Below are positions 1 through 64,000 of a stretch of 64,000 nucleotides of DNA, in pieces. The notes beneath the pieces are model-generated. The model searched no databases and had not been told where the DNA came from. It saw only the letters and a program-made list of their open reading frames with translations. Source of the stretch: an uncultured bacterium (lineage in GTDB: Bacteria > Desulfobacterota_D > UBA1144); assembly GCA_913050245.1 (NCBI GenBank), contig CAJWZJ010000005.1, positions 30,931-94,930 on the forward strand, in the 5' to 3' direction. The first letter of the stretch is position 1. Every line of letters begins with the position of its first letter. The translations under genes were made by a program, and so were the position numbers.

Positions 1-9324: not shown

Positions 9325-9353
9325 GCGTATTTAACAGTTTAAATAGTCATTAT

Positions 9354-10610
9354 CTAGAATATCCATCCTATTCCAAGGTTATATTGTGTGTAATCATTGT
9401 TTGACCCTGGATTTGTGTGTCTTAAAGCATCAGCTTTCAAAACAACGTTTCCAATTGGTTTTACAGTTAACCCATAATTCCAATATTGGAGATCTTGATA
9501 GCTTCTATTAGAATTTGCACTTGAATCAGTCTTCTTGTGGTAGTTGAGATTCTCGTATCTAAAGAACGGAGCAACATACCAGCTTGTACCAATCATATGT
9601 CCTAAATCTTTTGCTAATTCATAGTAATAACCAACTTGTTTGGTACCAAATTTTGTATTTGCATTACCAGTTAAATATGAATTAAATCTGTCAATATTAG
9701 ACAATTTATGATTTGTGTAAAGTGCACGATATTCGAAACCACCTACATCACCCATAATATAAATCGTTCTCCATTCGACTCTTGATTTAGGATCATTCAT
9801 ATCATAAGCAGTTGCTGTAATACCTGAAGGTTGGATGTTACCTCTGTAATAAGAACCACCAATAACAGTTTTATTATTAAAGTTATATTTAATAGAACCT
9901 GTTAAAGCTAATTCATTAGCAGTAGATGAACTACCCTTACTTCTGAAATTTTTATTAGTATTACCAGTGGCAGAAACACCTGGGTTTTTCAAAGAAGTAA
10001 GATAATAGAGTTTATACTCTAGCTGTTTTTCAGCTGTCTCTCCGAAAATACCAACACCATTTTCCCTATTTGTTGTAGGCAACATGGTTGTTTCAGTTTG
10101 AGGTCTATAAACACCGTGGAAAAGAGTTGGTTCATGTAGTTCGTTTATGATACCTGTAGGTAATAATAACAAACCAGCTCTGAAGCCCAATAAACCATTC
10201 ATTGCTTTTGGTGTATAATCAAGATAACCAAATTCAAGGAAAGCTTCATCACCATGCTCAAACTCAAGTTCAGTATTTAGTGACCATTCATCTGTGAATT
10301 TATAACCAATATAAAAAACACCTCTATAAGCATCAGTCTGATCTAATTTCTGCTCACTTCTGAAAAATTTACCAACAATTTCACCGTAACCACCAATAGA
10401 AAGTCCGGATGAAGTGTTATAAACTTTAGAAGCAGCAGGTCCAAAACCATACTGGGAGCCTATTTCACCGCCAAAGCCACTTCTTTTAAGTTGCTCAACT
10501 TCTTCAGTAAGAACATCAATTCTTTCTTCCAAAGATTGAGAAAAACTATTAAAAGGAATAGCAAAAATAGCAAGCATAATCACTAATAATTTAATATTAT
10601 TTGCAATCAT
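9354..10610 (-). CDS. Outer-membrane beta-barrel porin (porin O/P-like)
   Basis: SD AAGGAGG before ATG 10610, signal peptide, short coiled coil, SIGGYGE and ELEFEH motifs, alternating beta-strands, C-terminal beta-signal GIGWIF. Confidence 0.82.
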   Translation of the reverse strand: MIANNIKLLVIMLAIFAIPFNSFSQSLEERIDVLTEEVEQLKRSGFGGEIGSQYGFGPAASKVYNTSSGLSIGGYGEIVGKFFRSEQKLDQTDAYRGVFYIGYKFTDEWSLNTELEFEHGDEAFLEFGYLDYTPKAMNGLLGFRAGLLLLPTGIINELHEPTLFHGVYRPQTETTMLPTTNRENGVGIFGETAEKQLEYKLYYLTSLKNPGVSATGNTNKNFRSKGSSSTANELALTGSIKYNFNNKTVIGGSYYRGNIQPSGITATAYDMNDPKSRVEWRTIYIMGDVGGFEYRALYTNHKLSNIDRFNSYLTGNANTKFGTKQVGYYYELAKDLGHMIGTSWYVAPFFRYENLNYHKKTDSSANSNRSYQDLQYWNYGLTVKPIGNVVLKADALRHTNPGSNNDYTQYNLGIGWIF

Positions 10611-10632
10611 AATATCCTCCTTAGTAGATATT

Positions 10633-10658
10633 ATGGATATCCAATATCCATGATATCC
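10633..10658. promoter_or_regulatory. Operator-like 19-bp palindrome ATGGATAT-CCA-ATATCCAT plus an adjacent GATATCC repeat
   Basis: Perfect 8-3-8 inverted repeat in the divergent intergenic region; the half-site ATGGATATC recurs at 10727-10735. Confidence 0.55.
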
Positions 10659-10748
10659 TAAATATATATGTTTTAAAAAAAGTTTCAAGTAAAAAATTTG
10701 ACTAAATAATTTTATTTGATACATTTATGGATATCGGAGGTCTATAAT

Positions 10749-11108
10749 ATGAAAAATTTCAAGATATTTCTATTTTCTACTTTTATTTTATTATTGCCAT
10801 TGTCTGGAAAAACAGATTTTAAGCCATTAAAATTACAAATTGATAAATTTCAATCTCTTCTCTCTGAGTCTGAGACTATTACTAAAAGAGACCTTAAAAA
10901 AAATTTAAAATTATTAATGAATAAGGCTAAATCAATTGAAAGCAAACTAGCCAGCGGACACATTAATGACGATCTTAAATTTTTAATGAATAAGTATGTG
11001 TATAAGAATTCTGACAAAACAGTTAAAACTTCTGAACTCATTTATTGGATTGAGCACTTAGATGAAGAATTAATTATGTTCAAAGAAGATATGGGTATTG
11101 ACGGTTGA
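10749..11108 (+). CDS. Hypothetical secreted helical protein
   Basis: SD GGAGG 8 nt before ATG 10749, signal peptide-like N-terminus, amphipathic helices; overlaps the apbE ORF. Confidence 0.7.
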   Translation: MKNFKIFLFSTFILLLPLSGKTDFKPLKLQIDKFQSLLSESETITKRDLKKNLKLLMNKAKSIESKLASGHINDDLKFLMNKYVYKNSDKTVKTSELIYWIEHLDEELIMFKEDMGIDG

Positions 11109-12141
11109 TCTTGGTAAATTTGGATCACGATTTGTATCAAATAATAAAGAATTTAATAGGTACATAAAGCTGAAATACATTAAATTTTTCTTCCTCTTAT
11201 CAACTTTTCTTCTATTACCTCATACTTATTTTGCCAAAGAGTATAATAGGAGTTTTATAATATGGGGGACAAATTTTGATTTACAAATAAAATCAAACTT
11301 GGACAAGAAAAGTTTAAATTTAATATCAGAAGAATCAGTCAATATTTTAAATAGATTAAATATCATTTTTAATAATTATCAAAAGTTATCTGAAATTACT
11401 ATTTTCAATGAATCAAAAATAAATTCAGAAATATCAATTTCCCCTGAATTTGTTGAACTATTAATAGAATCCAAAAAATATCATGAAATATCGGATGGTT
11501 ATTTTGATATAACAATTGGAAATTTAACGTCAAAATTTGATTATAAAAATGTCGATAAATCAATCCAAATAAAAAAAAATCAATTCGATTGTAGCGGTTG
11601 GGAAAATATATTATTGGTCAAAAATAATTCTGCTCTAATTAAGAAAAAAAATTGCATTAATATTGATTTTGGCGGAATCGCTGAAGGCTATGCATTAAAA
11701 AAGATAATAAAGTTTATTAATCAATCAGGAATTGATGATGCAATTATTAATTTTGGAGGAAATATCTCAACATTATCTAAAAATCAAGATTGGGAAGTTT
11801 ATATTAATTACCCTTCAAAGGAACCTAAACCATTTAAAAAGATAAAACTTAATAACCTATCTATTTCAACATCATCTCTATATGGGAAATCTATTAAAAT
11901 TAATGGGGATAAAATGTCACATATATTTAATCCTAAAAATAAATTATTTTTAAAATATAAAAATTTATCGGTATCAGTTATTTCCGATGACCCCATATAT
12001 GCAGATGCTATGTCCACAGCTTTAATTTCAATGGATTACTCAGACATGGAAGCATTTATAGAAAAGAATAATATAAAAGTTATAGTTCTTGGAGAGAAAG
12101 ATGGGAAAGGAGAAGTTTTATATATATCTGATGGTATATAA
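11098..12141 (+). CDS. apbE: FAD:protein FMN transferase ApbE
   Basis: SDGYFDITIG, IDFGGIAEGYA, INFGGNI, SISTSSLY, SHIFNP, ADAMSTAL. Exact start uncertain. Confidence 0.93.
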   Translation: MTVDLGKFGSRFVSNNKEFNRYIKLKYIKFFFLLSTFLLLPHTYFAKEYNRSFIIWGTNFDLQIKSNLDKKSLNLISEESVNILNRLNIIFNNYQKLSEITIFNESKINSEISISPEFVELLIESKKYHEISDGYFDITIGNLTSKFDYKNVDKSIQIKKNQFDCSGWENILLVKNNSALIKKKNCINIDFGGIAEGYALKKIIKFINQSGIDDAIINFGGNISTLSKNQDWEVYINYPSKEPKPFKKIKLNNLSISTSSLYGKSIKINGDKMSHIFNPKNKLFLKYKNLSVSVISDDPIYADAMSTALISMDYSDMEAFIEKNNIKVIVLGEKDGKGEVLYISDGI

Positions 12142-12142
12142 A

Positions 12143-12215
12143 TCGGGGTGAGAGGGCTCGAACCTCCGACCCCCTGTTCCCAAAACAGGTGCGCTACCAG
12201 CTGCGCTACACCCCG
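12143..12215 (-). tRNA. tRNA-Pro (UGG)
   Basis: CGGGGTGTAGCGCAGCTGGTAGCGCACCTGTTTTGGGAACAGGGGGTCGGAGGTTCGAGCCC. Confidence 0.96.
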
Positions 12216-12262
12216 ATTAAAGAATCAATTATACATATTTAACTTAAAACAACAAAATAAAT

Positions 12263-13900
12263 TTAGACTTGAAAAAATTCTTGATTATATTTGAAAATTT
12301 TTGAATATTCCTTATCAAGCTTTATTAAATCTTTATGGTTACCAGTCTCGACTAACTTACCATTATTTAGAATGAGAATTTTATCTTCATCTCTTATTAA
12401 ATTTAATCTATGTGCTATTAAAATTGAAGTTTTTGATTTAACACCTTCTAAATAATCTTTGACATCTTTCTCTAAATCTAAATCAAGATTTGATGTAGCC
12501 TCATCTAATATAATTATATGGAATGGCTTCTCTAGAGTTTGCTTAACATTCTTTATTTGCTTTTCACCTACTGATCTAATAGCATCAACATTATTAATAT
12601 TTTCATCATCTAAAACTATATTAAATAGAGGCGTATCTTGCATAATCACAGAAAAATTTCTTCTGATAGAATGAAAATCATAGTGATTCAAAGGTATACC
12701 ATCGATAAAAATTTCACCTTTTTGAGCCGAGTAAAAACCTAGCAACAAGTTAATTATAGTAGTTTTACCAGATCCTGTTGAACCCAAAAGTAATAATGAA
12801 TCTCCATTTTTAATCTCTAGATTAAAATCCTTTAGAACCCAGTTTTCATCATTATATGCAAAAGAAACATTATCGAACTTTATTGACTTAAAGTTATTTG
12901 GAAATTTAATATTCCCATATTGTTCTGTTTTAATTTTAATTATTTCATATAAGTTTTCACTTGCTGCCAAGGCTGATTGCAAAATATTATATTTATCTGC
13001 TAAATCTAAAATAGGCCTAAAAATCATTCTTAAAAAAAATAAAATTGCTAAAAGTTGGCCTATGGATAAATTTCCATCAATAATCTGCTGTCCTCCAAAC
13101 CAAATTATTGCTGCAGTTGAAAAAACTGACATGAACTCTATAAAAGGTCTAAAAATTGCAAATGTATACATTTGCTCCATGTTAGCATCGAAATTTTCTT
13201 TACTTAACTTTTCAAATCTTTGAAAATTATTATCTTTTTTATTATATATTTTTAATAAATTTATACCTCTTATAGATTCATTTATAAATGAGTTGAGCTT
13301 TGAAATTGTTAATCTTAATGCAGTATAAACTCTTCTTAATCTTTTTCTGTACAAGAAAGCAAAAAATATGATAGAAATAATTATTCCAATCATCATAAAA
13401 GTTAAGCTTGCGTTGTATTTAAACATTACATAAACGACTCCTATGATTACTAATATATCTTTCAAAAATTGAACCAAAACGTTTGTATAAAATTCATTTA
13501 AAGCATTAACGTCGTTGGTAACCCTTGTTGTTACTCTTCCAACACTTTGTTTATCAAAGAAATCTTGTGGCAACTTTAGTACATGATCAAAAACATTGTC
13601 ACGGATATTTCTCATTATTTTTTGGCCTGTGATATTCAGAATGTAGCTAAATGTTGAACTAAAAATAAAAACACCAAAAATTAATAATAGTATTTCAAAA
13701 GAATATTCTTTTATTTGATCAAATGATGATTTAGATTCAACTATACCATCTACAACATTTTTTATATTAATTGGGATAAGTAATTCAAAGGCTGCAACAA
13801 TTATCATTGTAAAGAATGCTATGCCTATCCATAGCTTGAAGGGCTTAGTAAATGAAATTAACCATACTAATATATTTCTGTCTTCTTTGCCTTTATGCAT
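12263..13900 (-). CDS. Heterodimeric ABC exporter subunit B (TMD+NBD) with a shortened helical subdomain
   Basis: Walker A GSTGSGKT, Walker B IILDE, H-switch IAHRL, degenerate signature SVGEKQ. ATG 13900 overlaps the partner's stop (ATGCATAA). Confidence 0.9.
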   Translation of the reverse strand: MHKGKEDRNILVWLISFTKPFKLWIGIAFFTMIIVAAFELLIPINIKNVVDGIVESKSSFDQIKEYSFEILLLIFGVFIFSSTFSYILNITGQKIMRNIRDNVFDHVLKLPQDFFDKQSVGRVTTRVTNDVNALNEFYTNVLVQFLKDILVIIGVVYVMFKYNASLTFMMIGIIISIIFFAFLYRKRLRRVYTALRLTISKLNSFINESIRGINLLKIYNKKDNNFQRFEKLSKENFDANMEQMYTFAIFRPFIEFMSVFSTAAIIWFGGQQIIDGNLSIGQLLAILFFLRMIFRPILDLADKYNILQSALAASENLYEIIKIKTEQYGNIKFPNNFKSIKFDNVSFAYNDENWVLKDFNLEIKNGDSLLLLGSTGSGKTTIINLLLGFYSAQKGEIFIDGIPLNHYDFHSIRRNFSVIMQDTPLFNIVLDDENINNVDAIRSVGEKQIKNVKQTLEKPFHIIILDEATSNLDLDLEKDVKDYLEGVKSKTSILIAHRLNLIRDEDKILILNNGKLVETGNHKDLIKLDKEYSKIFKYNQEFFQV

Positions 13901-15626
13901 TTGATTCGCCTGGTAGTATTTTTTGTATATTAAGCAATTCTTTAAAAAGACTTTTATTCTTTGAAAGTTCTTCTGAACTTCCGTCTTCAACTATTTCCCC
14001 AGAATCAAGAACTAAAATTTTATCCATTGAATATATTGTAGAAATTCTGGAGGATATTATCACAAGGAATTTATTATTAAACTCTTTTTTAATCTTTTTT
14101 AAAATATTTAGCTCAGTATCAACATCCAAAGAGGATAAGGTATCATCAATAATGAGCATTTGTGGATTCTGATATAATGCTCTTGCTAAAGATAGTCTCT
14201 GTCTCTGCCCGCCAGACAGGCTAACACCTCTTTCACCAACAATCTCATCAATCCCTTTTGGTAATTTCTTTAAATCTTTAATAAATCCACTTATTTCTAA
14301 GCAATTAAAAATTTTTTCATCATTTTTTTTCTTATCGAAGAAAGACACATTCTCCCTAATTGTCCCTGAAAATATTACAGGATTCTGTGGTACATATATT
14401 ACTCTCTGTCTGATTGAGGCTTTATTTATCTCATTTATTTCTACATCATCAAAGAAAATATTTTTACTCTGATAATTTTTTAAAATTAAATTTGCAATTG
14501 ATGTTTTACCAGATGCTGTTTTGCCAGTAATTCCCATAGAGGAACCTTTTTTTAAAATAAAACTGATATTATTAAGAATTTTTTTATTAGAATTATTAAA
14601 AGAAACATTTTTAAATTCTATTTTATTTATTGTATTCAAATTTACTAAATCAACTTCATCAGATTCTGAATCCTGTGACATAATTGATTGAACTCTGGTA
14701 AGGCATGCATTACCTCTTTTTAGCCAATCTACAGCTAAACCCATTGCAACTACCGGCCAGCCTAGCATTGTCAGATAAACCATTAGAGAAGAAAACTCTC
14801 CTATGGTAATTTGACCGTCAATCACCATTCGACTTCCAATGAATATAAAAATAAATATAGATATTCCGGTAAAAAAAGTAATTAAAGGCTGATAACCAGC
14901 CCATATTTTTATGAGGCTCAAATTTACTTGCTCATAGTCCTTACTTTTATTCTTAAATTTATTCAGTTGATCTTTTTGAACATTCAAAGACTTTATAACT
15001 CTGATTGAATAAATTATTCTTCTTGCTTCTTCGGTCAATTTTGAAAATGATGATTGAACATTTATAAATAATTTTTCTATTAAATCACCATATTTCAAAA
15101 TTAATAGGCCCATTAAAATGAAAGGTATAGAAGCATATGCAGTAAATATTGGCGATATAAAGAACATGGAAATAAATATAAAAGTTAAAAGTACAACACC
15201 ATCATATGCAACCACTATTCCAAAACCACAAGCCATTTTTATTGTTTCAATATCATTAACTCCCCTAGCCATAAAGTCCCCTACTGTATTTTTTTCATAG
15301 GACTCTTTAGGAAGTTTTTGTATTTTGTCAAAATAATCATCTCTTAGTTTTTTTTCTATTCTTCTGGAGGTACCAAGCAAAAAGAATCTCCATACAAATC
15401 TAAAAATTGCCATAACTACTCCGCAAATTATTAAATAAAATGCGCTTTTATTAATAGTTTCACTAGCATTTTTGATATTACTTGCCTGTGATATGGAATC
15501 AATTACATTCCCAACCAAGATTGGCACTAACAACTGCATCATGTCTACCATCGTTAAACCAACAATTCCAAAAAAGATATTCTTTTTATGGTTTTTTAGT
15601 AATGAATATAAAGTTTTTTTTCTCAT
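13893..15626 (-). CDS. Heterodimeric ABC exporter subunit A (TMD+NBD)
   Basis: GKTASGKT, LSGGQRQR, degenerate Walker B LIIDD and switch ISSR. Confidence 0.92.
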   Translation of the reverse strand: MRKKTLYSLLKNHKKNIFFGIVGLTMVDMMQLLVPILVGNVIDSISQASNIKNASETINKSAFYLIICGVVMAIFRFVWRFFLLGTSRRIEKKLRDDYFDKIQKLPKESYEKNTVGDFMARGVNDIETIKMACGFGIVVAYDGVVLLTFIFISMFFISPIFTAYASIPFILMGLLILKYGDLIEKLFINVQSSFSKLTEEARRIIYSIRVIKSLNVQKDQLNKFKNKSKDYEQVNLSLIKIWAGYQPLITFFTGISIFIFIFIGSRMVIDGQITIGEFSSLMVYLTMLGWPVVAMGLAVDWLKRGNACLTRVQSIMSQDSESDEVDLVNLNTINKIEFKNVSFNNSNKKILNNISFILKKGSSMGITGKTASGKTSIANLILKNYQSKNIFFDDVEINEINKASIRQRVIYVPQNPVIFSGTIRENVSFFDKKKNDEKIFNCLEISGFIKDLKKLPKGIDEIVGERGVSLSGGQRQRLSLARALYQNPQMLIIDDTLSSLDVDTELNILKKIKKEFNNKFLVIISSRISTIYSMDKILVLDSGEIVEDGSSEELSKNKSLFKELLNIQKILPGESNA

Positions 15627-15709
15627 TTTTAATATTCTAAAATATAAGTCTATTTTTCATTATAAATGAAATAATTGACAAAAAAGAAAATAAGGGTTTT
15701 ACTAGGAAA

Positions 15710-16600
15710 ATGGATTTGGGAATTGCTTTACCTATAATTGCTAATATTAATATTGATGATCAACTAAAAATTGCAATAAAAGCTGAACAATTAGGTTTTA
15801 ATTCTGTATGGGCAAGCGACCATATTATAATTCCTCAGGAATGGAAAGGAAGATTCTCAGATATTTTCCCTGATCCTTTTATAATCCTCACTGCAATTTC
15901 TCAAAATACATCAAAAATTACTTTGGGAACTAGTGCTATAATACTTCCCTACAGAAACCCAATTATTGTTGCCAAAATGCTGTCAACGTTAGATAATCTT
16001 TGCCAAGGTAGACTAATATGTACAGTTGCACCAGGTTGGATGAAAGAGGAATTTGATATTCTGGGTGTTCAGTATGAAGGAAGAATAAAGAAAACCGAAG
16101 AATTTATAAAAATCTTGAAAAACTTATGGAGCGAAAATCCTGAACCATTTAACGGAGAATTTTATTCATTTCAAAACGTATCTTTTCAGCCTAAGCCACT
16201 TCAAGATAAATTACAGATTTGGATGGGTGGGAATGCAGATGCCGCGATTGAAAGAGCTGTAGAATATGCTGATGGCTGGCAGCCTATTTGGTTTAGTCCT
16301 AATGAATTGAGGGAGAAAATTACATATCTAGAAAAGTATGCGGATGAAAGAAAAGTAGATATAAATAAAGAAATTTATAATATTTCTTTACGAAATAGAA
16401 TATTAATATCTGACTCAAATGATAATGGTAATAATCCTGATACCGCACTAATAGGTAAAAAAGATGAAGTATTTGAAAAAATAATTGCTTATAAAGATTT
16501 AAGAATAAAAGAAGTAGTCCTAGATTTTATTTCTCCTAACATTGATGAAATAATTGATACAATGGAAATTGTAGGAAAAGAATTAATTCCAGAACTTTAG
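15710..16600 (+). CDS. LLM-class (luciferase-like) flavin/F420-dependent oxidoreductase
   Basis: AEQLGFNSVWASDHII, TLDNLCQGRL, PKPLQ..IWMGG, ADGWQP. Confidence 0.88.
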   Translation: MDLGIALPIIANINIDDQLKIAIKAEQLGFNSVWASDHIIIPQEWKGRFSDIFPDPFIILTAISQNTSKITLGTSAIILPYRNPIIVAKMLSTLDNLCQGRLICTVAPGWMKEEFDILGVQYEGRIKKTEEFIKILKNLWSENPEPFNGEFYSFQNVSFQPKPLQDKLQIWMGGNADAAIERAVEYADGWQPIWFSPNELREKITYLEKYADERKVDINKEIYNISLRNRILISDSNDNGNNPDTALIGKKDEVFEKIIAYKDLRIKEVVLDFISPNIDEIIDTMEIVGKELIPEL

Positions 16601-17022
16601 TTATCTAATCTTTCTAATAATCCTGTCCAGTATTTATGCCAATAAGAACCTTCAACCTGAGTTTTCAATTCTTTCTTTGCATATACAATAGCATCATCTT
16701 TACTCTCTGTATAAAGCTCAAGTTGCTTAGCCGCGGCATCAAGTTCATCTTCAGAAATCTCTATTGCGTCTAATACTTCACTTACAAATTTTCCCATTTG
16801 TATTAATGAATCATTTAACTGTGTTTTATTTTTATCTATTTCATCAGAAAGTGGGCCTACATCTTTTCCGAGAAGATTTTTTGCTTGAGAAACCCTTGTA
16901 AGATAGTCTTCAACAGATTTAACGTTTCTTATAGCATTTTGCAATTCTTTTACTAAGCTAGTCAGCTGTCTTGAATCAGACATATTATTTTGAATATCTT
17001 TACTTCGAGTTAGATCACCCAT
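16597..17022 (-). CDS. Hypothetical helical protein
   Basis: SD GAGGTG before ATG 17022; coiled-coil-like; C-terminal GSYWHKYWTGLLERL. Confidence 0.75.
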   Translation of the reverse strand: MGDLTRSKDIQNNMSDSRQLTSLVKELQNAIRNVKSVEDYLTRVSQAKNLLGKDVGPLSDEIDKNKTQLNDSLIQMGKFVSEVLDAIEISEDELDAAAKQLELYTESKDDAIVYAKKELKTQVEGSYWHKYWTGLLERLDN

Positions 17023-17043
17023 TATACACCTCAATTAAGATAA

Positions 17044-17838
17044 TTAATTTGTTTTATAAATTATTATACCAGGCTTATTTTTTATATATTCGAAGAAATC
17101 CTCGTCGATAACTTTCATATATTTTTTTTTGCTAGAAGCATGTCTAAAAATAGCATTTCCTTCATTGTCCCATAATAAAAAACCAACATGCGATACGTCC
17201 AATCCAATTTTATTTGATAAGATAGCAACTATATAATGATTTTGTTTATCTTTTAAGCCTAAAACAACCTCTGAGCCTTTATCTATTGAAAAGTATTTTA
17301 TAATTTTTTTCTTTAAGGGTATTCCCTCTAGGTATCTATCATGTTCGCCTTTTTTATTTAAAATTTTAGCAACTTCCTTATTATATCCTTCAACTAACTC
17401 AATATCTCCATTGTCAGTCCAATCTGTAAAAAAATGATTTCTATTAATAAAATTTATTCTACCCATATCATATCTATATTCTCGAACTTTTGTTTTAAAA
17501 ATTCTGAAATTTTTGGAATTTGCCAAGGAATGAACATATTCAACATAAGTAAAACAATCTAGTCTATTAAGATCAATAATAAAAGTCTCTTCAATATCTT
17601 TGGAACCAATTAGCACATTGCCAACATATGGCTTTCCAATTAGGGAGAAAGAATATCTATAATATTTTTCATGGTAAGGCAGATGATGATTTAATTTCAA
17701 TAGATCTTCAATTTCTGTTTTGTTAAAAAAACTTGTATTTTTTTCTTGACTATAAACTTTGGAAGATAAAATTATACATAAAATTATAATTAAACAGAAT
17801 AAACTAGCTAATAATTTTTTTTCTTTTTGAAATTTCAT
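17044..17838 (-). CDS. DUF1460 / NlpC-P60-superfamily N-acetylmuramoyl-L-alanine amidase-like protein
   Basis: RLDCFTYVEY catalytic Cys, RNHFFTDW, GLDVSHVGF, FRHASS; N-terminal hydrophobic signal. Confidence 0.85.
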   Translation of the reverse strand: MKFQKEKKLLASLFCLIIILCIILSSKVYSQEKNTSFFNKTEIEDLLKLNHHLPYHEKYYRYSFSLIGKPYVGNVLIGSKDIEETFIIDLNRLDCFTYVEYVHSLANSKNFRIFKTKVREYRYDMGRINFINRNHFFTDWTDNGDIELVEGYNKEVAKILNKKGEHDRYLEGIPLKKKIIKYFSIDKGSEVVLGLKDKQNHYIVAILSNKIGLDVSHVGFLLWDNEGNAIFRHASSKKKYMKVIDEDFFEYIKNKPGIIIYKTN

Positions 17839-19846
17839 TTACTGCTTTCTCAACCCCTTCGGGCAGTAACTTTTTTCCATCTGAAAATTGTACAGCAAGG
17901 TTTAGCATGGTGTCTACATCTGCACCATTAAAATTTTTAAGCCTTGGTAATAGACTCTTACATTGATCAAAAATAATTTGTTTATCTTTGATTTTTATTT
18001 CTAGTATCTCACATATTTCATCTTTGTTTGGCAATGAAGTTTCCAATAAAAGATCAAACCTGCCTGATCGAAGTAATGATTTATCAATTTGTTCGATCTT
18101 ATTCGTTGCAGCCAATACTATAACATTAGAAAGCTCCGAGAAACCATCTAGCTCTAATAAAATCTGACTTAAAATTCTTGCTGTAACTGAGTCAGATGAC
18201 ACATCACTTCCAGTAGAGCATATTGAATCAATCTCATCAAAAAATAGTATAGATGGGGAAACTTGCCTTGCCTTATTAAAAAAATTCTTTATTAATTGTT
18301 CGGATTCTCCCAAGTACTTAGAGAGGAGTTCAGGGCCTTTTATTGAAATAAAATTCATACCACTATTATTAGCTAAAGCTTTTGCGATCATTGTCTTACC
18401 TGAACCAGGTGGTCCATAAAGCATCACACCTTTTGGTAATATAGAATCTTCAGATTCTTTGATTGGATCAATAATTACTTTTTCAAGAATAATTTTGGTT
18501 TCTTTTAAACCTCCAATTTCATCCCATTTTACTTTGGGAGTTTCCACAAAAATTTCTCTAATTGCAGATGGTTGAACATTGGATAGAGCTGATAAGAAAT
18601 CATCTTGGCAAATCTTAATATTATCAACCTCAGAATAATTTATATCTGAAGAACCTAGAAGAGTTTGAACCGAATTAAGAGCTGCATCTTTACAAACCAT
18701 TTCAATATCTGCACCAACAAATCCAGAGGATAGAGAAGAAATGATATCGAAATCAATATCCTCATCAAGTGGCATACCACGAGAGTGAATATTAAAAATC
18801 TCTTTTCTTCCCTCAAAATCAGGAGGATCTAAGAAGATTTCTTTATCAAATCTTCCTGGTCTTCGTAAAGCTGAATCGATTGAATTGGGAAGATTTGTTG
18901 CAGCTAGAACAATTATTTTTCCTCTATCTTTTAGACCATCCATTAAAGCAAGTAATTGCCCCACTATTCTCTTTTCTACCTCTCCATGCACTCTATCCCT
19001 CTTTGGTGCTATAGCATCAATTTCATCAATAAACAAAATGGATGGTTGATTGTCAGCAGCAGATTGGAAAATTTCTCTTAACAATGCTTCGCTTTCACCA
19101 TAAAATTTACGAACAATTTCAGGTCCATTAACTAGCTTAAAATTAACACCACACTCATGAGCTATTGCTCTAGCAAGTAAAGTTTTGCCTGTACCCGGAG
19201 GACCTACTAAAAGTATCCCTCTTGGAGCATCTATTCCAAGCCTATAAAATATTTCAGGATGTTTTAAAGGCAACTCTACCAAATCTTTTATTTTTTTAAG
19301 CTGCTTTCTCAACCCACCAATATCATCATAAGAAGTAATGCCATCATCAGTTTTATTGTCTGTTCTCTTAATCTCTATCTTTGTATTTTGGTTTATAATT
19401 GATGAACCTGAAGGAGCTGTGGCCATAACTTTGAATAATTCAGTTTTACCTCCTGGCATCTTTGCAGAGATAGTATCTCCAGATGTTACAACATATCCAT
19501 CAATTTTAGATATAAGTATCTTGGAATCGTCATTAAATAATAAAGATTGTGAATTAGTTGGTGAAAGTACAATTTTTTTTGCCTTTAACGTATCAATTTT
19601 CTTTATTGTTACAAATTCATTTAAAGACATGTTGATATTTTGCCTGGTGATACCATCAATCCTTATATAATTATTTTTGGTATCAGGCGATGGCATTAGC
19701 CTTATAGCAGATTTTCTTTTTCCATATATTTCAACCACATCGAGAGGCTCAATTCCAAGCTCTTGCATTAATGCTGTTGGTATTCTTGCATAACCTTTTC
19801 CAGAATCTTTTGGACCTAGATCTTCAACTTTCAATTTAGTAGCCAT
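17804..19846 (-). CDS. CDC48/VAT-family double AAA+ ATPase
   Basis: CDC48-type N-domain (KDSGKGYARI..ELGIEPLDVVEIYGKRKS), D1 GPPGTGKT/IDEID/RRPGRFD, D2 GPPGSGKT/FDEID/RSGRFD. Confidence 0.92.
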   Translation of the reverse strand: MATKLKVEDLGPKDSGKGYARIPTALMQELGIEPLDVVEIYGKRKSAIRLMPSPDTKNNYIRIDGITRQNINMSLNEFVTIKKIDTLKAKKIVLSPTNSQSLLFNDDSKILISKIDGYVVTSGDTISAKMPGGKTELFKVMATAPSGSSIINQNTKIEIKRTDNKTDDGITSYDDIGGLRKQLKKIKDLVELPLKHPEIFYRLGIDAPRGILLVGPPGTGKTLLARAIAHECGVNFKLVNGPEIVRKFYGESEALLREIFQSAADNQPSILFIDEIDAIAPKRDRVHGEVEKRIVGQLLALMDGLKDRGKIIVLAATNLPNSIDSALRRPGRFDKEIFLDPPDFEGRKEIFNIHSRGMPLDEDIDFDIISSLSSGFVGADIEMVCKDAALNSVQTLLGSSDINYSEVDNIKICQDDFLSALSNVQPSAIREIFVETPKVKWDEIGGLKETKIILEKVIIDPIKESEDSILPKGVMLYGPPGSGKTMIAKALANNSGMNFISIKGPELLSKYLGESEQLIKNFFNKARQVSPSILFFDEIDSICSTGSDVSSDSVTARILSQILLELDGFSELSNVIVLAATNKIEQIDKSLLRSGRFDLLLETSLPNKDEICEILEIKIKDKQIIFDQCKSLLPRLKNFNGADVDTMLNLAVQFSDGKKLLPEGVEKAVNEISKRKKIIS

Positions 19847-19936
19847 GATTCATAATAGGTTACCGATGCGTTATAATACTTCAAGCAATTGAAATTATAA
19901 TATCTCAATTTATTAAAAATAAGTTAATCTAAAATT

Positions 19937-20365
19937 ATGATAGATAAGATTCAAAAAGATTTAAAAAGTGCTATGAAAAACAAAGATAAAGTAGCTATTA
20001 ATACTTTAAGGGGACTTATTTCAATTTTTAATAACCAAAATCCAAAAGATAGTAAGAATAGTGTTGAAAATATAATAAAAAAAGAGGTTAAAAAAAGAAA
20101 GGAAGCAATTGAGCTTTATCAGCAAAATAATAGAAATGATTTAAAAGAAAATGAAGAGAATGAACTTTCAATTTTAGAATCATACTTGCCTGATCAAATC
20201 AATGAAATAGAGTTAGAACAAAAAATTAATCAACTAAAATCTGAATTGTTCAATAATGAAAAACCAAATATTGGTATATTAATAAAAAATGCAATAAGTA
20301 AATTTAATTCTGTATCTGACAATGGAACAATAAGTAAAATATGCAGAAAAATTTTGGAGCAGTGA
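19937..20365 (+). CDS. GatB/YqeY domain protein
   Basis: DLKSAMKNKDK..LR, KRKEAIELY, ELSILESYLP. Confidence 0.9.
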   Translation: MIDKIQKDLKSAMKNKDKVAINTLRGLISIFNNQNPKDSKNSVENIIKKEVKKRKEAIELYQQNNRNDLKENEENELSILESYLPDQINEIELEQKINQLKSELFNNEKPNIGILIKNAISKFNSVSDNGTISKICRKILEQ

Positions 20366-20366
20366 C

Positions 20367-22139
20367 ATGGATTGGAATCTAAATGACCTATATGGAAATA
20401 TAAAATCAAAAAAAATTTTAAATGATTTTTCTAAGCTTGATAAAAAAGCTTTGAGATTTAATAATAATTTTAAAAATAAAATTAATAATAAAATATCTCC
20501 AAATAGATTATATGAAGCAATTGTCGAGCTTGAAAAAATATATGAGGGTCTTGGAAAAATTTCCTCATATGCATCTTTAAATTTTGCCGCAAATACAAAC
20601 AACGAAAAAATTTCTCAATTTTATCAATCAACAAGTGAAAAAGTATCGCAGATAAGAAAAAATTTACTTTTCTTTTTCATTGATTGGAACAATATAGATT
20701 CAAAAAATGCTAAGAGACTATATAAGTCTACAAAACTTGCGAAATATAAAAATTTATTAGAATCAGAAAGAAAATATAAACCTTATCTTTTAAATGAATC
20801 TGAAGAGAGAATACTAGATCAAAAATCTTTAACTTCATCAAGGGCTTTTAATAGGCTTTTTGATGAAACATTAAATAATATTGTCTTTAATTTTGATTCA
20901 AATGGAAAAGTAAAAAAATTATCGGAAACTCAAGCTCTATCTTTACTTTATGATAAGAATAGAAAAGTCAGATTAAATGCCGCAAAAGCTTTAACTAATG
21001 GTTTAAATTCTGAAAAAAGACTTATTACTTTTATATTCAATCAAATCCTTAGTGATTGTAAAATAGTTAATGATCTAAGGGGATATAAAAATCCTATAGA
21101 CTCAAGAAACCTATCAAATGAAATTAATATGGAAACAGTTCAAGCCTTAATAACTACTTGTAATAAAAACAACTCTCTGGTTCATAGGTATTACAGATTG
21201 AAATCAAAAATATTGAAAATTAAGAATTTTATGGATTATGATAGATATGCGCCACTTAGCGAAACTCAAAAAAAATACACTTTTGATGAAGCAAAAAATA
21301 TTGTTTTAGAATCCTTTAATAACTTCTCTCCTGAGATGTTCAAAGTGGCAAAATTATTTTTTGATAAGAAATGGATTGATTATAAAATCAGAGATGGAAA
21401 AAGATCAGGAGCTTTCAGCCATTCATGTGTTCCATCAGTCCATCCTTATATTTTAATGAATTTCACCGGTAAAATTAGAGATGTTACCACCTTAGCTCAT
21501 GAGTTAGGTCATGGTATTCATCAATACTTGTCTAGAAAAAATGGGTATTTTCAACAAAATACTCCTTTGACAACAGCAGAAACCGCAAGTGTTTTTGCTG
21601 AAATGTTGGTTTTTAATAATTTATTGTCTGAACTAAAATCTCCAAAACAAAAGTTATATCTAATTTGTTCAAAGTTAGAGGATATTTTTGCAACAGTTTT
21701 TAGGCAAATTGTGATGACAAATTTTGAATTATCGATACACGAAAGAAGAAAAAATGGAGGGGAATTATCATCTGATGAATTTGATAAATATTGGATACTA
21801 GCAAATAGTAAAATGTTTGGGAAATCAATTAATATTTCTGAATATTATAAAAACTGGTGGATGTATATACCTCATTTTATTCACTCTCCTTTCTATTGTT
21901 ATTCTTACTCCTTTGGAGAACTATTAGTTCATGGACTTTTTGCAAAATATAATGAGGAAGGAAAGAGCTTTGTTAAAAAATATATTAGCCTTCTTTCTTC
22001 TGGCTCAACAGAATCGCCTGAGAAGCTAGTTAATAAAGTTGGAATTAACTTAAATGATCCAAAGTTTTGGGAAAGTAGCATGTATTTAATGAAAGATTTA
22101 TTAAAACAAGCGGAAGATCTTTATAAGCAAATCAATTAA
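20367..22139 (+). CDS. pepF: M3-family oligoendopeptidase F
   Basis: WNLNDLY N-terminus, TLAHELGHGIH zinc motif, AETASVFAE, IPHFIHSPFYCYSY. Confidence 0.92.
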   Translation: MDWNLNDLYGNIKSKKILNDFSKLDKKALRFNNNFKNKINNKISPNRLYEAIVELEKIYEGLGKISSYASLNFAANTNNEKISQFYQSTSEKVSQIRKNLLFFFIDWNNIDSKNAKRLYKSTKLAKYKNLLESERKYKPYLLNESEERILDQKSLTSSRAFNRLFDETLNNIVFNFDSNGKVKKLSETQALSLLYDKNRKVRLNAAKALTNGLNSEKRLITFIFNQILSDCKIVNDLRGYKNPIDSRNLSNEINMETVQALITTCNKNNSLVHRYYRLKSKILKIKNFMDYDRYAPLSETQKKYTFDEAKNIVLESFNNFSPEMFKVAKLFFDKKWIDYKIRDGKRSGAFSHSCVPSVHPYILMNFTGKIRDVTTLAHELGHGIHQYLSRKNGYFQQNTPLTTAETASVFAEMLVFNNLLSELKSPKQKLYLICSKLEDIFATVFRQIVMTNFELSIHERRKNGGELSSDEFDKYWILANSKMFGKSINISEYYKNWWMYIPHFIHSPFYCYSYSFGELLVHGLFAKYNEEGKSFVKKYISLLSSGSTESPEKLVNKVGINLNDPKFWESSMYLMKDLLKQAEDLYKQIN

Positions 22140-22681
22140 TGATAAAAATATCCAATGGCATAAAAAAGGGTTTTAAGTTAAAAGTTCCTGCTGGTGGTCA
22201 TGTTAGGCCTAAAACATCAAAAATCAGAAAAATGATTTTTGATATAATACAAAATGTTGATGATTATGACATCTTGGATCTTTTTGCTGGCTGTGGCTCT
22301 CTTGGAATCGAGAGTTTAAGTATGGGTGCAAAATTTGCAACTTTTGTTGATAAAAGCCCTATATCTATTAAGTATATTAAAGAAAATTTAAATAAATGTT
22401 CTTTTGAAAATAATTCTGAAGTTATAAATAAAAGTTTTTCTGAAGTAACAAGACAATTAATTAAAAAAAATAAAAAATATAATTTAATATTTATTGATCC
22501 GCCTTATGATTATTTTGATGACAAAAGTCTTAATGGTATTATTAGAACTGCCTTAAAGCTTGTCATAAATAAAGGTATTATAATATGTGAACATCCTATG
22601 GAGGAGGAAATAAATCTAGAGGTTACGAGTTATAGAGTTAAGAAGTATAAAGATAAATTTATAACTTTTTGTGTAAAATAA
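22139..22681 (+). CDS. rsmD: 16S rRNA m2G966 methyltransferase RsmD
   Basis: LDLFAGCGSLGIESLS, IFIDPPY; adjacent to coaD. Confidence 0.92.
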   Translation: MIKISNGIKKGFKLKVPAGGHVRPKTSKIRKMIFDIIQNVDDYDILDLFAGCGSLGIESLSMGAKFATFVDKSPISIKYIKENLNKCSFENNSEVINKSFSEVTRQLIKKNKKYNLIFIDPPYDYFDDKSLNGIIRTALKLVINKGIIICEHPMEEEINLEVTSYRVKKYKDKFITFCVK

Positions 22682-23169
22682 TGAAGAAATCTGTGATTTA
22701 TCCTGGAAGCTTTGATCCACTAACAAATGGTCATATAAACATTATAAAACGTGCTGCTAATTCTTTTGATGAAGTAGTTGTAGCAGTTGCTATAAATTCA
22801 AGCAAATCTTCAATAATGAATATTGATCAAAGAGTTAAAGTTATTAAAAAAATTTTTAGGAATAATAAAAAAATAAAGGTCGATAAATTCAAAGGCTTAT
22901 TGGTAAGATTTGCAAAAAAGAAAAAGATAAAAACTATTTTAAGGGGTATGAGAACTGTTCAGGATTTTGAATATGAACTACAAATGGCTACATCAAACAA
23001 CAAGCTTGATTCAACCATAGAAACAATTTTTATGGTTGCTGATGCTAACTATGCTCATATAAGCTCATCATTAATAAAAGATATTATCAAATTAGGCGGT
23101 AGTGCAAAAGAATTTATTCCAAAAGCTGTCGAAATAGAATTAAAAAAAATTTTAAATAAGGATAAATAA
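22681..23169 (+). CDS. coaD: Phosphopantetheine adenylyltransferase
   Basis: YPGSFDPLTNGH, RGMR..DFEYE, ISSSLIK. Confidence 0.97.
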   Translation: MKKSVIYPGSFDPLTNGHINIIKRAANSFDEVVVAVAINSSKSSIMNIDQRVKVIKKIFRNNKKIKVDKFKGLLVRFAKKKKIKTILRGMRTVQDFEYELQMATSNNKLDSTIETIFMVADANYAHISSSLIKDIIKLGGSAKEFIPKAVEIELKKILNKDK

Positions 23170-23175
23170 TTTACT

Positions 23176-24372
23176 ATGGAACTTTCTAAATTAGCTAAAA
23201 ATTTAAAACCTTCTGCTACATTGGCAATAACGGCTAAAGCAAAGGAAATGAAATCACAAGGTATTGATGTTATTGGTTTTGGTGCTGGCGAGCCTGATTT
23301 TGATACCCCAGACAATATAAAAGATTTTGCAAAAAGATTTATTGATAATGGTTTTACCAAATATACTGCAGCGGGAGGAATTCCAGAGCTAAAAAATTCA
23401 ATTATAGAAAGAATCAGTAAAGATTATAATGTTAATTATGAGCCAAAAGAAATTTTTGTTGGATCAGGTGCCAAACATGTCCTATACAATTTATTTCAAG
23501 TTTTAATTAATGAAGGCGATGAAGTTATTATCCCCGCTCCTTATTGGGTTTCATACCCTGAACAAGTAAGAATAGCGGGAGGTACTCCGGTTATAATTCA
23601 TACTTTGCAAGAAAATAATTTTAAGTTTTCGTCAATAGAATTAGAAAATGCCATAACCTCAAAAACTAAGATCCTGGTTTTAAATTATCCATCTAATCCT
23701 ACTGGGTCAACATTAAATGAGAGGGAGTTAAAACAAATTGCTGAAATTGTTAAAAAACATAATTTGATAGTTGTTTCAGATGAAATATATGACAAAATTT
23801 TGTATGAAAACAATAAACATATCTCCTTTGTTCAATTAGATGATGAAATTAAAAAACAAACAATTCTTATCAATGGTGTATCAAAAACTTATTCCATGAC
23901 TGGATGGAGGATAGGATATGCGGCTGGTGATCCAAGTGTAATTTCGGCGATGGGCAATCTATCTGGACAATCCACATCGAATCCTACATCTATTTCCCAA
24001 AAGGCTGCACAGGAAGCATTTTCTGGCTCACAAGATGAAGTAGGAAAAATGGTTGAAGAATTTGAATCAAGAAGAAATTTTATTTGTAATGAGTTAAATA
24101 AAATTTATGGAATTAAATGTTCAATACCAGATGGAGCGTTTTATGTTTTCCCAGACATATCAAGCTTTTTCGGAAAGTCTTATAATGGAAAAGAAATAAA
24201 GAATTCGGTAGATTTTACTAATTTTCTTCTCGATGAAGCTCTTGTAGCTGTAGTCCCAGGTGTGGAATTTGGCTCAGATAAAAATATCAGAATTTCATAT
24301 GCTACCTCCATAGTTGACATTAGAGAGGGTGTAAGAAGAATTAAAGAAAAGGTTGACAAATATTGGTCATAA
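23176..24372 (+). CDS. aspC: Aspartate aminotransferase (class I/II PLP)
   Basis: GEPDFDTP, NYPSNPTG, SDEIY, SKTYSMTGWRIGY. Confidence 0.9.
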   Translation: MELSKLAKNLKPSATLAITAKAKEMKSQGIDVIGFGAGEPDFDTPDNIKDFAKRFIDNGFTKYTAAGGIPELKNSIIERISKDYNVNYEPKEIFVGSGAKHVLYNLFQVLINEGDEVIIPAPYWVSYPEQVRIAGGTPVIIHTLQENNFKFSSIELENAITSKTKILVLNYPSNPTGSTLNERELKQIAEIVKKHNLIVVSDEIYDKILYENNKHISFVQLDDEIKKQTILINGVSKTYSMTGWRIGYAAGDPSVISAMGNLSGQSTSNPTSISQKAAQEAFSGSQDEVGKMVEEFESRRNFICNELNKIYGIKCSIPDGAFYVFPDISSFFGKSYNGKEIKNSVDFTNFLLDEALVAVVPGVEFGSDKNIRISYATSIVDIREGVRRIKEKVDKYWS

Positions 24373-24445
24373 TGGAGCCGAAGGGGATCGAACCCTCGAC
24401 CTCTTGAATGCCATCCAAGCGCTCTCCCAGCTGAGCTACGGCCCC
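24373..24445 (-). tRNA. tRNA-Ala (GGC)
   Basis: GGGGCCGTAGCTCAGCTGGGAGAGCGCTTGGATGGCATTCAAGAGGTCGAGGGTTCGATCCC; G3-U70 pair present. Confidence 0.96.
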
Positions 24446-24504
24446 TAAATTTTTAAACGGTATTATAATTTGTTAGAATATAAGAATCTATATAAATTTC
24501 AATT

Positions 24505-25770
24505 ATGAGAAAAATTAATTTAGGAATTATTGGCTTAGGAACAATTGGTGAGGGCGTTTACAAAATACTCAAGAATCAAAGATCCAGAATAAAGGAATAT
24601 TATGATATTGATATAAATCTTATAAAGACATGTGATATTTCGCCCCTACTTGCTAAAAAATTAAAAATAAAAAAAAGTAAGTTTACAAAAAATTATATGG
24701 ATTTAATAAATGATCCTAATATAGATTCTATAGTTGAATTAATCGGCGGTACGACTATAGCAAATGATATAGCCATAAATACCCTAAGAAACAAAAAGAA
24801 TTTTATAACTGCAAATAAAGCTTTAATTGCAAAAAATGGTTTTGAACTTCTTTCTTTGGCAAAAAAGAATAACGTTCAACTTCTATATGAAGCCAGCGTT
24901 GGTGGTGGAATTCCGATTCTTAACTCTATACAAGACTCACTTTTAATAAACCAAGTTAAATCTTTTATTGGTATCATGAACGGAACTTGTAATTACATTT
25001 TGACCTTGATGGCAAATGGTATTGAATTTGATAATGCTCTAAAAAAAGCACAAGAATTAGGATTTGCTGAGGCTGATCCTACTTTAGATATAAATGGCAT
25101 GGATACAGCTCATAAAGTATCAGTATTATCTAAAGATTGTTTTGATTTTGATTCCAAAGTAGAAAATTTTCATGTTACAGGAATTGAAAATATTTCAAAA
25201 ATAGATATCGAGGCTGCATCGCAATTGGGTTATAAAATAAAATTAATTGGCTTAGGAAGAATTGTAAAAAATAAAATTGACCTTAGAGTCCACTTATCTT
25301 TATTAAAAAAAGATAACCCATTGTGTAATGTTGACAGAGAATTTAATGCTATTTTGATAGACTCTAAAAATCTTGGACCAGTTATGAAGTATGGATATGG
25401 CGCGGGAATGCTCCCTACTGCTACAGCTATAGTAAGTGATATTATTAGAATAAACTCGAATATCAATAGAAGTTTTAAAAATAAAAAATATAAAATGTTC
25501 AATATTAATAATCTTGAATCGAAGTTTTATTTAAGGTTAAATTTAAAAAACAATCCTGGAAATCTGGCTAAAATTACTAAATTATTTGCAAAATATTCAA
25601 TTAATATTGAGAAAATTTTACAGAATCCTGATAATGTAAATCTCAAGCATGTACCAGTAATAATAACAACTAAGAAATCTAATTATAAAACCACCAACAA
25701 GTTGATCAATCAACTTGATAAGTTGAATATAGCCTTAAAAAATCCATTGCTTATTCCAATTGAGGACTGA
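24505..25770 (+). CDS. hom: Homoserine dehydrogenase with ACT domain
   Basis: GIIGLGTIG, ITANKA, YEASVGGGIP, GFAEADP. Confidence 0.95.
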   Translation: MRKINLGIIGLGTIGEGVYKILKNQRSRIKEYYDIDINLIKTCDISPLLAKKLKIKKSKFTKNYMDLINDPNIDSIVELIGGTTIANDIAINTLRNKKNFITANKALIAKNGFELLSLAKKNNVQLLYEASVGGGIPILNSIQDSLLINQVKSFIGIMNGTCNYILTLMANGIEFDNALKKAQELGFAEADPTLDINGMDTAHKVSVLSKDCFDFDSKVENFHVTGIENISKIDIEAASQLGYKIKLIGLGRIVKNKIDLRVHLSLLKKDNPLCNVDREFNAILIDSKNLGPVMKYGYGAGMLPTATAIVSDIIRINSNINRSFKNKKYKMFNINNLESKFYLRLNLKNNPGNLAKITKLFAKYSINIEKILQNPDNVNLKHVPVIITTKKSNYKTTNKLINQLDKLNIALKNPLLIPIED

Positions 25771-25771
25771 A

Positions 25772-26836
25772 TTGAAAGAAGAAAATGTTTATGAAGAAAT
25801 TATTTTAGAAAATATTCTTGAAGGCCTGATACTTTGTGATAAAGATTTAAACTTAAAATATATTAATCAAGAAGCAGAAAGTCTAATTGGATATTCAGAA
25901 AATCAAATCAAAAAAATATCGTTTGAAAACCTTTTTGGAAAAGATATCTTCTCAGAAATTTTATCATCAATAAAAAATCAAACTCCAAAAGTGCTTAGAG
26001 ATATAATATTGAAAGATAAATTTTCTAATCAAGTTAATATCACAATATTTATAAATCCTGTTATAAGTTCTCAATCAACCCAAACTAATAAAGAATATAT
26101 TTTGATTCAGCTATTTAATCTAGAAGGAACTAATGTGTTAAATAAAAAAAATAAATTTGAAGATGAAGAAAAAATTATGAGTCAGTTATTCCATGGGTTA
26201 GCTCATGAGATAAAAAATCCACTGTCAGGAATTAAGGGTGCAGCACAGTTAATCAATAGTAATATTGCAGATAAAGATGAAATAATAGAATGTTCTCAGA
26301 TTATCGAAAGTGAAACTGAGAGATTATCAAAGCTAGTCAATACTTTTAAATATTTACAGCCTAGTAATAAAGAGAGTTTCGAAGTAGTTAATATTAATAA
26401 TATTATCAGTGATTGTATAAAGATCTGCAATATGGATAAGAAGAATCAAGGTATAAATATATCTTATGAGGCTACAACAGAATCATGTAATGTAAAAGGT
26501 AGTTCAGAATTACTTAAAATTGTATTTATTAATTTAATTAAGAATGCTTATGATTCCATCAAAAAGAAAGGAAATATATGGGTACGAACAAAATTAAATA
26601 AAAAATATAAACTTAATAAAAAAAATTTCCTTGTAATTGAAGTTATTGATAATGGTATAGGCATCAAAGAATCTAATTTAAAAGATTTATTTAAACCTTT
26701 TTTTAGTACTAAGAAAGATGGTCAAGGTATTGGACTTTTTGTCAGTCAGAAGATCATTAATAAGTTTGATGGATATATTGAAGCTACAAGTAATGATGGA
26801 AAAACTGTTTTTACTATATACCTTCCAGAAAGTTAA
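25772..26836 (+). CDS. ntrB: PAS-domain histidine kinase, NtrB-like
   Basis: LAHEIKNPLSGIKGAAQL H-box, NLIKNA, DNGIGI, GQGIGL. TTG start after a GAGGA SD. Confidence 0.75.
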   Translation: MKEENVYEEIILENILEGLILCDKDLNLKYINQEAESLIGYSENQIKKISFENLFGKDIFSEILSSIKNQTPKVLRDIILKDKFSNQVNITIFINPVISSQSTQTNKEYILIQLFNLEGTNVLNKKNKFEDEEKIMSQLFHGLAHEIKNPLSGIKGAAQLINSNIADKDEIIECSQIIESETERLSKLVNTFKYLQPSNKESFEVVNINNIISDCIKICNMDKKNQGINISYEATTESCNVKGSSELLKIVFINLIKNAYDSIKKKGNIWVRTKLNKKYKLNKKNFLVIEVIDNGIGIKESNLKDLFKPFFSTKKDGQGIGLFVSQKIINKFDGYIEATSNDGKTVFTIYLPES

Positions 26837-26858
26837 TTTAAGGATATAATCTAACATT

Positions 26859-28292
26859 ATGGAAAATAAAGTTTTAATTGTTGATGATGAACCAAGTATA
26901 TTAAAAGTTCTCAGCTTATTCTTAAAAAAAGAAAAATATAGTGTTGATAACGCATCTTCGATATCAGACACTTACAAGAAATTAAAAAAGAATGAATACT
27001 CCATAATTTTCCTTGATATAAATCTGCCAGATGGTAATTCCTTAGAATATTTTCCAAAAATCAAAGATATTTCTCATAACTCATCTATAATCGTAATGAC
27101 TGCACAGGATACAATGGATAATGCTATAAACTCAATGAAGTTAGGTGCATACGATTATATCGATAAACCGATAAATTTAGATGGCGACCTACTATTGTTG
27201 GTATCAAGAGCAAAAGAAAACTATTTAAAGAATATCCAAATTCAAGATCTAAAAAAAGATCTAAATAATGAAAAAATTAATGATAATAAAGTGGTTGGTA
27301 AATCAGCTTCTATTCAAAGAATATTTAAAGATATTGGAAAAATCTCTACGAGTGATCATACAGTGTTGATTAGAGGAGAGTCTGGTACGGGTAAAGAACT
27401 TATTGGAAAAGCAATACATCAAAATAGTTTAAATTCCAATGGGCCATATGTTCAAGTGAACATAACTGCCATTCCTGCTGATTTATTGGAAAGCGAATTA
27501 TTTGGTTATGAAAAGGGAGCATTTACAGGGGCAGATAAAAAGAAGACGGGTCGTTTTGAAGAAGCAAACAATGGAACCATCTTGTTAGATGAAATAGGAG
27601 ACATGTCCGTTGACTTGCAAAGTAAATTGCTTAGAGTTTTAGAAGAGAAAAAATTTTACAAACTTGGCTCTCAAAAGCCAACATCCTTTAATTGTAGGAT
27701 AGTTACCTCAACTAATAAAAATCTTGAAGAACTAATAGATGAAAAAAAATTTAGAGACGATTTATTTTATAGACTAAATACAATTTCTATAGATTTGCCA
27801 CCTCTCAGAGAAAGGAAAGAGGACATCCCTCATTTAATATCTTTTTTCTTAGAAAAATATCTTGATAGAAATGGTTCTATTAAAACTATAGATAATAATG
27901 CTATAGAAGCTTTGACAAGTTATGAGTGGCCAGGCAATATCAGGGAGCTTGAAAATACAATAAAGAAACTTAGTATCATGTCGAGTAACTCAAATTTATC
28001 TGTTGATGATATAGAAGAGTATTTCCCCAAAATTTTTTCAAAATCTAGAGAAAAGGAATCAAATCTAAACTATAATTTATTAATTGAGAACATACTTAAT
28101 AAGCAAAAATCGAGCAATAATAAATATAAAAATATAATAAAAAAAGTTAAGACAACAATAATAGAAAGTACTTTAATTAAATGTAAAGGAGATAGATCTA
28201 AGGCTATTAAAGAATTAGGACTGGTTAGTGATGAATTTGATGTATTAGTTAAAGATTTAAAAATCTCTAAAGAATTAATTAAATCTGATTAA
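26859..28292 (+). CDS. ntrC: Sigma54-dependent response regulator, NtrC-like
   Basis: REC domain, GESGTGKE, ESELFGYEKGAFTGA, WPGNIRELEN; atypical C-terminal HTH. Confidence 0.8.
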   Translation: MENKVLIVDDEPSILKVLSLFLKKEKYSVDNASSISDTYKKLKKNEYSIIFLDINLPDGNSLEYFPKIKDISHNSSIIVMTAQDTMDNAINSMKLGAYDYIDKPINLDGDLLLLVSRAKENYLKNIQIQDLKKDLNNEKINDNKVVGKSASIQRIFKDIGKISTSDHTVLIRGESGTGKELIGKAIHQNSLNSNGPYVQVNITAIPADLLESELFGYEKGAFTGADKKKTGRFEEANNGTILLDEIGDMSVDLQSKLLRVLEEKKFYKLGSQKPTSFNCRIVTSTNKNLEELIDEKKFRDDLFYRLNTISIDLPPLRERKEDIPHLISFFLEKYLDRNGSIKTIDNNAIEALTSYEWPGNIRELENTIKKLSIMSSNSNLSVDDIEEYFPKIFSKSREKESNLNYNLLIENILNKQKSSNNKYKNIIKKVKTTIIESTLIKCKGDRSKAIKELGLVSDEFDVLVKDLKISKELIKSD

Positions 28293-28941
28293 ATTTAACT
28301 AATGCTTTCTTTGCTGCATTGTTCTGAGCTTCTTTCTTTGTTTTTCCAGATCCAATAGATAATTTATTTTTTTTATCTTCAATTGAGACTTTGAATTTTT
28401 TATTATGTGGAGGGCCAATTTCTGATAAGACTTTATATATGGGAATGTATCCATAATTCTTTTGAAAAAATATTTGGATTTGAGATTTATAATCAAAAAT
28501 TTTAAATCTTTTTAAATCCATATCTAATAAAGTCTTTTTAACAAATTTTTCAGCTTCTCTAATACCAGAATCGATGTAAATACCTCCCAAAATTGCTTCA
28601 TACAAACATGATAAAGTTGAATCTTTCTCCATTCCTTTAGTTTTTAGTTCTCCAAGACCTAATAATAAATAATTATAAAATCTGAATTTTTTTGAGCATT
28701 CAGCTAAAGATTTTTTACTAACAATTTGATTTTTAATTTTTGATAGCTGTCCTTCAGAATAGTTTGGGAATTTTGAATATAAGTGCTTTGACACAACAAG
28801 TCCTAGGACAGAATCTCCTAAGAACTCAAGACGTTCATTATCAGGTAGTTTGTGCTCATTAGCATAGGATTTATGAGATAAACACTGTTTTAAAAGGTTT
28901 TTATTCTTAAATTTATAATTTATTAATTTTTCTAAGCTCAT
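28279..28941 (-). CDS. rnc: Ribonuclease III
   Basis: NERLEFLGDSVL signature and C-terminal dsRBD. Confidence 0.97.
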   Translation of the reverse strand: MSLEKLINYKFKNKNLLKQCLSHKSYANEHKLPDNERLEFLGDSVLGLVVSKHLYSKFPNYSEGQLSKIKNQIVSKKSLAECSKKFRFYNYLLLGLGELKTKGMEKDSTLSCLYEAILGGIYIDSGIREAEKFVKKTLLDMDLKRFKIFDYKSQIQIFFQKNYGYIPIYKVLSEIGPPHNKKFKVSIEDKKNKLSIGSGKTKKEAQNNAAKKALVKFNQI

Positions 28942-29045
28942 ATAAAAAACTTATCATATAATGAAAAAATTTTTAAATTAAAAAAGTTGTAAATAAGAGC
29001 TTTTGATGTAAATTTAATAGAGGGCTTCTCCCCGTAGGTTAGTAT

Positions 29046-29990
29046 ATGTCAAATCCTTTTGAAACTTTAAAGTCCGAACTTGATGAACTAGTAGTTGGTC
29101 ATAGTGAAGTCAAAACTGCTTTACTTCTTGGCATAGTAGCTAGGGAGCACATATACATTCAAGGACCTCCCGGAACTGCAAAAACAATGCTCTCTGAGAT
29201 TGTTTCAAAATCTGCTGAATTAAATTTCTTCTTTTACCAAATGCATAGAGATACAAGACTTTCAGAATTAGTTGGAGATTTAGTTATTTCAAGAGAAGAT
29301 ACAAATGATGGTGAAATAATTAGGCAAAATATTATTAAAGGCGGTATATTAACATCCGATATTTGCTTACTAGATGATATATCTAGAGCTCCAGGAGAGT
29401 CATTAAATGTTTTACTTAGAATATTAAATGAACGTAAATATGGTGACGAAGACATACCGTTGTTAACAGCTATAGCTACTAGTAATCCTACTGCTGATGA
29501 ATATTATAATGAACCTCTAGATCCTGCTAATTTAGATCGTTTTGTTATCCAGGTCAATTCAAAAGGTATTTCTTACTCTAAACAATGGGACGATGTTAAA
29601 AAAATAATTAGCTTATATTCTACTAAAACTGGGCAAAATGATTTTGTAGCAAAGGTTGGTAAAAAAGCTCTTGATGATAGCTTCAAAAAGCAAGAAAAAG
29701 TTGTTATCCCTGTTGATGTTCAAGAAGGTTTATCTTCTTTCATAAGCTGGCTAGTAGAAGATCAAAGGCTTAATGAATCTAATTCTGTTATTTCTGATAG
29801 AACATTTTTAGTTAAATCATTAAAATTGATTAAAGCTAATGCAGTAATTGACGGAAGAGACGAGGCAAATATATCGGACTTAAAAGTCCTTAGGTTTTTA
29901 TTACCTTTTCGTGTTCCCGAAGAAATTTTAGAAGCTGCTGAACAAAAATTGGAATCTTTTGAGAACCAAAAAAAAAAGACCAAGAAATAG
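29046..29990 (+). CDS. MoxR/RavA-like AAA+ ATPase
   Basis: GPPGTAKT Walker A, LLDDISRA Walker B (DD), ATSN sensor 1, LDRF arginine finger. Confidence 0.88.
   Translation: MSNPFETLKSELDELVVGHSEVKTALLLGIVAREHIYIQGPPGTAKTMLSEIVSKSAELNFFFYQMHRDTRLSELVGDLVISREDTNDGEIIRQNIIKGGILTSDICLLDDISRAPGESLNVLLRILNERKYGDEDIPLLTAIATSNPTADEYYNEPLDPANLDRFVIQVNSKGISYSKQWDDVKKIISLYSTKTGQNDFVAKVGKKALDDSFKKQEKVVIPVDVQEGLSSFISWLVEDQRLNESNSVISDRTFLVKSLKLIKANAVIDGRDEANISDLKVLRFLLPFRVPEEILEAAEQKLESFENQKKKTKK
29968..29978 (+). other. A10 homopolymer containing the A_AAA_AAG slippery heptamer (candidate recoding site)
   Basis: CAA AAA AAA AAG, three codons before the AAA+ stop; the -1 frame is open from 29963 into the vWA ORF. 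Confidence 0.7.
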
Positions 29991-30091
29991 AGAATAAGCA
30001 AAAAAGAGAAGGTGGAGATTACGAAAAGGATTCACCTAATAAACAAGCTGGAGATAACCAGGATAAAAATTCTGATATTACTGAAGAGCAG

Positions 30092-31147
30092 ATGAGTGAT
30101 GCAGAGAACTCATTTATGCAGGCTCTAGAAGAATTACAAGATAATTTGACTAGCGAAGATAATTCTAAACCTTTAGATTCGGATAAAAAGATTCCTACAA
30201 ATCCATCAAATAAGAGTGAAGATGATGGTGAAGGTGATATGAACAATGCACCGTTATCAGAAAAGGTATATGCTACAAAATCCAAAAGAGCTGGTGACAC
30301 TGATGCTTCAAAAATTGGAACAGAGGACAATCAAGAAATAGCTCAGAATGTGCAAATAGTTATGAAAGTTTTAGAAGGAAACATTCAAAGAAGTATTGCG
30401 AAAAGAGGACACTATCCTGGTGGGCTGCCAAGAAGATATAAGAGAATGAATTCATTTTATGAAATTGATGATGTAGATCCTATAGATGCAGCTATTTGGT
30501 CAAGAAATTTATCACCTCAACTACCAAGGGTTCATCAAAGAGAAAAAGAGATGATGGGGGGCGAGATTGCAATTTTAAGAGATATTAGTACATCCATGAT
30601 GGGCGTCTACAGCGAATGGTCTTCTTCTGTGGTAAAAGCTGTAATAGAACTTGCTAGGACAAAAAGGATGAGGGTTGGATATATTGAATTTAATCATAAA
30701 TCTTATAAAACAATTGTTGATGAAAAATTTTTTACTAAAGAGTATGAGACTATACTTGATCAAGCAACAAAAACTGAATGCTCAGGTAATACAAATTACG
30801 AGGAAGCTTTAAAGGATGCGATATCTGATTTTAAAGGTAGGGGTTTAAGAAATAAACATATACTTTTTATAACAGATGGAATACCTACGTCGGGAGATAC
30901 TGAAGTTAAAAGGGAGAGAGAAAGGGCTAAAAAATTAGGTATCTGTATTCATTCTATATTTATTGGATCTAAGAATTTTCCTTTCATTTTAAATACAATA
31001 TCAAAAGAAACTTATGGATCACAATTTGTAGCATACCGTGCAAAAAATGGAAATATTAAGATAGAGAAGAAAGAAAATAGTCTTCAATTCAAGAAGCAAG
31101 CTCCAACTGAGGACCCTGACAGTGAGAATCTTCTAAACTTTATTTAG
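30092..31147 (+). CDS. vWA (MIDAS) domain protein with a long acidic N-terminal linker; frame open upstream to 29963
   Basis: LRDISTSM (DxSxS), GNTNYEEAL, LFITDGIP. No SD evident before 30092. Confidence 0.85.
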   Translation: MSDAENSFMQALEELQDNLTSEDNSKPLDSDKKIPTNPSNKSEDDGEGDMNNAPLSEKVYATKSKRAGDTDASKIGTEDNQEIAQNVQIVMKVLEGNIQRSIAKRGHYPGGLPRRYKRMNSFYEIDDVDPIDAAIWSRNLSPQLPRVHQREKEMMGGEIAILRDISTSMMGVYSEWSSSVVKAVIELARTKRMRVGYIEFNHKSYKTIVDEKFFTKEYETILDQATKTECSGNTNYEEALKDAISDFKGRGLRNKHILFITDGIPTSGDTEVKRERERAKKLGICIHSIFIGSKNFPFILNTISKETYGSQFVAYRAKNGNIKIEKKENSLQFKKQAPTEDPDSENLLNFI

Positions 31148-32274
31148 TCTACTATTAAATTGTCTCGATTAATTATTTCATCTGAATATTTATAGCCAAG
31201 CACGCTTTCGATTTGCGAGGATTTTATTCCAATAATTTTTGTTAAATCCTCCGAACTATATGAGATCAAACCTCTAGCAATATTTTTCTTGCTAGAATCA
31301 TCTATTATTATTACTTGCTGACCTTTTTCAAAATTTCCTTCTACTTTTTTGATACCTGATGGAAGTAAACTTTTACCTTTTTTTACTATTGCCTCTGCAG
31401 CTCCTTTATCAACAAAGATTTTTCCTGATGTTTTAAGACCTATACCAATCCATTTTTTTCTGCTTTTAACTGATTTATTTGAAGGAGATATCATGGTCCC
31501 AATATCTTTAAAAGAAAAAATTTTCAATAAAATATCTTTTTTCATACCATTTGCAATAATTGTTGGTATACCAAATTTTGAAACATTTAGTGCTGCATCA
31601 ATTTTTGATGTCATGCCGCCTGAAGAAATATTATCTTTTGAGTCTGATAATATATTTCTATCAAATTGATCGTCAGATATCATTGACAATAGATTTACAT
31701 TTTTATTCTTCTTTGGGTTACCATCATAAAGACCATCTGTATCAGTTAGTAAAATTAAGAAATTGGCATCAACCATAGAGGCAACTTTGGATGCAAGTAT
31801 ATCATTATCTCCAAACATTATTTCATCAATTGAAACCGTATCATTCTCATTCACAATTGGAACTATGTTCATTTTTAATAATTCCAGAATCATTGCCCTA
31901 GCATTTAAAAATCTTTTTCTATCTTGAAAAATATCATTTGTCAGTAAAAGTTGTGAAACCCTTGTTTTTTCTTTTTGAAAAAATTCTGAATAAATAGTCA
32001 TAAGTTTAATTTGACCCAAAGAAGACAGAACTTGTTTTTTAATAATATTTGAATTTTTAATGTTAATCTTTAAAAATTCATTACCTGCAAGAATAGCTCC
32101 AGATGTAATCAATATAACTTCAATATTATTTTTTCTCAATCCAGAAATTGAGGTAACAAGATTCTGAATTATCTTTCTACTTATTTTTTCCTTACCATTT
32201 GATAAAGCTTTAGAGCCAATTTTAACGACAACCCTTTTTGCTTTATTAATAAAAAATTTTCTATCTTCTTTCAT
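31144..32274 (-). CDS. proB: Glutamate 5-kinase with PUA domain
   Basis: VVVKIGS, PIVNENDTVS, FGDNDILA, SGGMTSK. Confidence 0.97.
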   Translation of the reverse strand: MKEDRKFFINKAKRVVVKIGSKALSNGKEKISRKIIQNLVTSISGLRKNNIEVILITSGAILAGNEFLKINIKNSNIIKKQVLSSLGQIKLMTIYSEFFQKEKTRVSQLLLTNDIFQDRKRFLNARAMILELLKMNIVPIVNENDTVSIDEIMFGDNDILASKVASMVDANFLILLTDTDGLYDGNPKKNKNVNLLSMISDDQFDRNILSDSKDNISSGGMTSKIDAALNVSKFGIPTIIANGMKKDILLKIFSFKDIGTMISPSNKSVKSRKKWIGIGLKTSGKIFVDKGAAEAIVKKGKSLLPSGIKKVEGNFEKGQQVIIIDDSSKKNIARGLISYSSEDLTKIIGIKSSQIESVLGYKYSDEIINRDNLIVD

Positions 32275-32285
32275 TTATAATCCTA

Positions 32286-32312
32286 TTGACATAAAAAATA
32301 TAGAAGTATAAT
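32286..32312 (+). promoter_or_regulatory. Sigma70 promoter for tRNA-Gly
   Basis: Perfect TTGACA (32286-91) and TATAAT (32307-12) with a short 15-nt spacer. Confidence 0.7.
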
Positions 32313-32329
32313 TAATGAATGTCTAGTCT

Positions 32330-32997
<668 letters not shown>

Positions 32998-33011
<14 letters not shown>

Positions 33012-33501
33012 TTTTTATTTTTATGTACTCCTCATAAAATTTTTTACCGAAATACTTTTTCAATAGTATATCGTTAACAAGCTTATAGTTTAAATTACCA
33101 ATTGTTCCTACAGCATTATCCTTATTCAGTATTTTAACTTCAACATTTACTAATGTGTTATTTCTCTCAATCTTAGTTGCGATTGCTCTAAGTTTAGTAT
33201 TTGCTTCTAATTTATTCAGATAATCTAAAGTCATTCTTGTAGTAAAACCAATAGTTTTATATTTGTTGTACATAGCCCAAAAACCAACCTCATCTATAAC
33301 AGTAGCCTGAATACCGCCGTGAATTATATTAGGAAATCCTGTGTAATCATTACTTAATATAAAATCTGAAAAACAATTTTCATCATTTTGAACTATTTCA
33401 AGTTTTAATCCAATTTGATTTCTTGATGAGCAAGCAAAACAATTATGATCTGTATATTTCTCGAATAAGTTTCTCAATCTCTGAGAAAAACTAATCACCA
33501 T
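32998..33501 (-). CDS. PaaI-family hotdog-fold thioesterase
   Basis: [30 protein letters not shown]. The ATG at 33501 overlaps the gyrA stop. Confidence 0.85.
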
Positions 33502-35923
33502 CTTCTTTCTCATCAACTTTAGCAGCAGCAACGACTTTAATATTTTCTTCCAATCTCATTAGTCTTACTCCCTGTGTAGCTCTTCCAATTATTGATATAT
33601 CAGATGATTTTAATCTATTTGCTTTTCCAACAGATGATAAAAGTATAACGTCGTCCCCATCTTTAACTTGAAAAGCATTAACAATATTTCCTGTTTTCTC
33701 AGTTATTTTGAGAGTTGTAACCCCTTTTCCTCCCCTTCCAATAAGTCTATATTTTTCGACCTCCGTTCTTTTCCCATAACCATTCTCTGTTATTGTCAGA
33801 ATTTGTGATGATGAATCTTTAATAACTTCTGCACTTACTACGAAATCTTCGCCCTTAAGACTGATTCCTTTGACACCCATACTGTTTCTTCCAACGGCTC
33901 TAACATCATTTTCATTAAATCTTATAGCTTGACCGTTCCTTGTAGAAATTAATATCTGATTATCCCCAGAACTTGTTCTTACTGATATCAATTCATCATT
34001 ATCCTTAAGATTAATTGCTATTATCCCATTAGATCTTGGCCTAGAATATTCTTCTAGCTTTGTTTTCTTAACAATTCCACTTTTTGTTGTCATTATCAGA
34101 TATTGGTCTTGCTCAAAACTTCTTAATGATACATAAGATCTTACTTTTTCATTTTCTGATAAATTAAGTATGTTAGTTAATGCTCTGCCTCTAGCAGTTA
34201 GGCTTGATTCTGGTAATTCATGAACTTTTCTCCAAAAGCATTTACCAGAACTTGTAAAGAACATCACATAATCATGGGTAGATGCAACAAAAACATGTTC
34301 AGCAAAATCATCATTTTTTGAAGTGGCACCTGTTCTTCCTACCCCTCCCCTTCTTTGGCTTTTGTATAACTTTTCAGAAGTTCTTTTTATAAAACCTTCA
34401 TGTGTGAGTGTTACGGTCATATCTTCTTGGGTAATTAAGTCCTCTACTGACATACCTCCAAGGTCTCTATCATCAATATCTGTTCTTCTTTCGTCACCAT
34501 AAATTGTAATCAAATCTTCAAGTTCACTAATCATTATTTTATTAATTTCATTATCATTAGATAATATTTTTTCTATTTCTTTTATTCTTTTAATTAATAA
34601 ATTTCTCTCTTCAAAAATTTTCTCTTGCTCCATGCCTGTGAGTCTCTGAAGCCTTAAATCTAGAATTGCATTAGCTTGAATTTCCGATATTTTTAATTTC
34701 TTTATTAATGAGGCTCTAGCATCAGCTGGCTCTTTAGAAGACCTGATTATTTTTATTGTCTGATCAAGCTTATCCAATGCAATTTTGAATCCTTCGAGTA
34801 TATGCAACCTATCTTTTGCTTTAGAAAGTTCAAATAAAAATCTTTTTGTTATAATTTCAAATCTATGATCTATAAAACACTGGTTAATATCTTTTAAGCC
34901 AAGAAGTTTAGGTTTATTTTTATCTATTGCAAGCAATATAATACCAAAAGTAGTACTTAGGGGAGTTAGTGAGAATAGATTATTTAAAATTACATTAGGA
35001 TCTTCATTCCTCTTTGGGTCAATAACAATCCTCATTCCATCCCTATTTGATTCATCTCTTAAATCTGAAATTCCTTTTATCTTTTCATCCTTAACAAGAT
35101 CAGCAATCTTTTCAATTAATTTACTCTTATTAACTTGATAAGGTATTTCAGTTATAACGATTGAATTTGTTTCTGTCTCAACAAAAGCTTTACCACGAAG
35201 TTTAATTATGCCTCTACCTGTCGAATATGCTTGCTTAATTATTTCCTTGGATCCATGCATTATTCCACCTGTTGGAAAATCTGGACCGGGAATTATTTTA
35301 ATTAATTCTTCAATAGAAATTTTAGGATTTTTAATTTGTGCTATTACAGAATTAGCAAGTTCTTTGAAATTATGTGGAGGGATATTTGTTGACATACCTA
35401 CAGCAATTCCTGAAGCACCATTTAATAAAAGATTTGGAATTTTTGAAGGTAAAACTTTAGGCTCTTTAGAAGATCCATCATAATTCTCAATAAAATCTAC
35501 CGTACTTTTGTCTATATCTTCCAGAATTTCTGAGGTTAATTTTGCTAATTTAACTTCAGTATATCTCATCGCAGCAGCAGGGTCGCCATCAACGGATCCG
35601 AAGTTTCCCTGGCCGTCGACTAAAGGGTATCTAAGAGAAAAATCTTGCGCCATCCTAACCAATGCTTCATATAATGCACTGTCTCCATGAGGATGAAATT
35701 TACCCATAACATCTCCCACAACCCTAGCTGACTTTTTATATGATTTATTTGATTCAAGACCTAGATCTTTCATTCCATATAAAAGTCTTCTATGTACAGG
35801 TTTTAATCCATCTCTAACATCGGGCAAAGCTCTACCAATGATGACACTTAAAGAATAGCTCAAATATGAGTCTTTTAGCTCATCATAGATCTCAGTTGAT
35901 TTAATGTTTTTATCAGTTGAAAT
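33491..35923 (-). CDS. gyrA: DNA gyrase subunit A, probable ATT start
   Basis: [29 protein letters not shown], GyrA-box QRRGGVG. The conserved N-terminus ([11 protein letters not shown]) extends upstream of the track's TTG to an ATT 9 nt after GGAGA. Confidence 0.96.
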
Positions 35924-35984
35924 TGTGAATTTTCTCCAAGATAAAGATACAATTATTATACATTTTTATAGGTAAAAATGAAGT

Positions 35985-36995
35985 CTAAATATCTGAAATT
36001 ATACCTTTTTTTATTATATTAGAAACAAGATTTTCAGGGCTGTAATTCTTATATAAAACAGCATAAATAGATTCCAATATTGGGGCTTTAAATTTATATT
36101 TTTTCGCTAATTTTATAAAAGCTTTTGAAGTATAGTATCCTTCAGCAATAGAATTTGAAGATCTTAGAACTGATTTAATATTCATCCCCTTACCTATCAT
36201 AAAGCCTAAATTCCTATTCCTACTTTGTATGCCATAACATGTAAGCATAAGGTCTCCGACACCTGATAATCCTAAGAAAGTTTTCTCCTTAGCACCCAAA
36301 ATTTTTGAGAATTGCCTAATTTCAAACAAACTTCTTGTTATAAATGCAGCTTTTGTACTCTCACTATTTCCAACGCCATCTATTATTCCTGCTCCAATAG
36401 CAATAACGTTTTTCAAAGCACCAGCAATTTCAACACCTTGTATATCATTGGATCGATAAACTTTTAAATTTGTATTATCAAATATGGAGCTAACCATCTC
36501 AAGCGATAAACCACTTTTTGAAGCTAAAGTAACGGCTGTTGGAAGTTCTGCAATAACATCTTTTGCAAAACTAGGACCAGACAGCGTAATGTACTTCCTA
36601 GGACTTACATTTAAAGTTTCATTAAAGACTTCATTAATAAATTTAAGCGATTTAATCTCTATTCCTTTTGATGCATTAACTATTAAAGATTTTTTATTCA
36701 AATATTTTTTCAATTTTATCAATATCGGCCTTAAATATTGTGTTGGAATTGCAAAAATATAAATATCAGAATTAATTAAATCTTTATTTTTTATATCGTT
36801 TGTAGCATTTAAATTTTTAGAGAGCTTATGACCGGGCAAAAAAAGTTTATTTTCTTGAATTTTATTAATCGAATCACAAACTGATGATTCTTTTGCCCAG
36901 ATATTTACCTTCTTAGAATTATGAGCAATAAGATTAGCCAGGGATGTTCCCCAACTGCCACCACCAAAAACTGAAACATTATTGTTTGATTTCAT
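35985..36995 (-). CDS. gpsA: NAD(P)H-dependent glycerol-3-phosphate dehydrogenase
   Basis: GGGSWGTSLA, SKGIE, LSGPSFA, GALKNVIAI, SRNRNLG. Confidence 0.96.
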   Translation of the reverse strand: MKSNNNVSVFGGGSWGTSLANLIAHNSKKVNIWAKESSVCDSINKIQENKLFLPGHKLSKNLNATNDIKNKDLINSDIYIFAIPTQYLRPILIKLKKYLNKKSLIVNASKGIEIKSLKFINEVFNETLNVSPRKYITLSGPSFAKDVIAELPTAVTLASKSGLSLEMVSSIFDNTNLKVYRSNDIQGVEIAGALKNVIAIGAGIIDGVGNSESTKAAFITRSLFEIRQFSKILGAKEKTFLGLSGVGDLMLTCYGIQSRNRNLGFMIGKGMNIKSVLRSSNSIAEGYYTSKAFIKLAKKYKFKAPILESIYAVLYKNYSPENLVSNIIKKGIISDI

Positions 36996-37032
36996 TTGGT
37001 ATTAATATTATATTTATTTCATAGGAGTTACA

Positions 37033-37212
37033 ATGTTACGAAGAGATTATTTAGGTTCTATACTAGTTTGTACTTTACTTTTTTCCCTTGTAGGTTTAGG
37101 TATCTATAAAGCTTCTCATGTAGATTTAAGTTTGTATTTAAAAATTGTTGGTTCATTCGTAGTAATTGCAATTTTCATAGGATTTATTACATATTTAACT
37201 GGCAAAGAATAG
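37033..37212 (+). CDS. Small 59-aa two-TM membrane protein (not in the ORF track)
   Basis: AGGAG SD 5 nt before the ATG; MLRRDYLGSILVCTLLFSLVGLGIYKASHVDLSLYLKIVGSFVVIAIFIGFITYLTGKE*; fills the gap exactly. Confidence 0.75.
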   Translation: MLRRDYLGSILVCTLLFSLVGLGIYKASHVDLSLYLKIVGSFVVIAIFIGFITYLTGKE

Positions 37213-37608
37213 TTATTTTTTAGTATTCGCATTTATCCAATCAATCATTTCAGTTGTAGATGTACCAGGGCCGAAAATCTCTTTTACACCTGCTTTTTTA
37301 AGATTTGGAATATCTTCGTCTGGGATTATTCCTCCACCAAATACTACAACATCATTTAGTCCTTTTTCATTTAAACTCTTGATGATTTCGGGAAATAAAA
37401 AATTATGCGCACCAGACAATAAACTAACACCTATAGCGTCAACATCTTCCTGAAGTGCTGCCTCTGCAATCATTTCTGGAGTTTGATGTAAGCCCGTATA
37501 AATAACCTCAAAGCCTGCATCTCTGAGTGCACGTGTAATTATCTTTGCTCCTCTATCATGTCCATCTAGGCCAGCTTTTGCTATTAATATTCTAATTTTA
37601 TTTGCCAT
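37213..37608 (-). CDS. Stand-alone cobalamin-binding subunit of an acyl-CoA mutase (methylmalonyl-CoA mutase C-terminal-like)
   Basis: [12 protein letters not shown] (DxHxxG), SLLSGAH, GGGIIP, FGPGT. Confidence 0.93.
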
Positions 37609-37626
37609 GAGATAAATATTTATAAA

Positions 37627-37980
37627 CTATTCATTAAAAAAATACAATTTCTTAGTATAAATATTCTTAGGGTCAGAATCTATCATAAATGAATAGTATA
37701 GTTTTTCACCAGGCCCTAAAGGCATTGAAGAGTTATTTATTAACCTAATAGTATTTGCCTCTAATATCTCACCATATTTATTTTTTGCAATAAATCTTAT
37801 AGAAAGTTTTGTAATTTTTTTACTAGATTTATTTATATAATATCCAGAGTATTCCAATTTGTTTGATGAATTAATGGTCTCTATTAATGGTGTTCTATGA
37901 TTATTAGATGCAAAAGAATTTAATGATAAAGAAAATAAAAGAATGAGAAAAAGAATAAATAGAAACCTATTTCTTATCAT
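37627..37980 (-). CDS. Hypothetical secreted protein, FxLYD-like beta-sandwich
   Basis: Signal peptide, then SGYYINKS..LSIRFIAKNKYGEIL...LGPGEK..YSF, resembling the FxLYD pattern. Confidence 0.6.
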   Translation of the reverse strand: MIRNRFLFILFLILLFSLSLNSFASNNHRTPLIETINSSNKLEYSGYYINKSSKKITKLSIRFIAKNKYGEILEANTIRLINNSSMPLGPGEKLYYSFMIDSDPKNIYTKKLYFFNE

Positions 37981-38668
37981 TTGTATTAGAATCATTCTTA
38001 TGGTCCTCAATTATTTGATTTATAATCTTTTGCATTATTTTAATAGATCCAATAGAACCCTCTTTAATATATGAAGAATCATCTACAGGTGGTCTTTTCT
38101 TTTTTGTCCACAAATAAAAGAGAAAAGCTTGATTATTAAGTATTAGAAATAACAAAAGATAAAATACAGCATTAGTTGATAAAGTTCTCAAAACTAAAGG
38201 AATATTATCAACTTCGACTCTAACCACACCTATTGTTTCATCGTTATTCTTATAAAAGGGTTTAATTGCAACATATTTATTATTGAAGAAAAATCTTTTG
38301 TCCTGATTTATTTCAGACTTATCATTTTTCTGAAAATTTTCATCCACACCAGCATTAACTTTGCCAGAGATTATATCATCGACAAAATACACTGAAATAA
38401 TATCGGGTTTAGTAATTGTAAATGCAGAAGATAGCTCATCTATACCAATTTTAGAATCTAAAAAAGCAAGAAAATCCTTTGAACTTCTAGATTTATCATT
38501 AGAAAAGAAGATGCCTGCTTGTTTTGCGACAAGTTCTGTAAACTGCTTACTCTGTATTTTTAAAGATTCTCTTTCAAGATTAAAATTAAAAATAAAAATT
38601 GTAGAAATAAAAGAAAGAATTAATAATTGAATAACTAAGATAATTATGAATCTTCTTAAATAATACAT
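37967..38668 (-). CDS. Hypothetical membrane protein: TM, extracytoplasmic Cache-like domain, TM, short tail
   Basis: Two hydrophobic helices flanking about 130 aa that end in YVAIKPFYKNNDETIGVVRVEVD. Confidence 0.65.
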   Translation of the reverse strand: MYYLRRFIIILVIQLLILSFISTIFIFNFNLERESLKIQSKQFTELVAKQAGIFFSNDKSRSSKDFLAFLDSKIGIDELSSAFTITKPDIISVYFVDDIISGKVNAGVDENFQKNDKSEINQDKRFFFNNKYVAIKPFYKNNDETIGVVRVEVDNIPLVLRTLSTNAVFYLLLFLILNNQAFLFYLWTKKKRPPVDDSSYIKEGSIGSIKIMQKIINQIIEDHKNDSNTNDKK

Positions 38669-39093
38669 TATGCAGTTTTCGTTAACTCATTAACTTTTTC
38701 AAGAACTTCTTTAGATACTCGCTTATCAGACTTAAGCAACATGTAAATCATTCCAACAAAATCTTTTTTTACATCAGTATTTAGATTTCTAAAAAGATCT
38801 AATAATAACTTTTCTGAATTTGTAATAGGCTCATTTAATGAAGAAATAATTTTTTCTTTATTAAGGAAACGTAATAATTTTTGATCTTTTGCCTTAGACC
38901 ATATAATTTCTTTTGAAACATTTAAAACTTTTGAAATGTCCTCACACTTAGATTTTGATGGAGCATCAACTTTTCCAGTTTCAAGTTGATGAATATATAC
39001 AGTTGATACACCAAGACCATTTGCCAAATTTTCCTGGGTTATTCTTTTTGATTTTCTGAGTTCTTTTAAAAATTTTCCAAAACTATTATGCAT
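38668..39093 (-). CDS. XRE-family HTH transcriptional regulator
   Basis: FGKFLKELRKSKRITQENLANGLGVSTVYIHQLETGK. Confidence 0.92.
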   Translation of the reverse strand: MHNSFGKFLKELRKSKRITQENLANGLGVSTVYIHQLETGKVDAPSKSKCEDISKVLNVSKEIIWSKAKDQKLLRFLNKEKIISSLNEPITNSEKLLLDLFRNLNTDVKKDFVGMIYMLLKSDKRVSKEVLEKVNELTKTA

Positions 39094-39099
39094 ATTCTT

Positions 39100-39128
39100 A
39101 TTTTACAGAGTTGAATATAATATTGCAA
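39100..39128 (-). promoter_or_regulatory. Sigma70 promoter giving a leaderless XRE mRNA
   Basis: TTGCAA-17-TAAAAT-6 nt-ATG. Confidence 0.6.
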
Positions 39129-39137
39129 TTAAGAAAG

Positions 39138-39210
<73 letters not shown>

Positions 39211-39262
39211 AAATCAAAGTATCGAAAAGTTTATATAATTAAAATTATTAATCAAGAAATCC

Positions 39263-39284
39263 TGTGGAGCCCAGAGGCTCCACA
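39263..39284 (-). terminator. Intrinsic terminator-like hairpin after the porin gene
   Basis: 9-bp stem TGTGGAGCC/GGCTCCACA with a 4-nt loop, followed by a T-rich tract on the minus strand. Confidence 0.7.
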
Positions 39285-39298
39285 AGTAATTAAGAAAT

Positions 39299-40375
39299 TT
39301 AGAAAGCTACAATGTATTGTAGAGATGCTGTTTGTTGTTCTTTATTTTGAGGTGTTGTACCCTCACCAGCTTGGAAAGCTTTAAAATTAGCAAAATCCAT
39401 TCTGTATTCAGCTCTTAAAACTCCTCCACCAATCGCCATTTCAGGTGTTATAGTGAAACTTTCTAATGTACCATCATCAGTAAGATTGACAAAAGTACTA
39501 TCAGCAGTATCAAAATCAAGTTTTGTATCACCTTCATCTTGGAAATACTCATATCTGACAGTTACTGACATTGTATCTGATAAAGATTTTGTTAGATAAG
39601 CAGCATACCCAAACCATTCACCGTCAATTGCAGTGCCTGATTGAGTTTCTTTACCATAAACACCATTTAAAGTTAGATCAACTCCGCCTAGCGGATAACC
39701 CATTACAGCAGTATATGTCTGTTGGATAGTGTTTGCATCTGTTCCATCGTTACCATAATTCATGGCAAGGAATAGACTTCCTTCTCCAATAGTCATTCCA
39801 GCAGCAGCTTCAATGATTTTTTGTTGATCAGTACCTTCATCATAGATTACGTCTGATCCATTACTTAAACCAAGGTAAACTTCGTCAAAAAGTATTCCTG
39901 GCTCCATCATTGCTCTAATACCTGTGTTTTGGAAATTAATTGAATATCCGAAAAGAAAACTTCTAGTAATGTTAGGATTGTCTCCAGGATTAATTACCTC
40001 ATTACCAAGCATTGTGTCCATGTGTCCAACCATAACTGTAAAAGGTCCAACTGGAAGTACACCATAAGCTTGATGTAAGAAGAATTCATTATCGTCAGTA
40101 CCTAAATCACTAGCCATTGATCCGAATAAAGCATCGATAACAAAAAACTCGTTAGCTACACCTAATTGCGCACTAGGAGTAAAGGTTGACTCATCATCGC
40201 TAAAAGTGTAGTAATTGTTTGCATTATCTCCACCATTATCTCCAAAGTTAGCAGTACCTTGTGTTACTACATAACCTGAAAACGTAAGTGGAATAGCAGC
40301 ATCTGCAGCAAATGTGCTTTTAACTGGTAAAGCTAAAAACATCATTATTAAAGCTAAAACTGTTAATTTACGCAT
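39299..40375 (-). CDS. Outer-membrane beta-barrel porin (BBP2/DUF1597-like)
   Basis: AGGAGG SD, signal peptide, GHMDTMLGNEVI..NPNITRSFLF, TVRYEYFQD, RAEYRMD, C-terminal Phe. Confidence 0.8.
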   Translation of the reverse strand: MRKLTVLALIMMFLALPVKSTFAADAAIPLTFSGYVVTQGTANFGDNGGDNANNYYTFSDDESTFTPSAQLGVANEFFVIDALFGSMASDLGTDDNEFFLHQAYGVLPVGPFTVMVGHMDTMLGNEVINPGDNPNITRSFLFGYSINFQNTGIRAMMEPGILFDEVYLGLSNGSDVIYDEGTDQQKIIEAAAGMTIGEGSLFLAMNYGNDGTDANTIQQTYTAVMGYPLGGVDLTLNGVYGKETQSGTAIDGEWFGYAAYLTKSLSDTMSVTVRYEYFQDEGDTKLDFDTADSTFVNLTDDGTLESFTITPEMAIGGGVLRAEYRMDFANFKAFQAGEGTTPQNKEQQTASLQYIVAF

Positions 40376-40411
40376 AAATATAACCCTCCTTTTGGTTAAT
40401 GTATATTTATA

Positions 40412-40427
40412 TGCAATTAACATACCA
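40412..40427 (-). promoter_or_regulatory. Sigma54 (-24/-12) promoter of the porin
   Basis: TGGTATGTTAATTGCA: GG and GC separated by exactly 10 nt, with TTGCA at -12, about 37 nt upstream of the start codon. Confidence 0.7.
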
Positions 40428-40453
40428 ATTAAATATTGAAAATAAAGAAGAAA

Positions 40454-41797
40454 TTACTCTATGTCTTTGCCTTTAGTCTCTGGGAGAGAAAGCAAGACTA
40501 GGAAAGCAAAAATTGCAAAAATTGAAGCTGTCATTAGAGCTCTACCATTTCCTATAACCTCTCCATCAAATAAAAATGCGAATGAACTTACAGCAACAAA
40601 CGCAAATAATGGAGGAGCAATAGCTGATGCACCCCTTCCTACATTGTAGCTAAACCCTTGGGCTGTACCCCTAGCACGAGTTGGAAATATTTCAGCAAAA
40701 ATAGCACCAAAACCTGAATAAAAACCAGTAGCAAAAAATCCCAATAAAGGTGCAACTGTTAAAACTAATGCATCAAGTGAAATAAAGCCTAAAAATTGTT
40801 GAATGCTGACTATATTTCCAAAGACTGGAACTAGCAATGCAACAATCAATAAGTAAGAACCAAAAGTGATCTTTCGCCCAATCCTATCACTGATTAAACC
40901 AAAAGAAATACAACCTAATATAGCGCCTATATTAAGAGGTATTGTAAAACCAAAACCTTTGACAATTCCTAACCCAGCTCCTCCTTCGGAAACAGGGCTA
41001 GCAAGATAATTAGGCACAAAGTAGCTTAGCCCCCAATAAGAAATCATACAAAAACTAGTAAGTAACGTGGCTTTAATAAGCATAGGTCTTATTTCACCAG
41101 AATTAAAAATTTCCAGAAATGTAAATTCTTGCTTTGTTTTTGTTCTTGCTTCCGCAGATTTCTTCCAAATCTCCGGCTCTTCACAAACTCTTCTAACATA
41201 AAAGACCAAGAAAGCGGGTATAACTCCAAGGAAGAATAGCACTCTCCAACTTTCTACAGGAAAATCAGTATTTACAAAAGGTAACCAGTTTAGATTAAAG
41301 TCATTTATTGGTAAAACAAATGTAGCCAAAATAGCTGCAAAAATAAAACCAAAACCCCATCCACTCTGAACCATTCCAACAACTTTACCGCGATGCTGTT
41401 TAGGCCAACTCTCTGCTACCAGAATTTCACCTGATGCCCATTCTCCACCCATTCCAAGACCTAATAAAAATCTACAAACTACAAAAAACCATATGTCAGG
41501 AGCAAAGGCAGACAGCGCGGTAAACAATGAATAAATTAGAATAGAGTAAGTTAGAGCCTTTACTCTTCCAACATAATCAGAAATTATTCCAAAAACAATT
41601 CCTCCAAGAGCAGAGGATGCCAATGTAATACTAAATAAAAGTGCTGCTTGGGTTCCTGATATATCGAATGTTTGTGCAATAAATTTAAATGCAAAAACAT
41701 AAAGAAGTAAATCCATGGCGTCTAAAGTCCATCCAAAGAAAGCGGCAATAAATGTTTTCCATTGCTTTGAATTTATATCTCTAGTCCACTGAAGCAT
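40454..41797 (-). CDS. MFS transporter (carboxylate/aromatic acid:H+ symporter-like)
   Basis: FFGWTLDAMD, GIISDYVGRVK, GLGMGGEW, AEIFPTRARGTAQG. Confidence 0.9.
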   Translation of the reverse strand: MLQWTRDINSKQWKTFIAAFFGWTLDAMDLLLYVFAFKFIAQTFDISGTQAALLFSITLASSALGGIVFGIISDYVGRVKALTYSILIYSLFTALSAFAPDIWFFVVCRFLLGLGMGGEWASGEILVAESWPKQHRGKVVGMVQSGWGFGFIFAAILATFVLPINDFNLNWLPFVNTDFPVESWRVLFFLGVIPAFLVFYVRRVCEEPEIWKKSAEARTKTKQEFTFLEIFNSGEIRPMLIKATLLTSFCMISYWGLSYFVPNYLASPVSEGGAGLGIVKGFGFTIPLNIGAILGCISFGLISDRIGRKITFGSYLLIVALLVPVFGNIVSIQQFLGFISLDALVLTVAPLLGFFATGFYSGFGAIFAEIFPTRARGTAQGFSYNVGRGASAIAPPLFAFVAVSSFAFLFDGEVIGNGRALMTASIFAIFAFLVLLSLPETKGKDIE

Positions 41798-41877
41798 CTA
41801 AGAATGGTACTAAATATCAGAAAATTAGTCAATTTTAAATTATTGAATAAAATTTAAAGATTGTTAAAATTTGGAAG

Positions 41878-43182
41878 ATGAAAAAAGAATCAGTTTTTAT
41901 TGAAACTTATGGATGTCAGATGAATGAATACGATTCTGATAGAATTATTAATGCTTTAAATGCCATTCCTACAAATGAACCTAATAATGCCGATATTATT
42001 ATCATAAATACTTGTGCAATCAGAGAAAAAGCTGATCATAAAGCGGTTAGTGCTATTGGAAGATACAATAAATTAAAAAAAGACAATCCGAATCTAATAA
42101 TTGGAATGTCAGGGTGTGTTGCCCAACTTTATGGAAAAAAACTTTTAAAAGACATGCCTTATTTAGATTTTGTTCTTGGCCCAAGAGGTATTCCTCAGAT
42201 ACCTAAAATTATAAATAATATTAGAAGTGAAGAAAAAAACAGGCCAATTGAAACATCAATGGATGTAGAAGATGTTTTTGATATATCACCATATCATCAA
42301 GAAGGAAAGGTTGTTGGCTTTGTATCTATTCAACAAGGCTGCAATAAAAAATGTGCATATTGCATAGTTCCAACAACCAGAGGAAGTGAGATAAATAGAC
42401 CAATGCCAGAAATCATTAATGAATCTCAAGATCTGGTAAAAAAGGGTGCAAGAGAATTAACATATATTGGTCAAACTGTTAATTCATGGAAGCACGACGG
42501 CCTAAGATTTTTCAATTTGCTTGATTATCTTCAAGAAATTGATGGTCTTGAAAGAATAAGATTTACAACATCATTTCCTAAAGACATAACAAAAAAAATG
42601 ATTGATTCTATGAAGAATAATAGCAAAATATGTAATCAGTTACATTTACCCGTCCAATCAGGATCGAACAGAATTTTACGTCAGATGAGTAGAACCTATA
42701 CTATAGAATGGTATAGAGATAGAATTGAGTTACTTAAAGAAGCTATTCCAGATTTAGCTTTATCAACAGATATCATTATTGGATTTGGTAATGAGGATGA
42801 AAATGATTTTCAAATGACAATGGATCTCATCAACCTTATTGAGTTTGATACAGTTTATTCGTTTAAATATTCAATCAGACCTGGCACTCCAGGAGAAAAA
42901 ATGAAATCACATGTGCCAGACAATGTAGCATCTGAAAGACTTCACATACTTCAAGCAAGGCAAAAAGAAATAACTTTAAAGAAAAATTTAGAATGTTTAG
43001 GAAAAATAGAGAATGTATTGATTGAAGGATTTAGTAAACAAAATCAAAATGACCTTTTTGGTAGAACATCTACTAATAAAGTTGTGAATATTAAAAATTT
43101 AGATGAATCTCACATTGGAAAAATTATAAATGTAAAAATAATTGAAGCTATGCAAAATTCACTTATAGGTGAGAAAATTTAA
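41878..43182 (+). CDS. miaB: tRNA methylthiotransferase MiaB
   Basis: TYGCQMNEYDS, NTCAIREKA, QGCNKKCAYCIVP, C-terminal TRAM domain. Confidence 0.96.
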   Translation: MKKESVFIETYGCQMNEYDSDRIINALNAIPTNEPNNADIIIINTCAIREKADHKAVSAIGRYNKLKKDNPNLIIGMSGCVAQLYGKKLLKDMPYLDFVLGPRGIPQIPKIINNIRSEEKNRPIETSMDVEDVFDISPYHQEGKVVGFVSIQQGCNKKCAYCIVPTTRGSEINRPMPEIINESQDLVKKGARELTYIGQTVNSWKHDGLRFFNLLDYLQEIDGLERIRFTTSFPKDITKKMIDSMKNNSKICNQLHLPVQSGSNRILRQMSRTYTIEWYRDRIELLKEAIPDLALSTDIIIGFGNEDENDFQMTMDLINLIEFDTVYSFKYSIRPGTPGEKMKSHVPDNVASERLHILQARQKEITLKKNLECLGKIENVLIEGFSKQNQNDLFGRTSTNKVVNIKNLDESHIGKIINVKIIEAMQNSLIGEKI

Positions 43183-43184
43183 AT

Positions 43185-44492
43185 TTGCAAAAATTTAATG
43201 GAATAGAAATTATCGGTGCTGGCCTTGCAGGTTGTGAAGCTGCAAATCAAATATCAAAAAGAGGGATAAATGTAAGATTATATGAGATGAAGCCGAAAAA
43301 ATTTTCAGCTGCTCATACTTCTCCCAATTTTTCAGAACTTGTTTGCAGTAATTCATTAAAATCTAATGATCCAGAGAAAGCCGCAGGGATTCTAAAGAAT
43401 GAAATGCTTAGATTAGATTCTTTGATTTTAGAATCGGCATTAAAATTTCAAGTATCAGCAGGTGGGGCGCTTGCTGTTGATAGAGAAGAATTTTCAAATT
43501 ACATAACTAAAAAAATAAATAAAAATCCTTTAATTGAAGTTATCAGTGAAGAATTCTCCGAAATTCCAATTGACATAGAAAAACCATTGATAATATCCTC
43601 TGGCCCATTAACATCAGAAAGTTTATCTAATAGCATTGAAAAATTTTGTGGAACAGACTCATTATCTTTTTATGATTCAATTTCGCCCATAATACTTTAT
43701 GACTCCCTAGATAGTAAGAGTTTTTTTAGAGCATCAAGATATGAAGAAAAACAAGCAGATTATATTAATTGTCCACTAAGTGAAATTGAATATAAAAAAT
43801 TTATTGCAGAATTAATTGCTTCAGACAAGACTGAATTTCATAGTTTTGAAAAAATTAAATATTTTGAAAGTTGTCTTCCAATTGAGGTTATGGCGTCAAG
43901 AGGTGAAGATACATTAAGATTTGGGCCAATGAAGCCAGTTGGATTAATTGATCCTAAAACTCAAAGAAGACCTTATGCTGTCATACAATTAAGGAAAGAA
44001 AATGAGAATGAGTCAATGTGGAATATAGTTGGATTTCAGACAAAGATGAAAATTAATGAACAAAAAAGGGTTTTTGGAATTATACCCGCATTAAAAAAGG
44101 CGGAGTTTTTAAGATTTGGAAGTATTCATCGTAATACATATTTAAATTCACCTGGAATTTTAAAAAATACATTACAAACAGTAAAGAATCCCAATGTTTT
44201 TATTGCGGGTCAGCTTACAGGCGTTGAAGGATATACTGAATCTTCTGCCATGGGGATTGTTGCTGGAATAAATGCATCAAGAGTCTTCAATAATCATAAA
44301 CCAATAGAGTTTCCCAAAACAACAGCAATAGGTACTTTATTAAATTATCTATCTGAAAATACTGATAAGGAATTACAGCCTATGAATATAAATTTGGGGC
44401 TTTTCAATATAGAAAAACCAAAAAAAAACATAAATAAAATTATTAATAATTCAAAAAATGGTATGGAGGAGATTATAAATATAATAAAATAG
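43185..44492 (+). CDS. trmFO: tRNA (uracil-54) methyltransferase TrmFO
   Basis: IIGAGLAGCEAA, ELVCSNS, LRFGPMKPVG, GQLTGVEGY. Confidence 0.96.
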   Translation: MQKFNGIEIIGAGLAGCEAANQISKRGINVRLYEMKPKKFSAAHTSPNFSELVCSNSLKSNDPEKAAGILKNEMLRLDSLILESALKFQVSAGGALAVDREEFSNYITKKINKNPLIEVISEEFSEIPIDIEKPLIISSGPLTSESLSNSIEKFCGTDSLSFYDSISPIILYDSLDSKSFFRASRYEEKQADYINCPLSEIEYKKFIAELIASDKTEFHSFEKIKYFESCLPIEVMASRGEDTLRFGPMKPVGLIDPKTQRRPYAVIQLRKENENESMWNIVGFQTKMKINEQKRVFGIIPALKKAEFLRFGSIHRNTYLNSPGILKNTLQTVKNPNVFIAGQLTGVEGYTESSAMGIVAGINASRVFNNHKPIEFPKTTAIGTLLNYLSENTDKELQPMNINLGLFNIEKPKKNINKIINNSKNGMEEIINIIK

Positions 44493-44527
44493 AAGATGAG
44501 AATCTTTGATGTTATTATTAAATTTCA

Positions 44528-45376
44528 ATGAACTTTCAAAATATAATTCTAAAATTACAAGAGTTTTGGGCAAATAAAGGATGTGTAATCTTACAACCTT
44601 ATGATTTAGAAAAAGGAGCTGGAACTTTCCATCCAGGCACCTTTTTAAGGTGCCTAGGAACAACTCCTTGGTCTGCAGCATATGTTGAACCTTGTAGAAG
44701 ACCAACCGATGGAAGATATGGAGAAAATCCAAATAGGCTTCAACATTACTATCAATTTCAAGTTGTAATAAAACCCTCTGTTGACAATATTCAAGATTAT
44801 TATTTAGAAAGTCTCGAGTTTTTAGGAATTAATACCAAAGACCATGATATAAGATTTGTTGAGGATGATTGGGAATCCCCTACTCTTGGGGCTTGGGGTT
44901 TGGGTTGGGAAGTCTGGCTTGATGGCATGGAAATTACACAATTCACATATTTTCAACAAGCCGGGGGCTTTGATTTAGATCCAGTAACCGTGGAAATAAC
45001 CTATGGAACAGAGAGAATTGCCATGTATCTCCAAAATGTATCAAGTGTTTATGATTTAAAGTGGTCTGACACTATAAGCTATAGAGATATTCACCATCGA
45101 ACAGAATATGAGTTTTCAAAATATAATTTTGAGATTGCAAATGTAGAAATGCTTAAAAAGTTTTTTATTCATTCTAAAAAAGAATGTTTAGATCTAATTG
45201 ATAACAAACTGCCTCTACCTGCTTACGATTATTGTTTAAAATGTTCACATATTTTTAATCTTTTGGATGCTAGAGGAAGTATCAGTGTTACAGAAAGAGC
45301 AAGATATATTTTAGAAATAAGAGAGCTTGCAAAAAACTCGGCAAGTATTTATATGGATGAATATGAAAAAAAATAA
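44528..45376 (+). CDS. glyQ: Glycine-tRNA ligase alpha subunit
   Basis: [42 protein letters not shown]. Confidence 0.97.
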
Positions 45377-47438
45377 TCTAGAATTTTTTTTAGAAATTTA
45401 TACTGAAGAAATTCCTGCAAGACTAATAAATGACTTGTGTAGACAGCTTGAAAATAATTTTACTAAACTTCTTAATGAAAGAGATATAAATTTTGATAAA
45501 GTTGAGTCCATGTCAACACCCATGCGATTAGTAATATTTGTAAATGGTTTATCAGATAAAAGTAAAGATAAAAAATTAGAAATATGGGGTCCTCCTGAAA
45601 ATATAGCAATCTCAGAAAAAAAAGAATTATTGAAGCCTGCAAAATCTTATATGGAAAAAAATAATATTAATGAAAAACAAATATTGATAAGAGAAAAAAA
45701 TGGAATGAAATATCTATATTGTGAAAAAGTTGTTAAAGGTACTAGTAATAAGGAAAATTTGAAAGATATTACAATAAATTCATTAAAAAATATAAAAAAT
45801 AAGAAGTTTATGAAGTGGGGAGGTGTAAATTTTGAATTTATAAGACCAATCAGAAATATTTATGCCAACTTTAATAAAAAATTTTTGAAAATTAATTTTT
45901 CAAATATTCCGTCAATTAATATAATTAAAGGCCATAGATTTTCAGAAAAGGCAAAAAAAAATATTTTGAATTTTAATGAGTATAAAAAATTTCTTAAAAG
46001 TTCAGATGTAATCCTAAATTTTAAAGATAGAAGAGAAAAAATTATCAATGAAATTAAAAAAATCGAAGAGAAAAATCATTTTCATGTTAACCCTGATAAA
46101 GATTTGATTGATCATGTTGCCAATCTAACAGAATATCCAAAAGTTCTTATAGGAAACTTTGATAAGAATTTTTTAAGTATTCCTAAAGAGGTTATTAATT
46201 CAATCATGAAAAATCATCAAAAGTATTTTTCTGTATTTTCATCACCGAAAATGAATAAATTAATGCCTAGTTTTATTTTTGTCGCTGGCTCACCATATTT
46301 AAACAAAAGGAAAGTAATAGAAGGAAATGAAAAAGTTTTAGCAGCAAGGCTAAACGATGGAAAATTCTTTTTTGATGAAGATATGAAAGTAGGACTAAAA
46401 AATATAGGAAAAAAAATAAATTCTATAACTTTTATTGAAGGAATTGGAAACTATGGTGATAAGTCAGAGAGAATAAAAGATTTAGCAAACTTTATAAATA
46501 TCAAATTAGATTTAGGAATAAATAAGAATGATATTGATGAAGCATCTTTGTTATGCAAGGCAGATCTAGCATCACAAATGGTTTTTGAATTTCCTGAGTT
46601 ACAAGGGGTTATGGGAGAATATTATTATTTAAAAAATAATAAATCAGTTGCTAAAAGTATCAATGAACATTATCTACCCAAAACAAGGGATGATGATTTA
46701 CCTTTTAGTAATTTATCTAAATTAATAAGTATTTCAGATAAATTTGATACTATTTCTTCTGCTTTCCATATGAATTTATTACCTACCGGGAGTTCTGATC
46801 CTTATGGACTTAGAAGGTGTTGTATAGGTATAATTAGAATTGTAGAGAAGCTAGGAATTAATTTAGATTTAATTGAAATCTTGAATGAGTCTTTCTCAAA
46901 CATTGAGAAAAGAGTAAATAAAAATAATAAGGAATCTTTAAATAGGGTTAAGTTGTTTTTTGCTGAAAGAATTAAAAATTATTATGCAGAGGATGGCTTT
47001 AGTATAAATATTTTGAATTCTGTATTACATAATTTAAATTCACTAGATTTAATTAAGATTAAGAAAAAAATTTCTATAATTAAAAAGCTTGACGGTTCAA
47101 ATGAACTTTTGAAAGTTACCGAAGTATTTAAAAGATTGAAAAATATAACAAAAAATAATTCAAACAATAAAGTTAATGAGAAATTATTTGTTAATGATTT
47201 TGAAAGAGAAATACATTCGGAGATAAACCAGATTAATGAACAATTTATTAATAATCCATCAAAGAAAGAATCAGAAGAGTTTTTAAAAAAAATTATTTTG
47301 TCTTCATCAGTTCTTGCAAATTTCTTTGATAATGTAATGGTAATGGATAAAGATGAAGATATAAAAAATAATAGATTAAATCTTTTAACAGATTTTAAAA
47401 ATCTTATATCCGAATTTGCAAATTTTTCGGAATTATAA
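45363..47438 (+). CDS. glyS: Glycine-tRNA ligase beta subunit
   Basis: [40 protein letters not shown]. Confidence 0.95.
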
Positions 47439-47458
47439 TTTAGGAGGGATTAATTATT

Positions 47459-50194
47459 ATGGCACCTAAGAAAAAAACTAATTCATATGTCTATTTTTTT
47501 GGAAATAAAAAGGCTGATGGTAAAGGGTCCATGAAAGAGATTCTGGGCGGAAAAGGTGCGGGTTTGGCAGAGATGACAGAGATTGGGATTAACGTTCCTC
47601 CTGGATTTACAATTTCTACAGAAGTTTGTAATATTTTTTATAAAAATAAAAAAACTGTTCCTAAAATAATTAGCGAAGAGATTAACAAAAATATTATCAA
47701 TTTAGAAAACATGACAGGAAAAGGTTTTGGTGATTCATCTAATCCATTACTGGTTTCTGTAAGGTCTGGCGCTATGTTTTCAATGCCAGGTATGATGGAT
47801 ACTATTCTCAACTTAGGGCTAAATGATAAAACTGTTGAAGGAGTAATTAAAAAAACTAAAAATCCAAGGTTTGCATGGGACTCTTATAGAAGATTTATTC
47901 AAATGTTTTCCGATGTGGTTTTAAAAGTTAATAAAGATATATTTGAAGAAAAACTCGAGAACCTAAAAAAGAAAAAAGGTGTAATGCATGATGTAGATCT
48001 AGACTATTCTTCTTTAAAATCGCTAGTTCAAGATTATAAAAAAATTGTTAAATTAAAAACAGGAAAGAATTTTCCACAGAATCCTAAAGATCAGCTATCA
48101 AAAGCAATTAATGCTGTTTTTCTGTCTTGGAATAACGACAGGGCTATATTTTATAGAAAGCAGTATGGGATACCATCTGAAATTGGAACTGCTGTAAATG
48201 TTCAATCAATGGTTTTTGGAAACATGGGTAATAATTGTGGAACAGGTGTAGGGTTTACCAGAGATCCATTATCTGGAGAAAAAGAGCTTTTTGCTGAATA
48301 TTTATTAAATGCACAGGGTGAGGATGTCGTTGCTGGCATTAGAACACCAAAGAACATTAAAACAATGCAGAGAGAAATGAGGAAAGTTCATTCGCAAATT
48401 GAAAATACGGCAAAGATACTTGAGAGACACTTTCGTGATATGCAAGATTTTGAATTTACTATTGAGAATGAAATTTTATATCTTCTACAAACAAGATCTG
48501 GAAAGAGGTCAGGTATTGCAGCTGCTAAAATCGCCTGTGATATGGTGAAAGAAACTTTAATAACTAAGGAAGAGGCTGTTTTAAGAGTTGAACCAGAGCA
48601 TTTAGAACAATTCCTTTTTCCAATTTTTAATCCTGATGATAAGAAAAAGTTTGACGTGCTAACCAAGGGGCTTGCAGCATCGCCTGGCGCTGCATCAGGT
48701 AGAGTTGCACTTGATGCTCAAACTGCTGTTGAATTGAGCAAGAAAGGTAAAAGAGTAGTTTTAGTTACAAAAGAAACAAGTCCGGATGACATACATGGTA
48801 TGGCGGCAGCACATGGAGTATTGACTGCTAGGGGAGGTAGGACGAGCCATGCAGCTGTTGTAGGCAGACAAATGGGAAAAGTTTGTGTTGTGGGTGCAGA
48901 AGAAATAAGGGTTAATATTGAAAATAGAAGTTTTAGTGTTGGCGATAAAATTATTCAAGAAGGAGATTATATTTCCATTGATGGTTTTGAGGGAAAAGTT
49001 TTTTCTGGTGATATTCCAGTAGTTGCATCTGAAGTAATTCAAGTCATGCAAGGTAATATGAAAGAACTTTCATCCGAAAGATATAATATTTTTTCGACAA
49101 TTCTTAAATGGGCCGATCAATTTAGAAAATTAAAAATACGAACAAATGCTGATGTTCCTAATGATGCAGCGACCGCAATAAAATTTGGTGCCGAAGGTAT
49201 TGGGCTATGTAGAACAGAACATATGTTTTTTGCAGAAGATAGAATAAAAATTATGCAAGATATGATTTTATCAAAAAATGAAAAGCAAAGAATAAAGCAT
49301 TTGGATAAATTAAAAGAAATGCAAAAAGAAGATTTCATTGGATTGTTTACCGAAATGCAAGGGTTTCCATGCACAATCAGGTTGCTAGATCCTCCACTAC
49401 ATGAATTTCTTCCAAGCAGAGAGCAATTAATGCTAGAAATTAAAGAAATGGAAATCAAAGAAATTGATTCTGATGAATTAGTTATTAAGAAAGAACTACT
49501 TGAAAGAGTTGAGGAATTACACGAGTTCAATCCTATGCTTGGATTAAGAGGTTGTAGATTGGGCATTACTATGCCAGAAATTACTAGGATGCAAGCTCAA
49601 GCAATATTTGAAGCAGCTTTAGTAGTTGAAAAGAAAAAGATTAAAGTACAACCAGAAATAATGGTTCCACTCGTTGGAATGGTTACAGAATTTAAGTATC
49701 AAAAAGATATTATTCAGGATGTTGCTAAAGAGATATTAGGTAAGAAAAAAATTAATTATACTGTGGGAACAATGATAGAGGTTCCAAGGGCTACAGCAGT
49801 TGCGGATGAGATTGCTAAGGAAGCTGAATTCTTCTCTTTTGGAACAAATGACCTAACTCAAACCGTTTTCGCTTATTCAAGAGATGATGCTGCTAAATTC
49901 ATAAATAAATATTTAGAAACTAAAGTAAACATTGATGGAAAATCTTCCGATATCTTAGAGAAAGACCCTTTTACAAGCATCGACAGAAACGGTGTCGGCG
50001 AATTTATGAAAATCGGTCTTTCTAAAGGTAGAAGTGCGAGGAAAGATTTAAAAGTAGGAATATGTGGTGAACATGGCGGAGATCCATCATCCATAGAATT
50101 CTGCCACCAGATAGGATTGAACTATGTCAGCTGTTCACCTTTTAGAGTTCCTATAGCAAGACTGGCTGCGGCTAGAGTTGCACTATCTGAATAA
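47459..50194 (+). CDS. ppdK: Pyruvate, phosphate dikinase
   Basis: LGGKGAGL, SVRSGA..SMPGMMDT, GGRTSHAAVV phospho-His, GICGEHGGDP. Confidence 0.97.
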   Translation: MAPKKKTNSYVYFFGNKKADGKGSMKEILGGKGAGLAEMTEIGINVPPGFTISTEVCNIFYKNKKTVPKIISEEINKNIINLENMTGKGFGDSSNPLLVSVRSGAMFSMPGMMDTILNLGLNDKTVEGVIKKTKNPRFAWDSYRRFIQMFSDVVLKVNKDIFEEKLENLKKKKGVMHDVDLDYSSLKSLVQDYKKIVKLKTGKNFPQNPKDQLSKAINAVFLSWNNDRAIFYRKQYGIPSEIGTAVNVQSMVFGNMGNNCGTGVGFTRDPLSGEKELFAEYLLNAQGEDVVAGIRTPKNIKTMQREMRKVHSQIENTAKILERHFRDMQDFEFTIENEILYLLQTRSGKRSGIAAAKIACDMVKETLITKEEAVLRVEPEHLEQFLFPIFNPDDKKKFDVLTKGLAASPGAASGRVALDAQTAVELSKKGKRVVLVTKETSPDDIHGMAAAHGVLTARGGRTSHAAVVGRQMGKVCVVGAEEIRVNIENRSFSVGDKIIQEGDYISIDGFEGKVFSGDIPVVASEVIQVMQGNMKELSSERYNIFSTILKWADQFRKLKIRTNADVPNDAATAIKFGAEGIGLCRTEHMFFAEDRIKIMQDMILSKNEKQRIKHLDKLKEMQKEDFIGLFTEMQGFPCTIRLLDPPLHEFLPSREQLMLEIKEMEIKEIDSDELVIKKELLERVEELHEFNPMLGLRGCRLGITMPEITRMQAQAIFEAALVVEKKKIKVQPEIMVPLVGMVTEFKYQKDIIQDVAKEILGKKKINYTVGTMIEVPRATAVADEIAKEAEFFSFGTNDLTQTVFAYSRDDAAKFINKYLETKVNIDGKSSDILEKDPFTSIDRNGVGEFMKIGLSKGRSARKDLKVGICGEHGGDPSSIEFCHQIGLNYVSCSPFRVPIARLAAARVALSE

Positions 50195-50201
50195 TTTAAT
50201 A

Positions 50202-51758
50202 TCAATTAGCTGTTGCAGAAGCTCTTACCTCTCTGACAACCGTTATTTTTACGTTACCAGGGTATGAAACTTCTTCCTCAATTTTCTTGGCAATATCATG
50301 CGAAAGTATTGTAGCCTCATCATCACTTACCTTATCGCTCTCAACCATAACTCTGACTTCCCTTCCAGCCTGTATTGCAAAACATTTATCAACCCCATTA
50401 AACGAGGAAGCGATTTCTTCTAATTCTTTTACTCTCTTAACATAGGATTCATAAGATTCCTTTCTTGCTCCTGGTCTAGCCGCAGATATAGCATCAGATG
50501 CTTGAACAAGCAAACAATACAAACTGTCAGGATTATCAGTATGAGATAGTTCAACAGCATCTATAACCTCCTGTGGCTCATTAAATTTTTTAACTAAATC
50601 CCCACCAATATCTACATGGTTTCCTTCCATATCATGATCTACCGCCTTTCCAATATCATGGAGCAGACCTGCTCTTTTTGCTAGCTTCTGATCTAGTCCT
50701 ACTTCAGCTGCAAGAACTCCACAAATTTGAGCAACCTCAAGTGAATGATCTAATATATTTTGCGAATAAGAGGTTCTATATTTCATTTTTCCAACAAGAC
50801 TTATTAAATCTGGATGCATATTACTTATTCCAAGCTCAAGAATTGCATCTTCACCGAGCTTATGAATCTCTTTAGAGAGCTGATTTTCTATTTCATCTAC
50901 TATCTCTTCGATTCTGCCTGGATGAACTCTACCGTCATCGAGCAACCTTTTAATTGCTCTCGCTGCTATTTCTCTTCTAAGAGGATTATGAGAGGAAACT
51001 GTGACAACTCCTGGAGTATCATCAATGATAATATCAACACCAGTTTTTAATTCAATTGTTCTTATATTCCTCCCCTCTTTTCCAATTATTCTTCCTTTCA
51101 TGTCATCACTTGGAAGATTAACCACTGAAGCTGTCTTTTCAGAGGTATATGAAGCAGCATATTTCTGAATTGCTAATGCAATTATATTTTTTGCTTTTGA
51201 TTCTGCATCATCATTTATATTTTTTTCAATTTCCTTAATCTTTCTTGCGGAGATAATCTTTGCTTCATTTTCTACAGTCTTAACAAGTTCATCCCTAGCT
51301 TCGTCTCTAGAAAGACCAGCTATATTTTCAACTTTAGTCTTTGCATCCTCTAGAATAGAATCGAGTTCCAATTCTCTTTCTCTATATTTCGAAATCATAT
51401 CCTCACATGATTTTTCTCTCATTTCTACTTGGGCTTCTTTACGAGTTACGTCTGTAAGTTGACTTTCTAATACTTTTTCTTTTTCCAATATTTCACTTTT
51501 CTTGGATTCTAATTCTTCTTCCATATTATTAAGTTCAACTTTAATTTTTTTTGTTTGAGAATCTTTAAAGTTTTTAACTTTCTTTTCCGTATCTTTTAAA
51601 AGTCTATTTGCTTTATTCTTTGCATTAGAAATAATATTTTCTGCCTTTGATTGCTTATCGTTAATATCTTTTATTAGATTAAGCCTAGACATAATCCAAA
51701 ATGCTCCAATGCCACAAATAAAAAGTAATATATATATGCCAATTTCAATTAAATTCAT
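50202..51758 (-). CDS. rny: Ribonuclease Y
   Basis: N-terminal TM and coiled coil, KH domain (KGRIIGKEGRNIR), HD domain (LLHDIGK). Confidence 0.96.
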   Translation of the reverse strand: MNLIEIGIYILLFICGIGAFWIMSRLNLIKDINDKQSKAENIISNAKNKANRLLKDTEKKVKNFKDSQTKKIKVELNNMEEELESKKSEILEKEKVLESQLTDVTRKEAQVEMREKSCEDMISKYRERELELDSILEDAKTKVENIAGLSRDEARDELVKTVENEAKIISARKIKEIEKNINDDAESKAKNIIALAIQKYAASYTSEKTASVVNLPSDDMKGRIIGKEGRNIRTIELKTGVDIIIDDTPGVVTVSSHNPLRREIAARAIKRLLDDGRVHPGRIEEIVDEIENQLSKEIHKLGEDAILELGISNMHPDLISLVGKMKYRTSYSQNILDHSLEVAQICGVLAAEVGLDQKLAKRAGLLHDIGKAVDHDMEGNHVDIGGDLVKKFNEPQEVIDAVELSHTDNPDSLYCLLVQASDAISAARPGARKESYESYVKRVKELEEIASSFNGVDKCFAIQAGREVRVMVESDKVSDDEATILSHDIAKKIEEEVSYPGNVKITVVREVRASATAN

Positions 51759-52332
51759 GATAAAAATCTCCTTTGGAATTGTTAATGAATATATTTCCAA
51801 TTCTTAAATCATATTCTTCTGTATTTTTAAAAGGTAAATATTGGTGATAGCTTAGAAGAGATATTAATTTATCTTCTTCAACATTCTTTAATGCTCTATC
51901 ATAATAGCCTTTTCCATATCCAATTCTTCTATTATTCATATCTATTGCAAGACAAGGAACAATAAATATATTGATGTCATTAATATTTATTGAAGTATTA
52001 CCTCTGGGTTCAAGTATGTTAAAACTCCCAGTAGATAAATCATCTTTAGATTCTACGGAGAAAAATTGAATATCTTGATCGATAACTTTTGGAAAAAAAA
52101 CTTGTTTATTTTTTTCTAATAGATAATTAAAAATTTTATTTATATTTATCTCGTATTTGGTTGGAGAATAAATGGCTATCCTACTATATTTAATTGACTC
52201 AAGATAATTAATACATGAATCTTGTAAATTTTCGCTATCTTCATCGAATGGTAAAATTCTACTTCTTGATAGTAAAATCTGCCTCAAAAAATTCTTATCA
52301 TATTTTAGATAATATTGATTTGATTCTTTCAT
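51745..52332 (-). CDS. ygfA: 5-formyltetrahydrofolate cyclo-ligase
   Basis: IVPCLAID..RRIGYGKGYYDR. Confidence 0.92.
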   Translation of the reverse strand: MKESNQYYLKYDKNFLRQILLSRSRILPFDEDSENLQDSCINYLESIKYSRIAIYSPTKYEININKIFNYLLEKNKQVFFPKVIDQDIQFFSVESKDDLSTGSFNILEPRGNTSININDINIFIVPCLAIDMNNRRIGYGKGYYDRALKNVEEDKLISLLSYHQYLPFKNTEEYDLRIGNIFINNSKGDFYHEFN

Positions 52333-52549
52333 AATTCTTATTTTTTTCCTCAGTTAAGGAAAGAATTTTATGAACAGAATTAACTAGAAGCAGGGTAGAT
52401 ATTTCAGATTGAGAAAACTTATTAGGATTTAAATTTAATTTTTTATATTCTTCATTAATATAATCTTCAATTTTCTTGATTGTGATTGAATCACAATCAG
52501 TTTTAAACTCTAACTTTTGATTAATATATTTTAAATTAATCTCTCTCAC
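52298..52549 (-). CDS. zapA: Cell division protein ZapA-like
   Basis: Size, fold pattern and the conserved zapB-zapA-ygfA-rny synteny; GTG start. Confidence 0.65.
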   Translation of the reverse strand: MREINLKYINQKLEFKTDCDSITIKKIEDYINEEYKKLNLNPNKFSQSEISTLLLVNSVHKILSLTEEKNKNYERIKSILSKI

Positions 52550-52758
52550 TAAATATCAATATTTTTTACAACTTGGTCTAAATCATCTAAAACTAAATTT
52601 AGCTCATTCTTGTAAAAATCATTTTTTTTCTTAAGGGAATCCATGTTATTTTTGTATTCATTAATTTCTATTTTTAAACCCTTAATTATCTCTTCTAATT
52701 CGTTTTTTTCTTTTATCTTATCCTTAACTTTATTATCAAGGATATCAATGATATCCAT
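52549..52758 (-). CDS. ZapB-like coiled-coil protein
   Basis: 69-aa heptad pattern directly upstream of zapA. Confidence 0.6.
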   Translation of the reverse strand: MDIIDILDNKVKDKIKEKNELEEIIKGLKIEINEYKNNMDSLKKKNDFYKNELNLVLDDLDQVVKNIDI

Positions 52759-52800
52759 GATATAATTTTATCCAATAGTATTTAGTTTACAAGTTGCAAA

Positions 52801-53865
52801 ATGATAGAAGATAAAATATTAAAGGAATTAGAGTTGGCCGAGCAGGAAATGCTTGATATAGATAGCGCTCTGTCCTCTGGTAAATTAGACTCGAATATGA
52901 TTAGAGATTTATCAAAAAAAAGAAATGATATCTCAGAAGTTGTAGGATTATATAAAGAATATAAAAAAATAACTGTTTCAATTGAAGAAAATAACGAGCT
53001 TCTATCCGAGCCAGATTTAAAAGAGCTTGCGGAGGAAGAAATTAAGATATTGAATCAAAAACTTGAGGATATTGAAAATAAAATAAAAGAGGAAACTAAA
53101 CCAGTTGATCCCCTAGACATAAAAGATGTAATTATGGAGATAAGAGCAGGAGCTGGTGGAGATGAAGCTGCTCTTTTTGCTGCTGATTTACTTAGAATGT
53201 ACTTAAGATGTTGCGAAAGAAAGGGTTGGAAAACTGAAATAATAAATAAAAGTGATATTGGTTTAGGTGGTATAAAAGAAGCCATTGTTTCAATAAATGG
53301 CAAAAATATCTATGGATATATGAAATTTGAAAGTGGTGTTCATAGGGTTCAAAGAGTCCCCGAAACGGAGACAAGCGGTAGAGTTCATACATCTACAGCC
53401 ACTGTTGCAATATTAGCCGAAGCCGATGAAGTTGAAGTTGATATAAATGAAAAAGATTTGAGAATTGATACATATAGAGCTTCTGGTGCAGGTGGTCAGC
53501 ATGTCAATAAGACTGATTCTGCAGTTAGAATAACTCATATTCCCTCAGGTATTGTTGTTCAAAATCAAGACGAAAAATCACAGAACAAGAATAAGCAGAA
53601 AGCGATGAAAGTTTTGAGAGCTAAAATCTTAAAAGTTGAGCAAGAAAAAATGTTTGATAATATGTCTCAAACAAGAAAGTCTTTAGTAGGCGGTGGGGAC
53701 AGAAGTGAAAAAATAAGGACTTATAATTTTCCACAGGGTAGAATTAGCGATCACAGAATCAATTTAACATTACATAAAATTGATGAAATACTTGATGGTA
53801 ATTTAGATGAATTAAATAAAGAATTATCAAAGAATTATCACGAGGAGGCATCAGCAGTTCAATGA
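52801..53865 (+). CDS. prfA: Peptide chain release factor 1
   Basis: VQRVPETE (PxT motif), GAGGQHVN. Confidence 0.96.
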   Translation: MIEDKILKELELAEQEMLDIDSALSSGKLDSNMIRDLSKKRNDISEVVGLYKEYKKITVSIEENNELLSEPDLKELAEEEIKILNQKLEDIENKIKEETKPVDPLDIKDVIMEIRAGAGGDEAALFAADLLRMYLRCCERKGWKTEIINKSDIGLGGIKEAIVSINGKNIYGYMKFESGVHRVQRVPETETSGRVHTSTATVAILAEADEVEVDINEKDLRIDTYRASGAGGQHVNKTDSAVRITHIPSGIVVQNQDEKSQNKNKQKAMKVLRAKILKVEQEKMFDNMSQTRKSLVGGGDRSEKIRTYNFPQGRISDHRINLTLHKIDEILDGNLDELNKELSKNYHEEASAVQ

Positions 53866-54638
53866 TTCTTATATCCTCGCTTTTTCTTTTATCTTTCATA
53901 ACAAATGTTTTATACACAGCTAATGGGAAATTAATTTTTTCAAAAATATCAAGAATTCTAATAGTATTTGCCCTTTTAGGACAAACATATGTGATTTTGG
54001 AAGGTAAGGTCTCGCTAGATTCCAAGACTTTGGAATCAAACCTATTTGTATCTTCATGGATTGTTGGAACTTTCAGTGTACTGATATTAAGAATGTATAT
54101 AAAAAATCTATATACTCTTTTTATTTCACCAGCTTGCTTTTTACTTTCGGTTCCAATAATTTTTGTTGGCAATCTTCAGTCAGAAGTATTCTCAAATAAA
54201 ATTCTAATTTTTCATGTATTAGCAAACTTCATATCCCATGCTTTAATTATGGTAGCAACTATAATTTCCATTTTATATATTTTTCAACACAAAAATATTA
54301 AAAATAAAATTATGAATAAAATCGAAAAGCTACCAAGCTTATCAAGCTTAGAGAAAATTCTTTTTCTACTTTTATGTATTTCTTTTCCAATTATGACTTT
54401 AGGATTTTCATTAGGATTTATTCTATCTAAAGAGCAAATAGGAACTTACTGGTTTGGTTCTGTATCTGCAATTTCAGTTATTTCATGGACTATATTTTTT
54501 TTCGTTATTCAAATAAGAGCTTTTTTTGGGCTAAGTGGTTTGAAAATTTCTTACTTTAGCATAATAGGTTTTATTTCAATTGTTTTAGGATACGTAGCAA
54601 TGTATTATCTGGAGCTTCCTTCTCATACATTTTTATAA
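53862..54638 (+). CDS. CcsA/YpjD/HemX-like cytochrome c assembly family membrane protein
   Basis: About 8 TM helices, His in FHV and C-terminal SHTF, TLGFSLG; WWD motif degenerate. Confidence 0.72.
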   Translation: MILISSLFLLSFITNVLYTANGKLIFSKISRILIVFALLGQTYVILEGKVSLDSKTLESNLFVSSWIVGTFSVLILRMYIKNLYTLFISPACFLLSVPIIFVGNLQSEVFSNKILIFHVLANFISHALIMVATIISILYIFQHKNIKNKIMNKIEKLPSLSSLEKILFLLLCISFPIMTLGFSLGFILSKEQIGTYWFGSVSAISVISWTIFFFVIQIRAFFGLSGLKISYFSIIGFISIVLGYVAMYYLELPSHTFL

Positions 54639-54654
54639 TTATATAGTTTTAGCT

Positions 54655-54678
54655 TTTAGCGGCCTTTCGGCCGCTAAA
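54655..54678. terminator. Bidirectional terminator between convergent genes
   Basis: 10-bp stem TTTAGCGGCC-TTTC-GGCCGCTAAA. Confidence 0.8.
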
Positions 54679-54685
54679 CTAATTT

Positions 54686-55447
54686 TTAAAGCATATTATG
54701 ACCACCATTCATACTAATATTGGATCCTGTAATCCATGAGCCAGCAGTGGAACATAAATAAAGAACCGCTAAAGCTACCTCATCAGGATATCCAAATCTT
54801 CCCAATGGTATATCATCTTTAATTCCTGCCAGTAGATCAGCAGGGACAGTGTGAAGCATGTCAGTTTCAACAAAACCAGGGGAAACCGTGTTTACCCTAA
54901 TGTTATCTTTTGCCAACTCTCTTGCTAAGCTTTTAGTAAAACCATACATACCACTTTTAGTTGCAGCATAGTTTGATTGTCCGATATTTCCTGTTTCACC
55001 AATAATAGATGAAATAGAAACAATAGAACCAAAATTGTTATCTCTCATGTGAGGCACGCATGCTTTAGACATATTAAACAATGCGCCTAAGTTTGTATCG
55101 ATAACCTCTTGCCATTCCTCTTGTGACATTCTACTAAAAGTGATATCTCTATTAATCCCGGCATTATTAACCAGAAAATCAATTTTACCAAATTTAGAAA
55201 TAGCTTCTTCGCCTAAAGCTAAGCAAGATTCGAAATCTTTAACATCAGCTTGCACGACGATAGCTTCTCCCCCAAGCCCTTCAATCTCTTCGGCTGTTAT
55301 TTCAGCAGCCTCTTTATTACTGACATAATTTAAAACCAACTTTGCTCCAGCCTCTGCAAATGCTAAGGCGCACTGTTTACCAATACCTCTAGAACTTCCA
55401 GTAACTACAGCAACACGGTCTTTTACGTCTGACATCATTTCAATCAT
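54686..55447 (-). CDS. SDR: 3-oxoacyl-ACP / acetoacetyl-CoA reductase (FabG/PhaB-like)
   Basis: TGSSRGIG, NNAGINRD, NYAATK, VSPGFVETDM; strong GGAGG SD. Confidence 0.9.
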   Translation of the reverse strand: MIEMMSDVKDRVAVVTGSSRGIGKQCALAFAEAGAKLVLNYVSNKEAAEITAEEIEGLGGEAIVVQADVKDFESCLALGEEAISKFGKIDFLVNNAGINRDITFSRMSQEEWQEVIDTNLGALFNMSKACVPHMRDNNFGSIVSISSIIGETGNIGQSNYAATKSGMYGFTKSLARELAKDNIRVNTVSPGFVETDMLHTVPADLLAGIKDDIPLGRFGYPDEVALAVLYLCSTAGSWITGSNISMNGGHNML

Positions 55448-55516
55448 TATGATTCCTCCCTAAATTGCATTCCTTAATTTTATACAAAAAAGATATAATT
55501 ATCTACAAATATAATG

Positions 55517-55545
55517 TTTACCAAATAAAAAATCATAAATATAAT
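55517..55545 (+). promoter_or_regulatory. Sigma70 promoter giving a leaderless dapF mRNA
   Basis: TTTACC-17-TATAAT-7 nt-ATG. Confidence 0.6.
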
Positions 55546-55552
55546 AACAATA

Positions 55553-56395
55553 ATGATAAATTTCATAAAATCTCACGGTCTTGGCAACGATTATATTGTA
55601 ATAGATGGTAAAGATTTAAAATATTCAATTTCAAAATCAATGATAAAGAAAATATGCCATAGAAATTATGGAGTTGGATCTGATGGAATATTAATGCTTT
55701 GTAAAAGTAAAAGAGCTGACTATGGTTTAAAAATATTTAATCCCGACGGGACAGAAGCTGAAAAAAGTGGGAATGGCTTAAGAATTTTTTCATCTTATTT
55801 ATATAAAAGTAAAAAAATTAGAAAGAATAAAAAAATAACAATAGAAACCAAGGGTGGAATTGTAACAAGTCAATTTATAAAGAGAGTAGGAAAAAAAACG
55901 TTCATTAAGGTAGAAATGGGTCGTGCAAGTTTTGATAAATCAAAAATTCCAATAAATATAAAGTCTTCAGAAAAAGAATGTTTAAATAAAAAAATTAAAA
56001 TTGATAAAAAGAACTTCTTGTTCCAAGGAGTGAGTGTAGGAAATCCACATTGTGTAATATTTCAAAAAAATATTTCTGAAAAAGATGCAAAATTTTATGG
56101 AGAAAAAATAGAAAGACATCACTTTTTCCCAAAAAGAACTAATGTTCAATTTGCTAAGATTCTAGATAAGAATAATGTTCAAATTGAAATATGGGAAAGA
56201 GGCGCTGGGTATACTTTGGCGTCTGGCAGTAGTTCATGTGCTGTTGTTTCAGCAGGCTTTATGTTAGGAATATTGAATAATAATGTTTTAGTTAAAATGC
56301 CTGGCGGCAAACTAAGGATTTCAATTGATAATAATTTTAACCTCATGATGGAAGGTCCGGTTGAAGATATATGCTCGGGAAAATTAAACTTATAA
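55553..56395 (+). CDS. dapF: Diaminopimelate epimerase
   Basis: KSHGLGNDY, AEKSGNGLR, SVGNPHCV, WERGAGYTLASGSSS. Both catalytic positions read Ser rather than Cys. Confidence 0.9.
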   Translation: MINFIKSHGLGNDYIVIDGKDLKYSISKSMIKKICHRNYGVGSDGILMLCKSKRADYGLKIFNPDGTEAEKSGNGLRIFSSYLYKSKKIRKNKKITIETKGGIVTSQFIKRVGKKTFIKVEMGRASFDKSKIPINIKSSEKECLNKKIKIDKKNFLFQGVSVGNPHCVIFQKNISEKDAKFYGEKIERHHFFPKRTNVQFAKILDKNNVQIEIWERGAGYTLASGSSSCAVVSAGFMLGILNNNVLVKMPGGKLRISIDNNFNLMMEGPVEDICSGKLNL

Positions 56396-56398
56396 TTC

Positions 56399-57622
56399 AT
56401 GTATAAGATTATTAATTCTAAATATATTTATTGCCCTGTGATGGGGCTTTTAGAAAATCGCTCCTTACTCTTAAAATCAAATAAAATTTTGAAAATAGAT
56501 CATAAAAATAAATTTAAGGATTTAAATTACAAAAAAATAAATTTAAACGAATCAATCATAATTCCAGGGCTAATAAATTCCCACATACACTTAGAGTTAA
56601 ATTGGGTTCACAAAAAATTAAGAGAATATAAGAATTTCCCAGAATGGTTAAATCAAATTATAGATTTGAAAAAAAATAATTTAAATAAGAACGTTATTAA
56701 AAAATCTATTAAGGATGCAATTATTAGCTCTATTAAAAGTGGAGTAACAACTATTGGCCAAATAAGCTCTTATAATGGGATTGATATTCCGATTATCAAT
56801 AAATACGGTATAAGATGTTGTTATTTTTATGAAATAGCAAATTCTAATAAAGATAACTTTATAAAGAATTTAAAAGTAATAGAAAGAAGATTAATTAAAA
56901 AAAATTTAATAAGTATTGGTATCTTTCCACACTCTATATACTCGCTAGATACTAAAATTTGGGAGACAATTATCTCTATCTGTAAAAAAAAGGGGTATAT
57001 TACTTCAACACATTTATCCGAAAGTAGAGATGAAGTTCAGTTTATCAAAGGCAATGATAATAAATTTGATAATCTTATTTTTCAAAAACTTATTTCAACT
57101 CCAAACATATATAGAAGAAAAAGTTTTTCTCCTTTGAAATACCTTAAGTATATTAATTTTTTAGATCTTAATCCAACATTAGTTCATATGAATAATTTAT
57201 CGAATGAAGATAAAGACATTGTTAAAAAAAATAATTTAAGAATAATTATTTGTCCAAGGAGTAACGTATTTTTAAAAGAAAAATTACCAGATCTAGAATT
57301 CATGCTGAATTATGATTTAACGGGGCTAGGTACAGATGGGTTATCAAGTAATCATGACCTAAATATTATTAATGAGATGTATTTTCTTTATAAAAAAGCT
57401 AAAAAACTAAAAATAAAAAATCTAAAAGAAAAGATATTATACATAGCTACTTTGGGTGGCGCTAAATGCTTAGGTATCGATAATCAGGTTGGTTCTATCC
57501 AAGAAAATAAAAAAGCTGACTTGATAGGATTCAAAATAACTCAAAAAAATCCTTTAAACTCAATTCTTTATGATGGTGGGAAAAATATTAATTTAAGAAT
57601 GATAGATGGTAAGATTATTTAG
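56399..57622 (+). CDS. Metal-dependent amidohydrolase, probably aminodeoxyfutalosine deaminase
   Basis: PGLINSHIHLEL, FPHSIYS, THLSES, LGTDGLSSN. Next to mqnD/mqnA. Confidence 0.75.
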   Translation: MYKIINSKYIYCPVMGLLENRSLLLKSNKILKIDHKNKFKDLNYKKINLNESIIIPGLINSHIHLELNWVHKKLREYKNFPEWLNQIIDLKKNNLNKNVIKKSIKDAIISSIKSGVTTIGQISSYNGIDIPIINKYGIRCCYFYEIANSNKDNFIKNLKVIERRLIKKNLISIGIFPHSIYSLDTKIWETIISICKKKGYITSTHLSESRDEVQFIKGNDNKFDNLIFQKLISTPNIYRRKSFSPLKYLKYINFLDLNPTLVHMNNLSNEDKDIVKKNNLRIIICPRSNVFLKEKLPDLEFMLNYDLTGLGTDGLSSNHDLNIINEMYFLYKKAKKLKIKNLKEKILYIATLGGAKCLGIDNQVGSIQENKKADLIGFKITQKNPLNSILYDGGKNINLRMIDGKII

Positions 57623-58451
57623 TCTTAATAATATCAAGCTTTGGCAAGGAATCTATTAGTCCTTCTTGCTTTGCCTTAGAATAAAAAAAATTAAGTCCAT
57701 GTATTCCTCTGGTATTAATATTTACTGTATCATTATTTACATACATTAGAACAAATTCTCTTGCCACTTCAAGCTTAACACCTCTACCGAATTTCATTGA
57801 ATAATCTAATGCTTCATCAATATTTGCTAGGGCAAAATTAATACTTGATTTAATTAATTGCGAAATTTCATTCTGCTCTATTTCGTTAAAATCTCTTTTA
57901 ATAACATTCAAACCAAGTGGTATAGGATATTTACATTGAACAGACCATAGTTTCGGTAAATCTAATAGTATTTCATATCCTAAATCTTTATAGGTTATTT
58001 GTCCTTCGTGAATGATCAAGCCTGCATCAACATCATCATTTTCTATCGCGGGAATAATATCATCAAAATCTAATTCTATAAAATCTGCTTCATTGCAATA
58101 AAGTCTTAAAAGCAAAAAAGCTGATGTCAACTTTCCTGGAATCCCAATTTTTGTATTTCTATTAATATCAATTTTCTTTTTTCCTACAACGATTGGTCCA
58201 TAATTATCGCCCATGCTAGCTCCACAATCCATAATTCTGAAGTCATTTTGAATTTTTAAGTAGGCGTTTGCTGATACAGCTGTTGTATCCAATTCTTTAT
58301 TAATTGCCATCTTATTTAATGTTTGTATATCCTTAATAACGTGTTCAAAATCAAATTTAGATGAATTTATTTTTCCAGAAGTAATGCCATAAAACATAAA
58401 AGCATCATCTGCGTCTGGGCTATGACCTAATAGAATCTTTTTTCTGACCAT
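57615..58451 (-). CDS. mqnD: 1,4-dihydroxy-6-naphthoate synthase MqnD
   Basis: LGHSPDADDAFMFYG, SMGDNYGP, GLIIHEGQITY, PIPLG. Confidence 0.93.
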   Translation of the reverse strand: MVRKKILLGHSPDADDAFMFYGITSGKINSSKFDFEHVIKDIQTLNKMAINKELDTTAVSANAYLKIQNDFRIMDCGASMGDNYGPIVVGKKKIDINRNTKIGIPGKLTSAFLLLRLYCNEADFIELDFDDIIPAIENDDVDAGLIIHEGQITYKDLGYEILLDLPKLWSVQCKYPIPLGLNVIKRDFNEIEQNEISQLIKSSINFALANIDEALDYSMKFGRGVKLEVAREFVLMYVNNDTVNINTRGIHGLNFFYSKAKQEGLIDSLPKLDIIKTK

Positions 58452-58521
58452 AAGATTAAAAATTATCCTTGTGATTTATATTAACTTTTATTAATAAAAA
58501 AAATAGTAAAATTGATTTTAT

Positions 58522-59301
58522 TTACTTGTTAAATTCTAGTCTATCAAAAGATATAAGTTTTTTGGCAAATTTTAAATATAAATTTATTCCTTTAATATGA
58601 TCAGTTGAAAATTCATAAACTATTGTTTCAGATATATATTTTGCGATTTGCTTTTTATTTAGATTAATTTTTTTTGATTTATGGATAATCTCTGAAATTT
58701 TATCTATATTTTTAAATCCTTCATAATATGATGACTCTAATATATCCACGAGTTCTTGATTTGGCTTATTTATATAGTTATATGACGCAAAAGTAAAAGG
58801 AAGTGAAGTTTCGTTAAACCATATTTCAGCTAAGTCGTATATTTTAAAACCTAAAGGTTTAAGATATGTAAGTTCTAATCCAATATCGCCAATAACAACA
58901 TATCCCGATTCATTGTCGAATATCATATTTCTATTAGGTTTATAAAATTTATAATCAACTTCTGATTTAATAAATTCATTAAATATTATCTGTACTAACA
59001 AATTTGAACTGCTTGACCGTGAATCTAAATATATAGAATTAATTTTTTTCAAATCAACCTTACTAATTAAAATTACGCTATCTACTTTACCAAAAGAACT
59101 AATACATTTATTTTGTAAAGAAAAGATTTCTTTATTTTTAAGATGATCAGCTATGGGTAGCAAGCTTACATCAGACTTATGAGTTTTAAGCGATAATAAC
59201 AAATCAGAAGGATTAAAAAATTCAAGACTAAGTTTTTTTTGATCAACAAAATATGTAAGAGGGTAAGAATTTATAAATGGAACGGTTCCTAAAACTTTCA
59301 T
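58522..59301 (-). CDS. mqnA: Chorismate dehydratase MqnA
   Basis: GTVPFINSYPL, GKVDSVILIS, SRSSSS, VIGDIGL, LPFTFA. Confidence 0.88.
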   Translation of the reverse strand: MKVLGTVPFINSYPLTYFVDQKKLSLEFFNPSDLLLSLKTHKSDVSLLPIADHLKNKEIFSLQNKCISSFGKVDSVILISKVDLKKINSIYLDSRSSSSNLLVQIIFNEFIKSEVDYKFYKPNRNMIFDNESGYVVIGDIGLELTYLKPLGFKIYDLAEIWFNETSLPFTFASYNYINKPNQELVDILESSYYEGFKNIDKISEIIHKSKKINLNKKQIAKYISETIVYEFSTDHIKGINLYLKFAKKLISFDRLEFNK

Positions 59302-59304
59302 TTT

Positions 59305-60348
59305 TTAAACTTCAAAATCTATAATTGACCATTTCTTTGGTGTAAAAATAGATTTATGAATTTCTAATGCATACTCATCAGACATTCCGGCAATAAAATC
59401 TAAACAATTTTCAGGATGCGTATCTGATGTACTCCTATAAACTTCATCTAATTTACCTGGATTATTTAAAAAAAATACATAAAGCTCACTAAGCACCCTC
59501 TTAGCTTTTTCAAAATTGTTTTTCAATTTTTCATGATAATAAACGTTTTCAAATAAAAAATCTCTCATCATATTTAAATTTTTTTCTAAGTCTTTAGAAA
59601 TATTTATTTTTTTATATTCACATTTAATTGTTTCATTAATTGTATCTTTAACAACCTTGGAAATTCTCTCGGAATGTGTTGAACCAAAAAAAGAAATAAG
59701 TTTTTTTGGTAAGTCTTTTTTGTTAATCAATGAAGCTCTGAGTGCATCATCCAAATCGTGCGTGAAATATGCGAAAATATCAGACAACCTTACTACTTGA
59801 CCCTCTAATGTATTAATCTTAATTCTATTATTGATTATGGGCCCTCTTCCTTTTGAATGTTTCGATATACCATCTCTTACCTCAAAAGTTAAATTTAATC
59901 CTTTTCCATTATTTTCAATAGTATCTACAATCTTTAAGCTATGAAGATAATGCTTAAAACCACCTTTGTGAATACTATTAAGTGCTTGCTCCCCAGCGTG
60001 ACCAAAAGGTGTATGTCCTAAATCATGCCCTAAAGCAATGGCTTCCGTTAGATCCTCATTAAGAAATAGAGCTCTAGATATTGTTCTTGCAATCTGTGAA
60101 ACCTCTATTACATGGGTCATTCTTGTTCTAAAATGATCTCCATATGGTGCTAAAAAAACTTGTGTTTTATCTTTTAGCCTTCTAAATGATTTTGAGTGAA
60201 TGATTCTATCTCTATCTCTTTGAAAATCAGTTCTTACATCACATTTTTTTTCTTTTCTCGCCCTACCCATTGATTCTAAACTTAATGATGCATTTTCTGA
60301 TAAATAAACTTTTTCGCTTTGTTCTATTTGGCTTCTAATATTAATCAT
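59305..60348 (-). CDS. dgt: Deoxyguanosinetriphosphate triphosphohydrolase
   Basis: FQRDRDRIIHSKSFRRLKDKTQVF, RTRMTH, GHDLGHTPFGHAGE. Confidence 0.93.
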   Translation of the reverse strand: MINIRSQIEQSEKVYLSENASLSLESMGRARKEKKCDVRTDFQRDRDRIIHSKSFRRLKDKTQVFLAPYGDHFRTRMTHVIEVSQIARTISRALFLNEDLTEAIALGHDLGHTPFGHAGEQALNSIHKGGFKHYLHSLKIVDTIENNGKGLNLTFEVRDGISKHSKGRGPIINNRIKINTLEGQVVRLSDIFAYFTHDLDDALRASLINKKDLPKKLISFFGSTHSERISKVVKDTINETIKCEYKKINISKDLEKNLNMMRDFLFENVYYHEKLKNNFEKAKRVLSELYVFFLNNPGKLDEVYRSTSDTHPENCLDFIAGMSDEYALEIHKSIFTPKKWSIIDFEV

Positions 60349-60349
60349 T

Positions 60350-61114
60350 TTATGTTCGAACCACCACATCATTTTTTATTAAATAATCTTTTACATCTTT
60401 TATACTGTATTCTCCAAAGTGAAAAATTGATGCGCAGAGTGCTGCATCGGCATTGCCTATTTGAAAAGCATCCTTGATGTGTTCAAGCTTACCAGCACCA
60501 CCAGAAGCGATAATAGGAATCTTTATCCATTCACTAATGGATTGAAGTGCCGATAAATCATATCCATCTTTGGTACCATCTTTATCCATAGAAGTTAAAA
60601 GTATTTCTCCAGCACCAAGGTTCTCCATTTTTTTAATCCATTCAATTGCATCTAATCCTGTCGGCTTTCTACCGCCATGTGTAAATACCTCCCAAGATTT
60701 AGTACCAACTAATTTAATATCAACCGCAACAACTATGCATTGTGAACCAAATTTTTTAGAAGCATTTTTTACTAATTCAGGCTCAGAAACAGCCGCAGTA
60801 TTAATTGAGACTTTATCTGCACCAGCTAATAAAAGGCTGCGAATATCATCTATCTTTCTAACACCGCCCCCAACAGTTAAAGGTACAAAAACCATATCTG
60901 CTGCTTTCTCAATAGTTTCAATCATTATTGATCTATTTTCATTAGATGCAGAAATATCAAGAAATGTAATTTCATCAGCACCATCTTCACTATATTTTTT
61001 TGCGATTTCGACTGGGTCACCAGCATCTATTAAATCTTCAAAATTTATTCCCTTTACAACTCTACCTTTGTCTATATCTAAGCATGGAATTATTCTTTTA
61101 GCTAACATTTTCAT
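60350..61114 (-). CDS. hisF: Imidazole glycerol phosphate synthase cyclase subunit
   Basis: [37 protein letters not shown]. Confidence 0.97.
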
Positions 61115-61829
61115 AATCCTGTATACATTTTTTCAGATCTATTTTATTTTCATATAAAGATTTTCCTAATATAACTCCAAAAATATTTTTATTTTTTAGT
61201 TCGCTTATAACCTTCAGATCATTTTCATCTTTTATTCCTCCCGAAATAATAAGTGGTATGTCAGAATTATTAAGATAATTACTCACTAAATTTTGATTAA
61301 ATCCTTCTAATGTTCCATCACGGTCAACTGAGGTAAGAATAATTAATCCAATATTTATTTCTTTAAATTTTTTAAGTGCGTCATTGAAATCCATTTCTAT
61401 CTTTTCGTTCCATCCGCGGACTGCGATTTTATTATCTTTAATATCTATACCAACCGCAATTTGTTTCCCGTATATTTTCGATACTTGATAAAGAAAATCA
61501 TTATCCTCAAAAGCAGATGTACCTAGAATGACTCTTTTTATTCCAAGCTTAAGATATGATTCTACTGTCGATATAGATCTAATTCCTCCCCCTATCTGAA
61601 TTCCACAACTAACTGATGTTGAAATCTCTTTAATTAAATCATAATTAATACTCTTTCCATTAATAGCTCCGTCAAGATCTACTAGATGTATAAGCTTTGC
61701 TCCCATCAACTCCCATTTCCTAGCAACATCGATTGGATTATCAGAATAAATCTTCTCTTTAGTAAAATCTCCTTTATAGAGTCTTACACATTTTCCGTTT
61801 TTTATGTCGATTGCAGGTATTAAAATCAT
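61098..61829 (-). CDS. hisA: ProFAR isomerase HisA
   Basis: [40 protein letters not shown]. Confidence 0.96.
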
Positions 61830-61875
61830 TATTCTACATTTTACAAAAATAAATTAATAAATTAAATTAAAAAAT

Positions 61876-62286
61876 ATGAAATATTGGTTAGTAAAATCCG
61901 AACCCTTTAAATATTCTTGGAACATGATGTTAAAGGATAAAGTAACTTACTGGGATGGGGTTCGCAATTATCAAGCAAGAAATAATCTAAAATCCATGAA
62001 AAAAGGGGATTTTGTAATGTTTTACCATAGCAATGAAGGTAAAGAAATTGTTGGAATAACAAAGGTTGTTAAAGAATTCTACCAAGACCCTACCACAAAT
62101 GATGATAGATGGGTTGTGGTAGATTTAAAAGTCTTTAAATCATTAAAAAGATCTATATCTTTACAAGAAATTAAAGGTGATAATAAATTAACAGATATTG
62201 GATTAATAAAACAATCCCGACTTTCGGTTATGGAGATTAGTAAACAACATTACGATCATATAATAAAATTGTCTAATGAAATATAA
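61876..62286 (+). CDS. EVE domain protein
   Basis: YWLVKSEP, WDGVRNYQARN, MFYHS, SRLSV. Confidence 0.95.
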   Translation: MKYWLVKSEPFKYSWNMMLKDKVTYWDGVRNYQARNNLKSMKKGDFVMFYHSNEGKEIVGITKVVKEFYQDPTTNDDRWVVVDLKVFKSLKRSISLQEIKGDNKLTDIGLIKQSRLSVMEISKQHYDHIIKLSNEI

Positions 62287-63232
62287 TGAAGAAGATTTAA
62301 TAAACGGAGTAAACTCAGGGAACAGAGTTTCTCTATCTAGAACAATTAGTTTAATAGAAAGTGATAAATCTGCCATTTTCAGAATTATAAACTCCTTGAA
62401 CAAAAGATCTCAATCATCTTATGTAGTTGGAATTACTGGTCCACCTGGTGCAGGCAAAAGTACTTTAACTAATAGACTAATTCAAAATTTTAGATCAAAA
62501 AAATTAACGGTTGCAGTTTTAGCAGTTGATCCAAGCAGTCCTTTTACAGGTGGTGCTGTTTTAGGAGATAGGATAAGAATGCAGGAACATGCATTGGACG
62601 ATGGTGTTTTTATTAGAAGTATAGGAAGCAGAGGTGATTTAGGTGGTCTTTCTAGTGCAACATCAGGAATAATAAAACTTTTTGATGCCTTTGGAATTGA
62701 TATAATAATTATAGAAACAGTTGGAGTAGGACAAACGGAACTGGATATTATAAAAATTTCAGATTGTGTTTTAGTTACGTTAGTTCCGGAAGCAGGAGAT
62801 GGAGTCCAAGCAATGAAAGCAGGCTTGATGGAAATTGGCGACGTTTTTGTAGTTAACAAAGCTGATAGAGGCGGAGCAGAAAAATTAGCAAGAGAGATTG
62901 ACTATATGATTTCACTTAAACACAAGGAAGTTAAATGGAGTACGAAAGTTATTCTTGCTGAAGCTGAGAATAATATTGGAACAGATGATATTGTTGCAGA
63001 AATTGAATCATTTAGAAAATTCGAAACTGATAATAATATATTAATTGAAAAAAGAGCAAAGAGAAAACTTTCAGAAATCGAAACGTTATTATTCCAGCGT
63101 ATGAAATATGAACTAGAGAATTTAAAACAAGACAAGGAAGTTAAAAAAATAATGTCATTAGTCGCCAAGTCAGACATTGAACCTGAGGAAGCGGTAAATA
63201 TGATAATTAAACTTTTTAAAAATAATTTTTAA
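62276..63232 (+). CDS. meaB: Acyl-CoA mutase-associated GTPase MeaB/ArgK
   Basis: GITGPPGAGKST, AVDPSSPFTGGAVLGDRIRM, ETVGVGQ, VNKADR. Confidence 0.94.
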   Translation: MKYNEEDLINGVNSGNRVSLSRTISLIESDKSAIFRIINSLNKRSQSSYVVGITGPPGAGKSTLTNRLIQNFRSKKLTVAVLAVDPSSPFTGGAVLGDRIRMQEHALDDGVFIRSIGSRGDLGGLSSATSGIIKLFDAFGIDIIIIETVGVGQTELDIIKISDCVLVTLVPEAGDGVQAMKAGLMEIGDVFVVNKADRGGAEKLAREIDYMISLKHKEVKWSTKVILAEAENNIGTDDIVAEIESFRKFETDNNILIEKRAKRKLSEIETLLFQRMKYELENLKQDKEVKKIMSLVAKSDIEPEEAVNMIIKLFKNNF

Positions 63233-63234
63233 TT

Positions 63235-64000
63235 TTGAGAAAAATATTAATAAATAAAACTTTAGATCAAATTAAAATAGCTATTATTGATAATAATTTA
63301 TTAGCTCATTATTTCATGGAATATGAAGAAATCCAACAAACAATTCGAGGAAATATTTATAAAGCAAAGATCGATCCTAACGCTAAAGGTATGGATGCTT
63401 CTTTTATAGATATAGGTGTTGGAAGATCTGCTTTTTTATCAAAGTTCAACCCTTTCCAGAAGGAAATGGATAATACAAAAGGAAGTTATAAGATATTCTC
63501 AAAGGATTTTTTACTAGTTCAGGCCGTGAGTGACTATGATCCCAGAAAAGCACCGAAAGTATCTGATTTTATTGCATTACCATCAAAATACTGTGTTATT
63601 GTCAGTAAACCGAAATTTTTTGGAATTTCTAAAAAAATTGATGGTGAAAAAGAGAGAAAAAGATTTAATTCATTGAAAAAATTAGCTAATAAAGATTGTG
63701 GAATTATCTTGCGAACTTCTTCTATAAATAAAAAAATAAAAGATATTAAGCATGATATATCTGAAACGAAAAAAAGGTGGAGAGATATCATACGAGATTT
63801 TAAAAAAAATGACTTATTTGGAATTCTTCATCAGGAAAAAAGTATCTTAGATAATTTGTTTAGAGAATATATAAATAATAATGAAAAAACATTTATAGAA
63901 ACTGACTCAAGATATATCTATAATAAATTAAAAAAAGATTCCAATAAAAATATTCAAATAAAACTTGCTATTAAAAATAAAGAATTATTTAAAAAATATA
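63235..64000 (+). CDS. Rne/Rng-family ribonuclease, 5' part (runs off the window edge)
   Basis: Manual translation from TTG 63235: ILINK..IKIAII, RGNIYKAKI..GMDASFIDIGVGRSAFL (S1 domain), GIILRTSS. Not in the ORF track. Confidence 0.85.
   Translation, partial: MRKILINKTLDQIKIAIIDNNLLAHYFMEYEEIQQTIRGNIYKAKIDPNAKGMDASFIDIGVGRSAFLSKFNPFQKEMDNTKGSYKIFSKDFLLVQAVSDYDPRKAPKVSDFIALPSKYCVIVSKPKFFGISKKIDGEKERKRFNSLKKLANKDCGIILRTSSINKKIKDIKHDISETKKRWRDIIRDFKKNDLFGILHQEKSILDNLFREYINNNEKTFIETDSRYIYNKLKKDSNKNIQIKLAIKNKELFKKY

What the first reader, a model, noticed from the sequence alone, without database searches (positions are those of the whole stretch)
29046..31147. AAA+ and vWA genes joined by a slippery A10 site: one locus may make a short ATPase and a 700-aa AAA-linker-vWA fusion
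Seen in sequence: the MoxR/RavA-like ORF ends CAA AAA AAA AAG ACC AAG AAA TAG. This contains 10 consecutive A (29968-29977, the longest homopolymer I found in the window) and the heptamer A_AAA_AAG. The -1 frame is open without a stop from 29963 for 43 codons (KDQEIENKQKREGGDYEKDSPNKQAGDNQDKNSDITEEQ) directly into the vWA ORF, and continues the same acidic low-complexity linker. That stretch has no start codon, and ATG 30092 has no clear SD. A -1 ribosomal shift or one slipped A gives a 700-aa fusion. Established knowledge: A_AAA_AAG drives -1 frameshifting in dnaX and IS elements, A9+ runs cause RNA polymerase slippage, and some chlD-type chelatase genes use frameshifting to make both AAA-only and AAA-vWA subunits. 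Inference: this is a MoxR-type (non-chelatase) analogue in which recoding sets the ATPase to vWA adaptor stoichiometry.
Basis: partly seen in the sequence, partly recalled or inferred. Interest (0 to 1): 0.88.

Follow-up and report, generated by a model that had tools for sequence, protein, structure and literature searches.

The report
Conserved poly-A slip site joining MoxR-vWA
What looks like two neighbouring genes (an AAA+ ATPase and a vWA adaptor) is one gene interrupted at a run of ten A's, and because that run is kept in every relative examined, the cell most likely slips one base there to make both a short ATPase and a long ATPase-vWA protein.

Summary
A10 lies at 29968-29977. The AAA+ frame stops four codons later. 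The -1 frame is open from 29963 to 31147, with no start codon for 43 codons.

The organism is a marine Candidatus Dadabacteria with a genome of about 1 Mb and 30% GC. In 154 of 154 family members read, an uninterrupted A9-A12 run sits at this same boundary. These come from across Dadabacteria and from Tectomicrobia- and Abyssobacteria-labelled relatives, at 28-64% GC.
- 106 loci are split and need a -1 shift, like this window.
- 43 are in-frame fusions of about 700 aa that still keep the run.
- 4 need +1, and 1 contig is truncated.

Synonymous sites inside the run are frozen, while neighbouring third codon positions vary freely. No start codon for the vWA part is conserved. In a fold model of a natural fusion, the KKK encoded by the run marks the exact end of the folded AAA+ module.

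This fits programmed recoding, most likely RNA-polymerase slippage with a possible contribution from -1 ribosomal frameshifting. It would yield an AAA-only and an AAA-linker-vWA product.

The ATPase is MoxR/RavA-type, not a ChlI/ChlD chelatase. I found no published report for this family.

The parts
29046..29990 (+). ORF1, zero frame: MoxR/RavA-type AAA+ ATPase, 314 aa. It has Walker A GPPGTAKT, Walker B LLDD, and an AAA lid at residues 243-286. This is the short product.
   Evidence: PF20030 at 77 bits, PF07728 at 67 bits, PF07726, PF17868. (best PDB sequence matches are MoxR 2R44 and RavA). (one ortholog in each of 41 of 41 relatives).
29968..29977 (+). A10 homopolymer, the proposed slippage site. 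One extra A in the mRNA, or a -1 ribosomal shift, joins ORF1 to the vWA frame.
   Evidence: sequence. (A9-A12 at the homologous position in 154 of 154 family members). (synonymous sites frozen). (one of only three runs >=10 in the genome).
29972..29978 (+). In-phase heptamer A_AAA_AAG inside the run, a candidate -1 ribosomal frameshift site.
   Evidence: Read directly. In-phase AAG is present in some split lineages but not in others, such as AAA AAA AAA AGC in family f4.
29988..29990 (+). Zero-frame stop TAG, four codons after the run. It ends the short product with the tail ...KKKTKK.
   Evidence: In all 106 split(-1) loci the zero-frame stop follows within a few codons of the run (count of 4-9), and the tail sequence is not conserved between families.
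29963..30091 (+). Stretch of the -1 frame with no stop and no ATG/GTG/TTG (43 codons). It forms the start of the acidic linker of the long product.
   Evidence: The alignment shows it is collinear with the linker of natural fusions.
30092..30094 (+). First canonical start codon in the vWA frame. It is not conserved (I or L in sister genera) and has no SD-like motif.
   Evidence: alignment: M, I, L, L at this column within family f1. (first start lies a median of 46 codons after the run, its position varies, and 14 of 106 have an SD-like motif).
29963..31147 (+). Open -1 frame of 394 codons: acidic linker plus a C-terminal vWA domain. The conceptual long product is 700 aa.
   Evidence: (natural fusions at 60% identity over 97-99% of the conceptual fusion).
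30566..31051 (+). vWA domain (PF00092, residues 202-363 of the -1 frame translation).
30581..30595 (+). MIDAS motif D-x-S-x-S (DISTS) of the vWA domain.
   Evidence: Read directly. The D, S and S columns are invariant in alignments A1 and A3.

Best explanation
This is one ancestral gene for a MoxR/RavA-type AAA+ ATPase joined by an acidic linker to a vWA (MIDAS) domain. It is interrupted at a conserved A10 tract placed exactly at the end of the folded ATPase module.

Standard decoding gives the 314-aa ATPase alone. A fraction of expression events shift into the -1 frame at the run and give a 700-aa ATPase-linker-vWA protein. The most likely route is RNA polymerase adding one untemplated A while transcribing the tract (transcriptional slippage). 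A -1 ribosomal shift on A_AAA_AAG may also contribute.

The two products presumably co-assemble into a hexameric ring that carries fewer than six vWA arms. Run length would then set the ratio. In lineages where the genome encodes the fusion in frame, the same tract would yield the short form instead.

Shown here:
- the anatomy of the locus;
- strict conservation of the run at nucleotide level across more than 150 loci and several phyla, in both coding configurations;
- collinearity of the conceptual product with natural fusions;
- lack of a conserved vWA start codon;
- the position of the site at a domain boundary.

Inferred only:
- that slipped mRNA and both proteins exist;
- which machine slips;
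- that the two products form mixed rings.
For: (1) Conservation. The ortholog is present in 118 of 120 genomes of the phylum. An uninterrupted A9-A12 run sits at the AAA/linker boundary in 154 of 154 family members, from loci of 28-64% GC.

(2) Selection at nucleotide level. Elsewhere in the same genes the AAA share of Lys codons falls to 0.48 at 45-55% GC and 0.36 at 55-70% GC, yet the run is never broken by AAG. In the 20 codons upstream, the commonest base at third positions averages 0.44. Inside the run it is 1.0.

(3) Both configurations keep the run. There are 106 split loci needing -1, 43 in-frame fusions and 4 needing +1. In the fusions, the -1 and +1 frames usually stop within 1-15 codons of the run.

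(4) The fusion product looks real. Natural 700-715-aa proteins are 56-60% identical over 96-100% of the conceptual product. Tectomicrobia- and Abyssobacteria-labelled proteins are 43-48% identical over 95-97%. Motifs downstream of the run align between split and fused forms.

(5) No independent vWA start. The first ATG/GTG/TTG lies a median of 46 codons after the run, its position varies, and an SD-like motif is present in 14 of 106. The -1 frame is stop-free in all 106.

(6) Domain boundary. In the AlphaFold model of natural fusion P0002, K310-K312 marks the start of the low-confidence linker that follows the last AAA+ helix.

(7) Evidence favouring transcription over translation:
- No run is shorter than 9, although 7 would suffice for a heptamer.
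- The run starts at codon position 1, 2 or 3 in different lineages.
- No conserved stimulatory RNA structure was found.
- The genome avoids runs of 10 or more (3 seen against about 18 expected), and one of the three is in dnaX, a gene where poly-A slippage is published (PMC3711429).

(8) Precedents. Poly-A recoding in 'Mg chelatase'/chlD genes reached 63%, 40% and 10% in E. coli with 11, 9 and 7 A's (PMC3711429). The A11 tract of tssM was shown to be transcriptional slippage with both products needed (PMC4256274). Selection against runs of about 9 or more is described in PMC1088944.
Against: There is no RNA or protein evidence.

Every genome in the comparison is a MAG or SAG, and none is from a cultured organism.

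A run of 9 or more always contains an in-phase A_AAA_AAA or A_AAA_AAG heptamer, so ribosomal frameshifting cannot be separated from transcriptional slippage by sequence alone.

A few loci differ by one A from near-identical relatives (L014/L047, L092, L133, L137, L162, L173). These may be assembly errors, DNA-level length polymorphism or RNA-derived contigs.

The mixed-ring stoichiometry idea rests only on analogy.
Confidence: 0.75

Rival explanations
1. The recoding is real, but it is mainly -1 programmed ribosomal frameshifting on A_AAA_AAG or A_AAA_AAA, as in E. coli dnaX. RNA polymerase slippage would be minor.
For: The window has an in-phase A_AAA_AAG. So do the A11 phase-1 and A10 phase-2 lineages. 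Among split loci, 106 of 110 need exactly -1. The published poly-A chelatase sites were first described as frameshifting (PMC3711429, PMC5009743).
Against: The run is never shorter than 9, although a heptamer would do. Many split lineages lack the efficient AAG A-site codon, for example AAA AAA AAA AGC in family f4. No conserved downstream structure or upstream SD-like stimulator was found. Four loci need +1, which -1 frameshifting cannot supply. The genome-wide avoidance of runs of 10 or more matches the signature of transcriptional slippage (PMC1088944).
Confidence: 0.17
2. The tract is a DNA-level contingency locus. Replication slippage would switch cells heritably between a split (OFF) state and a fused (ON) state, which is phase variation.
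For: Near-identical sequences differ by one A. L173 has A11 where relatives have A10. L162 has A12 where L139 has A11. L037 has A12 where L036 has A11. L047 has A9 where L048 has A10. L133 has A10 where L122 has A11.
Against: The split state is fixed within whole families. All 9 unique loci at >=85% identity and 20 of 21 at 70-85% have A10 needing -1, and families f3 and f4 are likewise uniform. Even so, the vWA frame stays intact and conserved in all of them. A locus held permanently OFF would decay. The protein is cytoplasmic housekeeping-like, not a surface antigen.
Confidence: 0.04
3. These are two ordinary genes left after an old fusion split. The vWA protein would start at its own codon (ATG 30092 here), and the A run would only encode a Lys-rich tail.
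For: ATG 30092 exists and ORF callers annotate two genes. Distant relatives at 33-52% identity are true two-gene operons, two of them with overlapping ATGA (L219 and L222).
Against: The Met is not conserved even within the family. The first start varies from -1 to 377 nt past the stop, and an SD-like motif is present in 14 of 106. The 43 start-less codons are stop-free and homologous to the linker of natural fusions. The run is uninterrupted even at 55-64% GC. The true two-gene relatives have no run at all.
Confidence: 0.03
4. This is an assembly or sequencing error. The true genome would have A11 and a plain fused gene.
For: Homopolymers are error-prone, and a few outlier lengths exist.
Against: The same A10 and frame relation appear in independent Illumina MAGs, a single-cell genome (AG-470-J09), closed single-contig chromosome assemblies and many metagenome contigs. 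A zero-frame stop always follows within a few codons (count of 4-9).
Confidence: 0.01

Closest known systems
Frameshifted chlD / 'magnesium chelatase' genes (Antonov et al. 2013, PMC3711429; Antonov 2020 as cited in PMC9227772; review PMC5009743)
   Same: An AAA+ module, acidic linker and vWA domain are encoded in two overlapping frames joined at an A-rich or poly-A site. Natural in-frame fusions occur in other taxa. The proposed outcome is a short AAA+ subunit and a long AAA+-vWA subunit from one gene. Shift efficiency rises with run length.
   Different: The ATPase belongs to a different AAA+ clade. The best matches are MoxR 2R44 and RavA, and Pfam bpMoxR, AAA_5 and AAA_lid_8. Mg_chelatase PF01078 scores 20.0 bits on 38 residues, below its 20.3-bit cut-off, and TIGR02442 scores 23.5 bits against a 779-bit cut-off. 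The partner large subunit CobN/ChlH is absent from this genome and from 39 of 41 relatives. The gene stands alone between rnc and proB. No downstream stimulatory structure was found.
dnaX tau/gamma production by poly-A transcriptional slippage (Thermus A9; two-ORF dnaX with A10, PMC3711429)
   Same: An A9-A10 run at a domain boundary gives a full-length and a truncated protein that co-assemble. Both genomic configurations exist in nature, with recoding needed for either the short or the long form. This genome's own dnaX carries such an A10.
   Different: The protein family and complex are unrelated. For dnaX the products and mechanism are experimentally proven. Here they are inferred.
Citrobacter rodentium tssM1 A11 transcriptional frameshifting (PMC4256274)
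   Same: A stop codon is preceded by a poly-A run. Extra A's in the mRNA restore the long form. Both length variants and their ratio matter for function.
   Different: In tssM the split looks like a lineage-specific 'rescue'. Here the tract is conserved across a whole phylum and beyond, in both split and fused genes.
MoxR-vWA pairs such as RavA-ViaA (MoxR-class AAA+ ATPases with a vWA partner; partly from my own knowledge)
   Same: A MoxR-class hexameric ATPase works with a MIDAS-bearing vWA partner. The ATPase of this locus resembles MoxR 2R44 and RavA in sequence and fold.
   Different: Those systems are known to me as two separately translated genes, with no recoding described. That statement rests on my own knowledge plus empty literature searches. 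This family lacks RavA's C-terminal domains, since the ATPase is only 314 aa. The substrate is unknown.

Membership tests
Programmed poly-A slippage (transcriptional realignment) site | Uninterrupted A/T run of about 9 or more at the point where the frames change | tested here: met
   A10 at 29968-29977. A9-A12 in 154 of 154 family members, and never shorter than 9.
Programmed poly-A slippage (transcriptional realignment) site | The run is conserved at nucleotide level, synonymous sites included, beyond what coding requires | tested here: met
   The AAA share of Lys codons elsewhere in the same genes is 0.36-0.48 in GC-rich loci, yet no AAG occurs in the run. The commonest base at third positions has frequency 1.0 inside the run and 0.44 upstream.
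Programmed poly-A slippage (transcriptional realignment) site | The downstream frame is conserved, open back to the run, and lacks a conserved initiation site of its own | tested here: met
Programmed poly-A slippage (transcriptional realignment) site | The mRNA population is heterogeneous in the number of A's while the DNA is uniform | not testable with these tools
Programmed poly-A slippage (transcriptional realignment) site | Two protein products, short and trans-frame long, are detected | not testable with these tools
   No proteomics was available.
dnaX-type -1 programmed ribosomal frameshift | In-phase X_XXY_YYZ heptamer | tested here: met
   A_AAA_AAG at 29972-29978. Any run of 9 or more contains A_AAA_AAA in phase. 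In-phase AAG is present in only part of the split lineages.
dnaX-type -1 programmed ribosomal frameshift | Conserved stimulators: an upstream SD-like element and/or a downstream stem-loop or pseudoknot | tested here: not met
   Mean folding z-scores were -0.8 upstream and -0.4 downstream. RNAalifold found no consensus pairs in 53 sequences for the upstream 48 nt plus the start of the run. A hairpin in family f4 is not maintained. By eye, no consistent SD-like motif was seen.
fs-chlD / class I chelatase medium subunit | ChlI/BchI-type AAA+ module (Pfam Mg_chelatase; TIGR02442 or ChlD models) | tested here: not met
   PF01078 scores 20.0 bits against a 20.3-bit cut-off, on 38 residues only. TIGR02442 scores 23.5 bits against 779. 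No chelatase chain appears among the PDB sequence matches at E<=0.001 or the top 50 fold matches.
fs-chlD / class I chelatase medium subunit | A CobN/ChlH large subunit is present in the same genome | tested here: not met
   PF02514 is absent from the own genome. Among 41 relatives only 2 score above the cut-off, with 1 further weak hit below it, while the AAA-vWA gene is present in 41 of 41.
fs-chlD / class I chelatase medium subunit | AAA+ - acidic linker - vWA(MIDAS) architecture with the recoding site at the AAA/linker boundary | tested here: met
MoxR/RavA-class AAA+ with vWA partner | MoxR-class ATPase domain and lid scoring above the curated cut-offs | tested here: met
   PF20030 at 77 bits (cut-off 27), PF07728 at 67 (22), PF07726 at 43.7 (27) and PF17868 at 34.4 (22.8). 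The RavA model NF010054 scores only 57.7 against 681, so this is not a RavA equivalog.
MoxR/RavA-class AAA+ with vWA partner | Fold closest to solved MoxR and RavA structures | tested here: met
   Foldseek on the model of natural fusion P0002 gives 2R44 at E 6e-19 and RavA 3NBX at 4e-15. phmmer gives the same two best matches.
MoxR/RavA-class AAA+ with vWA partner | vWA domain with an intact MIDAS motif (DxSxS...T...D) | tested here: met
   DISTS lies at 30581-30595, with TDG further on. These columns are invariant in A1 and A3. PF00092 scores 39 bits.

The most novel reading that the evidence does not exclude
The poly-A tract may be an ancient two-way device that sets the ratio of products in one clade of MoxR-vWA genes, spread over at least three candidate phyla (Dadabacteria and Tectomicrobia- and Abyssobacteria-labelled lineages). 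On this reading it is kept whichever product the genome spells out. Evolution would tune the ratio of AAA-only to AAA-vWA subunits by changing run length (9-12) and by flipping between split and fused configurations. The cell would then build hexamers with a defined, sub-stoichiometric number of vWA arms. This would be a solution reached independently of the ChlI/ChlD chelatases, and it would make subunit ratio a general design constraint of AAA+/vWA machines.
Probability: 0.45. Interest if true: 0.72.

Novelty: new member of a known kind. Interest (0 to 1): 0.6.

Why it matters
Annotation pipelines call this locus two genes, an 'AAA family ATPase' and a 'VWA domain-containing protein'. They therefore miss the 700-aa product in most genomes of this phylum.

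If the recoding is real, it adds a MoxR-class family to the short list of cellular genes with conserved programmed slippage (dnaX, chlD, tssM, IS transposases). It would also be an unusually clear case, because the signal is kept in both split and fused genes.

It gives a direct experimental handle on an open question for MoxR-vWA chaperones: how many vWA adaptors work with one ATPase ring. The gene is near-universal in the phylum (118 of 120 genomes). It survives in 1-Mb streamlined marine genomes, so its unknown substrate is probably central to their physiology.

Tried and rejected

(2) Conserved RNA structure near the run.
- Single-sequence folds of the 45 nt upstream and 60 nt downstream in 50 loci gave mean z of -0.8 and -0.4.
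- RNAalifold on 53 diverse sequences covering the upstream 48 nt plus the start of the run gave zero consensus pairs.
- An attractive cUUCGg-type hairpin 5-10 nt upstream in family f4, with some apparently compensatory variants, is broken in many members. I dropped it as a general feature.

(3) Chelatase identity. Rejected on Pfam and NCBIfam scores, PDB and fold matches, and the absence of CobN/ChlH.

(4) Independent vWA promoter or start. Promoter-like hits were no more frequent than in shuffled sequence (13 against 11.0±3.2), and no start or SD is conserved.

(5) Literature. No paper in the library combines MoxR with transcriptional slippage, Dadabacteria with frameshift, or slippage with von Willebrand and AAA in a relevant way. 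Neither the 2016 recoding review (first 300,000 of its 449,034 characters held) nor Antonov 2013 mentions MoxR or vWA.

(6) coaBC A10 as a third programmed site. It is conserved only within the genus: 5 of 5 genomes of the genus have it, and the four more distant relatives I could read do not. It is probably just a tolerated Lys run.

(7) The PDB sequence search with the linker-vWA half found nothing at E<=0.01.
Full report
OBSERVATION.
- ORF1 runs from 29046 to 29990 (314 aa) and ends ...GAG AAC CAA AAA AAA AAG ACC AAG AAA TAG.
- The run of ten A's is 29968-29977.
- The in-phase heptamer A_AAA_AAG is 29972-29978.
- The stop is 29988-29990.
- The -1 frame is open from 29963 to 31147 (394 codons).
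- Its first ATG/GTG/TTG is the ATG at 30092, 43 codons after the frame opens.

Pfam assigns ORF1 to the MoxR group: bpMoxR at 77 bits, AAA_5 at 67 bits, AAA_3 and AAA_lid_8. It assigns the C-terminal part of the -1 frame to VWA. One extra A in the message gives a 700-aa product.

A10 is the longest homopolymer in the window. In a 30% GC genome an A10 alone is not unexpected, so the case depends on other evidence.

WHOSE GENOME. Record titles of the closest loci name Candidatus Dadabacteria, also labelled 'Thermodesulfobacteriota bacterium' or TMED58/UBA1144. All are MAGs or single-cell genomes. The window's assembly is 0.8 Mb and 80% complete.

COMPARATIVE ANATOMY. The ATPase has one ortholog in 41 of 41 relatives and in 118 of 120 genomes of the phylum. 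I read the junction in loci from four sources: whole genomes, a metagenome scan, and four out-group contigs.

After removing duplicates there are 158 loci. All 154 family members share at least about 45% protein identity, and all carry an uninterrupted A9-A12 run at the same place. Their local GC content ranges from 28% to 64%. They fall into these groups:
- 106 are split like the window and need a -1 shift (3 with A9, 71 with A10, 32 with A11).
- 43 encode the fusion in frame and still keep the run (10 with A9, 26 with A10, 5 with A11, 2 with A12).
- 4 need a +1 shift.
- 1 is cut by a contig end.

In-frame fusions dominate Dadabacteria families f6 and f7. They are also the form in the out-group clade, whose named members are labelled Tectomicrobia, Entotheonellaceae or Abyssobacteria. 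That clade has 50-60% GC and typically reads CGA AAA AAA AAA GTA.

The window's closest relatives are uniform. All 9 unique loci at >=85% identity and 20 of 21 at 70-85% have A10 needing -1.

Four more distant relatives (33-52% identity) have no run and are ordinary two-gene operons. Two of them have an overlapping ATGA (L219, L222). Still more distant fused homologs lack the KKK motif. The tract therefore characterises one clade of a wider MoxR-vWA family.

IS THE RUN SELECTED AS DNA? Yes.
- Elsewhere in the same genes, AAA makes up 0.77, 0.60, 0.48 and 0.36 of Lys codons as GC rises. Even so, no AAG ever interrupts the run.
- In the 20 codons upstream, the commonest base at third positions averages 0.44. 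In the run codons it is 1.0.
- The run begins at codon position 1, 2 or 3 in different lineages. The conserved feature is therefore the homopolymer, not a particular reading of it.

IS THE LONG PRODUCT REAL? Three lines of evidence say so.
- Natural proteins of 700-715 aa are 56-60% identical to the conceptual fusion over 96-100% of its length. Out-group proteins of 628-664 aa are 43-48% identical over 95-97%.
- An alignment across the junction shows that the -1-frame translation of split loci continues the motifs of natural fusions, such as SEFEQD and LSEARKTFFQALKELK.
- The Met at 30092 is I or L in sister genera.

Across the 106 split loci, the first canonical start in the vWA frame lies a median of 46 codons after the run. 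Its position ranges from -1 to 377 nt past the stop, and an SD-like motif is present in only 14. The frame is never interrupted. Promoter-like matches in the region are no more frequent than in shuffled sequence.

WHERE IN THE PROTEIN. I modelled a natural Dadabacteria fusion with AlphaFold (P0002; mean pLDDT 67.5, with the AAA+ blocks mostly at 70-94 and the vWA domain mostly at 62-84). The ATPase module is confident up to its last helix (300-305). Confidence collapses from residue 310. K310-K312 is the Lys triplet encoded by the run. The short product is thus a complete AAA+ module with a tail of a few residues.

WHAT KIND OF ATPASE. The best PDB sequence matches are MoxR 2R44 and RavA. The best fold matches are the same two.

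Chelatase models fail. PF01078 scores 20.0 bits on 38 residues against a cut-off of 20.3, and TIGR02442 scores 23.5 against 779. CobN/ChlH is absent from this genome. It scores above the cut-off in only 2 of 41 relatives.

The gene stands alone between rnc and proB, both on the opposite strand. Neighbours in out-group contigs are unrelated to one another, so the substrate is unknown. The MIDAS motif is intact (DISTS, 30581-30595). Walker B reads DD rather than DE throughout the family.

MECHANISM. Several features point to RNA-polymerase slippage as the main route:
- a conserved minimum run length of nine;
- independence from codon phase;
- no conserved RNA stimulator;
- alternative frames that usually stop within 1-15 codons of the run in fused genes;
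- four loci that would need the opposite shift.

The genome itself shows the signature described by Baranov et al. (PMC1088944). Runs of 7-9 are frequent, but runs of 10 are depleted (3 seen, about 18 expected) and none is longer. One of the three A10 runs lies in dnaX. Its alternative frames stop within a few codons, and A9-A12 is kept across the family. This arrangement is published for dnaX (PMC3711429) and serves as an internal control.

Ribosomal -1 frameshifting on A_AAA_AAG cannot be excluded and may add to the yield.

The closest published case is the poly-A site of 'magnesium chelatase'/chlD genes. It gave 63%, 40% and 10% shifted product in E. coli with 11, 9 and 7 A's (PMC3711429), so a sizeable long-form fraction is plausible here. 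The A11 tract of tssM was shown to act at the RNA level, with both products required (PMC4256274).

WHAT IS NOT SHOWN. The mixed-ring model, in which short and long subunits share one hexamer and run length tunes the ratio, is an analogy with ChlI/ChlD and dnaX. It is not a result.

A few loci differ by one A from near-identical relatives. They could be assembly errors, DNA polymorphism or RNA-derived contigs.

NOVELTY. Library searches found no report of recoding in MoxR-vWA genes or in Dadabacteria. Earlier AI notes from this scan reached the same reading for other Dadabacteria windows and for related families. They are not independent evidence. I reached this reading before consulting them and re-tested their claims here.

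The kind of mechanism is known. The family and the phylum-wide, two-configuration conservation are new. I therefore file it as a new member of a known kind.

Noticed in passing
L224 (G000:C4:22947-22956, minus strand; outside the window): The genome's dnaX gene carries an in-frame A10 (...LPEESKKKVKNSD...) near residue 405 of the 490-codon open frame. Both alternative frames stop within a few codons. A9-A12 is kept at the equivalent place in all 17 family-f1 genomes read, but no run of 8 or more occurs in the 13 family-f4 genomes at about 50% GC. It looks like the published poly-A tau/gamma slippage arrangement.
   Followed up: partly
L254 (G000:C2:91706-91715, minus strand; outside the window): The third A10 in the genome lies in frame in coaBC, in the linker upstream of the CoaB motif (...NFLKKKFKNKK...). 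It is conserved in 5 of 5 genomes of the genus but absent in the four more distant relatives I could read. It is probably a tolerated Lys run rather than a programmed site.
   Followed up: partly
whole genome G000 (/data/genome.fa): The homopolymer spectrum has a sharp cut-off. A/T runs of 7, 8 and 9 exceed iid expectation (1138 against 431, 492 against 151, 89 against 53). Runs of 10 are depleted (3 against 18) and there is none of 11 or more (0 against about 9). This suggests selection against slippage-prone runs from length 10 in this organism.
   Followed up: yes
L162 and L173 (also L144, L154, L159): Five short out-group contigs from the metagenome collection begin only 19-46 nt upstream of the start codon, as transcript ends would. 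Two of them carry one more A than their closest relatives: L162 has A12 where L139 has A11, and L173 has A11 where relatives have A10. If these records are metatranscriptome assemblies, they would be direct sightings of slipped mRNA. I could not establish the sample type.
   Followed up: no
window 29046-29990 (residues LLDDISRAPGE); alignments A1 and A3: The Walker B motif of this whole family reads hhhhDD instead of the usual DE. The second D is invariant in 16 and in 39 aligned sequences. The ATPase may hydrolyse slowly or be regulated differently.
   Followed up: no
P0124, P0127, P0132, P0147, P0149: More distant fused AAA-vWA homologs of 720-880 aa have long low-complexity linkers. Several (P0127, P0132, P0147, P0149) also have N-terminal extensions that look like organelle-targeting peptides. 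They may be eukaryotic (algal or protist) members of the wider family. None has the KKK/poly-A motif.
   Followed up: no
L137 (G033, closed 1.2-Mb genome) and L014/L047 (TMED58 MAG): These loci have A9 where sister genomes have A10, so the vWA frame is +1 rather than -1. They are either homopolymer assembly errors or natural variants. Only slippage, which can add or drop A's, could still decode such variants.
   Followed up: partly
window 305-313, 6843-6851, 7019-7027, 11571-11579, 44420-44428, 45953-45961 (A9); 17122-17130 (T9): There are seven further runs of nine A or T in the window. I did not examine their coding context or conservation.
   Followed up: no
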